This document shows, piece by piece, positions 1 through 64,000 of a DNA stretch of 64,000 nucleotides. The stretch is from Escherichia coli (GTDB lineage: Bacteria > Pseudomonadota > Gammaproteobacteria > Enterobacterales > Enterobacteriaceae). The DNA is taken from assembly GCF_036507355.1 (NCBI RefSeq), contig NZ_AP027877.1. The stretch is one strand, 5' to 3'. How positions within the stretch are numbered: position 1 is the first letter of the stretch; every line of letters begins with the position of its first letter. Both the position numbers and the translations under genes were made by a program. Under the pieces are notes generated by a model that was given only the letters and a program-made list of their open reading frames with translations, was not told where the DNA came from and did no database searches.

Positions 1-888
1 GGTGAAGAAGCGATTGTGCTGGCGCTGAAAACGCCGAGAAATAGTGATGAGCGGATATGGCTGGGTGATTACGGTAGTCCACTGCGCGACAACGCGTTGA
101 TGCTCTCCTTGCTGGAAGAAAATAAACTGCTACCCGATGAGCAGAACACTTTGCTGAACACGCTTTCGCAGCAGGCATTTGGTGAACGCTGGCTATCGAC
201 CCAGGAAAGTAACGCGTTGTTCCTGGCTGCCCGTACGATTCAGGATTTACCCGGTAAATGGCAGGCGCAAACCTCTTTCTCAGCTGAGCCGCTGACAGGC
301 GAGAAAGCGCAAAACAGTAATCTGAATAGCGATCAACTTGCTACCTTGCAGGTGACCAACAGTGGCGATCAGCCGTTATGGCTGCGTGTGGATGCCAGCG
401 GTTATCCGCAATCCGCACCTTTACCGGCGAACAATGTGCTGCAAATCGAGCGTCATATTCTTGGTACTGATGGTAAGAGCAAATCGCTGGACTCGTTACG
501 TAGCGGCGATCTGGTGCTGGTCTGGTTGCAGGTAAAAGCCAGTAACAGCGTGCCGGACGCGTTAGTCGTGGATCTGCTGCCTGCGGGTCTGGAACTGGAA
601 AACCAGAATCTGGCGAACGGTAGCGCCAGCCTGGAGCAAAGTGGTGGCGAAGTGCAGAACTTACTGAACCAGATGCAGCAGGCGAGTATTAAGCACATTG
701 AGTTCCGTGACGATCGCTTTGTGGCGGCGGTTGCCGTTGATGAATACCAACCGGTAACGCTGGTGTATCTGGCGCGGGCGGTGACGCCGGGAACGTATCA
801 GGTACCGCAACCGATGGTGGAATCAATGTATGTTCCCCAATGGCGGGCGACCGGCGCGGCTGAAGATTTGCTGATTGTCAGACCGTAA
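1..888 (+). CDS. yfhM: alpha-2-macroglobulin family protein YfhM, C-terminal part (5' end lies outside window)
   Basis: Open frame from position 1 (ORF track 16..888); stop TAA abuts pbpC ATG (TAAATG); conserved yfhM-pbpC pairing. Confidence 0.8.
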   Translation, partial: GEEAIVLALKTPRNSDERIWLGDYGSPLRDNALMLSLLEENKLLPDEQNTLLNTLSQQAFGERWLSTQESNALFLAARTIQDLPGKWQAQTSFSAEPLTGEKAQNSNLNSDQLATLQVTNSGDQPLWLRVDASGYPQSAPLPANNVLQIERHILGTDGKSKSLDSLRSGDLVLVWLQVKASNSVPDALVVDLLPAGLELENQNLANGSASLEQSGGEVQNLLNQMQQASIKHIEFRDDRFVAAVAVDEYQPVTLVYLARAVTPGTYQVPQPMVESMYVPQWRATGAAEDLLIVRP

Positions 889-3201
889 ATGCCTCGCTTG
901 TTAACCAAACGCGGCTGCTGGATAACGCTGGCAGCTGCGCCATTTCTCCTTTTTCTTGCAGCGTGGGGAGCAGATAAACTCTGGCCTCTACCGCTGCATG
1001 AAGTCAATCCCGCACGAGTGGTCGTGGCGCAGGATGGTACGCCGCTCTGGCGCTTCGCCGATGCTGACGGCATCTGGCGTTATCCGGTAACAATCGAAGA
1101 TGTTTCTCCACGTTACCTTGAAGCGCTGATCAATTATGAAGATCGCTGGTTCTGGAAGCATCCGGGGGTGAATCCATTCTCGGTGGCGCGCGCAGCATGG
1201 CAAGATCTCACTTCGGGACGGGTTATTTCCGGTGGCAGCACGCTCACTATGCAGGTTGCTCGTCTGCTTGATCCTCACCCCAAAACATTTGGCGGCAAAA
1301 TTCGCCAGCTCTGGCGCGCGTTGCAACTGGAATGGCATCTGTCTAAGCGTGAAATTCTGACCTTGTATCTTAACCGCGCTCCGTTTGGCGGTACGTTGCA
1401 GGGGATCGGTGCGGCAAGTTGGGCTTATCTCGGAAAGTCGCCTGCGAATTTAAGCTATTCCGAGGCGGCAATGCTGGCGGTTTTGCCGCAAGCGCCCAGC
1501 CGTCTTCGCCCGGATCGTTGGCCGGAGCGTGCCGAAGCCGCGCGTAATAAAGTGCTCGAACGGATGGCCGTGCAAGGTGTGTGGTCCCGTGAGCAGGTAA
1601 AAGAGTCAAGGGAAGAACCCATCTGGCTGGCACCCCGACAAATGCCGCAACTGGCACCGCTGTTTTCGCGCATGATGCTCGGTAAAAGCAAAAGCGACAA
1701 AATCGTTACTACGCTGGATGCCGGTCTTCAACGACGTCTGGAAGAACTGGCGCAAAACTGGAAAGGACGTTTACCACCGCGCAGCTCACTGGCGATGATC
1801 GTGGTTGATCATACCGATATGCGTGTTCGCGGCTGGGTGGGATCGGTAGATCTCAACGATGATTCACGCTTTGGTCATGTTGATATGGTCAATGCGATCC
1901 GATCGCCAGGGTCGGTTCTCAAACCGTTTGTTTACGGTCTGGCGCTGGATGAAGGCTTGATCCATCCGGCATCGCTGTTGCAAGACGTCCCCCGGCGCAC
2001 CGGTGATTATCGACCAGGTAACTTTGATAGCGGTTTTCATGGCCCGATCAGCATGAGCGAGGCGCTGGTGCGCTCGCTGAATTTACCTGCTGTGCAGGTG
2101 CTGGAAGCCTATGGACCGAAACGGTTTGCGGCAAAATTACGCAATGTTGGATTGCCGTTGTATCTGCCCAACGGCGCTGCGCCCAATCTTTCGCTCATTC
2201 TCGGCGGTGCTGGTGCAAAACTGGAAGATATGGCGGCAGCGTATACCGCGTTTGCTCGCCACGGCAAGGCAGGCAAATTGCGCTTACAGCCTGACGATCC
2301 GCTGCTTGAACGGCCTTTAATGTCGTCGGGGGCTGCGTGGATCATTCGCCGGATTATGGCTGATGAAGCGCAACCCTTGCCGGATGGTGCCTTGCCGCGC
2401 GTCGCTCCACTGGCATGGAAAACGGGCACCAGCTATGGCTATCGTGACGCTTGGGCGATTGGGGTTAACGCTCGTTATGTCATTGGGATCTGGACTGGCA
2501 GACCGGACGGCACGCCCGTTGTTGGTCAGTTTGGTTTTGCCAGCGCCGTACCATTGTTGAATCAGGTCAATAATATCTTACTGTCGCGCAGTGCTAATCT
2601 GCCGGAAGACCCGCGCCCGAACTCAGTCACTCGTGGCGTTATCTGCTGGCCGGGCGGACAGTCTTTGCCGGAAGGTGACGGTAACTGTCGCCGCCGCCTG
2701 GCAACCTGGCTGCTGGACGGGAGTCAGCCGCCAACTCTATTACTGCCGGAGCAGGAAGGCATTAATGGCATTCGTTTCCCCATCTGGCTGGATGAAAATG
2801 GCAAACGTGTTGCCGCTGATTGCCCGCAAGCGCGACAAGAAATGATAAATGTCTGGCCGCTACCGCTGGAACCCTGGTTGCCCGCATCAGAACGTCGCGC
2901 TGTGCGCTTACCACCGGCCTCGACAATTTGCCCGCCATACGGTCACGATGCCCAGCTCCCGCTGCAGCTGACAGGCGTTCGCGATGGCGAGATTATTAAA
3001 CGTTTACCGGGCGCAGCGGAAGCGACTTTGCCGTTGCAATCAAGTGGAGGGGCAGGTGAACGCTGGTGGTTTCTGAATGGCGAACCGTTAACTGAACGCG
3101 GGCGCAACGTGACCCTGCATTTGACGGATAAAGGTGATTATCAATTGCTGGTGATGGATGACGTAGGGCAAATCGCGACAGTGAAATTTGTCATGCAATA
3201 G
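889..3201 (+). CDS. pbpC: penicillin-binding protein 1C (peptidoglycan glycosyltransferase/transpeptidase)
   Basis: 770 aa ORF; N-terminal TM segment, transglycosylase-like N-domain, PBP transpeptidase motifs; synteny with yfhM and ndk. Confidence 0.9.
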   Translation: MPRLLTKRGCWITLAAAPFLLFLAAWGADKLWPLPLHEVNPARVVVAQDGTPLWRFADADGIWRYPVTIEDVSPRYLEALINYEDRWFWKHPGVNPFSVARAAWQDLTSGRVISGGSTLTMQVARLLDPHPKTFGGKIRQLWRALQLEWHLSKREILTLYLNRAPFGGTLQGIGAASWAYLGKSPANLSYSEAAMLAVLPQAPSRLRPDRWPERAEAARNKVLERMAVQGVWSREQVKESREEPIWLAPRQMPQLAPLFSRMMLGKSKSDKIVTTLDAGLQRRLEELAQNWKGRLPPRSSLAMIVVDHTDMRVRGWVGSVDLNDDSRFGHVDMVNAIRSPGSVLKPFVYGLALDEGLIHPASLLQDVPRRTGDYRPGNFDSGFHGPISMSEALVRSLNLPAVQVLEAYGPKRFAAKLRNVGLPLYLPNGAAPNLSLILGGAGAKLEDMAAAYTAFARHGKAGKLRLQPDDPLLERPLMSSGAAWIIRRIMADEAQPLPDGALPRVAPLAWKTGTSYGYRDAWAIGVNARYVIGIWTGRPDGTPVVGQFGFASAVPLLNQVNNILLSRSANLPEDPRPNSVTRGVICWPGGQSLPEGDGNCRRRLATWLLDGSQPPTLLLPEQEGINGIRFPIWLDENGKRVAADCPQARQEMINVWPLPLEPWLPASERRAVRLPPASTICPPYGHDAQLPLQLTGVRDGEIIKRLPGAAEATLPLQSSGGAGERWWFLNGEPLTERGRNVTLHLTDKGDYQLLVMDDVGQIATVKFVMQ

Positions 3202-3349
3202 TCTGTTTTGTCCCTGATTGTTGCTTAAACTAGGTTTATTTTAAAAAAATGTTACCTTCATCAATAGTCAACGGCTCTGTTGCTCATTATAATCCGCGCC
3301 ATCTCGTACGCTGGTACAGACAACAACAGAACAATTTACAGAGGTAAAA

Positions 3350-3781
3350 ATGGCTATTGAACGTACTTTTTCCATTATCAAACCGAACGCGGTAGCAAAA
3401 AACGTCATTGGTAATATCTTTGCGCGCTTTGAAGCTGCAGGGTTCAAAATTGTCGGCACCAAAATGCTGCACCTGACCGTTGAACAGGCTCGTGGCTTTT
3501 ATGCTGAACACGATGGAAAACCGTTCTTTGATGGTCTGGTTGAATTCATGACCTCTGGCCCGATCGTGGTTTCCGTGCTGGAAGGTGAAAACGCCGTTCA
3601 GCGTCACCGCGATCTGCTGGGCGCGACCAATCCGGCAAACGCACTGGCCGGTACTCTGCGCGCTGATTACGCTGATAGCCTGACCGAAAATGGTACCCAC
3701 GGTTCTGACTCCGTCGAATCTGCCGCTCGCGAAATCGCTTATTTCTTCGGCGAAGGCGAAGTGTGCCCGCGCACCCGTTAA
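3350..3781 (+). CDS. ndk: nucleoside diphosphate kinase
   Basis: 143 aa [18 protein letters not shown]... with NGTHGSDS active-site His region; RBS GAGG upstream. Confidence 0.95.
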
Positions 3782-3844
3782 TAATTTCGTAAATGCCGCG
3801 TGCAAACGTGGCATCCGTGCGCCAGAATTTGTACAATGCAGCGC

Positions 3845-3884
3845 CCCCGGACGAGCAGCCGCTCACCGGGGCGTTTCTTTTTTC
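3845..3884 (+). terminator. Rho-independent terminator downstream of ndk
   Basis: GC stem CCCCGG...CCGGGG with inner GAGC/GCTC helix followed by TTTCTTTTTT. Confidence 0.7.
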
Positions 3885-3930
3885 AACCCTCCAGGGGCCA
3901 TAACGTGTAATAACGAGGCCGGAATAGCAT

Positions 3931-5085
3931 ATGTCTGAACAATTAGTCACACCTGAAAACGTCACCACGAAAGATGGAAAAATCAACCTGCTGGATCTCA
4001 ACCGTCAGCAGATGCGGGAGTTTTTTAAAGATTTAGGTGAAAAACCCTTCCGCGCCGATCAGGTGATGAAGTGGATGTATCACTATTGCTGCGACAACTT
4101 TGATGAGATGACCGACATCAACAAAGTGTTGCGCGGCAAACTGAAAGAGGTGGCGGAGATCCGCGCACCGGAAGTGGTTGAAGAACAGCGTTCATCTGAC
4201 GGCACCATTAAATGGGCGATCGCCGTAGGCGATCAGCGCGTCGAAACGGTGTATATCCCGGAAGACGACCGTGCCACGCTCTGCGTCTCTTCGCAGGTGG
4301 GGTGTGCGCTGGAGTGTAAATTCTGTTCCACCGCCCAGCAGGGCTTTAACCGCAACCTGCGGGTGTCGGAAATTATCGGCCAGGTGTGGCGTGCGGCGAA
4401 AATCGTCGGTGCAGCAAAAGTCACCGGTCAGCGCCCAATCACTAACGTAGTGATGATGGGCATGGGCGAGCCGCTGCTCAACCTGAACAACGTCGTTCCG
4501 GCGATGGAAATCATGCTTGATGATTTCGGTTTTGGCCTGTCTAAACGTCGCGTCACGCTTTCCACTTCCGGTGTAGTTCCGGCGCTGGATAAACTGGGCG
4601 ATATGATCGACGTTGCACTGGCAATTTCCCTGCACGCGCCGAACGACGAAATTCGTGACGAAATTGTGCCGATCAACAAAAAGTACAATATCGAAACGTT
4701 CCTTGCTGCGGTGCGCCGTTATCTGGAGAAATCCAACGCCAATCAGGGCCGAGTCACTATTGAATACGTGATGCTTGACCACGTTAACGACGGCACTGAA
4801 CACGCGCACCAACTGGCGGAACTGCTGAAAGATACGCCGTGTAAGATCAACCTGATCCCGTGGAACCCGTTCCCGGGTGCGCCGTATGGACGCAGCTCGA
4901 ACAGCCGTATCGACCGTTTCTCAAAAGTGCTGATGAGCTACGGTTTCACCACTATTGTGCGTAAAACTCGTGGTGATGATATCGATGCTGCCTGTGGTCA
5001 GTTGGCGGGCGATGTTATCGACCGTACGAAACGTACCCTGCGTAAACGGATGCAGGGTGAAGCCATCGACATTAAAGCGGTCTGA
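3931..5085 (+). CDS. rlmN: 23S rRNA m2A2503 / tRNA m2A37 methyltransferase (radical SAM)
   Basis: 384 aa; radical-SAM CxxxCxxC motif ([10 protein letters not shown]); synteny. Confidence 0.95.
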
Positions 5086-5090
5086 TAGCC

Positions 5091-5132
5091 ATTACGCCAC
5101 GGTTACTTTATGTACCGTGGCGTAATGTTTTA
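5091..5132 (+). terminator. Rho-independent terminator downstream of rlmN
   Basis: 12-bp perfect stem ATTACGCCACGG / CCGTGGCGTAAT followed by GTTTTAT. Confidence 0.7.
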
Positions 5133-5369
5133 TGAATGAAGTATTAAGTTGCAATTGTCTGGTCAATATTAACGGTGCGTTTTTGCTGACTTTAAGGCAG
5201 TATGTAACGATGCAACAGTAAGTTAGCCTTAGTGAATGTGAGCTTTGTCACGAGCACACAGACGGTCTTATACTGTATGATAACGGTTAACTTAACGGAT
5301 GTTTCGCGGTGTGGGTGAGCATGATGGTTCACCGGCATCTCAATTCTCATTTAAACGTACCTGCAGCGA

Positions 5370-6383
5370 ATGAATACTGAAGCCACGCACGACCAAAATG
5401 AAGCACTTACTACCGGCGCTCGCCTGCGTAATGCTCGCGAACAACTAGGACTTAGTCAGCAGGCCGTTGCCGAGCGACTTTGCCTGAAGGTTTCCACGGT
5501 ACGCGACATTGAAGAAGATAAGGCACCCGCCGATCTTGCTTCAACATTCCTGCGCGGATATATCCGCTCTTATGCGCGTCTGGTACATATTCCAGAAGAA
5601 GAACTGCTGCCAGGGCTGGAAAAGCAGGCTCCACTACGGGCTGCAAAAGTTGCGCCGATGCAGAGTTTTTCCCTCGGTAAACGCCGCAAAAAACGCGACG
5701 GCTGGCTGATGACCTTCACCTGGCTGGTGTTGTTTGTGGTTATCGGCCTGAGCGGTGCCTGGTGGTGGCAAGACCACAAAGCTCAGCAGGAAGAGATCAC
5801 CACTATGGCCGATCAATCTTCGGCGGAACTGAGCAGTAATAGCGAGCAGGGGCAGAGTGTTCCGTTAAATACGTCGACAACTACAGACCCGGCTACAACG
5901 TCCACGCCGCCAGCGTCTGTGGATACTACCGCAACCAACACGCAAACACCTGCCGTAACTGCGCCAGCACCAGCTGTTGATCCGCAACAGAATGCGGTTG
6001 TTTCGCCTTCGCAGGCAAATGTTGATACCGCCGCGACCCCGGCACCAACGGCAGCAACAACGCCAGATGGTGCTGCGCCGTTGCCAACCGATCAGGCTGG
6101 CGTGACCACGCCGGTGGCTGATCCGAATGCGCTGGTGATGAACTTTACTGCCGATTGCTGGCTGGAGGTCACTGATGCTACCGGTAAAAAATTGTTTAGC
6201 GGTATGCAGCGTAAAGACGGTAATTTGAACTTAACCGGCCAGGCACCGTACAAACTGAAAATTGGTGCGCCAGCCGCAGTACAGATCCAGTATCAAGGGA
6301 AACCTGTCGATCTGAGTCGTTTTATCAGAACTAACCAGGTTGCGCGTCTGACCCTCAATGCCGAACAATCACCGGCGCAGTAA
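5370..6383 (+). CDS. rodZ: cytoskeleton protein RodZ (HTH, single TM, Pro/Thr/Ala-rich linker)
   Basis: 337 aa; N-terminal HTH ([21 protein letters not shown]), TM helix, low-complexity P/T/A linker. Confidence 0.9.
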
Positions 6384-6409
6384 CAGACGGGTAACGCGGG
6401 AGATTTTTC

Positions 6410-7528
6410 ATGCATAACCAGGCTCCAATTCAACGTAGAAAATCAACACGTATTTACGTTGGGAATGTGCCGATTGGCGATGGTGCTCCCATCGCCGTAC
6501 AGTCCATGACCAATACGCGTACGACAGATGTCGAAGCAACGGTCAATCAAATCAAGGCGCTGGAACGCGTTGGCGCTGATATCGTCCGTGTCTCCGTACC
6601 GACGATGGACGCGGCAGAAGCGTTCAAACTCATCAAACAGCAGGTTAACGTGCCGCTGGTGGCTGACATCCACTTCGACTATCGCATTGCGCTGAAAGTA
6701 GCGGAATACGGCGTCGATTGTCTGCGTATTAACCCTGGCAATATCGGTAATGAAGAGCGTATTCGCATGGTGGTTGACTGTGCGCGCGATAAAAACATTC
6801 CGATCCGTATTGGCGTTAACGCCGGATCGCTGGAAAAAGATCTGCAAGAAAAGTATGGCGAACCGACGCCGCAGGCGTTGCTGGAATCCGCCATGCGCCA
6901 TGTTGATCATCTCGATCGCCTGAACTTCGATCAGTTCAAAGTCAGCGTGAAAGCGTCTGACGTCTTCCTCGCTGTTGAGTCTTATCGTTTGCTGGCAAAA
7001 CAAATCGATCAGCCGTTGCATCTGGGGATCACCGAAGCCGGTGGTGCGCGCAGCGGGGCAGTAAAATCCGCCATTGGTTTAGGTCTGCTGCTGTCTGAAG
7101 GCATCGGCGACACGCTGCGCGTATCACTGGCGGCCGATCCGGTCGAAGAGATCAAAGTCGGTTTCGATATTTTGAAATCGCTTCGTATCCGTTCGCGAGG
7201 TATCAACTTCATCGCCTGTCCGACCTGTTCGCGTCAGGAGTTTGATGTTATCGGTACGGTTAACGCGCTGGAGCAACGCCTGGAAGATATCATCACTCCG
7301 ATGGACGTTTCGATTATCGGCTGCGTGGTGAATGGCCCAGGTGAGGCGCTGGTTTCTACACTCGGCGTCACCGGCGGCAACAAGAAAAGCGGCCTCTATG
7401 AAGATGGCGTGCGCAAAGACCGTCTGGACAACAACGATATGATCGACCAGCTGGAAGCACGCATTCGTGCGAAAGCCAGTCAGCTGGACGAAGCGCGTCG
7501 AATTGACGTTCAGCAGGTCGAAAAATAA
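6410..7528 (+). CDS. ispG: 4-hydroxy-3-methylbut-2-enyl diphosphate synthase
   Basis: 372 aa; conserved GcpE sequence incl. Cys cluster CPTCSR...GCVVNGPGE. Confidence 0.95.
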
Positions 7529-7529
7529 T

Positions 7530-7620
7530 AACGTGATGGGAAGCGCCTCGCTTCCCGTGTATGATTGAACCCGCATAGCTCCCGAAACATTGAGGGAAGC
7601 GTTGAGGGTTCATTTTTATA
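7530..7620 (+). ncRNA. sroE: candidate 3'UTR-derived small RNA in ispG-hisS spacer (SroE-like)
   Basis: Two hairpins (GGGAAGCG-CCT-CGCTTCCC; GAACCC...GGGTTC + ATTTTTAT) directly after ispG stop; location matches what I recall for SroE; not verified. Confidence 0.45.
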
Positions 7621-7638
7621 TTCAGAAAGAGAATAAAC

Positions 7639-8913
7639 GTGGCAAAAAACATTCAAGCCATTCGCGGCATGAACGATTACCTGCCTGGCGAAACGGCCAT
7701 CTGGCAGCGCATTGAAGGCACACTGAAAAACGTGCTCGGCAGCTACGGTTACAGTGAAATCCGCTTGCCGATTGTAGAGCAGACCCCGCTATTCAAACGT
7801 GCGATTGGTGAAGTCACCGACGTGGTTGAAAAAGAGATGTACACCTTTGAGGATCGCAATGGCGACAGCCTGACTCTGCGCCCTGAAGGGACGGCGGGCT
7901 GTGTACGCGCCGGCATCGAGCATGGTCTTCTGTACAATCAGGAACAGCGTCTGTGGTATATCGGGCCGATGTTCCGTCACGAGCGTCCGCAGAAAGGGCG
8001 TTATCGTCAGTTCCATCAGTTGGGCTGCGAAGTTTTCGGTCTGCAAGGTCCGGATATCGACGCTGAACTGATTATGCTCACTGCCCGCTGGTGGCGCGCG
8101 CTGGGTATTTCCGAGCACGTAACTCTTGAGCTGAACTCTATCGGTTCGCTGGAAGCACGCGCCAATTACCGCGATGCGCTGGTGGCATTCCTTGAGCAGC
8201 ATAAAGAAAAGCTGGACGAAGACTGCAAACGCCGCATGTACACTAACCCGCTGCGCGTGCTGGATTCAAAAAATCCAGAAGTGCAGGCGCTTCTCAACGA
8301 CGCTCCGGCATTAGGCGATTATCTGGACGAGGAATCTCGTGAGCATTTTGCCGGTCTGTGCAAACTGCTTGAGAACGCGGGGATCGCTTACACCGTAAAC
8401 CAGCGTCTGGTGCGTGGTCTGGATTACTATAACCGTACCGTTTTCGAGTGGGTGACTAACAGTCTCGGCTCCCAGGGCACCGTGTGTGCAGGCGGTCGTT
8501 ATGACGGTCTTGTGGAACAACTGGGCGGTCGTGCAACACCGGCTGTCGGTTTTGCGATGGGCCTCGAACGTCTTGTATTGTTAGTACAGGCCGTTAATCC
8601 GGAATTTAAAGCCGATCCTGTTGTCGATATATACCTGGTGGCTTCAGGTGCTGATACACAATCTGCGGCTATGGCATTAGCTGAGCGTCTGCGTGATGAA
8701 TTACCGGGCGTGAAATTGATGACCAACCACGGCGGCGGCAACTTTAAGAAACAGTTTGCCCGTGCTGATAAATGGGGTGCCCGCGTTGCTGTGGTGCTGG
8801 GTGAGTCTGAAGTGGCTAACGGCACAGCAGTAGTGAAGGATTTGCGCTCTGGTGAGCAAACGGCAGTTGCGCAGGATAGCGTAGCCGCGCATTTGCGCAC
8901 GTTACTGGGTTAA
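7639..8913 (+). CDS. hisS: histidine--tRNA ligase
   Basis: 424 aa; GTG start; class II aaRS motifs. Confidence 0.95.
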
Positions 8914-8930
8914 GGAAGGAGAAGGACAGC

Positions 8931-9551
8931 GTGGAAATTTACGAGAACGAAAACGACCAGGTAGAAGCGGTTAAACGCTTTTTTGCTGAAAATGGCAAAG
9001 CACTGGCTGTTGGGGTGATTTTGGGCGTTGGCGCACTAATTGGCTGGCGCTACTGGAACAGCCATCAGGTTGATTCTGCACGCTCCGCTTCTCTTGCCTA
9101 TCAAAATGCGGTTACCGCAGTGAGCGAAGGCAAACCGGATAGCATCCCGGCGGCGGAAAAATTTGCTGCTGAAAATAAAAATACTTATGGTGCGCTGGCT
9201 TCTTTGGAACTTGCGCAGCAATTTGTTGACAAAAATGAACTAGAGAAAGCTGCCGCCCAGTTACAACAGGGGCTGGCAGACACGAGCGATGAAAATCTCA
9301 AAGCCGTGATAAATCTGCGTCTTGCTCGCGTTCAGGTACAGCTCAAGCAGGCTGATGCCGCGCTGAAAACCCTTGATACCATCAAAGGTGAAGGGTGGGC
9401 TGCCATTGTTGCCGACCTGCGTGGTGAAGCATTGCTGAGCAAAGGTGATAAGCAAGGTGCGCGTAGTGCATGGGAAGCAGGCGTGAAAAGCGATGTTACT
9501 CCGGCACTGAGCGAAATGATGCAGATGAAAATTAATAATTTGTCCATCTGA
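8931..9551 (+). CDS. yfgM: ancillary SecYEG translocon subunit / TPR-like membrane protein YfgM
   Basis: 206 aa; GTG start; N-terminal TM then TPR-like helices; synteny hisS-yfgM-bamB. Confidence 0.85.
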   Translation: MEIYENENDQVEAVKRFFAENGKALAVGVILGVGALIGWRYWNSHQVDSARSASLAYQNAVTAVSEGKPDSIPAAEKFAAENKNTYGALASLELAQQFVDKNELEKAAAQLQQGLADTSDENLKAVINLRLARVQVQLKQADAALKTLDTIKGEGWAAIVADLRGEALLSKGDKQGARSAWEAGVKSDVTPALSEMMQMKINNLSI

Positions 9552-9561
9552 GAGGGACCCG

Positions 9562-10740
9562 ATGCAATTGCGTAAATTACTGCTGCCAGGACTGCTTTCC
9601 GTTACCCTTTTAAGCGGCTGTTCGCTGTTTAACAGCGAAGAAGATGTGGTAAAGATGTCCCCATTGCCAACCGTTGAAAACCAGTTTACGCCGACCACGG
9701 CGTGGAGCACTTCCGTTGGTAGCGGCATTGGCAACTTCTATTCCAATCTTCATCCGGCACTGGCGGACAACGTTGTCTATGCAGCGGACCGCGCTGGTTT
9801 AGTAAAAGCGCTGAATGCGGATGATGGCAAAGAAATCTGGTCTGTCAGCCTGGCCGAGAAAGATGGCTGGTTCTCTAAAGAGCCTGCATTACTTTCTGGC
9901 GGTGTGACCGTGTCTGGTGGACATGTCTACATTGGCAGCGAAAAGGCGCAGGTTTACGCGCTGAATACCAGCGATGGTACTGTGGCATGGCAAACTAAAG
10001 TCGCGGGTGAAGCACTTTCGCGCCCGGTGGTCAGCGACGGTCTGGTGTTAATCCACACCAGTAACGGTCAGTTACAAGCGCTGAACGAAGCTGACGGCGC
10101 TGTCAAATGGACAGTTAACCTCGATATGCCTTCGCTCTCTTTGCGTGGCGAGTCTGCGCCGGCAACGGCTTTTGGTGCGGCCGTCGTGGGGGGCGATAAT
10201 GGTCGCGTCAGCGCAGTGCTGATGGAACAGGGCCAGATGATTTGGCAGCAGCGTATTTCCCAGGCGACCGGTTCTACCGAAATTGACCGTCTGAGCGATG
10301 TTGACACGACTCCCGTCGTTGTTAACGGCGTTGTTTTCGCGCTGGCCTATAATGGTAACCTGACGGCGCTTGATCTGCGCAGTGGTCAGATTATGTGGAA
10401 ACGCGAACTGGGTTCGGTGAATGATTTCATCGTCGACGGCAATCGCATCTATCTGGTCGATCAAAATGACCGGGTGATGGCGTTGACCATTGATGGCGGC
10501 GTTACGCTGTGGACACAAAGCGATCTGCTGCATCGCCTGCTGACTTCTCCGGTGCTGTATAATGGCAACCTGGTGGTCGGTGACAGTGAAGGTTATTTGC
10601 ACTGGATTAACGTCGAAGATGGTCGTTTCGTTGCCCAGCAAAAAGTTGATAGTTCCGGTTTCCAGACTGAACCGGTTGCCGCTGACGGCAAACTGCTGAT
10701 CCAGGCAAAAGACGGAACCGTGTACTCTATTACACGTTAA
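9562..10740 (+). CDS. bamB: outer membrane protein assembly factor BamB (PQQ-like beta-propeller lipoprotein)
   Basis: 392 aa; lipobox LLSGC; repeated beta-propeller blades. Confidence 0.95.
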   Translation: MQLRKLLLPGLLSVTLLSGCSLFNSEEDVVKMSPLPTVENQFTPTTAWSTSVGSGIGNFYSNLHPALADNVVYAADRAGLVKALNADDGKEIWSVSLAEKDGWFSKEPALLSGGVTVSGGHVYIGSEKAQVYALNTSDGTVAWQTKVAGEALSRPVVSDGLVLIHTSNGQLQALNEADGAVKWTVNLDMPSLSLRGESAPATAFGAAVVGGDNGRVSAVLMEQGQMIWQQRISQATGSTEIDRLSDVDTTPVVVNGVVFALAYNGNLTALDLRSGQIMWKRELGSVNDFIVDGNRIYLVDQNDRVMALTIDGGVTLWTQSDLLHRLLTSPVLYNGNLVVGDSEGYLHWINVEDGRFVAQQKVDSSGFQTEPVAADGKLLIQAKDGTVYSITR

Positions 10741-10761
10741 TCGTCTCTGTCGTTCACTTTG

Positions 10762-10798
10762 AAAACGGCTCCTGGACAGGGGCCGTTTTCCTGTTTTT
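10762..10798 (+). terminator. probable terminator after bamB
   Basis: Stem AAAACGGC...GCCGTTTT followed by TTTTCCTGTTTTT. Confidence 0.55.
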
Positions 10799-10857
10799 AA
10801 CAACGACGCGAATATAGCGTGCGTTGTCTGATGATTTATAAAAATGAGGCTTTAAAC

Positions 10858-20714: not shown

Positions 20715-22292
20715 ATGACGGAAAACATTCATAAGCATCGCATCCTCATTCTGGACTTCGGTTCTCAGTACACTCAACTGGTTGCGCGCCGCGTGCGTGA
20801 GCTGGGTGTTTACTGCGAACTGTGGGCGTGGGATGTGACAGAAGCACAAATTCGTGACTTCAATCCAAGCGGCATTATTCTTTCCGGCGGCCCGGAAAGT
20901 ACTACTGAAGAAAACAGTCCGCGTGCGCCGCAGTATGTCTTTGAAGCAGGCGTACCGGTATTCGGCGTTTGCTATGGCATGCAGACCATGGCAATGCAGT
21001 TGGGCGGTCACGTTGAAGCCTCTAACGAACGTGAATTTGGCTACGCGCAGGTTGAAGTCGTAAACGACAGCGCACTGGTTCGCGGTATCGAAGATGCGCT
21101 GACCGCAGACGGTAAACCGCTGCTCGATGTCTGGATGAGCCACGGCGATAAAGTTACCGCTATCCCGTCCGACTTCATCACCGTAGCCAGCACCGAAAGC
21201 TGCCCGTTTGCCATTATGGCTAACGAAGAAAAACGCTTCTATGGCGTACAGTTCCACCCGGAAGTGACTCACACCCGCCAGGGTATGCGCATGCTGGAGC
21301 GTTTTGTGCGTGATATCTGCCAGTGTGAAGCCCTGTGGACGCCAGCGAAAATTATCGACGATGCTGTAGCTCGCATCCGCGAGCAGGTAGGCGACGATAA
21401 AGTCATCCTCGGCCTCTCTGGTGGTGTGGATTCCTCCGTAACCGCAATGCTGCTGCACCGCGCTATCGGTAAAAACCTGACTTGCGTATTCGTCGACAAC
21501 GGCCTGCTGCGTCTCAACGAAGCAGAGCAGGTTCTGGATATGTTTGGCGATCACTTTGGTCTTAACATTGTTCACGTACCGGCAGAAGATCGCTTCCTGT
21601 CAGCGCTGGCTGGCGAAAACGATCCGGAAGCAAAACGTAAAATCATCGGTCGCGTTTTCGTTGAAGTATTCGATGAAGAAGCGCTGAAACTGGAGGACGT
21701 GAAGTGGCTGGCGCAGGGCACCATCTACCCTGACGTTATCGAATCTGCGGCGTCTGCAACCGGTAAAGCACACGTCATCAAATCTCACCACAACGTGGGC
21801 GGCCTGCCGAAAGAGATGAAGATGGGCCTGGTTGAACCGCTGAAAGAGCTGTTCAAAGACGAAGTGCGTAAGATTGGTCTGGAGCTGGGTCTACCGTACG
21901 ACATGCTGTACCGTCACCCGTTCCCGGGACCAGGCCTTGGCGTTCGTGTTCTGGGTGAAGTGAAGAAAGAGTATTGTGACCTGCTGCGCCGTGCTGACGC
22001 CATCTTCATTGAAGAACTGCGTAAAGCGGACCTGTACGACAAAGTCAGCCAGGCGTTCACCGTCTTCCTGCCAGTACGTTCCGTTGGCGTAATGGGCGAT
22101 GGTCGTAAGTATGACTGGGTTGTCTCTCTGCGTGCTGTCGAAACCATCGACTTTATGACCGCACACTGGGCGCATCTGCCGTACGATTTCCTCGGTCGCG
22201 TTTCCAACCGCATTATCAATGAAGTGAACGGTATTTCCCGCGTGGTGTATGACATCAGCGGCAAGCCGCCAGCTACCATTGAGTGGGAATGA
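20715..22292 (+). CDS. guaA: GMP synthase (glutamine-hydrolysing)
   Basis: 525 aa; GATase1 (CYGMQ) and ATP-PPase SGGVDSS motifs; ends ...PATIEWE. Confidence 0.95.
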
Positions 22293-22316
22293 TTTGACCC
22301 TGCACTATGAATGAAC

Positions 22317-22347
22317 AAAACCCTCTGTTACTACAGAGGGTTTTTTA
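22317..22347. terminator. bidirectional Rho-independent terminator between convergent guaA and yfgI
   Basis: ACAAAA-CCCTCTG-TTACTA-CAGAGGG-TTTTTTAT: perfect stem flanked by A-run and T-run. Confidence 0.75.
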
Positions 22348-22384
22348 TCTTCAAGAATCATAGGCTTGAAGTTAGTAACATCGA

Positions 22385-22924
22385 TTAATTAAACCAGCTG
22401 TCCGATTTGTTCTCTTCTGCTTTGCCCACGCTTTTCATCAGATCGCGACCGCCTTCAGTCATATTTCTGTTGGCGTCAGCTTCAGATTGCACCACATCGG
22501 TTTGCGCAGCTTTGTGCTTCAGTTCCTGATCGATAAATTCGTTTTCGCGCTTAACGCGGGCTTCTTCTTTCGCCAGCGCCAGTTTTTGTTTCTGAATCTC
22601 TAAGCTGCGTAGCTCATCTTCATAACTTTGATCGCGTTTTTTGTCCGCAGTGGCTTCGGCGTCCAGTTTATCCTGACGAGCTTTCTTATTTGCCGCTGCC
22701 GTTGCCGCTCTTTTGTTAGCGGCGGCCTGGGCATTTGCGCGACGTTGCTTCTCTTGCTGGATTTCCCTGTTGCGCTCCGCGACCCATTCGTCATGCTGCC
22801 TTTGCTCTTCATTTTTACCTTGCTGTTCCGCTTCTGCGACAGCAGAGAGTTGATCCTGCAATGATGAGGCGATAGCCGGATAGCTTAAGGAGGCTAAGAT
22901 GGCGCAAAGAAAAACTTTCTTCAT
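22385..22924 (-). CDS. yfgI: secreted coiled-coil, charged protein YfgI
   Basis: 179 aa; signal peptide, then K/E/A/Q-rich low-complexity region. Confidence 0.8.
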   Translation of the reverse strand: MKKVFLCAILASLSYPAIASSLQDQLSAVAEAEQQGKNEEQRQHDEWVAERNREIQQEKQRRANAQAAANKRAATAAANKKARQDKLDAEATADKKRDQSYEDELRSLEIQKQKLALAKEEARVKRENEFIDQELKHKAAQTDVVQSEADANRNMTEGGRDLMKSVGKAEENKSDSWFN

Positions 22925-22939
22925 AACTCCTCCTGATTA

Positions 22940-23458
22940 TTAGCTCTTTTCAGGACATTTGGTATTTGGCTGAATACGCGTTTCGTTATACGTCGTGGTA
23001 ATAACAACGGCTAAACCTGTCGTAAACTGGCACTCTTTACCCACCTGGGTAGAGGTATACACTTTGGTGCCTTCCTTATACGTTAAAGAAACACCTTCCA
23101 CTAAGGTTTTATCATTCACCATAGAACCCGCTGCCGCGCCTACAGCTCCGCCGCCAACTGCACCTGCCGTCGTTCCGGAATTGCTGCCAGACCCGACGTT
23201 GTGGCCGATAACACCGCCAGCGACTGCGCCAATAAGCGCGCCGAAGGCTTGTGCGTTCCGTTTATTTTGGGAGTTGTCTACGGCAACTTTTGCGGGAAGA
23301 ATGGAAATAATATTAACGGTTTTAGTTTCTTGTTTGGTATTCAGTTGATCAGTTTGATAAACATCGGCGGCATGATCGTCAGCATTTGACTGGCATCCTG
23401 CCAGAGTGAATGACGCTAACATTACTACAGGCAGAAGATATTTTTTAAATTTCATCAC
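22940..23458 (-). CDS. yfgH: outer-membrane lipoprotein YfgH (glycine-zipper)
   Basis: 172 aa; lipobox LAGC; Gly-zipper GALIGAVAGGVIGHNVGSG. Confidence 0.85.
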   Translation of the reverse strand: MMKFKKYLLPVVMLASFTLAGCQSNADDHAADVYQTDQLNTKQETKTVNIISILPAKVAVDNSQNKRNAQAFGALIGAVAGGVIGHNVGSGSNSGTTAGAVGGGAVGAAAGSMVNDKTLVEGVSLTYKEGTKVYTSTQVGKECQFTTGLAVVITTTYNETRIQPNTKCPEKS

Positions 23459-23484
23459 TATTCCTTGTTGGTAATGACTCCAAC

Positions 23485-23988
23485 TTATTGATAGTGTTTT
23501 ATGTTCAGATAATGCCCGATGACTTTGTCATGCAGCTCCACCGATTTTGAGAACGACAGCGACTTCCGTCCCAGCCGTGCCAGGTGCTGCCTCAGATTCA
23601 GGTTATGCCGCTCAATTCGCTGCGTATATCGCTTGCTGATTACGTGCAGCTTTCCCTTCAGGCGGGATTCATACAGCGGCCAGCCATCCGTCATCCATAT
23701 CACCACGTCAAAGGGTGACAGCAGGCTCATAAGACGCCCCAGCGTCGCCATCGTGCGTTCACCGAATACGTGCGCAACAACCGTCTTCCGGAGCCTGTCA
23801 TACGCGTAAAACAGCCAGCGCTGGCGCGATTTAGCCCCGACATAGCCCCACTGTTCGTCCATTTCCGCGCAGACGATGACGTCACTGCCCGGCTGTATGC
23901 GCGAGGTTACCGACTGCGGCCTGAGTTTTTTAAGTGACGTAAAATCGTGTTGAGGCCAACGCCCATAATGCGGGCTGTTGCCCGGCAT
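23485..23988 (-). CDS. insB: IS1 InsB (transposase C-terminal part; fused to InsA by -1 frameshift)
   Basis: 167 aa, [16 protein letters not shown]...; overlaps insA around the A6C slippery site. Confidence 0.9.
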
Positions 23989-24182
23989 CCAACGCCATTC
24001 ATGGCCATATCAATGATTTTCTGGTGCGTACCGGGTTGAGAAGCGGTGTAAGTGAACTGCAGTTGCCATGTTTTACGGCAGTGAGAGCAGAGATAGCGCT
24101 GATGTCCGGCGGTGCTTTTGCCGTTACGCACCACCCCGTCAGTAGCTGAACAGGAGGGACAGCTGATAGAAACAGAAGCCAC
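23907..24182 (-). CDS. insA: IS1 InsA (transposition repressor / transposase N-terminal part)
   Basis: 91 aa, [40 protein letters not shown]... Confidence 0.9.
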
Positions 24183-24545
24183 TGGAGCACCTCAAAAACA
24201 CCATCATACACTAAATCAGTAAGTTGGCAGCATCACCTTCCTTGTTATACACATTACGAAAAATAAGACATTTAAGATCATCAAAAGAGGAAAGTAAATG
24301 TATTGCGTATAAAGGGATAGATTAAATTTATTAAAATTCACGCAGGGAATAATTTATAAAAATATATCATTACAACATATATATTAATTTTATGTTTATT
24401 TCGCAGCCAAACAGGATAAACATCAGTCAGGACAAAGACGTAAAATTTAAGATGAAAGAATATCTGCCGCTTTGATAATCCCAAAGAGCAAAAGCATCCG
24501 ACAGCGAAGTGCCGTTATGTTCTGTGAAAGTGGAGAAGGTAACCG

Positions 24546-24737
24546 CTAACGTTGTACCGGTGATTCGACGGAGAGTGTGGATTGCTGAGCTTCTTTTTTG
24601 CTCTGATGGTGCTGCCAGGCACCGACGGACGAGTAGATAAAACGGCCAAAGAAGAAGATAAAGCTGATGAGCAGTACGATACGGGTCATGCGACTGTTAA
24701 ATCGGTGTCGTTTTCGCATACTGGTTGCCTGACTCAC
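24546..24737 (-). CDS. yfgG: small membrane protein YfgG
   Basis: 63 aa with single hydrophobic helix (IVLLISFIFFFGRFIY); position between yfgH and pdeF. Confidence 0.6.
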   Translation of the reverse strand: MSQATSMRKRHRFNSRMTRIVLLISFIFFFGRFIYSSVGAWQHHQSKKEAQQSTLSVESPVQR

Positions 24738-24947
24738 AAAAGGTTCCTTGAAGTATGTCCCACGCTGTGGACGGTACTTACATTAAGGCACAACAGGACA
24801 AAATGGTCAATTCTTCGTTATGTAAAAAAGCGTCAGTGGATACATATTTTAATGTTATGGAAGTTAATTTAATTATTTACAATGATGATGTAATAATGAT
24901 GAATTAACATGATAAACGTAATAATTCATTAATCAGGGTTATTTTGT

Positions 24948-24961
24948 TTGATATATATCAA
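24948..24961 (+). promoter_or_regulatory. FNR binding site (perfect consensus) in pdeF promoter
   Basis: TTGATATATATCAA = TTGAT-N4-ATCAA; candidate -10 TAGAAT at 24983-24988 places the site near -41.5 (class II). Confidence 0.7.
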
Positions 24962-25088
24962 TTGGAACTTTCATATGACACTTAGAATCAATGCTCTCTA
25001 TAGTGATGAATAATCATCATTCGAAGTCAGGTGGGATGCCTGTCTGAATACACCTCCTTCAGGATGTGGGGGATTCTGCTGAGCATCT

Positions 25089-27332
25089 ATGAAACTGAAT
25101 GCAACTTATATAAAAATACGTGATAAATGGTGGGGGCTTCCGCTGTTCCTGCCTTCTTTAATCTTGCCCATTTTCGCCCACATTAATACTTTCGCGCATA
25201 TTTCTTCCGGTGAGGTTTTTCTCTTTTATCTGCCTTTGGCACTGATGATCAGCATGATGATGTTTTTCAGCTGGGCGGCATTGCCAGGGATCGCCTTAGG
25301 GATTTTTGTCCGCAAATATGCAGAGCTTGGTTTTTACGAAACGCTCTCATTAACGGCTAATTTTATTATCATTATCATTCTCTGTTGGGGCGGTTACAGG
25401 GTCTTTACTCCCCGGCGTAACAACGTTTCACATGGTGATACCCGTTTAATTTCCCAGCGTATATTCTGGCAGATTGTGTTTCCTGCAACGCTGTTTCTGA
25501 TACTTTTCCAGTTTGCTGCGTTTGTAGGATTACTGGCGAGCAGAGAAAATCTGGTCGGCGTCATGCCTTTTAACCTCGGGACCTTAATCAATTATCAGGC
25601 CTTACTGGTGGGCAATCTGATTGGTGTCCCGCTGTGCTACTTCATCATTCGGGTAGTTCGAAATCCGTTTTATTTACGTAGTTATTATTCGCAATTAAAA
25701 CAGCAGGTTGATGTCAAAGTCACCAAAAAAGAGTTCGCACTCTGGCTACTGGCATTAGGTGCTTTACTGTTGCTGTTATGCATGCCGTTAAATGAAAAAA
25801 GCACAATTTTTAGCACCAATTATACCTTGTCATTATTGCTGCCCCTGATGATGTGGGGAGCGATGCGCTATGGTTATAAGCTGATTTCACTGCTCTGGGC
25901 GGTCATGTTGATGATCAGCATCCACAGCTATCAAAATTACATTCCCATTTATCCCGGCTATACCACGCAGCTGACCATAACCTCCTCCAGTTATCTGGTA
26001 TTCTCTTTTATTGTCAATTATATGGCTGTACTGGCAACCCGTCAGAGAACGGTAGTCAGACGCATTCAGCGGCTTGCGTATGTGGACCCGGTGGTTCATC
26101 TGCCAAATGTTCGCGCCCTGAATCGCGCGTTGCGTGATGCCCCCTGGTCTGCGCTTTGTTATTTACGCATCCCTGGCATGGAAATGCTGGTTAAAAACTA
26201 TGGCATCATGCTGCGGATTCAATACAAGCAAAAACTTTCTCACTGGCTGTCACCATTGCTGGAACCGGGTGAAGATGTTTATCAGCTTTCGGGTAACGAT
26301 CTCGCGCTGCGACTGAATACAGAATCGCACCAGGAGCGCATTACCGCACTGGATAGCCATCTCAAGCAATTTCGTTTCTTTTGGGATGGAATGCCGATGC
26401 AACCGCAGATTGGCGTCAGCTACTGCTATGTACGCTCGCCAGTGAATCATATCTACCTGCTGCTGGGAGAGCTAAATACGGTCGCCGAACTTTCCATCGT
26501 GACCAACGCCCCGGAAAATATGCAGCGTCGCGGGGCAATGTATTTGCAACGCGAATTGAAAGATAAAGTCGCGATGATGAATCGACTACAGCAGGCGCTG
26601 GAACACAACCATTTTTTCCTGATGGCCCAGCCGATTACCGGTATGCGTGGTGATGTTTACCATGAAATTCTTCTGCGCATGAAAGGTGAGAATGATGAAC
26701 TGATCAGCCCCGATAGCTTCTTGCCGGTCGCGCACGAATTTGGTTTATCGTCGAGTATCGACATGTGGGTCATTGAGCATACGCTGCAATTTATGGCTGA
26801 AAACAGAGCGAAGATGCCCGCTCACCGTTTTGCTATTAATCTGTCTCCAACCTCGGTATGTCAGGCTCGTTTTCCTGTTGAAGTCAGTCAGTTGCTGGCT
26901 AAATATCAGATTGAAGCGTGGCAACTTATTTTTGAAGTCACCGAAAGTAATGCTCTGACCAATGTTAAGCAGGCGCAAATCACCTTGCAGCATCTTCAGG
27001 AATTAGGCTGCCAGATTGCGATTGATGATTTCGGCACCGGCTACGCCAGCTATGCGCGGCTTAAAAATGTGAATGCCGATCTGCTTAAAATTGACGGCAG
27101 TTTTATCCGCAATATTGTGTCAAATAGTCTGGATTATCAGATAGTGGCATCGATTTGCCACCTGGCGCGAATGAAGAAAATGCGGGTAGTGGCAGAGTAC
27201 GTTGAAAACGAAGAGATCCGCGAGGCAGTGCTCTCTTTGGGGATCGATTATATGCAGGGTTATCTTATTGGTAAGCCGCAACCGTTAATTGATACGCTGA
27301 ATGAAATCGAACCCATTCGCGAAAGTGCCTGA
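25089..27332 (+). CDS. pdeF: c-di-GMP phosphodiesterase PdeF (MASE1 membrane domain, degenerate GGDEF, EAL)
   Basis: 747 aa; multi-TM N-terminus; EAL-domain motifs in C-terminal third. Confidence 0.85.
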   Translation: MKLNATYIKIRDKWWGLPLFLPSLILPIFAHINTFAHISSGEVFLFYLPLALMISMMMFFSWAALPGIALGIFVRKYAELGFYETLSLTANFIIIIILCWGGYRVFTPRRNNVSHGDTRLISQRIFWQIVFPATLFLILFQFAAFVGLLASRENLVGVMPFNLGTLINYQALLVGNLIGVPLCYFIIRVVRNPFYLRSYYSQLKQQVDVKVTKKEFALWLLALGALLLLLCMPLNEKSTIFSTNYTLSLLLPLMMWGAMRYGYKLISLLWAVMLMISIHSYQNYIPIYPGYTTQLTITSSSYLVFSFIVNYMAVLATRQRTVVRRIQRLAYVDPVVHLPNVRALNRALRDAPWSALCYLRIPGMEMLVKNYGIMLRIQYKQKLSHWLSPLLEPGEDVYQLSGNDLALRLNTESHQERITALDSHLKQFRFFWDGMPMQPQIGVSYCYVRSPVNHIYLLLGELNTVAELSIVTNAPENMQRRGAMYLQRELKDKVAMMNRLQQALEHNHFFLMAQPITGMRGDVYHEILLRMKGENDELISPDSFLPVAHEFGLSSSIDMWVIEHTLQFMAENRAKMPAHRFAINLSPTSVCQARFPVEVSQLLAKYQIEAWQLIFEVTESNALTNVKQAQITLQHLQELGCQIAIDDFGTGYASYARLKNVNADLLKIDGSFIRNIVSNSLDYQIVASICHLARMKKMRVVAEYVENEEIREAVLSLGIDYMQGYLIGKPQPLIDTLNEIEPIRESA

Positions 27333-27337
27333 ATAAT

Positions 27338-27364
27338 GCGGGCCGACATTTCTCGTCGGCCCGC
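27338..27364. other. GC-rich hairpin between convergent pdeF and ppx (possible terminator)
   Basis: GCGGGCCGAC-ATTTCTC-GTCGGCCCGC perfect 10-bp stem; weak U-tracts. Confidence 0.4.
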
Positions 27365-27370
27365 AAAGCA

Positions 27371-30983
<3,613 letters not shown>

Positions 30984-31154
30984 TACCACTTTTACTCCGT
31001 TTTATTCACGGGACACTGCCTGGATATTATGGCGAGCAATATTGGCAGATGTCCAACTATGCCAGAAAAGGGGGAAAAAAACTGCTGGAGCTTGCGATTT
31101 ACAGGTGAATTGAAAAACGCCAGCGGCAGAGCTGGCGCTTTAACTACGGGGGCA

Positions 31155-31792
31155 TTACTCGTCGGCAGCGTAGCCCTGCGGCGGCAGACGTTGACCATCC
31201 AGCCACGCGGCGTTTTCGTGCATTTTCAGACGACCATCGGCAAACCAGCTAATCACCAGTGGATAAATGGCGTGTTCCTGGGTTTGCACGCGGGCGGTGA
31301 CGTCATCTTCCGTATCACCAGCAAATACCGGGACTTTCGCCTGTAAAATAACCGGGCCACCGTCCAGTTCATCGGTGACGAAATGCACCGATGTACCGTG
31401 CTCTTCATCGCCATTTTCCAGCGCCTGACGATGGGTGTGTAATCCGGGATATTTCGGCAGCAGAGAAGGGTGAATGTTCAGCAAACGCCCGGCATAGTGG
31501 GAGACAAACGCCGGGCTGAGAATGCGCATAAAACCAGCCAGCACGACCACATCGGGTGCGTACATGTCGATTTCATGAATCAACTCCCGGTCATAGGCTT
31601 CACGACTGTCAAACGCGCTGGCGATGAGCGTATGCGTTGCAATACCCGCCTGGCGGGCGCGTTCAAGGCCGAACGCGTCGGCCTTATTGCTGAAAACTGC
31701 CCGTACGGTGCCTTTAATTTTGTTGGTTTTACAGGCGTCAATAATTGCCTGCAAATTACTTCCGTTGCCGGAAATAAGCACCACAATATTCA

Positions 31793-31793
<1 letters not shown>
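31155..31793 (-). CDS. purN: phosphoribosylglycinamide formyltransferase 1
   Basis: 212 aa; MNIVVLISGNGSNLQAIIDA; start overlaps purM stop (TAATG). Confidence 0.95.
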
Positions 31794-32848
<1,055 letters not shown>

Positions 32849-32894
32849 TTACTTGCGGTAGAAAAATAAAATTCGGCGCAATTCTAACAGGGAA

Positions 32895-32910
32895 AGCAAA
32901 CGTTTGCGAG
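32895..32910 (-). promoter_or_regulatory. PurR operator (PUR box) of purMN
   Basis: AGCAAACGTTTGCGAG, near-perfect palindromic PUR box about 65 bp upstream of purM start. Confidence 0.75.
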
Positions 32911-33154
32911 ACTGCTTTACACAACCTTTTTGCACGTCTTTTCCCCAGGCGTGCGGCGAAAGAAGACTTGTGCCAGGGTAAAGGTTAGTTTTCGGATGGA
33001 ATAATCTTCTTTCATAACCATTTGAATATAAAATAACTTTATCTCAAACCGTTATCATTTTGACTAAAGTCAACGAAAATAATATTGCCGCCTTGAAGAA
33101 AGGAGGTATAATCCGTCGATTTTTTTTGTGGCTGCCCCTCAAAGGAGAAAGAGT

Positions 33155-33781
33155 ATGAAGATCGTGGAAGTCAAACACCCACTCGTCAAACACAAGCTGG
33201 GACTGATGCGTGAGCAAGATATCAGCACCAAGCGCTTTCGCGAACTCGCTTCCGAAGTGGGTAGCCTGCTGACTTACGAAGCGACCGCCGACCTCGAAAC
33301 GGAAAAAGTAACTATCGAAGGCTGGAACGGCCCGGTAGAAATCGACCAGATCAAAGGTAAGAAAATTACCGTTGTGCCAATTCTGCGTGCCGGTCTTGGT
33401 ATGATGGACGGTGTGCTGGAAAACGTTCCAAGCGCGCGCATCAGCGTTGTCGGTATGTACCGTAATGAAGAAACTCTGGAGCCGGTACCGTACTTCCAGA
33501 AACTGGTTTCTAACATCGATGAGCGTATGGCGCTGATCGTTGACCCAATGCTGGCAACCGGTGGTTCCGTTATCGCGACCATCGACCTGCTGAAAAAAGC
33601 GGGCTGCAGCAGCATCAAAGTTCTGGTGCTGGTAGCTGCACCAGAAGGTATCGCTGCGCTGGAAAAAGCGCATCCGGACGTCGAACTGTATACTGCATCG
33701 ATTGACCAGGGACTGAACGAGCACGGATACATTATTCCGGGCCTCGGCGATGCCGGTGACAAAATCTTTGGTACGAAATAA
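33155..33781 (+). CDS. upp: uracil phosphoribosyltransferase
   Basis: 208 aa from [15 protein letters not shown]; PRPP-binding motif. Confidence 0.95.
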
Positions 33782-33873
33782 AGAATAAAAATAATTAAAG
33801 CCGACTTTAAGAGTCGGCTTTTTTTTGAGTAAAGCGCCTATAACACATAACACATAATACAGAGGATAATACT

Positions 33874-35163
33874 ATGACGCGCCGTGCTATCGGGGTGAGT
33901 GAAAGACCGCCACTTTTACAGACAATCCCGCTTAGTTTGCAACATTTGTTCGCCATGTTTGGTGCAACCGTCCTGGTGCCCGTCTTATTTCATATTAACC
34001 CGGCGACTGTACTGTTATTTAACGGTATTGGAACGCTGCTGTATCTCTTCATCTGTAAAGGGAAAATTCCGGCTTATCTTGGTTCCAGCTTTGCCTTTAT
34101 TTCACCGGTATTGTTACTGTTGCCGTTAGGGTATGAAGTCGCGCTGGGCGGCTTTATTATGTGCGGCGTGCTGTTCTGCCTTGTTTCTTTTATCGTGAAG
34201 AAAGCGGGGACCGGCTGGCTGGACGTGCTGTTTCCACCTGCGGCAATGGGCGCAATCGTTGCCGTCATCGGTCTGGAGCTGGCGGGCGTAGCTGCCGGTA
34301 TGGCGGGTTTACTCCCGGCTGAAGGGCAAACGCCAGACTCCAAAACCATCATCATCTCTATTACCACCCTGGCGGTCACGGTTTTAGGTTCCGTGCTGTT
34401 TCGTGGTTTCCTGGCAATTATCCCGATTTTAATTGGCGTGCTGGTGGGGTACGCGCTCTCTTTCGCAATGGGAATTGTCGATACCACGCCGATTATTAAT
34501 GCTCACTGGTTTGCGCTGCCAACCCTCTATACGCCGCGCTTCGAGTGGTTTGCCATTCTGACTATTCTGCCAGCGGCGTTAGTGGTTATTGCCGAACACG
34601 TAGGGCACCTGGTAGTAACGGCTAATATCGTCAAAAAAGATCTGCTGCGCGATCCAGGTCTGCACCGTTCGATGTTTGCTAACGGCTTGTCGACCGTGAT
34701 TTCCGGCTTCTTTGGCTCTACGCCAAATACCACTTACGGAGAAAACATTGGCGTGATGGCGATCACCCGTGTTTACAGTACCTGGGTTATCGGCGGGGCG
34801 GCGATTTTCGCTATCCTGCTTTCCTGCGTCGGTAAACTGGCTGCCGCTATCCAGATGATCCCATTGCCGGTGATGGGCGGCGTTTCGCTGCTGCTTTATG
34901 GTGTCATCGGTGCTTCCGGTATTCGTGTTTTGATCGAATCGAAAGTGGATTACAACAAAGCACAGAACCTGATCCTGACTTCCGTGATTTTGATCATCGG
35001 CGTCAGTGGCGCGAAGGTAAACATCGGCGCGGCGGAGTTGAAAGGTATGGCGCTGGCGACCATCGTCGGTATCGGCTTAAGTTTGATTTTCAAACTGATC
35101 AGTGTGCTGCGCCCTGAAGAAGTGGTGCTGGACGCAGAAGACGCGGATATAACAGACAAATAA
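33874..35163 (+). CDS. uraA: uracil:H+ symporter
   Basis: 429 aa polytopic membrane protein of the NCS2 family; directly downstream of upp. Confidence 0.95.
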
Positions 35164-35257
35164 TGTACCGACCGGGCAGTGTTGCTGCCCGGTTCAAACA
35201 TCATGGGATTCTGTGGTAAACTTCTCGCGATTTTGTGAAATCCTGGTTGAGGTATCT

Positions 35258-35959
35258 CTGAACACACCGGCACAGCTCTCTTTGCCACTTTATCTTCCTG
35301 ACGACGAAACCTTTGCAAGTTTCTGGCCGGGGGATAACTCCTCTTTACTGGCCGCGCTGCAAAACGTGCTGCGTCAGGAACATAGCGGTTACATCTATCT
35401 CTGGGCACGCGAAGGCGCGGGGCGCAGCCATCTGCTGCACGCGGCTTGCGCGGAATTGTCGCAGCGTGGCGATGCGGTGGGCTATGTCCCGCTGGATAAA
35501 CGCACCTGGTTTGTTCCGGAAGTGCTCGACGGTATGGAGCATTTGTCGCTGGTCTGTATCGACAACATTGAGTGTATTGCAGGCGATGAGTTGTGGGAGA
35601 TGGCGATTTTCGATCTCTACAATCGAATTCTGGAATCGGGCAAAACACGGTTGTTGATCACCGGCGATCGTCCACCGCGGCAGTTGAATCTGGGATTACC
35701 GGATCTCGCGTCGCGACTCGACTGGGGGCAGATCTACAAATTGCAGCCACTTTCTGATGAAGATAAGTTGCAGGCGCTACAGTTACGCGCGCGTTTGCGT
35801 GGTTTTGAACTGCCGGAAGATGTGGGGCGTTTCTTGCTGAAGCGGCTCGACAGAGAAATGCGCACGCTATTTATGACGTTGGATCAGTTGGATCGTGCGT
35901 CGATTACCGCGCAACGTAAATTGACCATTCCGTTTGTGAAAGAAATTCTGAAGTTGTAG
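35258..35959 (+). CDS. hda: DnaA regulatory inactivator Hda
   Basis: AAA+ protein ending ...[10 protein letters not shown]; start uncertain, CTG at 35258 would give 233 aa, ORF-track ATG 35213 gives 248 aa. Confidence 0.8.
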
Positions 35960-35971
35960 ATAAAGTGTTTA

Positions 35972-36068
35972 TTGTCGGATGCGGTGCGAACGCCTTATCC
36001 GAACTACGCGAAGTTAATCCATAGTATTCGTAGGCCGGATAAGACGTGGCAAGCGTCGCATCCGGCAA
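35972..36068. repeat. BIME (REP pair) between convergent hda and yfgD
   Basis: TGTCGGATGCGGTGCGAACGCCTTATCCGAACTAC and GTAGGCCGGATAAGACGTGGCAAGCGTCGCATCCGGCA. Confidence 0.75.
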
Positions 36069-36096
36069 TGTGCTTCAACTAGCGATGGAGCACATC

Positions 36097-36456
36097 TTAA
36101 CCCACGATTTCCAGTACCTGCTCCGGTGGACGACCAATCCGCGCTTTGCCATTCGCGACCACAATCGGGCGCTCCATCAGCTTCGGATTATCCACCATTG
36201 CCTGAATCAGCGCCTCTTCGCTAAGCGAACTGTCAGCCAGGTTCAGTTCTTTATAAAGATTCTCTTTCTGGCGCATCAATTCACGGGCGCTATTCATCCC
36301 CAGCATTTTCAGCAAATCGCGCAGCGTTGCCGCATCGGCGGGTGTCTCAAGGTAGAGCACCACTTCTGGCTCCACGCCGTTTTCTTTCAGCAGGTTCAGC
36401 GTTTCCCGGCTCTTTGAACAGCGTGGGTTATGGTAGATTTTTACCTGTTTGGTCAT
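36097..36456 (-). CDS. yfgD: ArsC-family reductase YfgD
   Basis: 119 aa; N-terminal Cys motif YHNPRCSKSRETL typical of ArsC/Spx fold. Confidence 0.85.
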   Translation of the reverse strand: MTKQVKIYHNPRCSKSRETLNLLKENGVEPEVVLYLETPADAATLRDLLKMLGMNSARELMRQKENLYKELNLADSSLSEEALIQAMVDNPKLMERPIVVANGKARIGRPPEQVLEIVG

Positions 36457-36476
36457 TGTTCTTCCTTTAATGCGAA

Positions 36477-37940
36477 TTACATCTTGGTATAAGGCTTAAA
36501 GCGTTCCTGCAGCTGGCGCAACTGGTCGATGCGCGCATCGTAACGCGCTTGTTGCAGGCTGCCTAATTTCACCTGCGAACTGGCGCTACTCAACAGCGAA
36601 ATAGCCTGATCGAGTCGCCCGGCGAGCGCATAACCTTCTGCTCGCGCAGCCAGTTCCTGATCGCGGTTATTTAGCGCGGCTTCCGCCTGTGCCAGCAAAT
36701 CCCAGCCGTTGCTGTCATCTTTATTATTAAAGGTGTAGCGATTGAGAATATTGGCCGCTTCTTGTGGTTGACCGCCTTGCAGATAAGCGTTCGCCAGGTT
36801 GAGCTGCAACACCGGATTGGTGCGTAAATCGCGGGCATTTTTCAGACGATTGATCGCCTCATTGGCTTTGTTTTGCCCAAGATCGATATCGGTAGCCAGA
36901 TCGAGATACCATGCGTTACCAGGTTCTGCCGCCAGTAACGGTTGCAGCGTTTTACGCGCCTCGTCGTATTTATTGGCTTCCATCGCCTGTAAAGCACGAC
37001 CATATTGTGCTGCTCGTTGCTGACGAACGTTTCCTTTCGCCCATTCATCCAGCAAATCACTGGTGAGCTGGTTACGTCCGGAATTATACATCCCCAGTGT
37101 GCGCGCTTTCGCCAGATAGAAATCTTCCGACGACTGCACCACCATCGGGCGCATCTGATTAGCACGGTTGCGGGCATCTGCCAGACGACTTTCCGGCAAC
37201 GGGTGAGTCAATAAAATTTCCGGCGGACGCGAGGAGTAACGCGCCTGATCGAGTAATTTTTCGAGGAAGGTCGGCATCGCCTGCGGATCGAATCCTGAGC
37301 GTTGCAGCACCTGAATACCAATGCGGTCCGCTTCCTGTTCATTTTGCTGGGTGAAACTGATCATCCCCTGACGCGTTCCCGCCAGTGTACCGGTCAGCGC
37401 CGCCATCCCCGCCTGCGGACTGGCCATCGCCAGTAAAATAGAACCTAACGCGCCGACCCAGGTCAGCGGCGCGCTGCGCTGCTGATCTTCCATCGCTCGC
37501 GCCAGGTGACGTTGGGTGACGTGGGAGATTTCGTGCGCCATAACTGAAGCCAGTTGACTTTCGTTATCGGAATAACGGAACAGGGCAGAGTGCAGCACCA
37601 CGTTGCCGCCAAAGAAAGCAAAGGCGTTAATTTCGTCGTTGTTGATCAGAAAAAAATGAAACGGTGTCTTAACCGAATTGGCATGCGAAACCAGACGTAT
37701 CCCCAGCGAATTAATATATTGCGTTAACAGCGGGTCATTAATTAACGGCGCGCTGCCGCGTAGCTGGCGGACATAATAGTCGCCCATCTGCATTTCCTGA
37801 CCAATGGAAAGCGTGCTTCCTGCGGAGGTTCCCATATCCGGCAAGGTGTCTGCGCTGTCGGCAAACGCCGGGGCTACCTGACCAATGGTCATAGCAGCAA
37901 TGAGGGTTGCAACCAGGTTTTTTTTCAACTGCCTGAACAT
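36477..37940 (-). CDS. bepA: periplasmic beta-barrel assembly-enhancing protease BepA (M48 + TPR)
   Basis: 487 aa; signal peptide; zinc motif [10 protein letters not shown]; C-terminal TPR repeats. Confidence 0.9.
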
Positions 37941-38152
37941 AACCTCTATCCTGTATTTCTGGAGATAGTCATTTGACCGATACTGTGAAATATCGTTCCC
38001 ACCGCGCCGCCTTTGAGTGTAACGGCGAAGATTAGCCCACTCAAATGACTTTTCAGTTTCCTGAATCCGTCATAAAAAGCGAAGTCTTTTTTGTGACATT
38101 TCGATACAATTGCGGATCGCAATCCCGCTCTTGAGGTTCAGGGAAGGTCTTT

Positions 38153-39214
38153 ATGCTCGAAATGTTGATGCAATGGTATCGCCGCCGTTTTAGCGACCCG
38201 GAAGCGATTGCCTTGCTGGTTATTTTAGTTGCCGGATTTGGCATTATCTTTTTCTTTAGTGGCCTGCTTGCTCCGTTGCTGGTGGCTATTGTGCTGGCCT
38301 ATTTGCTGGAATGGCCAACCGTGCGCCTGCAATCTATTGGCTGCTCCCGCCGCTGGGCGACGTCGATTGTATTGGTGGTTTTCGTCGGTATATTGCTACT
38401 GATGGCGTTCGTGGTACTGCCTATCGCCTGGCAACAGGGCATCTACTTAATCCGCGATATGCCGGGGATGCTCAATAAGCTTTCTGACTTTGCCGCCACG
38501 TTGCCGCGCCGCTATCCGGCGTTAATGGACGCGGGCATTATTGATGCAATGGCCGAAAATATGCGCAGTCGGATGCTGACCATGGGCGATTCGGTGGTGA
38601 AAATTTCCCTCGCCTCGCTGGTCGGTTTGCTGACCATTGCTGTCTATCTGGTGCTGGTGCCATTGATGGTCTTCTTCCTGCTGAAAGACAAAGAGCAGAT
38701 GCTGAATGCCGTTCGCCGGGTGCTGCCGCGTAACCGTGGACTGGCAGGACAGGTGTGGAAGGAGATGAATCAACAAATCACCAACTATATCCGCGGCAAA
38801 GTGCTGGAGATGATCGTGGTAGGGATCGCCACCTGGCTGGGGTTCTTGCTCTTCGGGCTGAACTATTCGCTGCTGCTGGCGGTGCTGGTCGGCTTCTCGG
38901 TACTTATTCCGTACATTGGCGCATTTGTGGTGACCATTCCGGTGGTTGGCGTGGCGCTATTCCAGTTTGGTGCAGGCACTGAATTCTGGAGCTGTTTCGC
39001 GGTGTATCTGATCATTCAGGCGCTGGACGGCAACCTGTTAGTACCTGTGTTGTTCTCCGAAGCGGTTAACCTGCATCCGTTGGTGATTATTTTATCGGTG
39101 GTGATCTTCGGTGGTTTGTGGGGATTCTGGGGCGTATTCTTCGCCATTCCATTGGCGACGCTGATCAAAGCCGTGATCCACGCCTGGCCCGATGGGCAAA
39201 TAGCGCAAGAATAA
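38153..39214 (+). CDS. perM: AI-2E family membrane transporter PerM
   Basis: 353 aa polytopic membrane protein; divergent from bepA. Confidence 0.85.
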   Translation: MLEMLMQWYRRRFSDPEAIALLVILVAGFGIIFFFSGLLAPLLVAIVLAYLLEWPTVRLQSIGCSRRWATSIVLVVFVGILLLMAFVVLPIAWQQGIYLIRDMPGMLNKLSDFAATLPRRYPALMDAGIIDAMAENMRSRMLTMGDSVVKISLASLVGLLTIAVYLVLVPLMVFFLLKDKEQMLNAVRRVLPRNRGLAGQVWKEMNQQITNYIRGKVLEMIVVGIATWLGFLLFGLNYSLLLAVLVGFSVLIPYIGAFVVTIPVVGVALFQFGAGTEFWSCFAVYLIIQALDGNLLVPVLFSEAVNLHPLVIILSVVIFGGLWGFWGVFFAIPLATLIKAVIHAWPDGQIAQE

Positions 39215-39218
39215 TCTT

Positions 39219-39253
39219 CAGCCCGACGAACTGTTTCGCCGGGCTGATTTTTC
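39219..39253. terminator. terminator shared by convergent perM and focB
   Basis: CAGCCCGACGAA-CTGT-TTCGCCGGGCTG (12-bp stem, 1 mismatch) followed by ATTTTTC; focB stop lies within the T-run. Confidence 0.7.
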
Positions 39254-40100
39254 AGAGTTCCTGACGTAAATAAATAGCCCGATAACACATACTCACCAGC
39301 ACTGCACCGCCGATAATATTACCCAGCATCACCGGGAGCAGATTGGCGGTAATAAAATGGCTGACCGTCAGTGCAGGAAAATTGTCTGCGCTACTGTGCG
39401 CCAGTTGCCAGAAGGGGGTTGGGGCAAAATGGCGAATGGCAATGGCGAACGGAATCACAAACAAATTGGCGATACAGTGCTCAAAGCCACTGGCGACAAA
39501 CAGGGTGATGGGCAAAATCATGGCGACGATTTTGTCGCATAATGAGCGCCCGCAATAACTCATCCACAGCGCCAGGCAAACCATCAGATTGCACATAATG
39601 CCGAGGCTGACAGATTCAGTAAATGTATGATGCATTTTGCCCTCGGCGCAGTGTAAAACCGCGACTCCCCACATCGCGTTTTCACTCATCACCAGCCCGG
39701 AAAACCAGATTAACAAACTGAAACAGGCAATACCTGCCAGATTACCGCAGGCCACCAGAAGTGCGTTAATCAGCCAAGTTCGCCAACTAATAACGCCCCG
39801 ACTTTTTGCCATCACCGTCATTACCGACGAGGTGAACAGGCTGGTGCCGCAAACCGCCAGCAAAATAAAGCCAAGTGTAAAGCAAAGGCCGCCCACCAGA
39901 TGGGTTAATGCCTGTGAAGACGGGGCATCGGCGATAACGGAAAGGTAAAAAGTAAATCCGATCGCCATAAACACGCCAGCGGACATCGCCATTAAAAAGA
40001 CCGACACTTTACTGCGGGCAATTTTATGGGCAGCAATCCGTTCAGCGATTGCCGCTTTTCTGGCGCTCAACTGCAAGTCGAAAGAGAGTTTGTTTCTCAT
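39252..40100 (-). CDS. focB: formate channel FocB
   Basis: 282 aa FNT-family membrane protein located after hyfR. Confidence 0.9.
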   Translation of the reverse strand: MRNKLSFDLQLSARKAAIAERIAAHKIARSKVSVFLMAMSAGVFMAIGFTFYLSVIADAPSSQALTHLVGGLCFTLGFILLAVCGTSLFTSSVMTVMAKSRGVISWRTWLINALLVACGNLAGIACFSLLIWFSGLVMSENAMWGVAVLHCAEGKMHHTFTESVSLGIMCNLMVCLALWMSYCGRSLCDKIVAMILPITLFVASGFEHCIANLFVIPFAIAIRHFAPTPFWQLAHSSADNFPALTVSHFITANLLPVMLGNIIGGAVLVSMCYRAIYLRQEL

Positions 40101-40121
40101 GCATACTCCTGCAAAAGCAGA

Positions 40122-42134
40122 TTACAACACCTCGCGAACCGAGATCCCCAGACGCTGCATTCGTGACAGCAGCGTGGTGCGCTTCATCCCTAATCGTGTC
40201 GCCGCGCCACGGGGCCCGGCAACAATGCCATTGGTTTCTCGCAATACCTGAACAATGCGCTGACGTTCTTCTTCGTCATTCTCTGGCGTCGTCGGGTGCA
40301 GCAACTGCGCCATTGAACTGCGAAGCGCTGAATCTTCATTTAGCGTCGGCAGTAAACGGCTTTGTCGGACATTTAGATGTAAATTCAGACTGTTACCACG
40401 AGTCAACAGTACCGCCCGCTCAATCACGTTTTCCAGCTCGCGCACGTTGCCCGGCCAATCCCACGACATCAACTGGCGTAGTGCCTCGGTCGGGATGGCG
40501 TCAATTGCGCGATTCATATGGCGCGCCATTTTTTGCGTGAAATGTTTTGCTAAAAGAGGGATATCTTCCGGACGGTCGCGTAGCGGCGGCAATTCCAGTG
40601 GGAAGACATTCAGGCGATAAAAGAGATCGCTGCGAAACTGGCGATCTTCAACCATTTGCCACAAATCACGGTTGGTGGCGGCAATGACTCTGACATTCAC
40701 CGGGATCGTTCTACTCCCGCCGAGACGCTCAATCTCCCGCTCCTGCAATACGCGCAGCAGTTTAGGCTGAAGTTCTAACGGCAGATCGCCAATTTCATCG
40801 AGAAACAACGTGCCGCCATCGGCAATTTCAAAACGACCACGATGGGTATTAATCGCACCAGTAAACGCCCCTTTGTCATGACCGAATAACTCACTTTCCA
40901 GAAGACTGGCGGGGATGGCAGCGCAGTTGATTTTGACCAGCGGCTTGTCGCGTCGCGGGCTAAGTTGATGGATCGCTCTGGCGATCACCTCTTTGCCAGT
41001 TCCGGTTTCACCGCAAATCAACACCGTACTGTCGCTCTTCGCCACAATATCTACCTGCTGGAGCAGGTCTTCCATTGCCTGGCTTTGATAGATAATGTCA
41101 CCGACGCCCAGATTCGAAAGGAGCTGCTCGCTAAGCTGGTGGTTTTCTTGCTGCAAACTTTCCTGCAAATCGGTCATGCTACGCCAGGCATCGGCATTGC
41201 CAACGGCAATAGCGATGCGATCGGCTATGTGTTGTAGTAGCTGGCAGTTTTCCTCACTAAAGAGAGTGGAAGAGGTATGCGCCAGCAACAATGCACCCGG
41301 TGTATGGTTGCCAAAGGTAAGCGGTATAAGGAGCGCAGATTCGCAGCCGTTAGATGCAAGTAAGAGTAATAACGGGTCGCGTTGCCAGAGAAATAGATCA
41401 TCTGCACGGTGTGTCAAGGTCGGTTGTCGGGTTTGTAGCGTTTGTGTCAGCAATACACTGTCGCCAGGCATATTGCGTGGCAGACACGCACAATGTGAGG
41501 CAGAAAGATCGCTGCACCACAGGCTGAACTTCTCGTTCTTTCGATGATCGCCCAGTACCATACTGACTGAAGCCAGACCGAAAAAATGATGGATCTCACG
41601 AGCGACGTCAGCGATCAGATCGTCGAGATCAAGATGTGACAGCACTGCATTAGTGATATCCACCAGTACCCGATGATGATCGCGATCTTTCTCCAGCAAA
41701 CGCAGCGCCACCTGTTGTTCTTCATCATTGAGCCATGATTGCAGAACCGGGGTGATAATGCGTGCCAGCCAGTTAAACAGTGTGCAATCCTGGGGAGTAA
41801 AACGGCTGCCGTGGGTACGAATAAAGCGTAGCTCCGCCATTCCACTACTGCCGAGAAGGACGGCGTGACGCGAATAATCGACCATCTCGCCCTGATACTC
41901 TACTGTTGCCGTCACATCGCTGCCATCATCATGGTAGCGGTAATAGAAGTTGCTTTTGAGAACATGCAGTTCAATAAGTTGTACCGGGCTGAACGGCGGC
42001 GGCAGCGGGATGAAGGCGCGTAATAAAGACGCCTTGCCGTGTTTCTGTGCTAACCGCTCCGCGAGCATTCCGTTTACCGCTTCAATTGTTATTCCTTGTG
42101 GCGGGGCAAACATCGCCTCGTCTGACATAGCCAT
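40122..42134 (-). CDS. hyfR: sigma54-dependent transcriptional activator HyfR (GAF, AAA+, HTH)
   Basis: about 670 aa; Walker [15 protein letters not shown] sigma54-interaction motif, C-terminal HTH. Confidence 0.9.
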
Positions 42135-42163
42135 CAACAGTCCTTATTAATGAGAAATCCTTC

Positions 42164-42577
42164 TCACGCAATTTTTCTGGCCATCAGATAGATGGCCGGT
42201 TCCTGCACAATTTCATCCAACAGATGAATGAATTGAATGCTACGCGCCTGCCACACAGACGTCACGTCATCTGCCAGTGGCGCGAATGCCCGGGTCAACA
42301 GGGCGGTGTGGCTGGCGTCAATAACAATCTCACCAAAAGTCATCACCCCCAGCATCTTACGTCGGGCTTGCTCCTCTTCGACCAGTGCAAGCCAATCTTC
42401 GTATTCCGTCAGTGGGCAGCGGAAGGCGACATTCAGACAATCAATCACGCCAACGTGATGACCGATAGCCAGCGAGTAATACATTACCTGGGAGCAGTGT
42501 TCCGGCATCTCGTCGCTACTGGCGACAAACTTTTTTCGCAGCGTCCAGAAAACAATTTCCCCGCACTCCTCAGCCAT
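42164..42577 (-). CDS. hyfJ: hydrogenase-4 component J (HycH-like maturation factor)
   Basis: 137 aa from [17 protein letters not shown]; ORF-track start 42679 overlaps hyfI and is probably spurious. Confidence 0.8.
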
Positions 42578-43328
42578 GTAACCCCCGGAGAACGCGAAAG
42601 AGTTGCTGAACGATACTATTGAGACGCGGATCGTCGGCTTCGCGCAACCAGGTGTTAACCCGATTTCCTGTAGGATCATCGCTTAAATGGCGCAGGAGCC
42701 GATCGCAAATTTCTCGCCCCTGACGATAGCCCGCCAGCCGCCGCGCTTCTCGCTCAACGGCGATACGCTGTGATGGCGGGATCTGCGGCCACAGCGGTTG
42801 CATGGTCACTCCGGTGGGATCGCGAAAATCCACCGCGTGAATCTTCTGTTGCAGCAAACCGAGCGCCACGGCGAAACCGTGAATGGTGGCAGCCGGTGTT
42901 GGCGGGCAGCCGGGGATCCAAACATCAATGGGGACAATGGTGTCGCTGCCGCCCCAGACGCTGTAGAGATCGTGGAAAATACCGCCGCCGACACCGCACG
43001 CGCCGTAGGAAACACAGATTTTATGATCGGGGGCAGACTCATACGCCCGAAGTGCAGGCATACGCATCGCCCGGGTGACTGCGCCAGTAAATAACAAAAT
43101 ATCGGCGTGACGCGGTGATGAAACAACCTTAATGCCAAAACGTTCTGCGTCGAATACTGGTGTGATGGCGGCAAAAATTTCGATTTCACAGGCGTTGCAG
43201 CCGCCGCAATCGACGCGATAAACGTAGGCTGAGCGACGGATATTCTGTAGCAAATGCCGCTTCATCTTTTGCGTTTGCTCGTCCAGCGTGATGGGCTGGC
43301 TGACATGTTGTGTAAGCACTGGACTCAT
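42570..43328 (-). CDS. hyfI: hydrogenase-4 small subunit (NuoB-like)
   Basis: 252 aa; NuoB-type Fe-S Cys motifs (GCCPG...CGAC...GCPP). Confidence 0.9.
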
Positions 43329-43870
43329 AGCTGCTCCTTAGCCACCAGCGGTACATCTGTATCGTCGTTGATCAGCGTCGCGCGTTGTTTGCACTCCGGG
43401 CAGACGCTCGCTTGCGCCCGCAACATTTCGCGGTTTTGTGGCGCATTTTGTTGCTGTGCCAACAATTCAGCAGCCAGTGCGACGGTTTTTTGCGGGGCAA
43501 ACGGGCGTTCGCAACGGCTGCAACGTTGTAGATGGAACGTCGCGCGGGTATAGAGATCGGCTTTATTGGTGACGGTCAGTTCAAAGTTATTGGTAAGCTG
43601 GATGGCTCTGGTCGGGCACACTTCTTCACAACGTCCGCAGTAAATACAACGCCCCAGATAGAGCTGCCAGGTGCGCGAATTTTGCTGGTCGTCGGTCTGG
43701 ATAGTCAGCGCATTTGCCGGACAAGCACAGGCGCAGGCACCGCAGGCAATACATTGGCTGGGCATCAGGTCCGGTTTCCCGCGAAAGCCTGGGCTGACCT
43801 CCAGTGGCGCGAAGGGATATTTCACCGTCGCGGTTCCGGCGCGCATAATAGTTTTCAGTAACTTCAGCAT
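43325..43870 (-). CDS. hyfH: hydrogenase-4 component H (2x[4Fe-4S] ferredoxin, NuoI-like)
   Basis: 181 aa; two CxxCxxCxxxCP motifs. Confidence 0.9.
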
Positions 43871-43879
43871 CTTCTGTCC

Positions 43880-45595
43880 TTACTTCAGCGGCGAACGGTT
43901 ACGATCAATGCCGTAGCGTTCGATCTCTTTATACGGCACGGTTTTTGACTGGCGCTTGCGCACATCAACCAGCGTCACACGGTCGGTACAGGAGTAGCAG
44001 GGATCAAGGCTACCGATAATCAGCGGTGCGTCAGAAACGGTATTGCCGCGTAGCATGTAACGCAGCACCGGCCAGTTGGCGTAGGTGGCGGCACGACAGC
44101 GCCAGCGGAACAATTTTTGGTTATCACCGAGCATGCTCCAGTGCACGTCTTCACCGCGTGGCGCTTCAACAAAGCCGAGCGCGAATGCGTGAGGTTTATA
44201 GCTAAAGCCTTCGGTCAGCAGTGGGGTGTCCGGCATGTTGTCGAGGGCAAATTCCAGCATTGCCAGCGAATCAAACGTCTCTTTGACACGGACCATCACG
44301 CGGGAGAAGACATCGCCGCCGGTAAAGGTAAACAGTGTTTTGGGAATATTGCCGTAGTCGGCGTAGGGGTGATCAAAGCGCAAATCACGGGCAAAACCAC
44401 TGCCGCGGATCAGCGGCCCTACAGGGCTATATTCACGGGCGATTTGTCGGTCGAGAATGCCAATGCCCTGAGTGCGTTGTTCCATATTCGGCGTAGCAAG
44501 CAGCATCTCTACCAGCTCCGACACGTCGGCGCGCATCTCGCGCACCAGTTTCAGCGTTTGCAGACGTTGCTCTTTGAGAATATCGCGGCGAACACCACCA
44601 ATCAGATTCAGACCGTAGGTTTTACGCGACCCGGTCAGCAATTCCGCCATCGTCATCGACTTTTCCCGCACGCGGAAAAATTGCATAAAGCCGGTATCAA
44701 AACCAACAAAATGGCAGGAGAGGCCAAGGTTGAGCAAATGACTGTGTAGCCGTTCGACTTCCAGCAGAATCGAGCGAATGGTATGCGCTCGTTGCGGCAC
44801 CTCAATCCCCAGTGCATTTTCAACCGAGTTGGTATAGGCCACACTGTGGGCAAAACCGCAAATCCCACACACGCGGTCCGATAAGAAGGTCACTTCGTTG
44901 TAGCCCATCCGCGTTTCTGCCAGTTTCTCCATGCCGCGATGGACATAAAACAGGCGGTAATCAGCATCGACAATTTGCTCGCCATCCACAAACAAGCGGA
45001 AGTGACCCGGTTCATCGGAGGTGATATGCAGCGGGCCGACAGGGATCACCTGCGCATCGCTGTTGCCCTCATTGATAAACGGATACGTTTCGGAATCAGT
45101 CGTCGGTTCAGGGCGCAGTCGATAATCCATCGCGTCTTTGCGCAGCGGATGCATATCTTCCGGCCAGTCATCGGGCAACACCAGGCGACGCTGATCCGGC
45201 AGGCCAACCGGAATCAGCCCGTACATATCGCGAATTTCTCGCTCGCCCCAGACCGCGGCAGGGACGCGCGGTGTGACTGACGGAAACTCCCGACTGTCGG
45301 CATCGACCAGTGTCTTCACCACGATCCAGCATTTTTCGGCCCCTTCCATAGAAAGGGCATAATAAACGGCGTAATGACCGTTAAGTGTCCGCTCGTCGTT
45401 GCCAAACAGGACCGGAAGCCAGCCATCATGTTGATAATAAAGATAATGTACAACGTCAGGCAGCAGATTGATTTTCACCGTAATGGTGACCTGTTCAGGC
45501 GTTTGTCGCTCTTCATCCAGCACCGCGCCGGGGAACTGCGTTTTCAGGGCGGCGAGAATCGCTTCGCCACGATTTGACGATGAATTAACGTTCAC
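43880..45595 (-). CDS. hyfG: hydrogenase-4 large subunit ([NiFe] catalytic, NuoC/NuoD-like fusion)
   Basis: Ni-binding [10 protein letters not shown] and C-terminal DPCYSCTDR motifs; start uncertain (GTG 45595 with GGAG RBS, or other in-frame starts up to 45640). Confidence 0.85.
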
Positions 45596-47165
45596 TGTGT
45601 TTCTCCGAAACAGATGCGGTGCCTGAAGGCAAAAAATCATGCCAGGTGCTACGTTGTGCAGGCAGGTCGTGCGTCCCTGAGAGGACTATAGTGGAAGCGC
45701 CCGCCAGGATCCTGATGACAGGTTGTGGAATATGCGTTCCCATCGCCAGCATCATGACCAGCAGAATCACCATTGGCGATGTGGTCAACCAGCCGAGATC
45801 ACCCCGGTTAACGGCCTGCGGCGGTTTCGCCATTAACACCCGCGCAGCCATCCGTACCAGGCCCGCCAGCACCAGCGTTAACAGCAATAACAGCAGGACG
45901 ATAATCAGCAGGTGATTACGTGCCAGTCCGGCGGTAACGGTCATAAATTCGCTAAGAAAAATGTTGAAGGGCGGCATCCCTGCCAGCGCCAGCGCACCGC
46001 CGCCAAACAGCACGGCGGTAAATGGCATGATTTTGAGCATCCCACAGACGACGTTGAGATCGCGCGTGCCGTACTTGAGCAGTACATTGCCGGAACCGCA
46101 GAACAGCAGCGTTTTTGCCAGACTGTGGTTTAAGGTGTGCAGCAGCGCGGCAAAAATTCCCAGCGGCCCGCCAATGCCTAGCGCCACCGCGACCAGTCCC
46201 ATGTTCTCCACGCTGGAGTACGCCAGCAGACGCTTAATGTCCCGCTGTACCAGAATGAAAAATGCCGCCACGGCAATCGACAACATGCCGAAGATGAGCA
46301 ACAACCGGTTGGGGAAATCGCTGCCGATGGCCTGGCAAATAATGATGTAATAGCGAATCAGCACCAACAGCGCGCAGTTCAGCAATACGGCGGAGAGTAG
46401 GGCGCTGACCGGACTCGGCGCTTCACTGTGAGCATCCGGCAGCCAGGCGTGCATAGGAAATAGCCCGGTTTTGGTGCCAAAGCCAATTAGCACAAACACA
46501 AAGGCCAACAGCATTAATGTTGGGTCAAGCAAGGACGATTGCTTAAGAACCTCGCTCCAGAATATCGCCATTTCTGCCTGCGGCATAACGCTGGCGGCGT
46601 TGGCGTATACCAGCACGGTACCGAACAGACCAAAAGCGACACCGACAGTACAAATAATGATGTACTTCCATGCAGCTTCCAGCGATGAACGCTGACCGTA
46701 AATGCCTACCAGAAACGCCGAGCTTAAGGTGGTGGCTTCGATCGCCGCCCACATCACAATCAGGTTATTGCTGGTAACAACCAGCAGCATGGTGAACAAA
46801 AACAGATGGAAGAAACCGTAGTAATCGCACAGCGTAACGGGTGAAAGCTCGCCGTGCTCCACTTCATGACGCATGTAGCCAATCGAGTAAACACCGGTAA
46901 GAAAGCCAATCACACCAAGAATGGCGAGGAACAAACCGCCCAGACCATCAATATGAAGCCACAGTCCCGCAGCGAATATTTCTCCCGCATCAGCGGCGGT
47001 TTGGACCACCCAGAGTGCCAGAATCAGCAGTAGTGTGATCCCTAAGCTATGTAATACTGTCACCGCGCGAGTCGCAGAGTGCCCTCGTTTCCGGCAGGCA
47101 AAACAGAGCAGCGAAAAAAGCAGCGGCGTGAGCAGGAGTAAAGCGAACATCACAGAATAACTCAT
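45585..47165 (-). CDS. hyfF: hydrogenase-4 membrane subunit F (NuoL/M/N antiporter-like)
   Basis: 526 aa polytopic membrane protein. Confidence 0.9.
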
Positions 47166-47195
47166 CTCATTATCCCTTCAGCGCGGTCAAGTTGT

Positions 47196-47819
47196 TCACG
47201 TCCAGCTGCCGTGGGTACGCCATATTTTTCTTGCCAGTAACACCATCACAATGACGGCGAAGATGGCGTCGGTAGCGATACCAATTTCCACCAGTTCCGG
47301 TGCACGCCAGGCTAGAAGCGCCAGCACCAGATGGGAGCCGTTTTCCATCAGGCAGTAACCAAAAATTTGCCGCAGGATATTGCGCTGGCTAACAATGCAC
47401 AGCAGGCCAAGCAGAAAATGACCTAACGCCACCGCCAGCGCTGGTTTCAGCCCGGTAGCCATCGGTAGCTTCACGGGCTGAACGACAAATGCGCAAAGCA
47501 GGACAATTAACGCCGCGAGCAGTGCCATCATTGCCGGACCGAATAACGCTTTTTCCGGGATGTTCTGGGGAATATTTCGTGCAGCGTAAGTCATGATTAA
47601 CGGTACCAGCAGCACTTTGGTGATAAAGGCGCTGGCGGACCAGATCAGCAGTTGCTCTGCGGCGAACAGGCACGAGAGGGTGGCGAAAATAGACACCAGC
47701 ACCAGTGACTGGCAGGCGTAAAATCCGCATGACAGGCGATAGCTTTTGACGCTAATCACAAACAGCGATGTCAGCATCATCAGTCCCGCCAGATTATTTA
47801 CGATCATAGAACCGGTCAT
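47196..47819 (-). CDS. hyfE: hydrogenase-4 membrane subunit E
   Basis: 207 aa hydrophobic protein; RBS GGAG before ATG. Confidence 0.85.
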   Translation of the reverse strand: MTGSMIVNNLAGLMMLTSLFVISVKSYRLSCGFYACQSLVLVSIFATLSCLFAAEQLLIWSASAFITKVLLVPLIMTYAARNIPQNIPEKALFGPAMMALLAALIVLLCAFVVQPVKLPMATGLKPALAVALGHFLLGLLCIVSQRNILRQIFGYCLMENGSHLVLALLAWRAPELVEIGIATDAIFAVIVMVLLARKIWRTHGSWT

Positions 47820-47830
47820 TCATCATCTCC

Positions 47831-49270
47831 TTACTGCAACCAGGTCGCGGCGATTACGCTGGAAATCAGCGACATCACAATCAGTACAATCAGCACCAGG
47901 CGCATTGACCCTGGCAGCGGTGCGGCATCGGCGACGGCCTCGCTCGGTTTGCCAGGCACGACGCGACCAAACCAGCGAATAAACCAGGCGAAACTGGCGA
48001 CCGATTCAATCATCAGCAGAATCATGGCGGGCAGCAGGATCCAGTACTCCACTGACAACGCAAAACCGGCAGCAAACAGCGGGAATTTACTGAAGAAGCC
48101 GTTGAACGGCGGCACACCGGTAATCGCCAGCGCTGCCACGCAGAAACCCACGCCTGGCAACGGCAGGGTGTGCAATACGCCACGCAGACGCGGCAACAAG
48201 CGCGTGCCGCAGCTGTAACTTAGCGCACCTGCTACAAGGAAAAACAGGCTTTTAGCGAACGCGTGGTTGACGATGTAGGCGATGCTACCCTCCAGCGCCA
48301 GCCGCGAGCCGAAGATGGAGAGCGACAAGCCGAAGAACATCCAGCCAAGTTGAGTGATGGTCGACCAGGCCAGCAACCGCTTCATATCCTGCTGTGGCAA
48401 ATACATCAGAAATCCATAAAGAATGGTGACCAGGGCCATGACCATGCCAACGCCGCCAATCACATGCGGGATATTGCCGCCGTCGATAATGGCGCGGGCA
48501 AAAATGTAAACGCCCACTTTCACCATCGATGCGGCGTGGAGATAGGCGCTGATCGGTGTTGGCGCTTCCATTGCGTCCGGTAGCCACGCTTGCATCGGTA
48601 GCTGGGCCGATTTCCCCCACGCAGCAAACAGGATGCCGCCATAAACCAGATAACGTGCGTCGCCGTGTAACTCGCTCATTGCGCTAAGCGCAAACGTTCC
48701 GGTCTGCAAAAACAGCGTGGCGGCGGCAAGATACAATCCCAGCGAACCGATATGAGTGATAAGCAACGCTTTTAGTGCTGAACGCTGCGCTTTATCGCTC
48801 TGATAATAACTGATCAACGCCCAGGAGCAGCCGCCCGTAATTTCAAAAAACAACAACTGACCGAGCAGCGTCGAGGAGAGTACCAGTCCCGCCATCGCGC
48901 CGATAAACACCAGCAAAAATGCGTAATAACGATTCGTGCCGTTATGCGGGTGTTCGCGATTTTTATCCGTCAGATAACCCGTGGAGTAGATCGTGACCAG
49001 CAAACCGAGAAACACCACCACAAACAGAATCAGCGTACTCACGCGATCAATGACCAGGCCAAACAATGCCACATCCCCCACGTTGACCAACGTCAACGTG
49101 ACGGCAACTTTATCGGCCTGATAAAACGCGGAGATCAGTGACAACATGCACAGCGTGGTCAGCGCGGCGAACAAAACCCCCCATTCGGCGGCCCGACGTT
49201 GTGGCGAAAACGAAACGACCAGTGCGCCGATAAAAGGCAGCATTAACGTCGTCAGAGCAAGATTTTCCAT
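47831..49270 (-). CDS. hyfD: hydrogenase-4 membrane subunit D (antiporter-like)
   Basis: 479 aa polytopic membrane protein. Confidence 0.9.
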   Translation of the reverse strand: MENLALTTLMLPFIGALVVSFSPQRRAAEWGVLFAALTTLCMLSLISAFYQADKVAVTLTLVNVGDVALFGLVIDRVSTLILFVVVFLGLLVTIYSTGYLTDKNREHPHNGTNRYYAFLLVFIGAMAGLVLSSTLLGQLLFFEITGGCSWALISYYQSDKAQRSALKALLITHIGSLGLYLAAATLFLQTGTFALSAMSELHGDARYLVYGGILFAAWGKSAQLPMQAWLPDAMEAPTPISAYLHAASMVKVGVYIFARAIIDGGNIPHVIGGVGMVMALVTILYGFLMYLPQQDMKRLLAWSTITQLGWMFFGLSLSIFGSRLALEGSIAYIVNHAFAKSLFFLVAGALSYSCGTRLLPRLRGVLHTLPLPGVGFCVAALAITGVPPFNGFFSKFPLFAAGFALSVEYWILLPAMILLMIESVASFAWFIRWFGRVVPGKPSEAVADAAPLPGSMRLVLIVLIVMSLISSVIAATWLQ

Positions 49271-49286
49271 ATTCCGTCAGTGCTCC

Positions 49287-50234
49287 TTACAGACCGGTTA
49301 ACCAGAAGACCCATGCAAGCGCAGCAAGGCTGAAGCCAAGCCAGGTCACATGGTGAATGAGTAAAAAACGCCCGCGTGCCAGCGTGTTTTCTGCGATAGA
49401 GGCCAGAACAAAAATCAGCAAAACCTTGAGCAGCGTAACGACAAGTGAAGTCAGCAGGCAGGCGAGAGAAAGCTCTTGCGCGCGCCCAAAGGGCAGAAAC
49501 AGGGCCACAAACAGTGCTGCCATCACGACCTGTTTCAGCCCCAGCCCCCATTTCGCCAGCGCCAGCCCGGCACCGGAATATTCGGTCAGCGGGCCTTCCT
49601 GTAATTCCTGTTCTGCTTCAGCAACATCAAAGGGAATTTTTCCCATCTCTATGAAGCAGGCAAAACCACAGGCCAGTAACGCCAGTACGGTGGTTAGCGG
49701 CGAGTTCCAGCCCATCGCCAGCGTATTGCTGATCATCTCGATATGCGTGGAATCCGCTATCAGCGCCAATACCAGCAGTGAGAGAATGAGCATGGGTTCG
49801 ACCAGAATGCCGAGCGTCAACTCGCGACTGGCACCGACTCCCGCAAACGGACTTCCGGTATCCAGCCCGGAAAGAGCAAAGAAAAAACGAAACAGGGCAA
49901 GAAGATAGATAAGGGTGATCAGATCGCCGCCGCCCGCAAAAGGGGAAACGGTAATAAATAGTGGTAGGGCCATCGCCAGCACCAGCATGCTGCTGATTAA
50001 TACCCACGGCATCAGGCGGAACATCAGACCTGAAGATGTCGGCGCAACTTCCTGGCGTTTAAACAGTTTGTGGATATCGCGATAATCCTGCCAGATCCCC
50101 GGTCCGCGGCGGGAGTGCATACGCGCGCGTATCTGCCGGGAAATACCCGTAAAAAGTGGGGTTAGCATCAGCAGAATCACGGCCTGTGCTAACGCAAAAA
50201 TGACCAGATATCCGTCGCAAAGAGTTTGTCTCAT
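49287..50234 (-). CDS. hyfC: hydrogenase-4 membrane subunit C (NuoH-like)
   Basis: 315 aa from MRQTLCDGYLVIF; ORF-track start 7 codons upstream also possible. Confidence 0.85.
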   Translation of the reverse strand: MRQTLCDGYLVIFALAQAVILLMLTPLFTGISRQIRARMHSRRGPGIWQDYRDIHKLFKRQEVAPTSSGLMFRLMPWVLISSMLVLAMALPLFITVSPFAGGGDLITLIYLLALFRFFFALSGLDTGSPFAGVGASRELTLGILVEPMLILSLLVLALIADSTHIEMISNTLAMGWNSPLTTVLALLACGFACFIEMGKIPFDVAEAEQELQEGPLTEYSGAGLALAKWGLGLKQVVMAALFVALFLPFGRAQELSLACLLTSLVVTLLKVLLIFVLASIAENTLARGRFLLIHHVTWLGFSLAALAWVFWLTGL

Positions 50235-50244
50235 GGTGATTTCC

Positions 50245-52263
50245 TTAGACGGCAATAGCGATTAGCAGCACAACCAGTGCGGCGACCACATACAGGCAAT
50301 AGAGACGAAAGTCGCCGCTTTGCAGATGCTGTATTTCTTTGGCCAGCCGTTGGGTGGCGCTCACGATGGGGCGGATCACCCGCTCATCCCAGAAGGGTTC
50401 TGTGCTCTGAGCCCTGGCGGTGACGTGCGCAAGACCTTTATTTAGCCTCAGCGTAGGGTCGAGCTGTTGTCGTAGACGAAATAGCGCAGAGAAGACCACA
50501 CGCAGCGGCTGCATCACGCCATTGCCTGACGGGGCCATCGCATTTTCCCAGCCGTAGCCGCATGCCCAGGCATCTCCTGTGCGACGAAACGCTGCGCGGC
50601 GCGAACGACACCACAGCCAGTAAAGGCCAGGCAGCAAAGGCATCGCCAGTAGTAACAGCAACAGTAATGAGGGGGTGACCTGTGTATGAAACGTGCCGGG
50701 TACAAGTGCTATTCCGCTGGCGACAGTGACGGGAGGGGTATTGGTAAACGCATGGGCAATATGCATTATCTTCGGTGCCAGCCAACTGGCACTAAGCGCA
50801 ATTAATACGCAGAGTGCCGCGAGCAGTAGCATGGCGACGATCATCGTATTTGGCACTTCCTGTGCCTCTTCAGCGTGTGTACTGCGCGGCGCACCACAGA
50901 AAGTAATACCGTACATTTTTACGAAGCACATTACTGCCAGCCCACCAGTGACTGCCAGCATTACCATAGCAATAGGACCCGCAAGTTGTAGCGCTACGGC
51001 TTCCACACGACTTAGTGAGAACAGCGACTGCCAGGTGTACCATTCGCTGATAAAACCATTCAGCGGAGGAATGGCTGATATCGCGAGGCAACCAATCAGG
51101 CATGCTGCGGCTGTCCACGGCATCCGTTTCGCCAGTGCCCCCATTTTTTCCATGTCGTGGGTATGCAAACGCGAAATAATCGCGCCCGCGCCGAGAAATA
51201 GCAGCCCTTTGAACAGCGCATGGTTGAGCAGATGAAACAGTGCGCCGAGCAGTCCAACCACGGTGAGCAGCGGGTCGTGCAGTGACAGACCGACCATCGC
51301 CACACCGACTGCCAGCAAAATAATGCCGACGTTTTCGACGGTACTCCAGGCCAGCAGCCGTTTGATATCCTGTTCCGCCAGCGCATATAGCACGCCCAGG
51401 AGCGCGGAGATTGCGCCGATCGCCATCACCAGAATGCCCCACCACAGAGGCAAACCCGTTTGCGCCAGCAGATCCATCGCTACTTTCAGGATGCCGAAAA
51501 TACCGATTTTGACCATTACGCCAGACATCAACGCCGAAGCGTGCGATGGTGCGGCAGGGTGAGCGCGCGGCAACCAGCTGTGCAACGGCATCATCCCGGC
51601 TTTCGCGCCAAAACCGAAAAAGGCCAGCAGGAACACCGCCGACGCCAGCCCCGGAGAAAGTGAAAGCGTGCGGAAACTGGCAAAATCGAGGCTGCCGCTT
51701 TCGCGCCTCATCAGCAAGAAGGCGATCATAATCAGCACCGATCCGGCGTGGGCGATAAAAAAGTAGAGCATGCCAGCGTTGATCGACGTTTTATCCTGCC
51801 TGGCAATGACCAGAAACCAGGAAGACAGTGACATCATTTCAAACAGCACGATGAACCAAAAAGTGTTGTCCATCACCAGCAGGGCAACCATCGATGCGAT
51901 GAAAAGATTCATAAAGAAGCCCATCGCCGCCGCGCCTTTGCCCTCGTATTCGCGCATATAAGTCAATGAATAGAGCGAACAAACTACCACTAGCAAGGAG
52001 ATAACCAGCACCATAAATGCCGAGAGGCTATCCATTCGCAGGGTTAAATCGGCAAAGTCAAAAGGGGTGGCAAAACGGGCGACTAAAGTTACGCCTCCAT
52101 GTAATTGCGTAATTCCGCTGATAATGCCAATCACGCCGCCCACCAGCGATGTGATGCCGGAAAGCTTAATAGCCAGTCTGTCCAGACCGAGTAAAAACAG
52201 CGAAGCCAGACTGGCAAACAGATAGAGGATCAGCGACCAGGTTAATAATTGCAGGGCATCCAT
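50245..52263 (-). CDS. hyfB: hydrogenase-4 membrane subunit B (NuoL-like)
   Basis: 672 aa polytopic membrane protein; start overlaps hyfA stop (TAATG). Confidence 0.9.
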   Translation of the reverse strand: MDALQLLTWSLILYLFASLASLFLLGLDRLAIKLSGITSLVGGVIGIISGITQLHGGVTLVARFATPFDFADLTLRMDSLSAFMVLVISLLVVVCSLYSLTYMREYEGKGAAAMGFFMNLFIASMVALLVMDNTFWFIVLFEMMSLSSWFLVIARQDKTSINAGMLYFFIAHAGSVLIMIAFLLMRRESGSLDFASFRTLSLSPGLASAVFLLAFFGFGAKAGMMPLHSWLPRAHPAAPSHASALMSGVMVKIGIFGILKVAMDLLAQTGLPLWWGILVMAIGAISALLGVLYALAEQDIKRLLAWSTVENVGIILLAVGVAMVGLSLHDPLLTVVGLLGALFHLLNHALFKGLLFLGAGAIISRLHTHDMEKMGALAKRMPWTAAACLIGCLAISAIPPLNGFISEWYTWQSLFSLSRVEAVALQLAGPIAMVMLAVTGGLAVMCFVKMYGITFCGAPRSTHAEEAQEVPNTMIVAMLLLAALCVLIALSASWLAPKIMHIAHAFTNTPPVTVASGIALVPGTFHTQVTPSLLLLLLLAMPLLPGLYWLWCRSRRAAFRRTGDAWACGYGWENAMAPSGNGVMQPLRVVFSALFRLRQQLDPTLRLNKGLAHVTARAQSTEPFWDERVIRPIVSATQRLAKEIQHLQSGDFRLYCLYVVAALVVLLIAIAV

Positions 52264-52880
52264 TAGCGTTGCTCCTGAGTGAGGGAAAGGGGATCCTCCC
52301 CGCCATTGGCAAACCAGCTTGCGGCAAGGCGCTGTTTTTCTTTCATCTGACGTTGCAGGCTATCGTCGGTGATCAGCCGTAACGCCTGATTCGGGCAAGC
52401 GCGAACGCAGGCCGGACCTTCTGGCAAGAAATCACACAGGTCGCATTTCACCGCGACGGTCTGGACACCTGGTTCCCAGCGCAGCAAAGCATGTTGTGTT
52501 GGCGCGTTTTCTTCGCCGTCTTTGAGTGAGCCTTCAGCCTGAAAAACATATTGCGCAGGGGCATTCACCGGACGGCTTCCTGAAGCGCTGATTGCGCCAA
52601 ATGGGCAGACCACGGCGCAAAGCTTGCAGCCAATACAGAGGCTTTCGTTGAGTTGGATCGCATCATCCCTCTGGGAGATGGCATTGACCGGGCAGACCTG
52701 CAGGCAAGGGGCTTCCTCACAGTGATGACACACGACAGGGGCAGTGAGTGTTGACGTCTTCGCCAGGGCCAGGCGCGGGTGTTGCTGTAAACCTTGCGTT
52801 TTATGCACGTCCGAACAGGCAGCGAGACAGGTATTACATCCTGTACACCACAGTGGTTCGGCCACCACAAAGCGGTTCAT
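52263..52880 (-). CDS. hyfA: hydrogenase-4 component A (4x[4Fe-4S] ferredoxin)
   Basis: 205 aa from MNRFVVAEPLWCTGCNTCLAAC; AGGAG RBS 6 nt upstream; multiple CxxCxxCxxxCP clusters. Confidence 0.9.
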   Translation of the reverse strand: MNRFVVAEPLWCTGCNTCLAACSDVHKTQGLQQHPRLALAKTSTLTAPVVCHHCEEAPCLQVCPVNAISQRDDAIQLNESLCIGCKLCAVVCPFGAISASGSRPVNAPAQYVFQAEGSLKDGEENAPTQHALLRWEPGVQTVAVKCDLCDFLPEGPACVRACPNQALRLITDDSLQRQMKEKQRLAASWFANGGEDPLSLTQEQR

Positions 52881-52920
52881 GTCGGCTCCTTGAAAATGAT
52901 ATGAAACATTGCATTTCATA

Positions 52921-52938
52921 TTGCATAAAGGATGCCAG
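52921..52938 (-). promoter_or_regulatory. sigma54 (-24/-12) promoter of the hyf operon
   Basis: Minus strand reads CTGGCATCCTTTATGCAA: TGGCAT-N6-TGCA with GG and GC spaced as in the TGGCAC-N5-TTGCA consensus, about 45 bp upstream of hyfA start; fits HyfR being a sigma54 activator. Confidence 0.7.
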
Positions 52939-53132
52939 TCTGATTAATTTAATATATTCAATAAGTTATGAATTAACTGGATTCTGAACGGTACAAAAAT
53001 GATGGTCATTAACGTTCAGCAAAAAATGGATTCGACACCCGTGTCGCAGGGGAACGCGAGAATGTGATCTTGATCACGAGAAGTGAGGTGTGCTGACCAC
53101 AAGCGCAGCCAGCACGGAATGGAGCAAAGTAA

Positions 53133-53603
53133 TCAGGCGTGTTCTTTCAGCCAGTTCAGCACAACGTCGTGGTGATTGCTGGTTTTGAAATCGTCAAAGA
53201 CATGTTCGATTTTGCCATCAGCGTCAATCAGGAAGCTGATGCGATGAATACCATCGTAGGTTTTGCCCATGAAGGACTTTTCCCCCCAGACGCCGAATTG
53301 CTCGCACACCTGGTGGTCCTCATCAGACAGGAGCGTAAAGTTAAGCAGCTCTTTTTCCGCAAAACGGGAGAGTTTTTCGGGTTTATCGGTGCTGATACCC
53401 AGCACATCAACGCCCGCTTTTTTCAACTCATCCATGTTATCGCGTAAGCCGCAGGCCTGTACGGTACAGCCGGGGGTCATGGCTTTCGGGTAGAAATAAA
53501 CCAGAACACGCTGTCCCTGGAAGTCGGTCAAATTAACTTGTTCTCCGTCTTGATCCGGCAAGCTAAATTTCGGTGCGATATCACCGGCTTTCAGTGGATT
53601 CAT
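53133..53603 (-). CDS. bcp: thiol peroxidase Bcp (peroxiredoxin)
   Basis: 156 aa; peroxidatic Cys motif PKAMTPGCT; start overlaps gcvR stop (TAATG). Confidence 0.95.
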   Translation of the reverse strand: MNPLKAGDIAPKFSLPDQDGEQVNLTDFQGQRVLVYFYPKAMTPGCTVQACGLRDNMDELKKAGVDVLGISTDKPEKLSRFAEKELLNFTLLSDEDHQVCEQFGVWGEKSFMGKTYDGIHRISFLIDADGKIEHVFDDFKTSNHHDVVLNWLKEHA

Positions 53604-54176
53604 TACTTAACTCCATCCTGTTCATCATGTTGGGAATAATTGACGACGTTAATACTGCCTTGTGCATTGAGTTCTGTACATAGGGCTTTGAACGCTTGCT
53701 CAATATTTGCTGCGTCCGCAGATGCGGGGCTGTGGGCAGTAATCTGAATATGCAACTGCGCAGCCCGTTCATTTTCAGCAGGTTGCGTGCGCGACACCAG
53801 CTCCGCAATGTTCATATGATGCGTGTCGAAAAGTGCTGTGAAGCGTTCAATTAAATGCGGGGAGTCTGCCACATCGACCTGAACCCAGACAGATGCTGGC
53901 ATTGGCGGACGCGGACGCGCCGTCGTGCGCTTCATCACGATTAAAAGATCCAGTTCGGCACCTTTCAACGGTAACGTTGATTCAATCAGAGTAATGGCAT
54001 TCCATGAACCGGAAAGCAGCATGATAAACGTGAACTCTTCTCCCAGCATCGCCAGGCGACTGTCTTCAATATTACAGCCGCAACTACTGACATGACGGGT
54101 GATGGTGTTCACAATTCCAGGGCGATCGGCACCCAACGCAGTGATCACCAGATAATGTTGCGATGACAGTGTCAAA
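53603..54176 (-). CDS. gcvR: glycine cleavage system transcriptional repressor GcvR
   Basis: about 190 aa if started at TTG 54176 (LTLSSQHYLVITALGADRPGIVN) with AAGGA RBS; ACT-domain protein; ORF-track start 54241 probably too long. Confidence 0.85.
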
Positions 54177-54320
54177 CTGGTTATTCCTTTAAGGGGTGAG
54201 TTGTTCTTAAGGAAAGCATAAAAAAAACATGCATACAACAATCAGAACGGTTCTGTCTGCTTGCTTTTAATGCCATACCAAACGTACCATTGAGACACTT
54301 GTTTGCACAGAGGATGGCCC

Positions 54321-55199
54321 ATGTTCACGGGAAGTATTGTCGCGATTGTTACTCCGATGGATGAAAAAGGTAATGTCTGTCGGGCTAGCTTGAAAAAACT
54401 GATTGATTATCATGTCGCCAGCGGTACTTCGGCGATCGTTTCTGTTGGCACCACTGGCGAGTCCGCTACCTTAAATCATGACGAACATGCTGATGTGGTG
54501 ATGATGACGCTGGAGCTGGCTGACGGGCGCATTCCGGTGATTGCCGGGACCGGTGCTAACGCTACTGCGGAAGCCATTAGCCTGACGCAGCGCTTCAATG
54601 ACAGTGGTATCGTCGGCTGCCTGACGGTAACCCCTTACTACAATCGTCCGTCGCAAGAAGGTTTGTATCAGCATTTCAAAGCCATCGCTGAGCATACTGA
54701 CCTGCCGCAAATTCTGTATAATGTGCCGTCCCGTACTGGCTGCGATCTGCTCCCGGAAACGGTGGGCCGTCTGGCGAAAGTAAAAAATATTATCGGAATC
54801 AAAGAGGCAACAGGGAACTTAACGCGTGTAAACCAGATCAAAGAGCTGGTTTCAGATGATTTTGTTCTGCTGAGCGGCGATGATGCGAGCGCGCTGGACT
54901 TCATGCAATTAGGCGGTCATGGGGTTATTTCCGTTACGGCTAACGTCGCAGCGCGTGATATGGCCCAGATGTGCAAACTGGCAGCAGAAGGGCATTTTGC
55001 CGAGGCACGCGTTATTAATCAGCGTCTGATGCCATTACACAACAAACTATTTGTCGAACCCAATCCAATCCCGGTGAAATGGGCATGTAAGGAACTGGGT
55101 CTTGTGGCGACCGATACGCTGCGCCTGCCAATGACACCAATCACCGACAGTGGTCGTGAGACGGTCAGAGCGGCGCTTAAGCATGCCGGTTTGCTGTAA
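54321..55199 (+). CDS. dapA: 4-hydroxy-tetrahydrodipicolinate synthase
   Basis: 292 aa from [19 protein letters not shown]. Confidence 0.95.
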
Positions 55200-55215
55200 A
55201 GTTTAGGGAGATTTG

Positions 55216-56250
55216 ATGGCTTACTCTGTTCAAAAGTCGCGCCTGGCAAAGGTTGCGGGTGTTTCGCTTGTTTTATTACTCGCTGCCTGTAGTTCTGACT
55301 CACGCTATAAGCGTCAGGTCAGTGGTGATGAAGCCTACCTGGAAGCGGCACCGCTTGCGGAGCTTCATGCCCCGGCTGGAATGATTTTGCCGGTGACCTC
55401 CGGTGATTATGCAATCCCGGTGACCAACGGTAGTGGTGCTGTCGGTAAGGCGCTGGACATTCGTCCACCAGCCCAGCCGCTGGCACTGGTTTCTGGCGCG
55501 CGTACCCAGTTCACGGGCGATACCGCTTTATTGCTGGTGGAAAATGGTCGTGGCAATACTCTGTGGCCGCAGGTGGTTAGCGTGCTGCAGGCGAAAAACT
55601 ACACCATCACCCAACGTGATGATGCTGGTCAGACACTGACCACCGATTGGGTACAATGGAACCGTCTGGACGAAGACGAGCAGTATCGTGGTCGTTATCA
55701 AATCTCTGTTAAGCCGCAGGGTTATCAGCAGGCGGTTACGGTTAAACTGCTGAACCTGGAACAGGCGGGCAAACCGGTTGCAGACGCGGCTTCCATGCAG
55801 CGTTACAGCACGGAGATGATGAACGTTATTTCCGCTGGTCTGGATAAATCTGCCACTGACGCCGCGAACGCTGCGCAAAATCGTGCCTCCACCACTATGG
55901 ACGTACAAAGTGCAGCTGATGACACCGGTTTACCAATGCTGGTCGTACGCGGGCCGTTCAATGTGGTTTGGCAACGTCTGCCAGCGGCGCTGGAAAAAGT
56001 GGGCATGAAAGTGACCGACAGCACCCGTTCGCAGGGCAACATGGCCGTAACTTATAAGCCGCTGTCTGACAGCGACTGGCAGGAACTGGGCGCGAGCGAT
56101 CCAGGCCTGGCATCTGGTGACTATAAACTGCAGGTTGGCGATTTAGATAACCGCAGCAGCCTACAGTTCATCGATCCGAAAGGTCATACTCTGACTCAGA
56201 GTCAGAACGACGCGCTGGTAGCTGTCTTCCAGGCTGCGTTTAGCAAGTAA
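55216..56250 (+). CDS. bamC: outer membrane protein assembly factor BamC (lipoprotein)
   Basis: 344 aa; lipobox LLAACSS. Confidence 0.95.
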
Positions 56251-56256
56251 AAATAC

Positions 56257-56285
56257 AGGGCTGGAATCATCCGGCCCTTTTTTCT
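56257..56285 (+). terminator. Rho-independent terminator after bamC
   Basis: AGGGCTGG-AATCAT-CCGGCCCT (8-bp stem incl. one G.U) followed by TTTTTTCT. Confidence 0.7.
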
Positions 56286-56293
56286 GATATGAT

Positions 56294-56309
56294 ACGCAAA
56301 CGTGTGCGT
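56294..56309 (+). promoter_or_regulatory. PurR operator (PUR box) of purC
   Basis: ACGCAAACGTGTGCGT, 15/16 match to the PUR-box consensus. Confidence 0.8.
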
Positions 56310-56362
56310 CGGCAGGAAAACGCGATTTTAGCGGTAATTCGCACGAAATTTGTTTGTCGGAC

Positions 56363-56399
<37 letters not shown>

Positions 56400-56462
56400 A
56401 CATCCGGCACACCAGACAGCAAAAGATTTTAAAACGTTAATTCACACCCAGGAGTGATAAAG

Positions 56463-57176
56463 ATGCAAAAGCAAGCTGAGTTGTATCGTGGTAAAGCGAA
56501 AACCGTATACAGCACGGAAAACCCGGACCTGTTGGTGCTCGAATTCCGCAATGATACGTCAGCAGGGGATGGCGCGCGCATTGAGCAGTTTGATCGCAAA
56601 GGTATGGTGAACAACAAGTTCAACTACTTCATTATGAGCAAACTGGCTGAAGCGGGTATCCCGACTCAAATGGAGCGTCTGCTCTCCGATACCGAATGTC
56701 TGGTGAAAAAGCTGGATATGGTACCGGTTGAGTGTGTCGTGCGTAACCGTGCTGCGGGCTCTCTGGTGAAACGTCTTGGAATCGAAGAAGGTATTGAGCT
56801 GAACCCGCCGCTGTTCGATCTGTTTCTGAAAAACGACGCCATGCACGATCCGATGGTCAACGAATCTTACTGCGAAACCTTTGGCTGGGTAAGCAAAGAG
56901 AACCTGGCGCGTATGAAAGAGCTGACCTACAAAGCGAACGACGTGCTGAAAAAACTGTTCGATGATGCTGGTCTGATTCTGGTCGACTTCAAGCTGGAAT
57001 TTGGTCTGTACAAAGGCGAAGTGGTACTGGGTGATGAGTTCTCCCCGGACGGTAGCCGCCTGTGGGACAAAGAAACGCTGGAGAAAATGGACAAAGACCG
57101 TTTCCGCCAGAGCCTCGGTGGCCTGATCGAAGCCTATGAAGCCGTCGCCCGCCGCCTGGGTGTACAGCTGGACTGA
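56463..57176 (+). CDS. purC: phosphoribosylaminoimidazole-succinocarboxamide synthase
   Basis: 237 aa from [22 protein letters not shown]. Confidence 0.95.
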
Positions 57177-57192
57177 TTTTTCTGTTCATCAT

Positions 57193-57217
57193 CTTGCCGT
57201 GCTGCTGGCACGGCAAG
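57193..57217 (+). other. GC-rich hairpin after purC (possible terminator, no T-run)
   Basis: CTTGCCGTGC-TGCTG-GCACGGCAAG perfect 10-bp stem. Confidence 0.4.
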
Positions 57218-57343
57218 ACAACCATTCTCGTAAGATGTGCATTGAACGCTCATTCCTCCGCCATTTCATCCCGCTTTCCTGTGGTAATCTTCCTCTGAAC
57301 CACCTACGATCATTTCTATAATGAATATATTGTTGAGGTATCT

Positions 57344-58207
57344 ATGCGTTGGCAAGGGCGACGTGAAAGTGACAATGTTGAAGACAGGCGCAATAGCTCC
57401 GGTGGTCCGTCAATGGGCGGTCCCGGTTTCCGTCTGCCGAGCGGTAAAGGCGGGCTGATTTTACTGATAGTCGTGCTGGTTGCAGGCTACTATGGCGTTG
57501 ATTTAACCGGGTTGATGACCGGGCAGCCGGTTTCTCAACAGCAATCAACGCGGTCAATTAGCCCAAATGAAGACGAAGCCGCAAAATTCACCTCGGTGAT
57601 TCTGGCAACCACGGAAGACACCTGGGGACAACAGTTCGAGAAGATGGGTAAGACCTATCAGCAACCGAAGCTGGTCATGTACCGTGGAATGACGCGTACC
57701 GGATGCGGGGCGGGCCAGTCCATAATGGGGCCGTTCTATTGCCCGGCGGATGGCACGGTTTATATCGATCTCTCCTTCTATGATGACATGAAAGACAAAC
57801 TTGGCGCGGATGGCGATTTTGCCCAAGGGTACGTTATCGCCCATGAAGTCGGTCATCATGTGCAGAAACTGTTAGGCATCGAGCCGAAAGTTCGTCAACT
57901 GCAACAAAACGCGACGCAGGCGGAAGTGAACCGCTTATCTGTGCGTATGGAACTCCAGGCCGACTGTTTTGCCGGTGTCTGGGGGCATAGTATGCAGCAG
58001 CAAGGCGTTCTGGAAACCGGCGATCTGGAAGAGGCGCTGAACGCTGCGCAGGCCATCGGCGATGACCGTTTACAACAGCAAAGTCAGGGGCGAGTAGTAC
58101 CAGACAGTTTCACTCATGGCACTTCTCAGCAACGCTACAGCTGGTTTAAACGTGGTTTCGACAGCGGCGATCCGGCACAATGCAATACTTTTGGTAAAAG
58201 CATTTAA
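57344..58207 (+). CDS. ypfJ: putative membrane-anchored zinc metallopeptidase YpfJ
   Basis: 287 aa; TM segment; HEVGHH zinc motif. Confidence 0.85.
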
Positions 58208-58221
58208 CTTCCGGGGCAGGG

Positions 58222-60237
58222 ATGGCTGAACTGACTGCGCTTCACACATTAACAGCGCAAATGAAACGTGAAGGGATCCGCCGCTTGCTGGTGTTGAGCG
58301 GGGAAGAGGGTTGGTGTTTTGATCATGCGCTTAAGTTACGTGATGCCTTATCTGGCGACTGGCTGTGGATTTCGCCGCAGCCAGATGCTGAAAACCACTG
58401 TTCTCCCTCGGCACTACAAACTTTACTTGGGCGCGAGTTCCGGCATGCGGTATTCGACGCCCGCCACGGCTTTGATGCCGCTGCCTTTGCCGCACTTAGC
58501 GGAACGTTGAAAGCGGGAAGCTGGCTGGTTTTGTTACTCCCTGTATGGGAAGAGTGGGAAAACCAACCTGATGCCGACTCGCTGCGCTGGAGTGATTGCC
58601 CTGACCCTATTGCGACGCCGCATTTTGTCCAGCATTTCAAACGCGTACTTACGGCGGATAACGACGCTATCCTCTGGCGGCAAAACCAGCCGTTCTCGTT
58701 GGCGCATTTTACTCCCCGTACTGACTGGCACCCCGCGACCGGCGCACCACAACCAGAACAACAGCAACTCTTACAGCAGCTACTGACCATGCCGTCGGGC
58801 GTGGCAGCGGTAACTGCTGCGCGTGGGCGCGGTAAATCGGCGCTGGCAGGGCAACTCATTTCTCGTATTGCGGGTAGTGCGATTGTCACTGCGCCCGCAA
58901 AAGCGGCAACGGATGTACTGGCACAATTTGCGGGCGAGAAGTTTCGCTTTATTGCGCCGGATGCCTTGTTAGCCAGCGATGAGCAAGCCGACTGGCTGGT
59001 GGTCGATGAAGCCGCAGCCATACCTGCGCCGTTGTTGCATCAACTGGTATCGCGTTTTCCTCGAACGTTGTTAACCACTACGGTGCAGGGCTACGAAGGC
59101 ACCGGACGTGGTTTTTTGCTGAAATTTTGCGCTCGCTTTCCGCATTTACACCGTTTTGAACTGCAACAGCCGATCCGCTGGGCACAGGGATGCCCGCTGG
59201 AAAAAATGGTTAGTAATGCACTGGTTTTTGACGATGAAAACTTCACCCATACACCACAAGGCAATATTGTCATTTCCGCATTTGAACAGACGTTATGGCG
59301 AATCGAGCCAGAAACGCCGTTAAAGGTTTATCAGTTATTGTCTGGTGCGCACTACCGGACTTCGCCGCTGGATTTACGCCGCATGATGGATGCACCAGGG
59401 CAACATTTTTTACAGGCGGCTGGCGAAAACGAGATTGCCGGAGCGCTGTGGCTGGTGGATGAGGGTGGATTATCTCAAGAACTCAGTCAGGCGGTATGGG
59501 CAGGTTTTCGTCGCCCGCGGGGTAATCTGGTGGCCCAGTCGCTGGCGGCGCACGGCAGCAATCCACTGGCGGCGACATTGCGTGGACGGCGGGTCAGCCG
59601 GATAGCAGTTCATCCGGCTCGTCAGCGGGAAGGCACAGGGCGGCAACTTATTGCTGGTGCTTTGCAATATACGCAAGACCTCGACTATCTTTCGGTAAGT
59701 TTTGGTTACACCGGGGAGTTATGGCGTTTCTGGCAACGCTGCGGTTTTGTGCTGGTGCGAATGGGTAATCATCGTGAAGCCAGCAGCGGTTGCTATACGG
59801 CGATGGCGCTGTTACCGATGAGTGATGCGGGTAAACAGCTGGCTGAACGTGAGCATTACCGTTTACGTCGCGATGCGCAAGCTCTCGCGCAGTGGAATGG
59901 CGAAATGCTTCCTGTTGATCCACTAAACGATGGCGCCCTTTCTGACGACGACTGGCTTGAACTGGCCGGTTTTGCTTTTGCTCATCGTCCGCTATTAACG
60001 TCGTTAGGTTGCTTATTGCGTCTGCTACAAACCAGTGAACTGGCATTACCGGCGCTGCGTGGGCGTTTACAGAAAAACGCCAGTGATGCGCAGTTATGTA
60101 CCACACTTAAACTTTCAGGCCGCAAGATGTTACTGGTCCGTCAGCGGGAAGAGGCCGCGCAGGCGCTGTTCGCACTTAATGATGTTCGCACTGAGCGTCT
60201 GCGCGATCGCATAACGCAATGGCAATTTTTTCACTGA
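58222..60237 (+). CDS. tmcA: tRNA(Met) cytidine acetyltransferase TmcA
   Basis: 671 aa; helicase-like Walker A region (AARGRGKSAL) and GNAT-like C-terminal domain. Confidence 0.9.
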   Translation: MAELTALHTLTAQMKREGIRRLLVLSGEEGWCFDHALKLRDALSGDWLWISPQPDAENHCSPSALQTLLGREFRHAVFDARHGFDAAAFAALSGTLKAGSWLVLLLPVWEEWENQPDADSLRWSDCPDPIATPHFVQHFKRVLTADNDAILWRQNQPFSLAHFTPRTDWHPATGAPQPEQQQLLQQLLTMPSGVAAVTAARGRGKSALAGQLISRIAGSAIVTAPAKAATDVLAQFAGEKFRFIAPDALLASDEQADWLVVDEAAAIPAPLLHQLVSRFPRTLLTTTVQGYEGTGRGFLLKFCARFPHLHRFELQQPIRWAQGCPLEKMVSNALVFDDENFTHTPQGNIVISAFEQTLWRIEPETPLKVYQLLSGAHYRTSPLDLRRMMDAPGQHFLQAAGENEIAGALWLVDEGGLSQELSQAVWAGFRRPRGNLVAQSLAAHGSNPLAATLRGRRVSRIAVHPARQREGTGRQLIAGALQYTQDLDYLSVSFGYTGELWRFWQRCGFVLVRMGNHREASSGCYTAMALLPMSDAGKQLAEREHYRLRRDAQALAQWNGEMLPVDPLNDGALSDDDWLELAGFAFAHRPLLTSLGCLLRLLQTSELALPALRGRLQKNASDAQLCTTLKLSGRKMLLVRQREEAAQALFALNDVRTERLRDRITQWQFFH

Positions 60238-60310
60238 CTCCTTCAATTTTCTCCCATGGTCATTGTGAGTCAGCGGCGTAAAATTAATGACATCAGTTAA
60301 GGAGTTCGCC

Positions 60311-64000: not shown

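Follow-up and report, generated by a model that had tools for sequence, protein, structure and literature searches.

Identification of SroE in the ispG-hisS spacer

The spacer between ispG and hisS in Escherichia coli raises the question of whether its structured sequence encodes a small RNA with a function of its own or reflects the expression of the two neighboring genes. We analyzed this locus in a stretch of 64,000 nucleotides from contig NZ_AP027877.1 (the window), for which a reading of the sequence alone, here termed the original prediction, had proposed a SroE-like small RNA derived from the ispG 3' untranslated region (UTR). The local gene order is rlmN, rodZ, ispG, hisS, yfgM, and bamB, and the ispG-hisS region (7400-7750) was recovered from 5425 of 5426 complete E. 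coli genomes, with at least 99% identity in 3866 of them. The spacer and its flanks contain the following features:

6410-7528, plus strand: ispG coding sequence from the list of open reading frames (ORFs), matching NCBIfam NF001540 IspG with 528 bits (cut-off 345); parent mRNA of SroE
7528-7619, plus strand: sroE (RF00371), 92 nt, full length in Rfam; counterpart of K-12 b4761
7628-7633, plus strand: Shine-Dalgarno sequence AGAGAA of hisS, read from the sequence; kept across Enterobacterales, as is the GTG start
7639-8913, plus strand: hisS coding sequence with the GTG start codon at 7639-7641 (TIGR00442, 523 bits)

The predicted spacer length of 110 bp was exact, with ispG ending at 7528 and the hisS GTG beginning at 7639. 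The ispG stop codon TAA (7526-7528) is directly followed by a second in-frame TAA (7529-7531). The covariance-model search that had been suggested as a check of the prediction was carried out on the whole window and returned a full-length match to the Rfam family sroE (RF00371; model positions 1-92 of 92) with 114.6 bits, more than twice the gathering score of 51, and an E value of 6.9e-28. In the curated record of K-12 MG1655, the noncoding RNA sroE (b4761) is located at 2640595-2640686 on the minus strand and has the same layout as in the window. In both cases, the first base of sroE is the third base of the ispG stop codon, and 19 nt separate its 3' end from the hisS GTG. The two sequences are identical at 91 of the 92 bases, with a single substitution (A for G at 7577) within the interior of hairpin 2. 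Like the family, the element is flanked by ispG (gcpE) and hisS, shares their strand, contains two hairpins and a 3' U-run, and has a minimum free energy fold that corresponds to the Rfam consensus structure.

The locus, strand, and boundaries thus agree with those of RF00371 and K-12 b4761, and there is no difference of substance. The spacer element is the already known E. coli small RNA SroE, which makes the proposal of a SroE-like RNA an ordinary and correct finding that is borne out by Rfam, the K-12 annotation, and the flanking genes; its proposed limits (7530-7620) deviate by at most 2 nt from those of Rfam and K-12. The ispG-hisS spacer is left without annotation in E. coli records annotated with PGAP.

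Rfam matched a second family in the window, namely, the ES036 (CssrF) small RNA (RF02751) at 16098-16140 on the minus strand, with 52.4 bits and a gathering score of 37.6. This match is intergenic, between the ORFs at 15054-16019 and 16191-17573, and since the stretch is, by eye, full of REP-like palindromes (GCCGGATGCGGCG..., GTAGGCCTGATAAGCG...), it may reflect a REP/BIME element instead of a dedicated small RNA gene.

Structure of the spacer and the predicted ispG terminator

The analysis of the predicted fold revealed three structural parts, the first two derived from folding and the last from the sequence:

7536-7558, plus strand: hairpin 1, in which 7536-7545 pairs with 7549-7558 in a perfect 10-bp stem with a 3-nt loop (CCT), at -14.7 kcal/mol
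7566-7612, plus strand: hairpin 2, closed by TGAACCC (7566-7572) with GGGTTCA (7606-7612), with a variable interior
7613-7619, plus strand: U-tract TTTTTAT, at which the Rfam and K-12 sroE annotations end

Two stable hairpins, with a U-tract behind the second, had been predicted from the sequence, and both hairpins are present, with TTTTT (7613-7617) located directly 3' of hairpin 2. The 92-nt stretch folds at -40.8 kcal/mol, as compared with -22.45 ± 3.23 kcal/mol for 200 dinucleotide shuffles (z = -5.68), none of which was as stable.

That the hairpins are chance structures without biological meaning would be in line with the simple terminator and promoter scans of 6300-9000, which made no call at all, hairpin 2 and the hisS promoter described below included. 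However, hairpin 2 is a long hairpin, and it was missed because of interruptions in its stem and a loop longer than the 8-nt limit of the scan; the empty scans reflect thresholds and not the absence of a terminator or promoter. Given the result of the shuffling, the E value of the Rfam match, and the retention of the hairpins in 23 Enterobacteriaceae loci, we regard chance as refuted. In all of these 23 loci, a GAACCC/GGGUUC closing stem is followed by an A and a U-run, as in an intrinsic terminator, and the hairpin interiors differ in sequence and length. Hairpin 2 is therefore predicted to form the stem of the intrinsic terminator of ispG.

A hisS promoter within sroE

Transcript data for K-12 are available from a SMRT-Cappable-seq study, the supplement of which (PMC6131387) lists a primary start of hisS-yfgM-bamB at 2640641 on the reverse strand, a transcript ispG-hisS-yfgM that starts at 2641981, and full-length rodZ-ispG-hisS transcripts that start at 2642925 and 2643004. 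The coordinates were converted by means of the hisS start codon, as K-12 position 2640575 corresponds to 7639 of the window. The promoter elements that result are as follows:

7537-7542, plus strand: candidate -35 element TGGGAA of hisS, from the promoter scan across loci, separated by N17 from TATGAT
7560-7565, plus strand: -10 element TATGAT of hisS, in the linker between the hairpins, 8 nt upstream of the transcription start site (TSS) and invariant in 21 of 21 aligned spacers
7573, plus strand: primary TSS of hisS-yfgM-bamB (PMC6131387, converted), the G right after TGAACCC in the 5' arm of hairpin 2

This start site, which is taken from a single data set, implies that hisS has its own primary start inside sroE. 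The mapped 5' end is preceded by a sigma-70-type arrangement, TGGGAA-N17-TATGAT, in which the -35 element is a weak match to the consensus (3 of 6 positions) and overlaps the 5' arm of hairpin 1; an alternative -35 element, ATGGGA at 7536-7541, would have an 18-nt spacer. The label of a 3' UTR-derived small RNA that the original prediction had used is thus appropriate as to the location at the ispG 3' end and is partial in that the same DNA contains the promoter and start site of hisS. A promoter of SroE itself was also considered, composed of TTGACG (7503-7508) and AATAAT or TAATAA as the -10 element, and was rejected as unsupported, as in E. coli either the spacing or the hexamer is poor, and the resulting 5' end would not be the annotated one.

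Because the long transcripts started at rodZ and ispG cross both hairpins, any termination there must be partial. The Term-seq tables of Adams 2021, which contain thresholded peak calls only, list no 3' end at the SroE terminator (K-12 264058x-264061x), and termination there may consequently be inefficient or condition-dependent. The same tables list 3' ends inside ispG and two inside the hisS ORF, namely, K-12 2640434 and 2640283, corresponding to 7780 and 7931 of the window on the plus strand; their distances from the beginning of the coding sequence are 141 and 292 nt, and the score of the second is one of the higher ones among the rows listed. No useful information on SroE or hisS transcript ends was obtained from the Cappable-seq supplement of 2016, the Rend-seq annotation paper, or the TERMITe supplements.

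Conservation of the spacer across Enterobacterales

The comparative set consisted of 80 hisS loci from different species. In all 80, ispG is located directly upstream of hisS, with spacers that range from 13 to 411 nt. At the Rfam threshold, sroE was detected in 19 loci, all from Enterobacteriaceae sensu stricto, whereas the scan of 38 loci belonging to other families yielded no match. In 74 of the 80 species, which extend from E. coli to Vibrio, hisS begins with GTG, an unusually stable non-ATG start.

The alignment of 21 Enterobacteriaceae spacers revealed four invariant blocks: TGGGAAGC, GCTTCCCGTGTATGAT(T)GAACCC, GGGTTCATTTTT, and the Shine-Dalgarno/start region. Over 23 Enterobacteriaceae loci, conservation is concentrated in the promoter elements, the hairpin 2 closing stem, and the U-run. 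Both the sequence and the length of the hairpin 2 interior are free to vary, and the Enterobacter version of hairpin 2 is a plain 7-bp terminator hairpin with a bare 5-nt loop. The stem of hairpin 1 is nearly invariant, with one compensatory change from G-C to U-A. Over the 21 orthologues, 94.6% of the cells in the closing stems are paired, and two pairs change on both sides, which was matched by 15 of 500 shuffles; covariation is thus weak, and the stems are kept as sequence more than as structure. The promoter scan detected T(T/G)GGGA-N17/18-TATGAT in every Enterobacteriaceae locus, which indicates that the unpaired linker of the Rfam model corresponds to the -10 region and discriminator of hisS. 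No variation was seen in the 3' arm of hairpin 1 despite its location in the promoter spacer, suggesting that hairpin 1 itself is under selection.

Outside the Enterobacteriaceae, the spacers of Rahnella, Serratia, Yersinia, Hafnia, Edwardsiella, Brenneria, Pectobacterium, Dickeya, Photorhabdus, Proteus, Morganella, Budvicia, and Arsenophonus contain an unrelated terminator-like first hairpin and, inside a second hairpin, a near-consensus promoter TTGAAx-N18-TATAAT that ends 31-38 nt before hisS. In the alignment of 18 outgroup species, invariance is confined to TTG, TATAATC, and the Shine-Dalgarno/start region, which is the signature of a conserved, predicted hisS promoter. The supplements of Yersinia differential RNA-seq studies list hisS expression and no TSS. 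As judged from these alignments, the hisS promoter was apparently relocated between enterobacterial families, from the hairpin loop (TTGAAx-N18-TATAAT) to a position just upstream of the hairpin (TATGAT).

Neither promoter type and no SroE was detected in the nine Erwiniaceae loci scanned (L033, L035-L037, L039, L040, L043, L044, and L046) or in the spacers of the Vibrionaceae loci L060-L082. The spacers of the scanned Vibrionaceae and Orbaceae loci and of several Erwiniaceae are too short for SroE, with some Erwiniaceae/Vibrionaceae spacers of only 13-30 nt. In lineages with short or promoterless spacers, hisS is presumably cotranscribed with ispG or has its promoter inside ispG.

Several species carry insertions of about 75-300 nt in the spacer (L007:2316-2500, L049:2256-2500, L075:2090-2500, and L055:2261-2500). 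They are located in the loop of hairpin 1 in Pseudocitrobacter, inside hairpin 2 in Klebsiella sp. BIGb0407, and in the promoter region in Photorhabdus caribbeanensis and Yersinia thracica, and the flanking parts of SroE or of the promoter are intact. Three of these insertions contain sequence resembling ...GCCAAC(G/A)...GCAACTTGAAG.ATGA.GGGTATA, which we take to be ERIC/IRU repeats.

SroE as the probable terminated 3' end of the ispG mRNA

Considering the location of the hisS promoter within the element, we find it probable that SroE is the stable, terminated 3' end of the ispG mRNA, made from DNA that also bears the hisS promoter, and that it is mainly a by-product. Transcripts from the rodZ and ispG promoters would fold both hairpins, with hairpin 2 and the U-run acting as a leaky intrinsic terminator for ispG, and the terminated RNA would be trimmed at or near the ispG stop codon to leave a 92-nt fragment with a hairpin at each end, the stable SroE. 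The same DNA would serve as the hisS promoter, with the -35 element in the 5' arm of hairpin 1, the -10 element TATGAT in the linker, and the start at G7573. RNA started there would not contain the GAACCC arm and could therefore not form the terminator stem, so that it would run into hisS-yfgM-bamB. The partition function is consistent with this scheme: GGGUUC is fully paired in the read-through RNA and has only weak alternative partners in the RNA started at 7573, the leader of which folds at only -12.8 kcal/mol. Termination at hairpin 2 in vivo, the generation of the SroE 5' end by processing, and the role mainly as a by-product are what we infer from these data. Vogel et al., who described the discovery of SroE in 2003, are said to have found that it is processed from the gcpE/ispG mRNA, and its 5' end reportedly arises by processing as in small RNAs of the CpxQ/SroC type.

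The origin of SroE as a terminated ispG 3' end in promoter-bearing DNA would account for the conservation pattern and also, as detailed below, for the constitutive level of SroE, the absent targets and phenotypes, and the requirement scored in transposon libraries. The weak -35 element, the empty promoter scan, and the Term-seq tables with no 3' end at the terminator count against it, and it does not fully explain why hairpin 1 would be under selection. Terminators with an overlapping downstream promoter are a general arrangement without a named family; the ispG-hisS locus likewise has a leaky terminator between two genes, with the hisS start nested in the terminator hairpin, and the outgroups place the promoter in the hairpin loop.

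Alternative functions of SroE

According to a different explanation, SroE is a trans-acting 3' UTR-derived small RNA that is cut from the ispG mRNA, binds Hfq or ProQ, and pairs with target mRNAs. Its terminator is common to the parent mRNA, as in known small RNAs of this class such as CpxQ (from cpxP) and SroC (from gltIJKL), both processed and, like SroE, located at an mRNA 3' end with a shared terminator. In the literature, SroE is detected in all RNA-seq conditions examined and is among the Hfq-associated small RNAs of nitrogen-starved E. coli, but its expression is constitutive, with a level unchanged across nutrient conditions, and biofilm, motility, and fimbriae were all unaffected when it was overexpressed. 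A 2018 study that still termed SroE "uncharacterized" reported weak binding in vitro to the ligB mRNA, whereas the other nine of ten predicted targets were not bound in vitro, and a 2022 review of 3' UTR-derived small RNAs does not mention SroE. In the sequence, the only conserved unpaired stretch, GTGTATGATT, corresponds to the -10/discriminator/TSS region of hisS, with no independent seed evident. The interior loop of hairpin 2 lacks conservation, and the tail UUUUUAU contains just 5 U, with no (ARN)x motif reported. Unlike CpxQ and SroC, SroE has no validated target, no independent conserved seed, and only a short U-tail, and it contains the promoter and start of the downstream gene. A trans-acting function is unlikely in our judgment, although the Hfq association and the ligB binding lend it some probability.

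In all Enterobacteriaceae, a terminator-like hairpin immediately precedes hisS, an essential tRNA synthetase gene, and must be passed by ispG-derived transcripts that reach it. This arrangement would also fit a cis-acting leader or attenuator that tunes hisS by T-box-like sensing of tRNA-His or by conditional terminator read-through. Barquist 2013 (PMC3632133) found SroE to be required in Salmonella transposon libraries and, by analogy with T-box leaders (RF00230), which are likewise structured RNAs with a terminator upstream of tRNA synthetase genes, proposed a cis-regulatory T-box-like hisS leader. This requirement is, however, accounted for by the hisS promoter, because insertions would disrupt it or be polar on the essential gene. 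Moreover, the hisS-specific transcript starts at 7573, past hairpin 1 and the 5' arm of hairpin 2, and so is without most of SroE. A permissive Rfam scan of 7350-7750 with E values up to 10 retrieved sroE alone and neither T-box nor other leader families, and no conserved specifier or T-box sequence was seen; a specifier would be expected in the interior of hairpin 2, which shows no conservation and is reduced to the bare loop in Enterobacter. In the attenuator survey of Naville & Gautheret 2010, hisS attenuators were reported only for Firmicutes and a few other taxa. SroE thus differs from T-box leaders in the lack of a model match and of conserved specifier or T-box sequences and in the start of the hisS transcript inside the element, and we consider a cis-acting leader improbable, although attenuation could still apply to the read-through fraction.

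Two further mechanisms of this kind were inspected and rejected. An antiterminator was suggested by the sequence GGGAAGCG, which occurs twice (7538-7545 and 7594-7601), so that either copy could serve as the pairing partner of the 3' arm of hairpin 1; this alternative pairing is specific to Escherichia, as the second copy is absent in Citrobacter (GGGTTAGCG) and in every other genus outside Escherichia. A leader peptide of the his operon type was considered for the ORF at 7536-7568 (MGSASLPVYD), which contains no His codon, starts with ATG, CTG, or TTG depending on the genus, and has lost its frame in three genera. This 10-codon ORF on the plus strand (ATG...TGA) extends across hairpin 1 as far as the first bases of hairpin 2; it begins 8 nt after the ispG stop, has no obvious Shine-Dalgarno sequence, and loses its frame where the linker is 1 nt shorter. 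It is probably incidental.

There is a small chance, lower than that of a cis-acting leader in general, that the ispG terminator in SroE is conditional, with read-through into hisS being tuned and SroE abundance serving as the read-out. Tuning could, for example, be exerted by the binding of HisRS or tRNA-His or by ribosomes that complete the translation of ispG, 10 nt before hairpin 1. If so, SroE would represent a new kind of synthetase attenuator and not a by-product. A hisS promoter that is nested in the ispG terminator and has moved during the evolution of Enterobacterales is better supported than a conditional terminator.

Implications

Since sroE is already present in Rfam and in the K-12 annotation, its identification in the window carries little weight as a discovery. 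The presence of the hisS promoter and the ispG terminator in the same DNA, and not a function of the RNA, can explain most of the sequence conservation on which the family is defined, and this overlap provides an ordinary explanation for transposon screens that score SroE as "required." SroE should accordingly not be treated as a regulator without target evidence. The added value of the present analysis consists in the rereading of this conservation as an overlap of terminator and promoter and in the finding that the hisS promoter has apparently changed its place from one enterobacterial family to another.

Follow-up and report, generated by a model that had tools for sequence, protein, structure and literature searches.

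The presence of an IS1 element immediately upstream of yfgH raises the question of what becomes of the expression of this gene, and of its neighbour yfgI, in the Escherichia coli lineage whose DNA was analysed here as one stretch of 64,000 nucleotides (hereafter, the window). Recent work has linked the lipoprotein YfgH to the stability of the outer membrane under stress. According to a preprint (10.64898/2025.12.22.696046), unstressed cells contain an estimated ~7 copies of the protein, which is strongly induced by depletion of LpxC, LptD or BamA, and whose loss leads to SDS/EDTA sensitivity. We consider it probable (about 60%), from the arrangement of the locus, that the insertion behaves as a promoter-displacing polar mutation, which would leave yfgH-yfgI with a low and largely uninducible expression, or in other words with a hypomorphic and not a null allele.

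Structure and Identity of the IS1 Element

A complete IS1 of 768 bp occupies positions 23470-24237 on the minus strand of the window, as read from the sequence and checked with a script. The element opens with GGTAATGACTCCAACTTATTGAT and closes with ...ATCAGTAAGTTGGCAGCATCACC, and its terminal inverted repeats are imperfect, with 18 matches in the first 23 positions. Of these repeats, the right one (IRR, 23470-23492), which starts with GGTAATGACTCCAACTTATTGAT, adjoins the ribosome-binding site of yfgH, and the left one (IRL, 24215-24237) overlaps the -35 part of the IS1 promoter. Two overlapping frames are found on the minus strand: insA (24182 to 23907), which encodes 91 aa from a GTG start and shows the Pfam domains Zn_ribbon_InsA and HTH_Tnp_IS1, that is, a zinc ribbon and a helix-turn-helix, and insB (23988 to 23485), with the DDE domain DDE_Tnp_IS1 (Pfam scores for insA/insB: PF03811, 1.3e-21; PF12759, 4.7e-31; PF03400, 2.3e-78). 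The A6C programmed -1 frameshift site, AAAAAAC, lies at 23931 to 23925 on the same strand (IS1 position 307), and a -1 shift made there in silico yields an uninterrupted InsAB' of 232 aa. The first-pass annotation, which had described a complete 768-bp IS1 with insA/insB, the A6C site and both terminal repeats, is thus borne out by the sequence, the Pfam domains and the in-silico frameshift.

Comparison with the IS1A of MG1655 revealed differences at 2 of the 768 bases, and the element is 100% identical to a copy in strain USDA-ARS-USMARC-51688, where the PGAP annotation gives an IS1A-family transposase. By every feature of membership that could be checked, the element is a member of the IS1 family and of its IS1A isoform. 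Moreover, the window copy appears to keep intact every sequence requirement for transposition. It is the single IS1 of the 64-kb window, which holds no other insertion sequence either.

Target Site and Reality of the Insertion

A perfect 9-bp direct repeat, TTCCTTGTT, is found on either side of IS1 at 23461-23469 and 24238-24246, a duplication already reported at these positions and now confirmed by the sequence and by script. At fixed positions, a 9-bp match would arise by chance with a probability of 4^-9, or ~4e-6. The yfgH-side copy (23461-23469) reads AACAAGGAA on the yfgH strand, and the distal copy (24238-24246) adjoins the IRL. Once IS1 and one copy of the repeat were deleted in silico, the remaining sequence aligned to MG1655 without gaps over 1,123 bp at 99.1% identity. 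MG1655 represents the empty site, with only one TTCCTTGTT and no IS1 at yfgH, in agreement with the earlier remark that no IS1 is known at this site in K-12 MG1655; the comparison with reference E. coli that had been proposed as a check has accordingly returned a colinear locus, interrupted just by IS1 and one repeat. Altogether, an intact IS1A-type element has moved by simple transposition into the AT-rich yfgG-yfgH spacer, with the usual 9-bp duplication.

Repeats commonly cause misassembly, and an IS1 misplaced by the assembler has to be considered in this regard. Against such an artefact stand the perfect 9-bp duplication, the exact colinearity with the empty site, and two independent draft assemblies that break at the same junction. 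Both assemblies carry the rare yfgH allele of the window. One draft contig, from GCA_021425525.1, shares 3,527 bp with the window at 100% identity and breaks off at position 23466, and another, from GCA_047852605.1, breaks off at 23464. Both ends fall inside the duplication, as is typical of short-read contigs broken by a repeat, which argues against an artefact, in our view extremely improbable, and for an insertion shared within a lineage. The YfgH allele of the window (Y7, V12) is itself rare, being found in 4 contigs, and the insertion probably marks a lineage.

As for the background of this lineage, apart from the sinH/sinI island (12334-17723) and a small hyfG insertion, the window follows MG1655 colinearly at 98-99% identity, and the closest complete genome shares only 99.3% identity with it over 19.7 kb. 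A Shigella origin, which would account for a high load of insertion sequences, was examined and rejected: the 50 of 50 checkable K-12 genes fully contained in the window are stop-free and full-length, with the exception that the hyfE match covers residues 1-205 of 216 only, and there is one insertion sequence in 64 kb. The intact K-12 genes and the 99.3% identity of the nearest complete genome point to an under-sampled E. coli lineage and not to a decayed Shigella genome.

Some other differences from K-12 were observed along the window. The island between der and xseA (12334-17723), 5.4 kb long and absent from K-12, comprises sinH (an inverse autotransporter, 12818-14998), a sinI-like gene (15054-16019) and a RatA/RatB-like fragment of 460 aa with InvE_AD and BIg21 domains (16191-17573). 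When a 5.7-kb query spanning the island (window 12200-17900) was compared with other E. coli, only its first 71% found a match, at 99%. The yfgJ homologue that adjoins the island genes (12393-12608) is only 65% identical to K-12 YfgJ. Furthermore, hyfG contains an in-frame insertion of ~16 aa relative to K-12 (44392-44433), and the last 11 residues of HyfE (hyfE 3' end, ~47205) do not align to K-12.

Position Relative to yfgH-yfgI

The minus-strand sequence across the junction is ...GAGTCATTACC/AACAAGGAA/TA/GTG ATG AAA TTT. The duplication lies upstream of yfgH, at 2 bp from its annotated GTG start (23458) and 5 bp from an in-frame ATG (23455), so that the distance of 2 bp initially given between the insertion and the start codon holds for the annotated GTG. 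IS1 itself ends 11 bp from this GTG, and the insB stop codon (23487-23485) lies 26 nt upstream of it. The ribosome-binding site AAGGA (23467 to 23463) falls inside the yfgH-side copy of the duplication, and its presence within AACAAGGAA agrees with the earlier proposal that the duplication holds the yfgH Shine-Dalgarno; its spacing suits the in-frame ATG at 23455 better than the GTG.

Both genes downstream of the element are intact. The first, yfgH (22940-23458, minus strand), encodes from the GTG a glycine-zipper outer-membrane lipoprotein of 172 aa that differs from the K-12 protein in two amino acids, both in the signal peptide (C7Y, A12V). The second, yfgI (DUF5384; 22385-22924, minus strand), starts 15 bp downstream of yfgH, and its product shows a single amino-acid difference from K-12. 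Such a lack of decay fits either a recent insertion or an ongoing use of the genes. Co-transcription of yfgI with yfgH is presumed, and yfgHI is handled as one operon in PMC11619404. The order guaA, yfgI-yfgH, IS1, yfgG and pdeF is that of K-12, IS1 apart. Since insA and insB lie on the same strand as yfgH, IS1 is co-oriented with yfgH-yfgI, and the layout is now, in the direction of transcription, native 5' region, IRL, insA, insB, IRR, ribosome-binding site, yfgH and yfgI.

At the other end of the element (24216-24246, minus strand), the distal copy of the duplication followed by the IRL gives AAGGAA-G-GTGATGCTGCCAACTTACTGA, a second ribosome-binding site placed before a mini-ORF of six codons (MMLPTY*) whose start, GTGATG, resembles that of yfgH. 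Judging from this arrangement, transcripts from the native promoter could load ribosomes at the mini-ORF.

Transcription Across the Insertion

The native 5' region of yfgH, now displaced, corresponds to the yfgG-yfgH spacer (24247-24545, minus strand, GC 0.31) and holds the only candidate native promoters, which are a few weak sigma-70-like sites on the yfgH strand, among them a predicted TTGGCT-18-TAATAT at 24410..24381. A literature search found no paper identifying a promoter or a regulator of yfgH. Any promoter yielding an mRNA with the ribosome-binding site must be upstream of the insertion, and is therefore now at least 777 bp further off. The claim of the first-pass annotation that yfgH-yfgI have been cut off from their native promoter follows from this geometry.

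Within IS1, the predicted promoter (PIRL/PIS1, CTGCCA-16-TATGAT) is located at 24230..24203 on the minus strand, and the promoter scan returned as yfgH-facing sigma-70-like sites only PIRL and a weak match inside insA. PIS1 has been described as extremely weak, overlapping the IRL and repressed by InsA (PMC12428005). No outward sigma-70-like promoter was predicted in the 550 bp nearest the IRR, and no intrinsic terminator on the yfgH strand of IS1. A search of Rfam with positions 22300-25200 gave no match to a structured RNA or known RNA gene at E <= 1. A hybrid promoter, formed by a -35 box in the IRR and a -10 box in the flank, was ruled out, since with only 11 bp to the GTG transcription would start at or after the start codon: downstream of TTGGAG in the IRR, the hexamers found at 16-18 bp are ATAGTG, TAGTGA or AGTGAT, which match the -10 consensus at no more than 3 of 6 positions. 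A hairpin between the IRR and the duplication that would sequester the ribosome-binding site found no support, as in the predicted fold of the read-through RNA this site has a mean unpaired probability of 0.8, versus 0.35 in the native leader.

Probable Consequences for the Expression of yfgH-yfgI

Altogether, these features outline how a polar, promoter-displacing insertion might operate here. IS1 landed between the control region of yfgH and its ribosome-binding site, so that yfgH-yfgI would be expressed only from transcripts crossing all 768 bp of the element. Read-through of this kind is possible, owing to the co-orientation of IS1 with yfgH, both from the IS1 promoter and from the displaced native promoter, and the transcripts would start either at the weak, InsA-repressed former or at the latter. 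They would probably be attenuated in the largely untranslated insB segment, whereas those that reach the end would be kept translatable by the retained ribosome-binding site, predicted to be open. In this line, IS1 exerts a strong, Rho-dependent polarity when inserted in gal and lac, whichever its orientation, and insB is translated in only ~2% of the transcripts. The insB RNA of the window is G-rich and not C-rich (C/G 0.6-0.95), hence not an obvious Rho-loading site, which somewhat weakens the argument for Rho but does not remove it. On the side of transcription entering and crossing the element, work with reporter strains has revealed that host transcription reads into IS1, and that lacZ is expressed as an operon when it follows the insAB' stop codon immediately (PMC12428005), a read-through that was recorded with an IS1 whose frameshift had been fixed and whose insB was fully translated.

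These same observations allow for other outcomes. As YfgH amounts to only ~7 copies in an unstressed cell, read-through from the IS1 promoter might equal or exceed so tiny a native basal level, in which case yfgH-yfgI would be weakly constitutive instead of silenced. The co-orientation of IS1, the lack of a predicted intrinsic terminator on the yfgH strand, a ribosome-binding site that is both kept and accessible in the predicted fold, and the IS1 transcripts that reach the end of insB in the reporter strains (PMC12428005) would all be in favour of such a low-level activation. Nevertheless, we regard it as unlikely, given the extreme weakness of PIS1 and its repression by InsA (PMC12428005), together with the absence of a predicted outward promoter. 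The classically polar behaviour of IS1 also counts against it.

Another outcome would be that the native promoter reads efficiently through the element, with stress induction largely retained and an insertion that is nearly neutral. Host promoters do read into IS1 via the IRL (PMC12428005), the native promoter and IS1 share their orientation, yfgH and yfgI are intact, and the insB RNA is not C-rich. On the other hand, the transcript would be 777 nt longer and would include ~420 nt (23907 to 23485) translated in only ~2% of transcripts, and the polarity of IS1 in operons is long established, for which reasons we consider an unaltered regulation quite improbable. A related and still more doubtful scenario arises because the native promoter points into the IRL of a co-oriented, intact IS1, so that outer-membrane stress could drive the transcription of insA/insAB'. 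A stress-inducible yfgH promoter might then produce both the transposase and the read-through into yfgH-yfgI, making IS1 an envelope-stress-responsive source of transposase and yfgH a partly inducible gene. Polar displacement of the promoter, with a residual and poorly inducible expression, is thus the reading that we favour.

IS1 Near yfgH in Other E. coli

The exact IS1-yfgH junction of the window was found in none of 5,426 complete RefSeq E. coli genomes. In ~45-49 of these genomes, an IS1 lies within ~600 bp of the insertion site, compared to the ~14 genomes expected if IS1 were uniformly spread at ~10.7 chromosomal copies per 5-Mb genome. Within ~43 bp of the site, the figures are 7 genomes versus 0.5 expected under a uniform spread. 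Twenty representative loci were mapped on the K-12 empty site, the positions of their duplications being expressed relative to the yfgH GTG, a scale on which the window duplication is at +3..+11. Upstream insertions in the same orientation are those at -2..+6 (USMARC-51688, with TUM9812 showing the same left junction), +4..+12 (GZEC065), +17..+25 (S171-1) and +32..+40 (SCPM-O-B-9504), followed by others at +58..+65, +148..+155, +196..+203 and +574..+582. In the opposite orientation, upstream insertions map at +20..+28 (ZH177) and at ~+130, +162 and +573. An IS1 inside yfgH, in either orientation, is present in E. coli C, BS74R-D, E70, DFK.1, the TA8571 group, the K_EC180/ETEC group and CB209, and an IS1-adjacent deletion of yfgH-yfgI or part of yfgH occurs in G3/10 and GmM062; in the probiotic G3/10, it is yfgH-yfgI that has been deleted next to IS1. 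Judged by its position, the window insertion is a distinct event in a region that has been hit repeatedly.

Such a record, with more than 20 independent IS1 events in ~1.2 kb among the 5,426 genomes, at least nine of them disrupting yfgH and at least two being deletions, and with the ~45-49 genomes exceeding the uniform expectation of ~14, might suggest that less or no YfgH is advantageous in some niches and that IS1 hits the gene recurrently for this reason. What decides against it is a control matched for AT content, the spacer upstream of yffB (62806-63343, GC 0.34), which is the most AT-rich comparable region of the window. The control queries were built identically, chimeric queries for the opposite orientation being added. 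An IS1 within 600 bp was recovered in 23 genomes at yffB versus 26 upstream of yfgH, the genomes in the same and opposite orientation being 10 + 13 and 22 + 4, respectively, with a similar number of distinct sites. Moreover, the hits inside yfgH are concentrated in the AT-rich 5' third of the gene, and the split in orientation (8 sites versus 4) lacks statistical significance. Since IS1 prefers AT-rich targets (Zerbib et al. 1985, as cited in PMC9330008), this preference suffices for the pattern, and a selected loss of function appears very unlikely. The equal density in the AT-matched control indicates that the apparent hotspot reflects the preference of IS1 for AT-rich, dispensable DNA, and the frequent disruption of yfgH in natural strains indicates that the gene is dispensable under many conditions. 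Two further proposals were accordingly rejected: a special hotspot or selection at yfgH, because the yffB control is hit equally often, and selection for read-through, which an orientation bias would have signalled, because comparable queries gave 8 sites in the same orientation against 4 in the opposite one, a difference without significance.

The survey gave some additional observations. In the spacer upstream of yffB, within which ypfM lies, the IS1 copies of these 23 of 5,426 complete genomes are found at many distinct positions. The strains with an IS1-disrupted yfgH comprise E. coli C and several clinical or animal isolates. In TA8571 (and also in XD35 and W409), two divergent copies of IS1 in opposite orientations, 95% and 91% identical to that of the window, are found one inside yfgH and one 150 bp upstream, bracketing the 5' end of the gene like a composite transposon. 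In several strains, genes of foreign origin lie in the yfgI-guaA spacer (at 1272-3525, 1-298 and 127-324 of the extracted loci L014, L006 and L007, respectively), among them one for a KAP-family NTPase and one for a DUF2514 protein, along with other small genes, which suggests that this spacer is a mobile-element integration site.

Significance and Comparison with Known Systems

The exact site is new among complete genomes, and the insertion is otherwise a standard IS1 polymorphism of known behaviour. In this lineage, YfgH and YfgI are probably expressed in an altered manner, most likely at a reduced level and without induction, and a reduced YfgH would predict sensitivity to SDS/EDTA or vancomycin. 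The junction provides a convenient lineage marker, with a value mainly for annotation and strain genetics. The IS1-disrupted or deleted yfgH of E. coli C, G3/10 and other strains is relevant to studies of YfgH that make use of them, and the recurrent disruption of the gene reflects the ordinary AT preference of IS1 and not new biology.

Compared with the IS1A of E. coli K-12, the element is alike in its 768 bp, of which 766 are the same bases, in its inverted repeats, in insA/insB with the A6C site and in the 9-bp duplication, and differs in location only, K-12 being without IS1 at yfgH. Its closest counterparts in position are the alleles of GZEC065, USMARC-51688/TUM9812, S171-1, SCPM-O-B-9504, ZH177 and G3/10, which all have an IS1 no more than 40 bp upstream of the yfgH start, five of them co-oriented, and with 9-bp duplications where both flanks are intact. 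Nevertheless, their target positions are other than the +3..+11 of the window and none is the same event, and G3/10 has, in contrast to the window, lost yfgH-yfgI as well.

IS1 also lies immediately upstream of the gene in the fusion promoters of bla TEM-1 (Prentki 1986) and of acrEF in Salmonella (Olliver 2005), both as cited in PMC9330008, but such promoters need a -10 box in the flank at the right spacing, which the IS1 of the window, only 11 bp from the start codon, does not offer. The activation of bgl and flhDC by IS1 or IS5 resembles the present case in that the element enters an AT-rich regulatory region. There, silencing is relieved by an element located upstream of the promoter, whereas the IS1 of the window is downstream of any promoter. 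By its position, the element would belong with the polar, promoter-displacing class, as exemplified by the classical insertions of IS1 in the gal and lac leaders, where it likewise sits between the promoter and the first gene and makes expression depend on read-through. The polarity at yfgH would follow by analogy with those insertions, from which the present one differs in that its target-site duplication preserves the ribosome-binding site of the first gene.

Follow-up and report, generated by a model that had tools for sequence, protein, structure and literature searches.

The palindrome TTGATATATATCAA lies between two divergent genes of Escherichia coli, yfgG and pdeF (yfgF). The question raised by this locus is whether the palindrome is an operator for FNR and, if so, which promoter it serves and with what geometry. 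We analysed a stretch of 64,000 nt from E. coli (GCF_036507355.1, contig NZ_AP027877.1), called the window in the following, and all coordinates refer to positions in it. Overall, we regard TTGATATATATCAA as the FNR operator of a class II FNR-activated pdeF promoter, a reading to which we assign a probability of roughly 0.93. Through such a site, c-di-GMP turnover is tied to the sensing of oxygen by FNR, as are, in consequence, enterobacterial motility, surface properties and the peroxide stress response, and this link between FNR and c-di-GMP has been established since 2010. The architecture of the FNR-pdeF promoter is itself already known and published. Its recovery from the sequence alone can be taken as a positive control, given that the published architecture has experimental support.

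Genetic context and the FNR box

The pdeF coding sequence extends over 25089-27332 on the plus strand and specifies a c-di-GMP phosphodiesterase of 747 amino acids, in which a MASE1 domain is followed by a degenerate GGDEF domain and an EAL domain. All matching E. coli genomes, K-12 (b2503) among them, annotate this reading frame as pdeF, and homologues carry the Pfam domains PF05231 (MASE1) and PF00563 (EAL). On the minus strand, the open reading frame at 24546-24737 corresponds to yfgG (63 amino acids) according to E. coli genome annotation, and the two divergent genes divide a common intergenic region of 351 bp. A further reading frame of 50 codons was seen at 24755-24907 (plus strand), between yfgG and the FNR box, in DNA of 20-40% G+C. 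It is listed in many E. coli genomes as ‘hypothetical protein’ WP_000017552.1 by the NCBI pipeline and is unannotated in K-12. No gene call was present at this position in the E. fergusonii or Citrobacter loci, and the frame is probably spurious.

The FNR binding site TTGATATATATCAA occupies 24948-24961, with its centre at 24954.5 and, as a palindrome, with no assigned strand. It agrees with the inverted repeat TTGAT-N4-ATCAA at 10 of 10 consensus positions. When the whole 64-kb window was searched for the exact pattern, this site was the single match (plus strand), compared to 0.05 matches expected by chance, the average over dinucleotide-preserving shuffles. A second FNR-like site with at most two mismatches was not found within the 400 bp upstream of pdeF in the window. 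The last base of the box lies 128 positions before the pdeF ATG at 25089. The first-pass annotation had described a perfect FNR box at 24948-24961, about 128 bp from the ATG; both points were confirmed, with exact half-sites that are unique in the window, and its numerical statements proved correct to within 1-2 bp.

Downstream of the box, the hexamer TAGAAT at 24983-24988 (plus strand) was identified as the -10 element of the pdeF promoter, as it is named in this role in PMC3718329 and its spacing is kept in orthologues. The same hexamer had been picked out before, at about 23 bp from the box. Here, the hexamer itself stands, and the gap has to be corrected to 21 intervening bases. Judging from this -10 element and the published box position of -41.5, transcription of pdeF in the window strain probably begins near 24996. 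A start at 24996 would put the box centre at -41.5 and leave an untranslated 5' leader of about 93 nt, extending over 24996-25088 on the plus strand.

No usable -35 hexamer was found: ATTGGA, AATTGG and CAATTG, which precede TAGAAT by 16, 17 and 18 bp, share 2, 0 and 0 of 6 positions with TTGACA, respectively. The -35 element is therefore weak or absent, as in class II FNR promoters. Taking the predicted start, the published position and the gap together, the box sits at about -41.5 and overlaps the -35 region. The archetypal class II promoter, nirB of K-12, with FNR at -41.5, shows the same arrangement. There, the 14-bp box TTGATTTACATCAA is followed by 21 bp and the -10 hexamer TAAGGT, a gap equal to that of pdeF. 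Like pdeF, nirB has no functional -35 element, and both boxes are perfect matches to the consensus. nirB is in addition co-regulated by NarL/NarP, IHF and Fis. The earlier placement of the pdeF box near -41.5, in class II geometry, is thus borne out by the 21-bp gap to the -10 element and by the published description of K-12.

From this arrangement, the following mechanism can be proposed. In the absence of oxygen, a [4Fe-4S] FNR dimer would bind the inverted repeat centred at -41.5. It would then stand in for the missing -35 element, recruiting and activating sigma-70 RNA polymerase via its activating regions, whose protein contacts are those drawn from class II FNR/CRP promoters in general. 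Transcription would begin near 24996, some 7 bp beyond TAGAAT, and the transcript would consist of the leader of about 93 nt and pdeF. The resulting product would be PdeF, acting as an anaerobic c-di-GMP phosphodiesterase.

Conservation of the promoter across genomes

Of 5426 complete E. coli genomes, 5403 carry an 86-bp segment comprising the box, the -10 element and the start, in one copy per chromosome and with at least 95% identity. A shorter segment of 36 bp, consisting of the box with 19 upstream and 3 downstream bases, is identical in 5360 of the 5426 genomes and always occurs as a single chromosomal copy. K-12 and the window are identical from 24825 to the ATG save for one spacer base at 24966, which is A in the window and T in K-12. 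K-12 yfgF thus has the same locus, FNR box, -10 hexamer TAGAAT, leader and start codon as the window. As the two promoters differ in this one spacer base only, published K-12 results carry over directly. The window strain would be expected to behave like K-12. The A/T polymorphism at 24966, in the spacer that separates the FNR box from the -10 element, is widespread, and the T is also found in USML2. It divides the complete E. coli genomes roughly into halves: 2691 share all 86 bp with the window and 2712 match at 95-99%.

The comparison was extended to 17 orthologous pdeF loci. These were taken from E. coli, E. whittamii, E. fergusonii, Salmonella enterica, Citrobacter rodentium, C. amalonaticus, C. 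pasteurii, Enterobacter asburiae, two Phytobacter, five Kluyvera and relatives, and one metagenomic relative, with PdeF protein identities down to 57-62%. In each of the 17 loci, the box deviates from the consensus at no more than one position, TA[G/A/C]AAT begins after a gap of exactly 21 bp, and the pdeF ATG follows the box centre at a distance of 124-150 bp. Both the spacer and the DNA upstream of the box vary freely in sequence among these orthologues. Since the box, the -10 element and the 21-bp spacing are kept while their surroundings diverge, the arrangement represents a genuine phylogenetic footprint. The invariance of box, spacer length and -10 element in Escherichia, Salmonella, Citrobacter, Enterobacter, Phytobacter and Kluyvera, together with the near fixation of the box in E. 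coli, is one of two modest additions that the present analysis makes to the published picture; the other is the presence of conserved elements in the leader, described below.

Published evidence for FNR control and alternative explanations

The start mapping and fnr-mutant data of Lacey et al. 2010 are considered here in the form in which PMC3718329, PMC3688515, PMC4207228, PMC5041473 and PMC5635695 report them. As quoted in PMC3718329, Lacey et al. describe the K-12 yfgF promoter as class II and FNR-dependent, with an FNR box at -41.5 and TAGAAT as the -10 element, and yfgF expression as FNR-activated and maximal under anaerobic conditions (Lacey, Partridge & Green 2010, Microbiology 156:2873). 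The anaerobic induction of yfgF is repeated in the corresponding statements of other papers citing Lacey 2010, and the RegulonDB curation paper, in its statement on yfgF, gives FNR as an activator under anaerobiosis.

In vivo occupancy by FNR is documented for K-12 in the literature. Myers et al. 2013 (PMC3688515) list a ChIP-seq/ChIP-chip peak for yfgF/yfgG (Table S5). The peak falls on this very 14-mer: their Table S6 gives the predicted site TTGATATATATCAA, the same sequence as in the window, with a PWM score of 16.08 and a ChIP-seq peak, and Table S9 names yfgF as the target, with one known transcription start from Lacey 2010. The class II activation of pdeF by FNR that the first-pass annotation had proposed is accordingly supported by K-12 literature, by ChIP peaks and by all 17 orthologues, with an output that depends on conditions.

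This condition dependence leads to the strongest of the alternatives, namely that FNR binds the site and the site is essentially silent, with nucleoid proteins or other factors dominating pdeF. Several published data are in line with it. Firstly, yfgF belongs to the FNR peaks for which no fnr-dependent expression change was recorded in the wild type, during exponential growth in glucose minimal medium (PMC3688515, Table S9). Secondly, the FNR peak is low in the wild type (0.35) and reaches 1.68 in an hns stpA mutant (Table S7). Thirdly, PdeF protein has been reported to be undetectable in aerobic LB cultures. However, yfgF does show a 4.3-fold anaerobic induction (aerobic/anaerobic ratio of 0.23), and this solely in the hns stpA mutant (Table S11), and FNR-dependent anaerobic expression is described by Lacey 2010 as cited above. 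Moreover, the box, the -10 element and their exact spacing are kept in six genera, which argues for selection on the activation geometry. A silent site is therefore improbable in our view. The published data rather indicate that the output of the pdeF promoter is condition-dependent and dampened by H-NS/StpA. A plausible substrate for H-NS/StpA is the very AT-rich tract directly upstream of the FNR box (24800-24947; 20-26% G+C; no strand assigned). As for the anaerobic induction of PdeF mentioned in the earlier annotation, the published FNR and anaerobic dependence agrees with it, and the missing fnr effect in the wild type in glucose minimal medium qualifies it.

A useful comparison is provided by yfiD (grcA). 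Its site TTGATTTAAATCAA has a PWM score of 17.25 versus 16.08 for pdeF, and both are among the top-scoring sites with a ChIP-seq peak. Nevertheless, yfiD is strongly fnr-responsive in minimal medium, whereas yfgF is not in the wild type (PMC3688515). Other proteins are also reported to occupy the yfgG-pdeF intergenic region: BasR, which binds in gel shift experiments and is described as a repressor (PMC12419081), PgrR, detected by genomic SELEX (PMC5934670), and sigma-S polymerase, detected by ChIP-seq (PMC4447067).

Because the intergenic region is shared, the FNR box could instead serve the divergent yfgG, alone or besides pdeF. The ChIP tables label the peak as yfgF/yfgG, and yfgG appears with a ratio of 0.45 in the table of aerobic versus anaerobic differential expression (PMC3688515, Table S12). 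However, the published start of yfgG (2627275 in old K-12 coordinates) lies about 37 nt upstream of its start codon (PMC4447067), and our conversion of coordinates places the box some 180 bp upstream of this start, far beyond class I or class II positions. Additionally, Myers et al. assign yfgF as the target (PMC3688515), and the conserved 21-bp spacing faces the -10 element on the pdeF side. Control of yfgG by this box thus seems slightly less probable still than a silent site.

The assignment of the -10 element was also challenged by a promoter scan, in which a sigma-70-like pair, ATGACA (24975-24980) and TATAGT (24999-25004) separated by 18 bp, matched the consensus at 10 of 12 positions and TAGAAT was not reported. 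Were this pair the real promoter, the box would lie near -56.5, implying off-register class I activation or no action of FNR at all. Class I FNR promoters use positions such as -61.5 and -71.5, and -56.5 is off that helix face. The scan, moreover, demands a -35 element, which class II promoters lack, and it gave 3 sites versus 2.7 expected, so that its hit carries no statistical weight. Neither TATAGT nor ATGACA is kept in the loci from outside Escherichia, while TAnAAT at 21 bp from the box is invariant, and the pair was rejected on this ground. In agreement with this, the literature, as quoted in PMC3718329, names TAGAAT and -41.5. We consider a promoter at this pair very improbable.

The weakest alternative, a chance palindrome or a CRP site, draws on the AT-rich surroundings (20-35% G+C around the box), which favour TA-rich palindromes, and on the occurrence of at least one exact match in 5 of 100 dinucleotide-preserving shuffles of the window, but it can in practice be regarded as refuted, both by the FNR ChIP peak seen in vivo and by the conservation across genera and in 5360 E. 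coli genomes, and the half-site is TTGAT instead of the TGTGA of CRP, this T-for-G difference being a known discriminator between FNR and CRP. Class II activation of pdeF by FNR consequently remains the preferred reading.

Conserved elements in the pdeF leader

In the comparison of orthologues, the leader downstream of the predicted start has diverged less than the promoter spacer. Two blocks, GTCAGGTGGGATGCCTGTCTG (25026-25046) and GAGCATCTATGA (25081-25092, covering the initiation region), are nearly invariant in all genera examined, and the initiation region GAGCAUCUAUGA is invariant across orthologues. Two hairpins can be drawn in the leader. Hairpin 1, CAGG[UGGGAUG]CCUG, is located at 25028-25042 within the first conserved block. 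Hairpin 2, CCUCC[UUCAGGAUGU]GGGGG, is located at 25053-25072; its sequence varies by genus, and its stem of a C-rich and a G-rich strand is kept. Both hairpins are retained across six enterobacterial genera, each with GGA in its loop, and the GGA of hairpin 2 is unpaired in the loop in 16 of 17 orthologues.

These features are reminiscent of the RNA-binding protein CsrA. The loop UUCAGGAUGU of hairpin 2 in E. coli contains CAGGAUG, which is the repeat element of CsrB and agrees with the CsrA SELEX consensus RUACARGGAUGU over most of its length (PMC7652899). The leader as a whole holds at least two GGA motifs, at least one of them in a hairpin loop, with resemblance to RUACARGGAUGU or CAGGA(U/A/C)G (PMC7652899). 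The leader hairpins may therefore represent candidate CsrA sites. On the other hand, no GGA overlaps the initiation region GAGCAUCUAUG, no CsrA site covers the Shine-Dalgarno sequence or the start codon, and neither demonstrated CsrA binding or regulation nor any other link between CsrA and pdeF was found in published full text or in CLIP-seq supplements. Nor does yfgF/pdeF appear in the supplementary CsrA CLIP-seq tables of PMC5694010, which derive from aerobic cultures. This absence is weak evidence because pdeF is not expressed in aerobic cultures.

When 24700-25300 was scanned against Rfam with a permissive cut-off, all matches were at chance level (E of 1.7 or more), far below gathering scores, and the conserved leader therefore belongs to no described RNA family. 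RNAalifold, applied to nine leaders, recovered only the CAGG/CCUG hairpin, which is invariant, plus a second, short stem. No covariation was seen, and for E. coli the predicted fold is no more stable than those of shuffled leaders (z = -0.25). A long-range helix that would mask the initiation region, formed by GGAUGC (25034-25039) and GCAUCU (25083-25088), was also considered. Although 7 of 12 orthologues are predicted to form it with P > 0.9, this helix is not favoured, owing to uncompensated changes in two orthologues, namely GCACCU in C. rodentium and GGAUAC in the metagenomic relative.

Taken together, the conserved elements of the pdeF leader are a lead and not a finding. They might reflect an unreported post-transcriptional control of pdeF by CsrA or another RNA-binding factor, on top of FNR, which we hold to be conceivable with a probability of about one in four, and hence rather unlikely. 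If true, such control would add a layer over the anaerobic c-di-GMP phosphodiesterase besides FNR.

IS1 insertions around the promoter

The window carries an IS1 element of 768 bp at 23470-24237, of which both terminal repeats are recognisable. The target sequence TTCCTTGTT is duplicated over 9 bp on its two sides (23461-23469 and 24238-24246). K-12 has no IS1 between yfgH and yfgG, unlike the window strain. Accordingly, the gap between these genes is 1087 bp in the window and 310 bp in K-12, and the difference of 777 bp corresponds to 768 + 9. The element ends 711 bp upstream of the FNR box, beyond yfgG. With this distance and with yfgG in between, the pdeF promoter is untouched by IS1, in agreement with the earlier remark that the element lies about 700 bp upstream, beyond yfgG, and leaves the promoter undisturbed.

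On its other side, only 11 bp separate the insertion from the start codon of yfgH (23458, minus strand), upstream of which it lies. The likely ribosome-binding site of yfgH, AAGGAA on the minus strand, falls inside the 9 duplicated bases, and yfgH is therefore severed from its native promoter.

A different IS1 insertion was observed in E. coli strain L73 (NZ_CP033378.1), where the element lies inside the pdeF promoter itself (positions 1549-2330 of the extracted locus L082), at a point that corresponds to 24973/24974 of the window. It parts the FNR box from the -10 hexamer. This insertion is possibly a natural knock-out of FNR control or, alternatively, could have created an IS-driven promoter.

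Follow-up and report, generated by a model that had tools for sequence, protein, structure and literature searches.

[quoted passage not shown]

Introduction

The hyfABCDEFGHIJR-focB operon of Escherichia coli encodes hydrogenase-4 (Hyd-4), the enzyme of formate hydrogenlyase-2 (FHL-2). Hyd-4 belongs to the group-4a [NiFe] hydrogenases, relatives of complex I, and has a soluble catalytic arm made up of HyfA, HyfG, HyfH and HyfI and a membrane arm made up of HyfB, HyfC, HyfD, HyfE and HyfF; the same operon also supplies the chaperone HyfJ, the sigma-54 activator HyfR and the formate channel FocB. Hyd-4 activity in any E. coli is disputed (PMC7654741; PMC11841067). Hyd-4 of K-12, a strain that carries a short hyfG allele, made no H2 even when overexpressed (PMC7654741), and loss of hyf has been reported in the F/G/B2 lineage (PMC6896753). 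In Pectobacterium, HyfDEF is dispensable for H2 output (PMC7384014). In ChIP-seq, sigma-54 binds the K-12 hyfA promoter at site OS23, which lies 31 nt from hyfA (PMC4591121), and in gSELEX this promoter is among the strongest RpoN-holoenzyme peaks (PMC8743547).

Here we analyse a hyf locus within a 64-kb stretch of E. coli DNA (the window), comparing it with other E. coli genomes and with described FHL-2, FHL-1 and complex I-related systems. The system is a known one, and the lesion it carries is minor and lineage-specific.

Results

Twelve consecutive minus-strand open reading frames in the window correspond to hyfA-J, hyfR and focB, with full-length matches to all except hyfE. They lie in hyfABCDEFGHIJR-focB order on one strand between bcp and yfgO, as in K-12, and the best match among 5,426 complete E. 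coli genomes covers 100% of the locus at 99.1% identity. The region is thus the canonical E. coli hyf operon, and the operon, its sigma-54 promoter and its HyfR regulator are textbook features of the species that were already known. A preliminary description of this DNA had likewise named a hydrogenase-4 locus of known kind, with which both the identity and the synteny with annotated hyf loci agree; it had, however, placed all twelve genes within 40122-52938, a range that ends at the hyfR stop codon and leaves focB (39252-40100) outside. Protein matches (tblastn) extend over the full length of 11 of the 12 genes, and these eleven have no frameshift, premature stop or internal deletion; hyfE is the exception. 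An Rfam scan gave no match inside the locus. The operon is missing from about 21% of complete E. coli genomes and, because of this absence and its loss in F/G/B2, is dispensable. Indels and substitutions were counted against the reference H1, and K-12 was compared by alignment.

The features of the soluble and membrane subunits are those of an FHL-2 enzyme (all coordinates that follow are on the minus strand). HyfA (52263-52880; 205 aa) is a ferredoxin-type Fe-S subunit with two CxxCxxCxxxC motifs and a full-length tblastn match at 99.5%; a longer alternative ATG at 52919 falls upstream of the predicted transcription start. The start of hyfB (50245-52263; 672 aa, an antiporter-like membrane subunit) overlaps the hyfA stop in the sequence TAATG, as the preliminary description had read it, and its clone-mate protein matches Proton_antipo_M (Pfam). 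HyfC (49287-50234; 315 aa, NuoH-like membrane subunit) matches the reference at 100% identity along all of its 315 aa and begins at the curated ATG, not at a longer TTG at 50255. HyfD (47831-49270; 479 aa) and HyfF (45585-47165; 526 aa) are further antiporter-like membrane subunits; HyfB, HyfD and HyfF are mutually paralogous, all match Proton_antipo_M, and occur together with a HyfE that matches PF00420 in C-terminally truncated form, the combination by which FHL-2 is recognised. Both HyfH (43325-43870; 181 aa, a 2x[4Fe-4S] ferredoxin-like subunit 100% identical to the reference) and HyfI (42570-43328; 252 aa, the NuoB-like small subunit) retain their motifs, HyfI having cysteines at 41, 44, 47, 105, 111 and 141 as expected for the proximal cluster of a small subunit.

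Downstream of these, hyfJ (42164-42577; 137 aa) encodes a HycH-like chaperone. The ATGA overlap described at hyfH/hyfI is present in the sequence; the one described at hyfI/hyfJ is instead an overlap of 8 nt (ATGGCTGA). The curated starts of hyfC, hyfG and hyfJ, earlier marked for checking, all fit. The most divergent gene of the operon is hyfJ, with 7 substitutions relative to H1; one of them, S28C, is absent from L004 (the one clone-mate compared) and makes the exact HyfJ protein of the window unique to a single contig in the collection. We considered whether elevated divergence marks rapid decay of hyfI and hyfJ and found no support for this: a 99.5%-identical allele occurs in another lineage, and the divergence is therefore standing polymorphism. 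HyfR (40122-42134; 670 aa) is a full-length sigma-54 enhancer-binding protein (99.6%) with the AAA+ features of a cognate activator, a Walker A sequence ETGTGKE at 376 and GAFTGA at 422, and its clone-mate protein matches the GAF and Sigma54_activat families of Pfam. The last gene, focB (39252-40100), encodes a 282-aa formate channel and is followed, between the convergent focB and yfgO, by a hairpin with a 13-bp stem (39218-39247) that is likely the operon terminator. Across the hyf operon, about 33 amino-acid changes are found among about 120 coding differences from H1, a pattern that suggests constraint and argues against a general relaxation of selection.

Upstream of hyfA, the -24/-12 element reported in the preliminary description is found as TGGCATCCTTTATGCA at 52937-52922 (minus strand). 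Its GG and GC dinucleotides are 10 nt apart, as in sigma-54 promoters of the TGGCAC-N5-TTGCA type, and it is suitably placed before the first gene: its 3' end lies 41 nt from the hyfA ATG (52880), and transcription is predicted to start near 52911, some 31 nt before hyfA. The frequency of the motif within the window lends it no statistical support, one match to TGGCAYN6TGCW being found in 64 kb where 1.11 are expected by chance; the case for the element rests on its position and on its identity to the experimentally bound K-12 site, with which it shares all 16 nt of the core. The base 5' of the -24 TGG differs, being C in the window and A in K-12. The earlier reading of the element as consistent with a sigma-54 promoter served by HyfR is supported. 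By analogy with K-12, transcription would start from this promoter about 31 nt upstream of hyfA, occupied by sigma-54 holoenzyme, and its activation would require HyfR or FhlA. No HyfR or FhlA operator was identified upstream of hyfA: the FhlA-type operator TGWC-N6-GWCA (PMC7658346) does not occur in 52938-53132 with up to 1 mismatch allowed, and its 88 matches across the window are only slightly above chance (72 ± 8 in shuffles). A palindrome, CGTGATCAAGATCACA (53063-53078, minus strand), located roughly 160 nt before the predicted start, is invariant in the window, K-12 and H1 and is a candidate activator or CRP-type site.

The lesion lies in hyfE (47196-47819), which encodes 207 aa where the reference encodes 216. 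Alignment to the reference places a 1-bp deletion between 47207 and 47206, the sole indel in 14.3 kb. As a result HyfE has SWT in place of its last 12 residues and ends 9 codons early (...RTHG-SWT*), and the 3' remnant of the original frame (47170-47195) is orphaned in an untranslated hyfE-hyfF gap of 30 nt (47166-47195), as compared to 4 nt in the reference. The preliminary description had counted twelve uninterrupted genes and found nothing to indicate decay; the genes are indeed all present as open frames, but that of hyfE has been shortened relative to every reference, and with this deletion the statement on decay fails. It was invisible to that reading because a reference sequence is needed to see it, and at least some annotators list the 207-aa HyfE as a normal protein.

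Single-base indels are the commonest type of assembly error, and the deletion occurs in none of the 4,293 other complete genomes that carry hyfE, as might be expected if the frameshift were a sequencing or assembly error and the true HyfE had 216 aa. We regard such an error as scarcely credible: the same 207-aa HyfE is found on 9 contigs from different sources, and the deletion site (GGCACGCTGG) is not a homopolymer. Moreover, the Logan assembly of SRR17480487 has the deletion and is 100% identical to the window over 6.6 kb, and GCA_016660925.1, which shares the allele, has 5 SNPs relative to the window over 20.6 kb (99.976%) and is therefore another isolate. Because independent assemblies of the clone share it, the error explanation was rejected: the hyfE deletion is real and clone-specific.

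The frameshift removes a C-terminal motif, [ST][LI]D-x3-L-x2-L-[KR]-[GD], whose conservation extends across the NuoK/MrpC/MbhG-like family. In an alignment of 85 HyfE sequences (the E. coli reference and 84 representative diverse homologues), D207 is conserved in 63 of 85, L211 in 75, L214 in 78 and K/R215 in 71, and nearly all of the sequences end at the same position. Only 2 of the 84 homologues have no such tail, and both look like frameshift products. A GTLDxxxLxxLRG ending is also present in Pyrococcus MbhG and in MBS subunit G. The PF00420 match of the full-length protein spans profile positions 2-95 of 95 with 64.4 bits; after truncation it spans 2-84 with 51.2 bits, a cost of 11 profile positions and 13 bits. 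None of the six predicted membrane-spanning stretches is lost from the shortened protein, its NuoK-like domain retains the charged transmembrane residue (LMENGSH), and the loss of 9 residues might be tolerated.

The window carries the long allele of hyfG (43880-45595; 571 aa, GTG start), which encodes the [NiFe] large subunit. As in other group 4 large subunits, both nickel-binding motifs are present (the N-terminal one, of the RxCGxCxxxH type, at 241 and DPCYSCTDR at 531), as is a cleavable C-terminal peptide, here of 32 aa, and the alignment of the protein with HycE of 7z0s runs from one end to the other. It contains a 48-bp segment (44393-44440) that is not in K-12, where an in-frame deletion removes a conserved 16-residue segment of the catalytic subunit (curated length 555 aa). 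A different choice of start codon does not explain 571 as against 555 aa, the curated K-12 start being the same GTG and the indel internal. K-12 has the short form, as do about half of the E. coli that carry hyf (2,113 genomes); hyfG is thus dimorphic in the species, and the laboratory reference strain has the deleted form. We found no mention of this deletion in the literature searched, a scope outside which Andrews 1997 fell. Fully intact versions of the operon exist, for example in NZ_CP083585.

Discussion

These data caution against taking every uninterrupted reading frame for an intact gene: the terminal frameshift of hyfE is hidden inside an open frame. On balance we think it probable that the operon of this clone carries a real lesion by which HyfE function in HyfDEF is weakened or lost, with the H2-forming core unaffected, as an early step of decay. 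The most likely consequence would be a weakened or missing contribution of HyfE to the ion-translocating HyfDEF module; the H2-forming core should be spared, and the lesion may represent a small early decay step in an operon that much of the species can do without.

It is possible, though we lean against it, that the operon is effectively intact, with a short HyfE that functions as the 216-aa form does and a deletion that is a neutral marker of the clone. HyfE is only 9 residues shorter and keeps its six predicted membrane stretches and its conserved charged residue; hyfF has a ribosome-binding site of its own (AAGGGA); the remaining locus is under purifying selection; and since H2 production in Pectobacterium is independent of HyfDEF, a phenotype could be invisible. 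Yet the tail removed belongs to the parts of the family that are best conserved between E. coli and Pyrococcus, almost no natural homologue is without it, the two exceptions among 84 resembling frameshift products, and the change is seen in 0 of 4,293 other E. coli genomes. It seems unlikely, too, that hyf as a whole has become a non-functional relic across E. coli, with the hyfE lesion as one sign of species-wide decay. In K-12, hyf expressed from the hyc or T5 promoter, or with HyfG processing repaired, gave no Hyd-4 H2 (PMC7654741), a protease gene is missing from the E. coli operon itself, about 21% of genomes are missing the operon, and 2,113 genomes carry the in-frame deletion in the catalytic subunit gene hyfG. 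The K-12 experiments, however, used the hyfG-deleted allele and so have little bearing on strains with the long one; in the window, amino-acid changes are few and the hyfE deletion is the single indel of the 14.3 kb, the sigma-54 site is conserved together with the region upstream, and recent physiological work still assigns FHL-2 stationary-phase roles (PMC11841067). A real lesion of HyfE in an operon with a spared core remains our preferred reading.

More tentatively, and with some doubt, we suggest from the alleles compared that the 'cryptic' Hyd-4 of E. coli may be largely a K-12 artefact, that strains with a complete hyfG could form a competent core, and that the operon might be a patchwork of damaged alleles. 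The 48-bp deletion in K-12 hyfG may have been repeat-mediated; strains with complete hyfG, that of the window among them, might then be able to assemble a Hyd-4 core competent for catalysis, and the operon would persist as independently damaged alleles, namely the hyfG deletion, the hyfE frameshift of this clone and whole-operon loss in F/G/B2. If the hyfG deletion inactivates Hyd-4, it would offer a testable explanation for the inactivity of FHL-2 in E. coli, a long-standing mystery of the field, and would identify natural strains in which to examine the proposed energy-conserving role.

How does this locus compare with known systems? In the comparison with E. coli FHL-1 (hyc; 7Z0S/7Z0T), the alignment of HyfG with HycE extends over 565 residues (E = 5e-292), and the two share the [NiFe] cysteine motifs as well as a C-terminal peptide that is cleaved off, whereas the membrane subunits of FHL-1 number only two and include no equivalents of HyfD, HyfE or HyfF. 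The C-terminal half of HyfE matches the NuoK/MrpC/MbhG family (PF00420), to which HyfE adds an N-terminal membrane half; intact HyfE shares the GTLDxxxLxxL[KR]G tail with Pyrococcus MbhG and MBS subunit G, and the window allele has lost it. With hyf of K-12 MG1655 (b2481-b2492), the locus has in common the same twelve genes, order, junctions, position, sigma-54 core and terminator region, and 10 of the 12 genes are equal in length; the window hyfG is 48 bp (16 codons) longer, K-12 having the internal deletion, and the window hyfE is 1 bp shorter (207 versus 216 aa). Finally, the FHL-2 operons of Pectobacterium atrosepticum and Trabulsiella guamensis agree with the locus in their HyfA-J architecture: they have five membrane subunits, among them the FHL-2-specific HyfE, and an activator of the HyfR type. 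These operons encode the protease HyfK, lack focB and are demonstrably active, whereas the E. coli operon has no hyfK and, unlike either, the window encodes a truncated HyfE.

Organization and integrity of the hyf operon

A run of twelve adjacent minus-strand genes in the window (39252–52937) corresponds to hyfA, B, C, D, E, F, G, H, I, J, hyfR and focB of annotated E. coli and keeps the K-12 position, with bcp and gcvR upstream and yfgO and bepA downstream. These gene matches and this synteny confirm the hydrogenase-4 identity proposed in the preliminary description: the operon is a known system, correctly identified. The description had placed all twelve genes within 40122–52938; all twelve are present, but focB (39252–40100) lies outside that range, 40122 being the end of hyfR. 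A hairpin with a 13-bp stem (39218–39247), located where focB and yfgO converge, is the likely terminator. Among 5,426 complete E. coli genomes, the best match to a 13.4-kb query reached 100% coverage and 99.1% identity, and the operon is missing from ~1,130 genomes whose flanks match (~21%), in agreement with the hyf loss reported for the F/G/B2 lineage (PMC6896753).

Curated starts are ATG for every gene except hyfG (GTG), and all 12 genes have a Shine-Dalgarno sequence and no internal stops. The 11 proteins other than HyfE align end to end with their references at 94.9–100% identity; HyfG has both nickel-binding motifs and its 32-residue C-terminal peptide, and the cluster cysteines of HyfI, HyfA and HyfH are retained. 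The hyfA/hyfB (TAATG) and hyfH/hyfI (ATGA) junctions are as first described, while the hyfI/hyfJ overlap, given as ATGA-type, is actually 8 nt (ATGGCTGA); hyfF and hyfG overlap by 11 nt. Amino-acid changes account for ~33 of ~120 coding differences from the reference, which is consistent with purifying selection. Divergence within the operon is greatest in hyfJ and hyfI, and represents polymorphism, since another lineage carries a 99.5%-identical allele. HyfJ also carries S28C (42496, minus strand, codon 28), which is not found in the near-identical isolate GCA_016660925.1, the sole clone-mate compared; the exact HyfJ protein occurs on one contig only in a collection of 15 billion proteins.

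The remainder of the window is ordinary E. coli chromosome (99.0–99.5% identity). An IS1 copy (23485–24182, minus strand; InsA 23907–24182, InsB 23485–23988) is inserted between yfgH and yfgG and explains the many multi-copy and plasmid matches for positions 1–25000. Downstream of sinH/sinI, an adhesin gene (16191–17573, plus strand) encodes 460 aa; its counterpart in E. coli strain ESDR8 encodes 2,139 aa, which leaves the window ~6 kb shorter there. In ESDR8, IS1/IS5 disrupt sinH, which is intact in the window (12818–14998). An Rfam scan matched the sRNAs sroE and ES036/CssrF at 7528–7619 (plus) and 16098–16140 (minus), and returned no RNA family match inside the hyf locus.

A single-base deletion truncates HyfE

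The preliminary description, largely right in other respects, held that nothing in the sequence indicates decay; this fails at hyfE. Whole-locus alignment with the closest annotated genome revealed 124 differences; the sole indel is a C missing from hyfE between 47207 and 47206. The frame shifts at codon 205, HyfE ends ...RTHGSWT* after 207 rather than 216 aa, and the untranslated gap between hyfE and hyfF is 30 nt as compared to 4 nt in the reference. An 80-nt probe spanning the deletion matched 4,293 complete genomes, none above 98.8% identity, and thus all of these have the extra base. A sequencing or assembly error is ruled out, because the identical 207-aa protein was found on nine contigs, including the Logan assembly of SRR17480487 (100% identity to the window over 6.6 kb) and GCA_016660925.1 (5 SNPs in 20.6 kb). 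Shared by near-identical assemblies and missing from 4,293 genomes, the deletion is, by these comparisons, a recent mutation marking one clone.

The Pfam NuoK/ND4L family model (PF00420) aligns with intact HyfE over positions 2–95 of 95 (64.4 bits), and with the window protein over positions 2–84 only (51.2 bits). From a search of 1.84 billion representative proteins, 84 full-length homologues (21–55% identity to the E. coli reference HyfE) were aligned with that reference. The C-terminal stop falls at the same position in nearly all 85 sequences, and the tail residues D207 (63/85), L211 (75/85), L214 (78/85) and K/R215 (71/85) recur; the motif is missing from only two homologues, both of which look like frameshift products. 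Pyrococcus MbhG and MBS subunit G, of solved structure, have the same ending as intact HyfE (...YGTLD/NxxxLRRLRG). As judged by alignment, the tail is a conserved family feature, and its loss therefore probably weakens HyfE. In Mbh and Mrp, homologues of HyfE are located at the ion-binding centre (PMC8679088; PMC7419157), and deletion of hyfDEF in Pectobacterium did not reduce H2 production (PMC7384014); for these reasons the lesion would most likely act on the accessory ion-translocating module rather than on H2 formation.

A predicted sigma-54 promoter shared with K-12

Upstream of hyfA lies the -24/-12 element proposed earlier (TGGCATCCTTTATGCA, 52937–52922, minus strand), with canonical GG-N10-GC spacing. 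The motif alone proves nothing, because TGGCAYN6TGCW occurs once in 64 kb and 1.11 matches are expected from shuffled sequence. Support for the promoter is instead comparative: the 16-nt core and the entire 5' leader are identical in the window and K-12, nearby change being limited to an A to C immediately 5' of TGG in the window, and the K-12 site, 31 nt from hyfA, is sigma-54-bound in ChIP-seq and listed as a confirmed promoter (PMC4591121) and gives one of the strongest RpoN-holoenzyme peaks in genomic SELEX (PMC8743547). The full-length HyfR carries a Walker A motif of the AAA+ type (ETGTGKE) and GAFTGA, the motif that contacts sigma-54. Searching the intergenic region for an activator operator with the published FhlA consensus gave zero matches. 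The bcp-hyfA spacer holds two conserved inverted repeats (53033–53078, minus strand): a CRP-like palindrome at about -160 (CGTGATCAAGATCACA, 53063–53078), which is no more than a candidate upstream site, and CGACACGGGTGTCG with a T-rich run after it, a possible bcp terminator or activator site.

Long and short alleles of hyfG

Checking the hyfG start codon, as the preliminary description had advised, revealed the same GTG in K-12 and the window, yet HyfG is 555 aa in K-12 and 571 aa here. K-12 hyfG has lost 48 bp in frame from its interior, between two direct repeats of 8 bp each (GCCCGTGA), and this deletion, which removes 16 conserved residues, accounts for the difference in length; the segment is present in the window (44393–44440, minus strand), and the junction lies at 11642/11643 of the K-12 hyf locus (L002). 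A probe for the segment matched 2,025 complete genomes, and a probe for the deletion junction matched 2,113, with cattle, dogs, pigs, humans, wastewater and vegetables as sources. A shortened catalytic subunit is thus present in about half of the E. coli that carry hyf, including K-12, the strain used for the 'silent operon' work. The literature searched, a scope outside which Andrews 1997, Skibinski 2002 and Self 2004 fall, makes no mention of the deletion and calls E. coli FHL-2 inactivity unexplained.

Lacking the segment, K-12 HyfG loses 41 bits against Pfam Complex1_49kDa. The deletion may bear on the inactivity of K-12 Hyd-4, and it is conceivable, if rather doubtful, that long-allele strains, including that of the window, encode a competent Hyd-4 core and K-12 does not. 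The 16 residues are present and conserved both in HycE of the solved FHL-1 structure (7Z0S) and in Pyrococcus MbhL, and the window hyfG is evidently the complete, ancestral allele.

Follow-up and report, generated by a model that had tools for sequence, protein, structure and literature searches.

Non-AUG start codons and stop/start overlaps around gcvR, hda and purM in a conserved segment of the Escherichia coli chromosome

Results

The window analysed here, a single stretch of 64,000 nucleotides, is an Escherichia coli chromosome segment that lies in reverse orientation relative to K-12 2.589-2.652 Mb and runs from the yfhM side to that of ypfM/acrD. A 4-kb query around the gcvR region matched 5,425 of 5,426 complete E. 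coli genomes (95-100% identity), and 52 CDSs of K-12 MG1655 (2.588-2.656 Mb) could be mapped onto the window at 96-100% identity, the exceptions being yfgJ, which has diverged from K-12 (81%), and xseA, the 3' end of which does not align to K-12. Start sites were compared with the curated annotation of K-12 MG1655 (NC_000913.3) and with the NCBI PGAP annotation of the closest strain, which give the same lengths for gcvR, hda, hyfA, hyfC, hyfJ, dapA, bamC, purC and ypfH. An initial annotation, made from the sequence alone, had listed several unusual starts and overlaps in this region; its start assignments all coincide with those of the curated K-12 and PGAP references.

Positions 53600-54180 correspond to gcvR on the minus strand (CDS 53603..54175; 190 codons plus a TAA stop codon at 53605-53603), which codes for the glycine cleavage system transcriptional repressor and corresponds base for base to K-12 b2479. 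The gene adjoins bcp and is divergent from dapA, a neighbourhood that is the same in K-12 and in 79-80 Enterobacteriaceae loci. The TTG start with an AAGGA ribosome-binding site that had been proposed for gcvR is present in the sequence and identical to the K-12 annotation, the start codon lying at 54173..54175 (minus strand) and the Shine-Dalgarno motif, as read from the sequence, at 54185..54189 (minus strand), with a 9-nt spacer between them. The longest open reading frame (ORF) continues for a further 22 in-frame codons (54176..54241, minus strand; non-coding), with upstream TTG codons at 54241 and 54238. When the 212-aa translation of this ORF was aligned to the NCBIfam equivalog model NF008612 (396.8 bits; cut-off 267), positions 1-189 of the 189 in the model matched residues 23-211, so that the model begins at the TTG and the upstream extension is without a family-model match. 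In addition, a promoter survey that lists gcvR as its own unit reports the promoter TTAAAA-18-TCTGAT, and the upstream TTG codons sit directly after its -10 hexamer. Since the promoter ends directly before both of these codons, they would lie at or before the start of transcription.

A scan with one genome per species retrieved 80 Enterobacteriaceae loci (GcvR identity 85-98%), in all of which the codon aligned to GcvR residue 1 is TTG. The same codon is found in the three more distant genera sampled (Yersinia, Erwinia and Dickeya), giving 83/83 Enterobacterales, and all 83 loci retain an AGGAA core approximately 9 nt before the TTG, beyond which the upstream sequence diverges. The best 120 hits of a GcvR protein search were all from the Enterobacterales, and the conservation of the TTG is accordingly a statement about sampling within this order. 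At 29 of the 80 Enterobacteriaceae loci the upstream reading frame is closed by a stop codon (8-12 codons away in the cases listed) before any ATG, GTG or TTG is reached, which leaves the TTG as the sole possible start. No GcvR N-terminal peptide is present in a K-12 N-terminomics table (PMC13245402, Table S1), gcvR has no entry in the other supplements searched (tetracycline ribosome profiling, PMC4909307; INRI-seq), and a literature search on a UUG/TTG start of gcvR found no report. From sequence comparison, gcvR appears to be translated from a weak UUG codon positioned 9 nt past AAGGA, and the 22 upstream codons appear to belong to the promoter and the 5' leader.

The 3' end of gcvR overlaps the start of bcp (CDS 53133..53603, minus strand; thiol peroxidase, 156 aa; K-12 b2480; ATG at 53603-53601) in a TAATG junction at 53601..53605 (minus strand), in which the gcvR stop codon TAA and the bcp start codon ATG share one base. 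This overlap, which had been noted previously, is identical to that of K-12, where the gcvR-bcp pair (b2479-b2480, NC_000913.3) has the same gene order, lengths, TTG start and one-base TAATG; DNA identity is 99.3-99.4%, and the window differs from K-12 by strain-level substitutions only. A GGAG Shine-Dalgarno motif for bcp lies within the 3' end of gcvR (53611..53614, minus strand), 7 nt before the ATG, and ATGGAG is conserved before bcp in the orthologues sampled. The bcp start is flagged as INRI-seq-supported and its N-terminal peptide (MNPLKAGDIAPK...) was detected in the N-terminomics table. Across 79 Enterobacteriaceae loci the gcvR stop and bcp start are joined as TAATG (66), TGATG (3) or ATGA (4), or are separated by a gap of 2-3 nt (6); the spacing is therefore -4 to +3 nt in 79/79 loci, with an exact one-base overlap in 69. 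Elsewhere the spacing is +2 in Yersinia and Dickeya and +3 in Klebsiella, and the 73-nt gap in Erwinia means that the overlap is not conserved order-wide. A simple promoter and terminator scan of positions 53000-54400, which is weak evidence, yielded no more than shuffled sequence would, and within gcvR it detected nothing promoter-like on the minus strand.

A second unusual start codon belongs to hda (CDS 35258..35959, plus strand; 233 aa; K-12 b2496, NP_416991.2). Its CTG start at 35258-35260, previously considered probable, follows a GAGG Shine-Dalgarno motif (35249..35252, plus strand) by 5 nt, and matches both the K-12 annotation and published ribosome profiling. In the tetracycline ribosome-profiling study (PMC4909307, Table S3) a 45-nt shift of hda in the 2014 annotation is recorded together with the manual confirmation '3. 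2014', which according to the legend denotes a signal at the 2014 initiation site. In that re-annotation (NP_416991.2) the former GTG start was replaced by this same CTG, which lies 45 nt downstream of it. There is thus no difference in E. coli, whereas the gene annotated in other Enterobacterales is usually two codons longer, its GTG start overlapping the ribosome-binding motif. We compared the window with DNA of 11 further Enterobacterales lineages, and in 12/12 the sequence GAGGT is followed by four bases, CTG and then AAY, the GAGGT-N4-CTG arrangement being invariant. The GTG two codons upstream, which PGAP takes as the start in the common 235-aa annotation, occurs in 7 of the 12 lineages; at its position there is GTA in E. 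coli and Rouxiella and GTC in Klebsiella, and it is out of frame in Serratia aquatilis. In-frame stops 7 codons (Klebsiella) and 4 codons (Serratia aquatilis) upstream, with no intervening ATG, GTG or TTG, leave the CTG as the sole candidate in these two lineages. As the upstream GTG forms the last three bases of the GAGGTG motif, it lacks a ribosome-binding site of its own at a suitable distance.

Protein collections are divided over the start of Hda. Of 109 cluster representatives, 13 begin at the CTG, 55 include two residues more and 41 extend further, one of the last being a 248-aa E. coli form that represents a cluster of 3,510 sequences. The 235-aa annotation, which is the usual form of Hda outside Escherichia and Klebsiella, is matched by the NCBIfam model NF005982 (235 positions). 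Hda is not in the K-12 N-terminomics table (PMC13245402, Table S1), and a literature search on a CUG/CTG start of hda matched only primers or Caulobacter dnaA. Taken as a whole, the annotation, the profiling signal and the alignment establish that hda starts at CUG, 5 nt after GAGG, and many of the 235-aa annotations outside Escherichia are, judging from the aligned DNA, probably two codons too long, with their GTG placed inside the ribosome-binding site.

Three further genes start at GTG as the initial annotation had read them, and all three are annotated in this way in K-12 and have published N-terminal peptides. These are purM (CDS 31793..32830, minus strand; GTG at 32830-32828, TAA at 31795-31793; K-12 b2499), with N-terminal peptides (10 residues, not shown) and Ribo-RET support, hisS (CDS 7639..8913, plus strand; GTG at 7639; K-12 b2514), with the peptides MAKNIQAIR and AKNIQAIR and both Ribo-RET and INRI-seq support, and yfgM (CDS 8931..9551, plus strand; GTG at 8931; K-12 b2513), with the peptide MEIYENENDQVEAVKR and again Ribo-RET and INRI-seq support. 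GTG starts of hyfG, yfgG and yfgH had not been listed. The overlap of purM with purN (CDS 31155..31793, minus strand; K-12 b2500; ATG at 31793-31791) is likewise a TAATG junction (31791..31795, minus strand), as had been described and as in K-12. The purM GTG and its upstream GGGGA are kept in Yersinia, Erwinia, Hafnia and Dickeya, and the junction itself is TGATG (-1) in Dickeya and ATGA (-4) in Erwinia; purM and purN are separated by 12 nt in Hafnia and by 239 nt in Yersinia. A third TAATG junction, absent from the earlier list, joins the hyfA stop to the hyfB start (52261..52265, minus strand), and the hyfH stop and hyfI start overlap as ATGA (43325..43328, minus strand).

For all nine genes whose longest ORF had been said to overshoot the likely true start, the overshoot relative to the annotated start was found: der (13 codons), guaB (23), upp (9), hyfJ (34), hyfA (13), hyfC (7), dapA (6), purC (3) and ypfH (8). 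Overshoots not previously listed are those of gcvR (22 codons), hda (15), hyfG (15), purM (5), ppk (2), bamC (1) and hyfR (1). For most of the genes discussed here the protein N-terminus or an initiating-ribosome signal is established. A 2026 E. coli K-12 N-terminomics study (PMC13245402, Table S1) reports peptides at the annotated starts of purC, dapA, bcp, upp, der, purM, yfgM and hisS, and those of der, upp, dapA, purC and purM begin at the annotated rather than the longest-ORF start, an outcome that agrees with the earlier reading. That table holds no GuaB, YpfH or Hyf proteins, the INRI-seq supplements have no entries for hda, guaB and ypfH, and the text of a retapamulin ribosome-profiling preprint does not mention these genes.

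In alignments of the longest-ORF translations with full-length NCBIfam equivalog models, none of the upstream extensions was covered by a family model. Position 1 of the model falls on the annotated start for YpfH (residue 9 of the longest ORF) and HyfA (residue 14), whereas the Der, HyfJ and GuaB models begin just inside the annotated start (2-7 residues). For Der, position 1 lies at residue 16, which is annotated residue 3; for HyfJ, position 2 lies at residue 39, annotated residue 5 (model begin approximately 4); and for GuaB, position 1 lies at residue 31, annotated residue 8, with another model extrapolating to approximately 1. The models of PurM, HyfC and HyfG start at residues too distant from the N-terminus to separate nearby candidate starts. 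Orthologue alignment supports the starts of gcvR, dapA, purC, hyfA, purM and hda. The codon at the K-12 start is ATG in the orthologues of dapA (78/78), bamC (76/76), purC (73/73), bcp (79/79), hyfA (11/11) and hyfB (11/11), and subsets of the loci are without any possible upstream start. Support is weakest for the starts of hyfC (annotation and a Shine-Dalgarno motif), guaB (annotation and family models) and gcvR; those of hyfJ, hyfA and ypfH are supported by annotation, family models or motifs.

The genes of the window start with ATG (42), GTG (6), TTG (1) and CTG (1), or 84%, 12%, 2% and 2%, compared to 81.8% ATG, 13.8% GTG and 4.35% TTG in well-annotated bacterial genomes. Six of the 36 same-direction gene pairs overlap (17%; three by 1 nt and one each by 4, 8 and 11 nt), compared to approximately 15% in most prokaryote groups. 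We also considered whether overlaps or non-ATG starts are enriched in the window, and rejected this, as the counts match the background. An overshoot, defined as an in-frame ATG, GTG or TTG before the first upstream stop, was found for 16/50 genes, whereas 25.0 ± 3.2 were expected from shuffled upstream sequence and the other two real frames gave 23 and 22; overshoot is thus rarer than chance in the window.

Discussion

Our analysis indicates, with little doubt in our view, that the unusual start codons and overlaps of this region are normal and already annotated translation signals of a conserved segment of the E. coli chromosome. The features are already known from the K-12 reference annotation and their mechanisms are textbook; what is mildly new is limited to the hda CUG, which is conserved across the order and bears on how Hda is annotated elsewhere. 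As with other near-cognate start codons (GUG, UUG and the rare CUG), the starts of gcvR and hda differ from AUG by one base and follow a Shine-Dalgarno motif. Few annotated bacterial starts are CUG, whereas the CUG of hda is found throughout the lineages compared. The overshoots of the longest ORFs probably reflect NTG codons that by chance are in frame within upstream DNA that is not translated.

If the longest ORFs were instead the true genes (GcvR of 212 aa from the TTG at 54241, Hda of 248 aa from the GTG at 35213), the curated shorter starts would be wrong. Upstream in-frame NTG codons do exist, and public automated calls use upstream starts, as in the 3,510-member cluster of 248-aa Hda and the clusters of 212-aa Salmonella GcvR, but orthologous extensions are broken by in-frame stops at 29 gcvR loci and, for hda, in Klebsiella and Serratia, the family models skip the extensions, and the gcvR extension and the gcvR promoter overlap. 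The peptides of Der, Upp, DapA, PurC and PurM, which begin at the annotated starts, and the tetracycline ribosome-profiling signal at the hda CTG point the same way. This explanation, already largely refuted by the orthologue stops, peptides and profiling, can in our opinion hardly be correct. It is somewhat less improbable, though still very unlikely, that some genes have two starts and yield two isoforms, from the hda CTG and an upstream codon or, in Citrobacter species, from the gcvR TTG and an in-frame ATG 11 codons upstream. Two initiation sites have been reported for 28 E. coli genes (Nakahigashi et al.), and a GTG precedes the hda CTG by two codons in more than half of the lineages compared. 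Conservation is, however, not seen for the upstream codons, nor are they preceded by a Shine-Dalgarno motif at a suitable distance (the hda GTG is part of GAGGTG), and for the detected proteins no second N-terminus is reported except for loss of the initiator methionine.

The overlaps are open to two interpretations. At the UAAUG junctions (gcvR/bcp, purM/purN and hyfA/hyfB) the downstream AUG is placed on the upstream stop codon, so that a terminating ribosome could reinitiate while still on the mRNA (termination-reinitiation coupling). Independent initiation would be possible as well, each downstream gene having a Shine-Dalgarno motif of its own within the upstream gene. The junctions resemble the short overlaps (ATGA/TGATG) studied by Huber et al. 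(2019), which share the same direction, an overlap of 1 or 4 nt and a Shine-Dalgarno motif in the upstream gene; four of the five native E. coli overlapping pairs tested there were coupled, including hyfHI, a pair that lies in the window, and one, bioBF, was initiated independently (Huber et al., 2019). Coupling was measured for those pairs, whereas at gcvR/bcp, purM/purN and hyfA/hyfB it would be a prediction from sequence; the products of gcvR and bcp, moreover, are not subunits of one complex. By analogy we infer that coupling may operate at gcvR/bcp and purM/purN. It is nonetheless quite conceivable, although we lean away from it, that the overlaps represent compaction with no functional coupling, bcp and purN being initiated independently at their own Shine-Dalgarno motifs and possibly transcribed from internal promoters. 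The well-spaced GGAG of bcp, its INRI-seq-flagged start, the loss of overlap in Erwinia (gcvR-bcp) and Yersinia (purM-purN) and the independent initiation of bioBF all favour compaction, whereas the narrow spacing of gcvR and bcp throughout the 79 Enterobacteriaceae loci, the coupling of the four other tested pairs and, as weak evidence, the absence of minus-strand promoter-like sites within gcvR in our simple scan count against it. An N-terminal peptide was found for Bcp and none for GcvR, so the translation of bcp is unlikely to depend solely on that of gcvR. Coupling cannot be the whole story for bcp, which has its own conserved GGAG 7 nt upstream and an INRI-seq-supported start.

Near-cognate codons such as UUG and CUG are known to initiate translation weakly, and the strictness with which they are kept in these two low-abundance regulators suggests that low expression has been selected for. 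The weak UUG codon may keep the level of the GcvR regulator low, and both weak codons may have been selected to limit expression. Whether the UUG of gcvR (83 genomes) and the CUG of hda (12 lineages, with GAGG fixed) are held by selection, with the 235-aa Hda calls too long and the CUG order-wide, is in our estimation an evenly balanced proposition.

The initial annotation had also warned that automated longest-ORF calls would be wrong here. The warning is correct and holds for Prodigal-type public calls, but is trivial for modern pipelines, as PGAP places these starts correctly. Calls of the longest-ORF or Prodigal type are frequently wrong for hda and gcvR in public protein collections; among 115 GcvR cluster representatives, the start is placed at the TTG in 81 and too far upstream in 34, the 212-aa Salmonella forms among them. 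The use of the present comparison is therefore as an annotation check, and the two-codon-longer annotation of Hda in other Enterobacterales deserves re-examination. The biological consequence is otherwise small, with gene boundaries already correctly annotated and the features occurring at background frequency. If selection does maintain the UUG and CUG codons, gcvR and hda would be two more regulators that are kept low through the choice of start codon.

Translation starts in the Enterobacterales

Hda is annotated at 235 aa in most of the Enterobacterales proteins from outside Escherichia (protein clusters P0006-P0115; orthologous loci L085 and L087-L092), and the NCBIfam model for Hda (NF005982) likewise has 235 positions. 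This common annotation begins at a GTG that itself forms the last three bases of the ribosome-binding motif GAGGTG, and the invariant CTG two codons downstream of the annotated GTG is the more likely start of hda.

An in-frame ATG precedes the gcvR TTG by 11 codons in Citrobacter and a number of genera related to it (L008-L024 and further Citrobacter loci), with no stop codon between this ATG and the conserved TTG, and these organisms may produce a longer GcvR isoform. A separate observation concerns P0149, a 331-aa 'hypothetical protein' assigned to the fungus Astraeus odoratus, which carries both a GcvR (ACT) and a Bcp (AhpC-TSA) domain and shares 89% identity with E. coli GcvR. Enterobacterial contamination is its most probable source, with gcvR and bcp having been fused across their overlap by a eukaryotic gene caller.

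Across the window, an in-frame ATG, GTG or TTG before the first upstream stop was found in 16 of 50 genes, compared to 25.0 ± 3.2 in shuffled upstream sequence, and is thus depleted; the other two frames of the same upstream regions gave 23 and 22 genes with an upstream start. This depletion hints either at mild selection against spurious in-frame upstream starts or at stop-rich leaders.

Differences from K-12 and the closest strain

When the genes of K-12 (MG1655) were mapped onto the window, approximately 5 kb of the der-xseA interval (12331-17723) had no K-12 counterpart. It contains an ORF of 726 aa with an inverse-autotransporter beta-domain (12818-14998), an ORF for which Pfam gave no match (15054-16019) and an ORF of 460 aa starting at TTG with InvE adhesion and BIg21 domains (16191-17573). 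Together, the three ORFs resemble an adhesin locus of the intimin/invasin type, which is possibly split. The 3' end of xseA departs from the K-12 sequence, and yfgJ shares only 81% identity with K-12.

In strain 99-3311 (L003; locus 5801-8099 and 13584-15165), the closest complete genome, an ISEc20 transposase interrupts focB and hyfF is annotated as frameshifted, whereas both genes are intact in the window. In hyfE the window has one base fewer than K-12 at about 47206 (GGCACGCTGG to GGCAGCTGG), which causes a frameshift close to the 3' end of the gene, such that 3 residues stand in place of the last 12 and the product is 207 aa rather than 216; the deletion could be true strain variation or a sequencing error. 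The window's hyfG is longer than that of K-12 by 48 bases (16 codons; 44393-44440), an insert bordered by the short repeat GCCCGTGA / GCGCGTGA, and this long form (1716 nt) is also present in strain 99-3311. Among 5,426 complete E. coli genomes, a 96-nt probe spanning the insert was covered over at least 80% of its length in 2,179 and matched in part in a further 2,111, so both the long and the short hyfG alleles seem to be common in E. coli.
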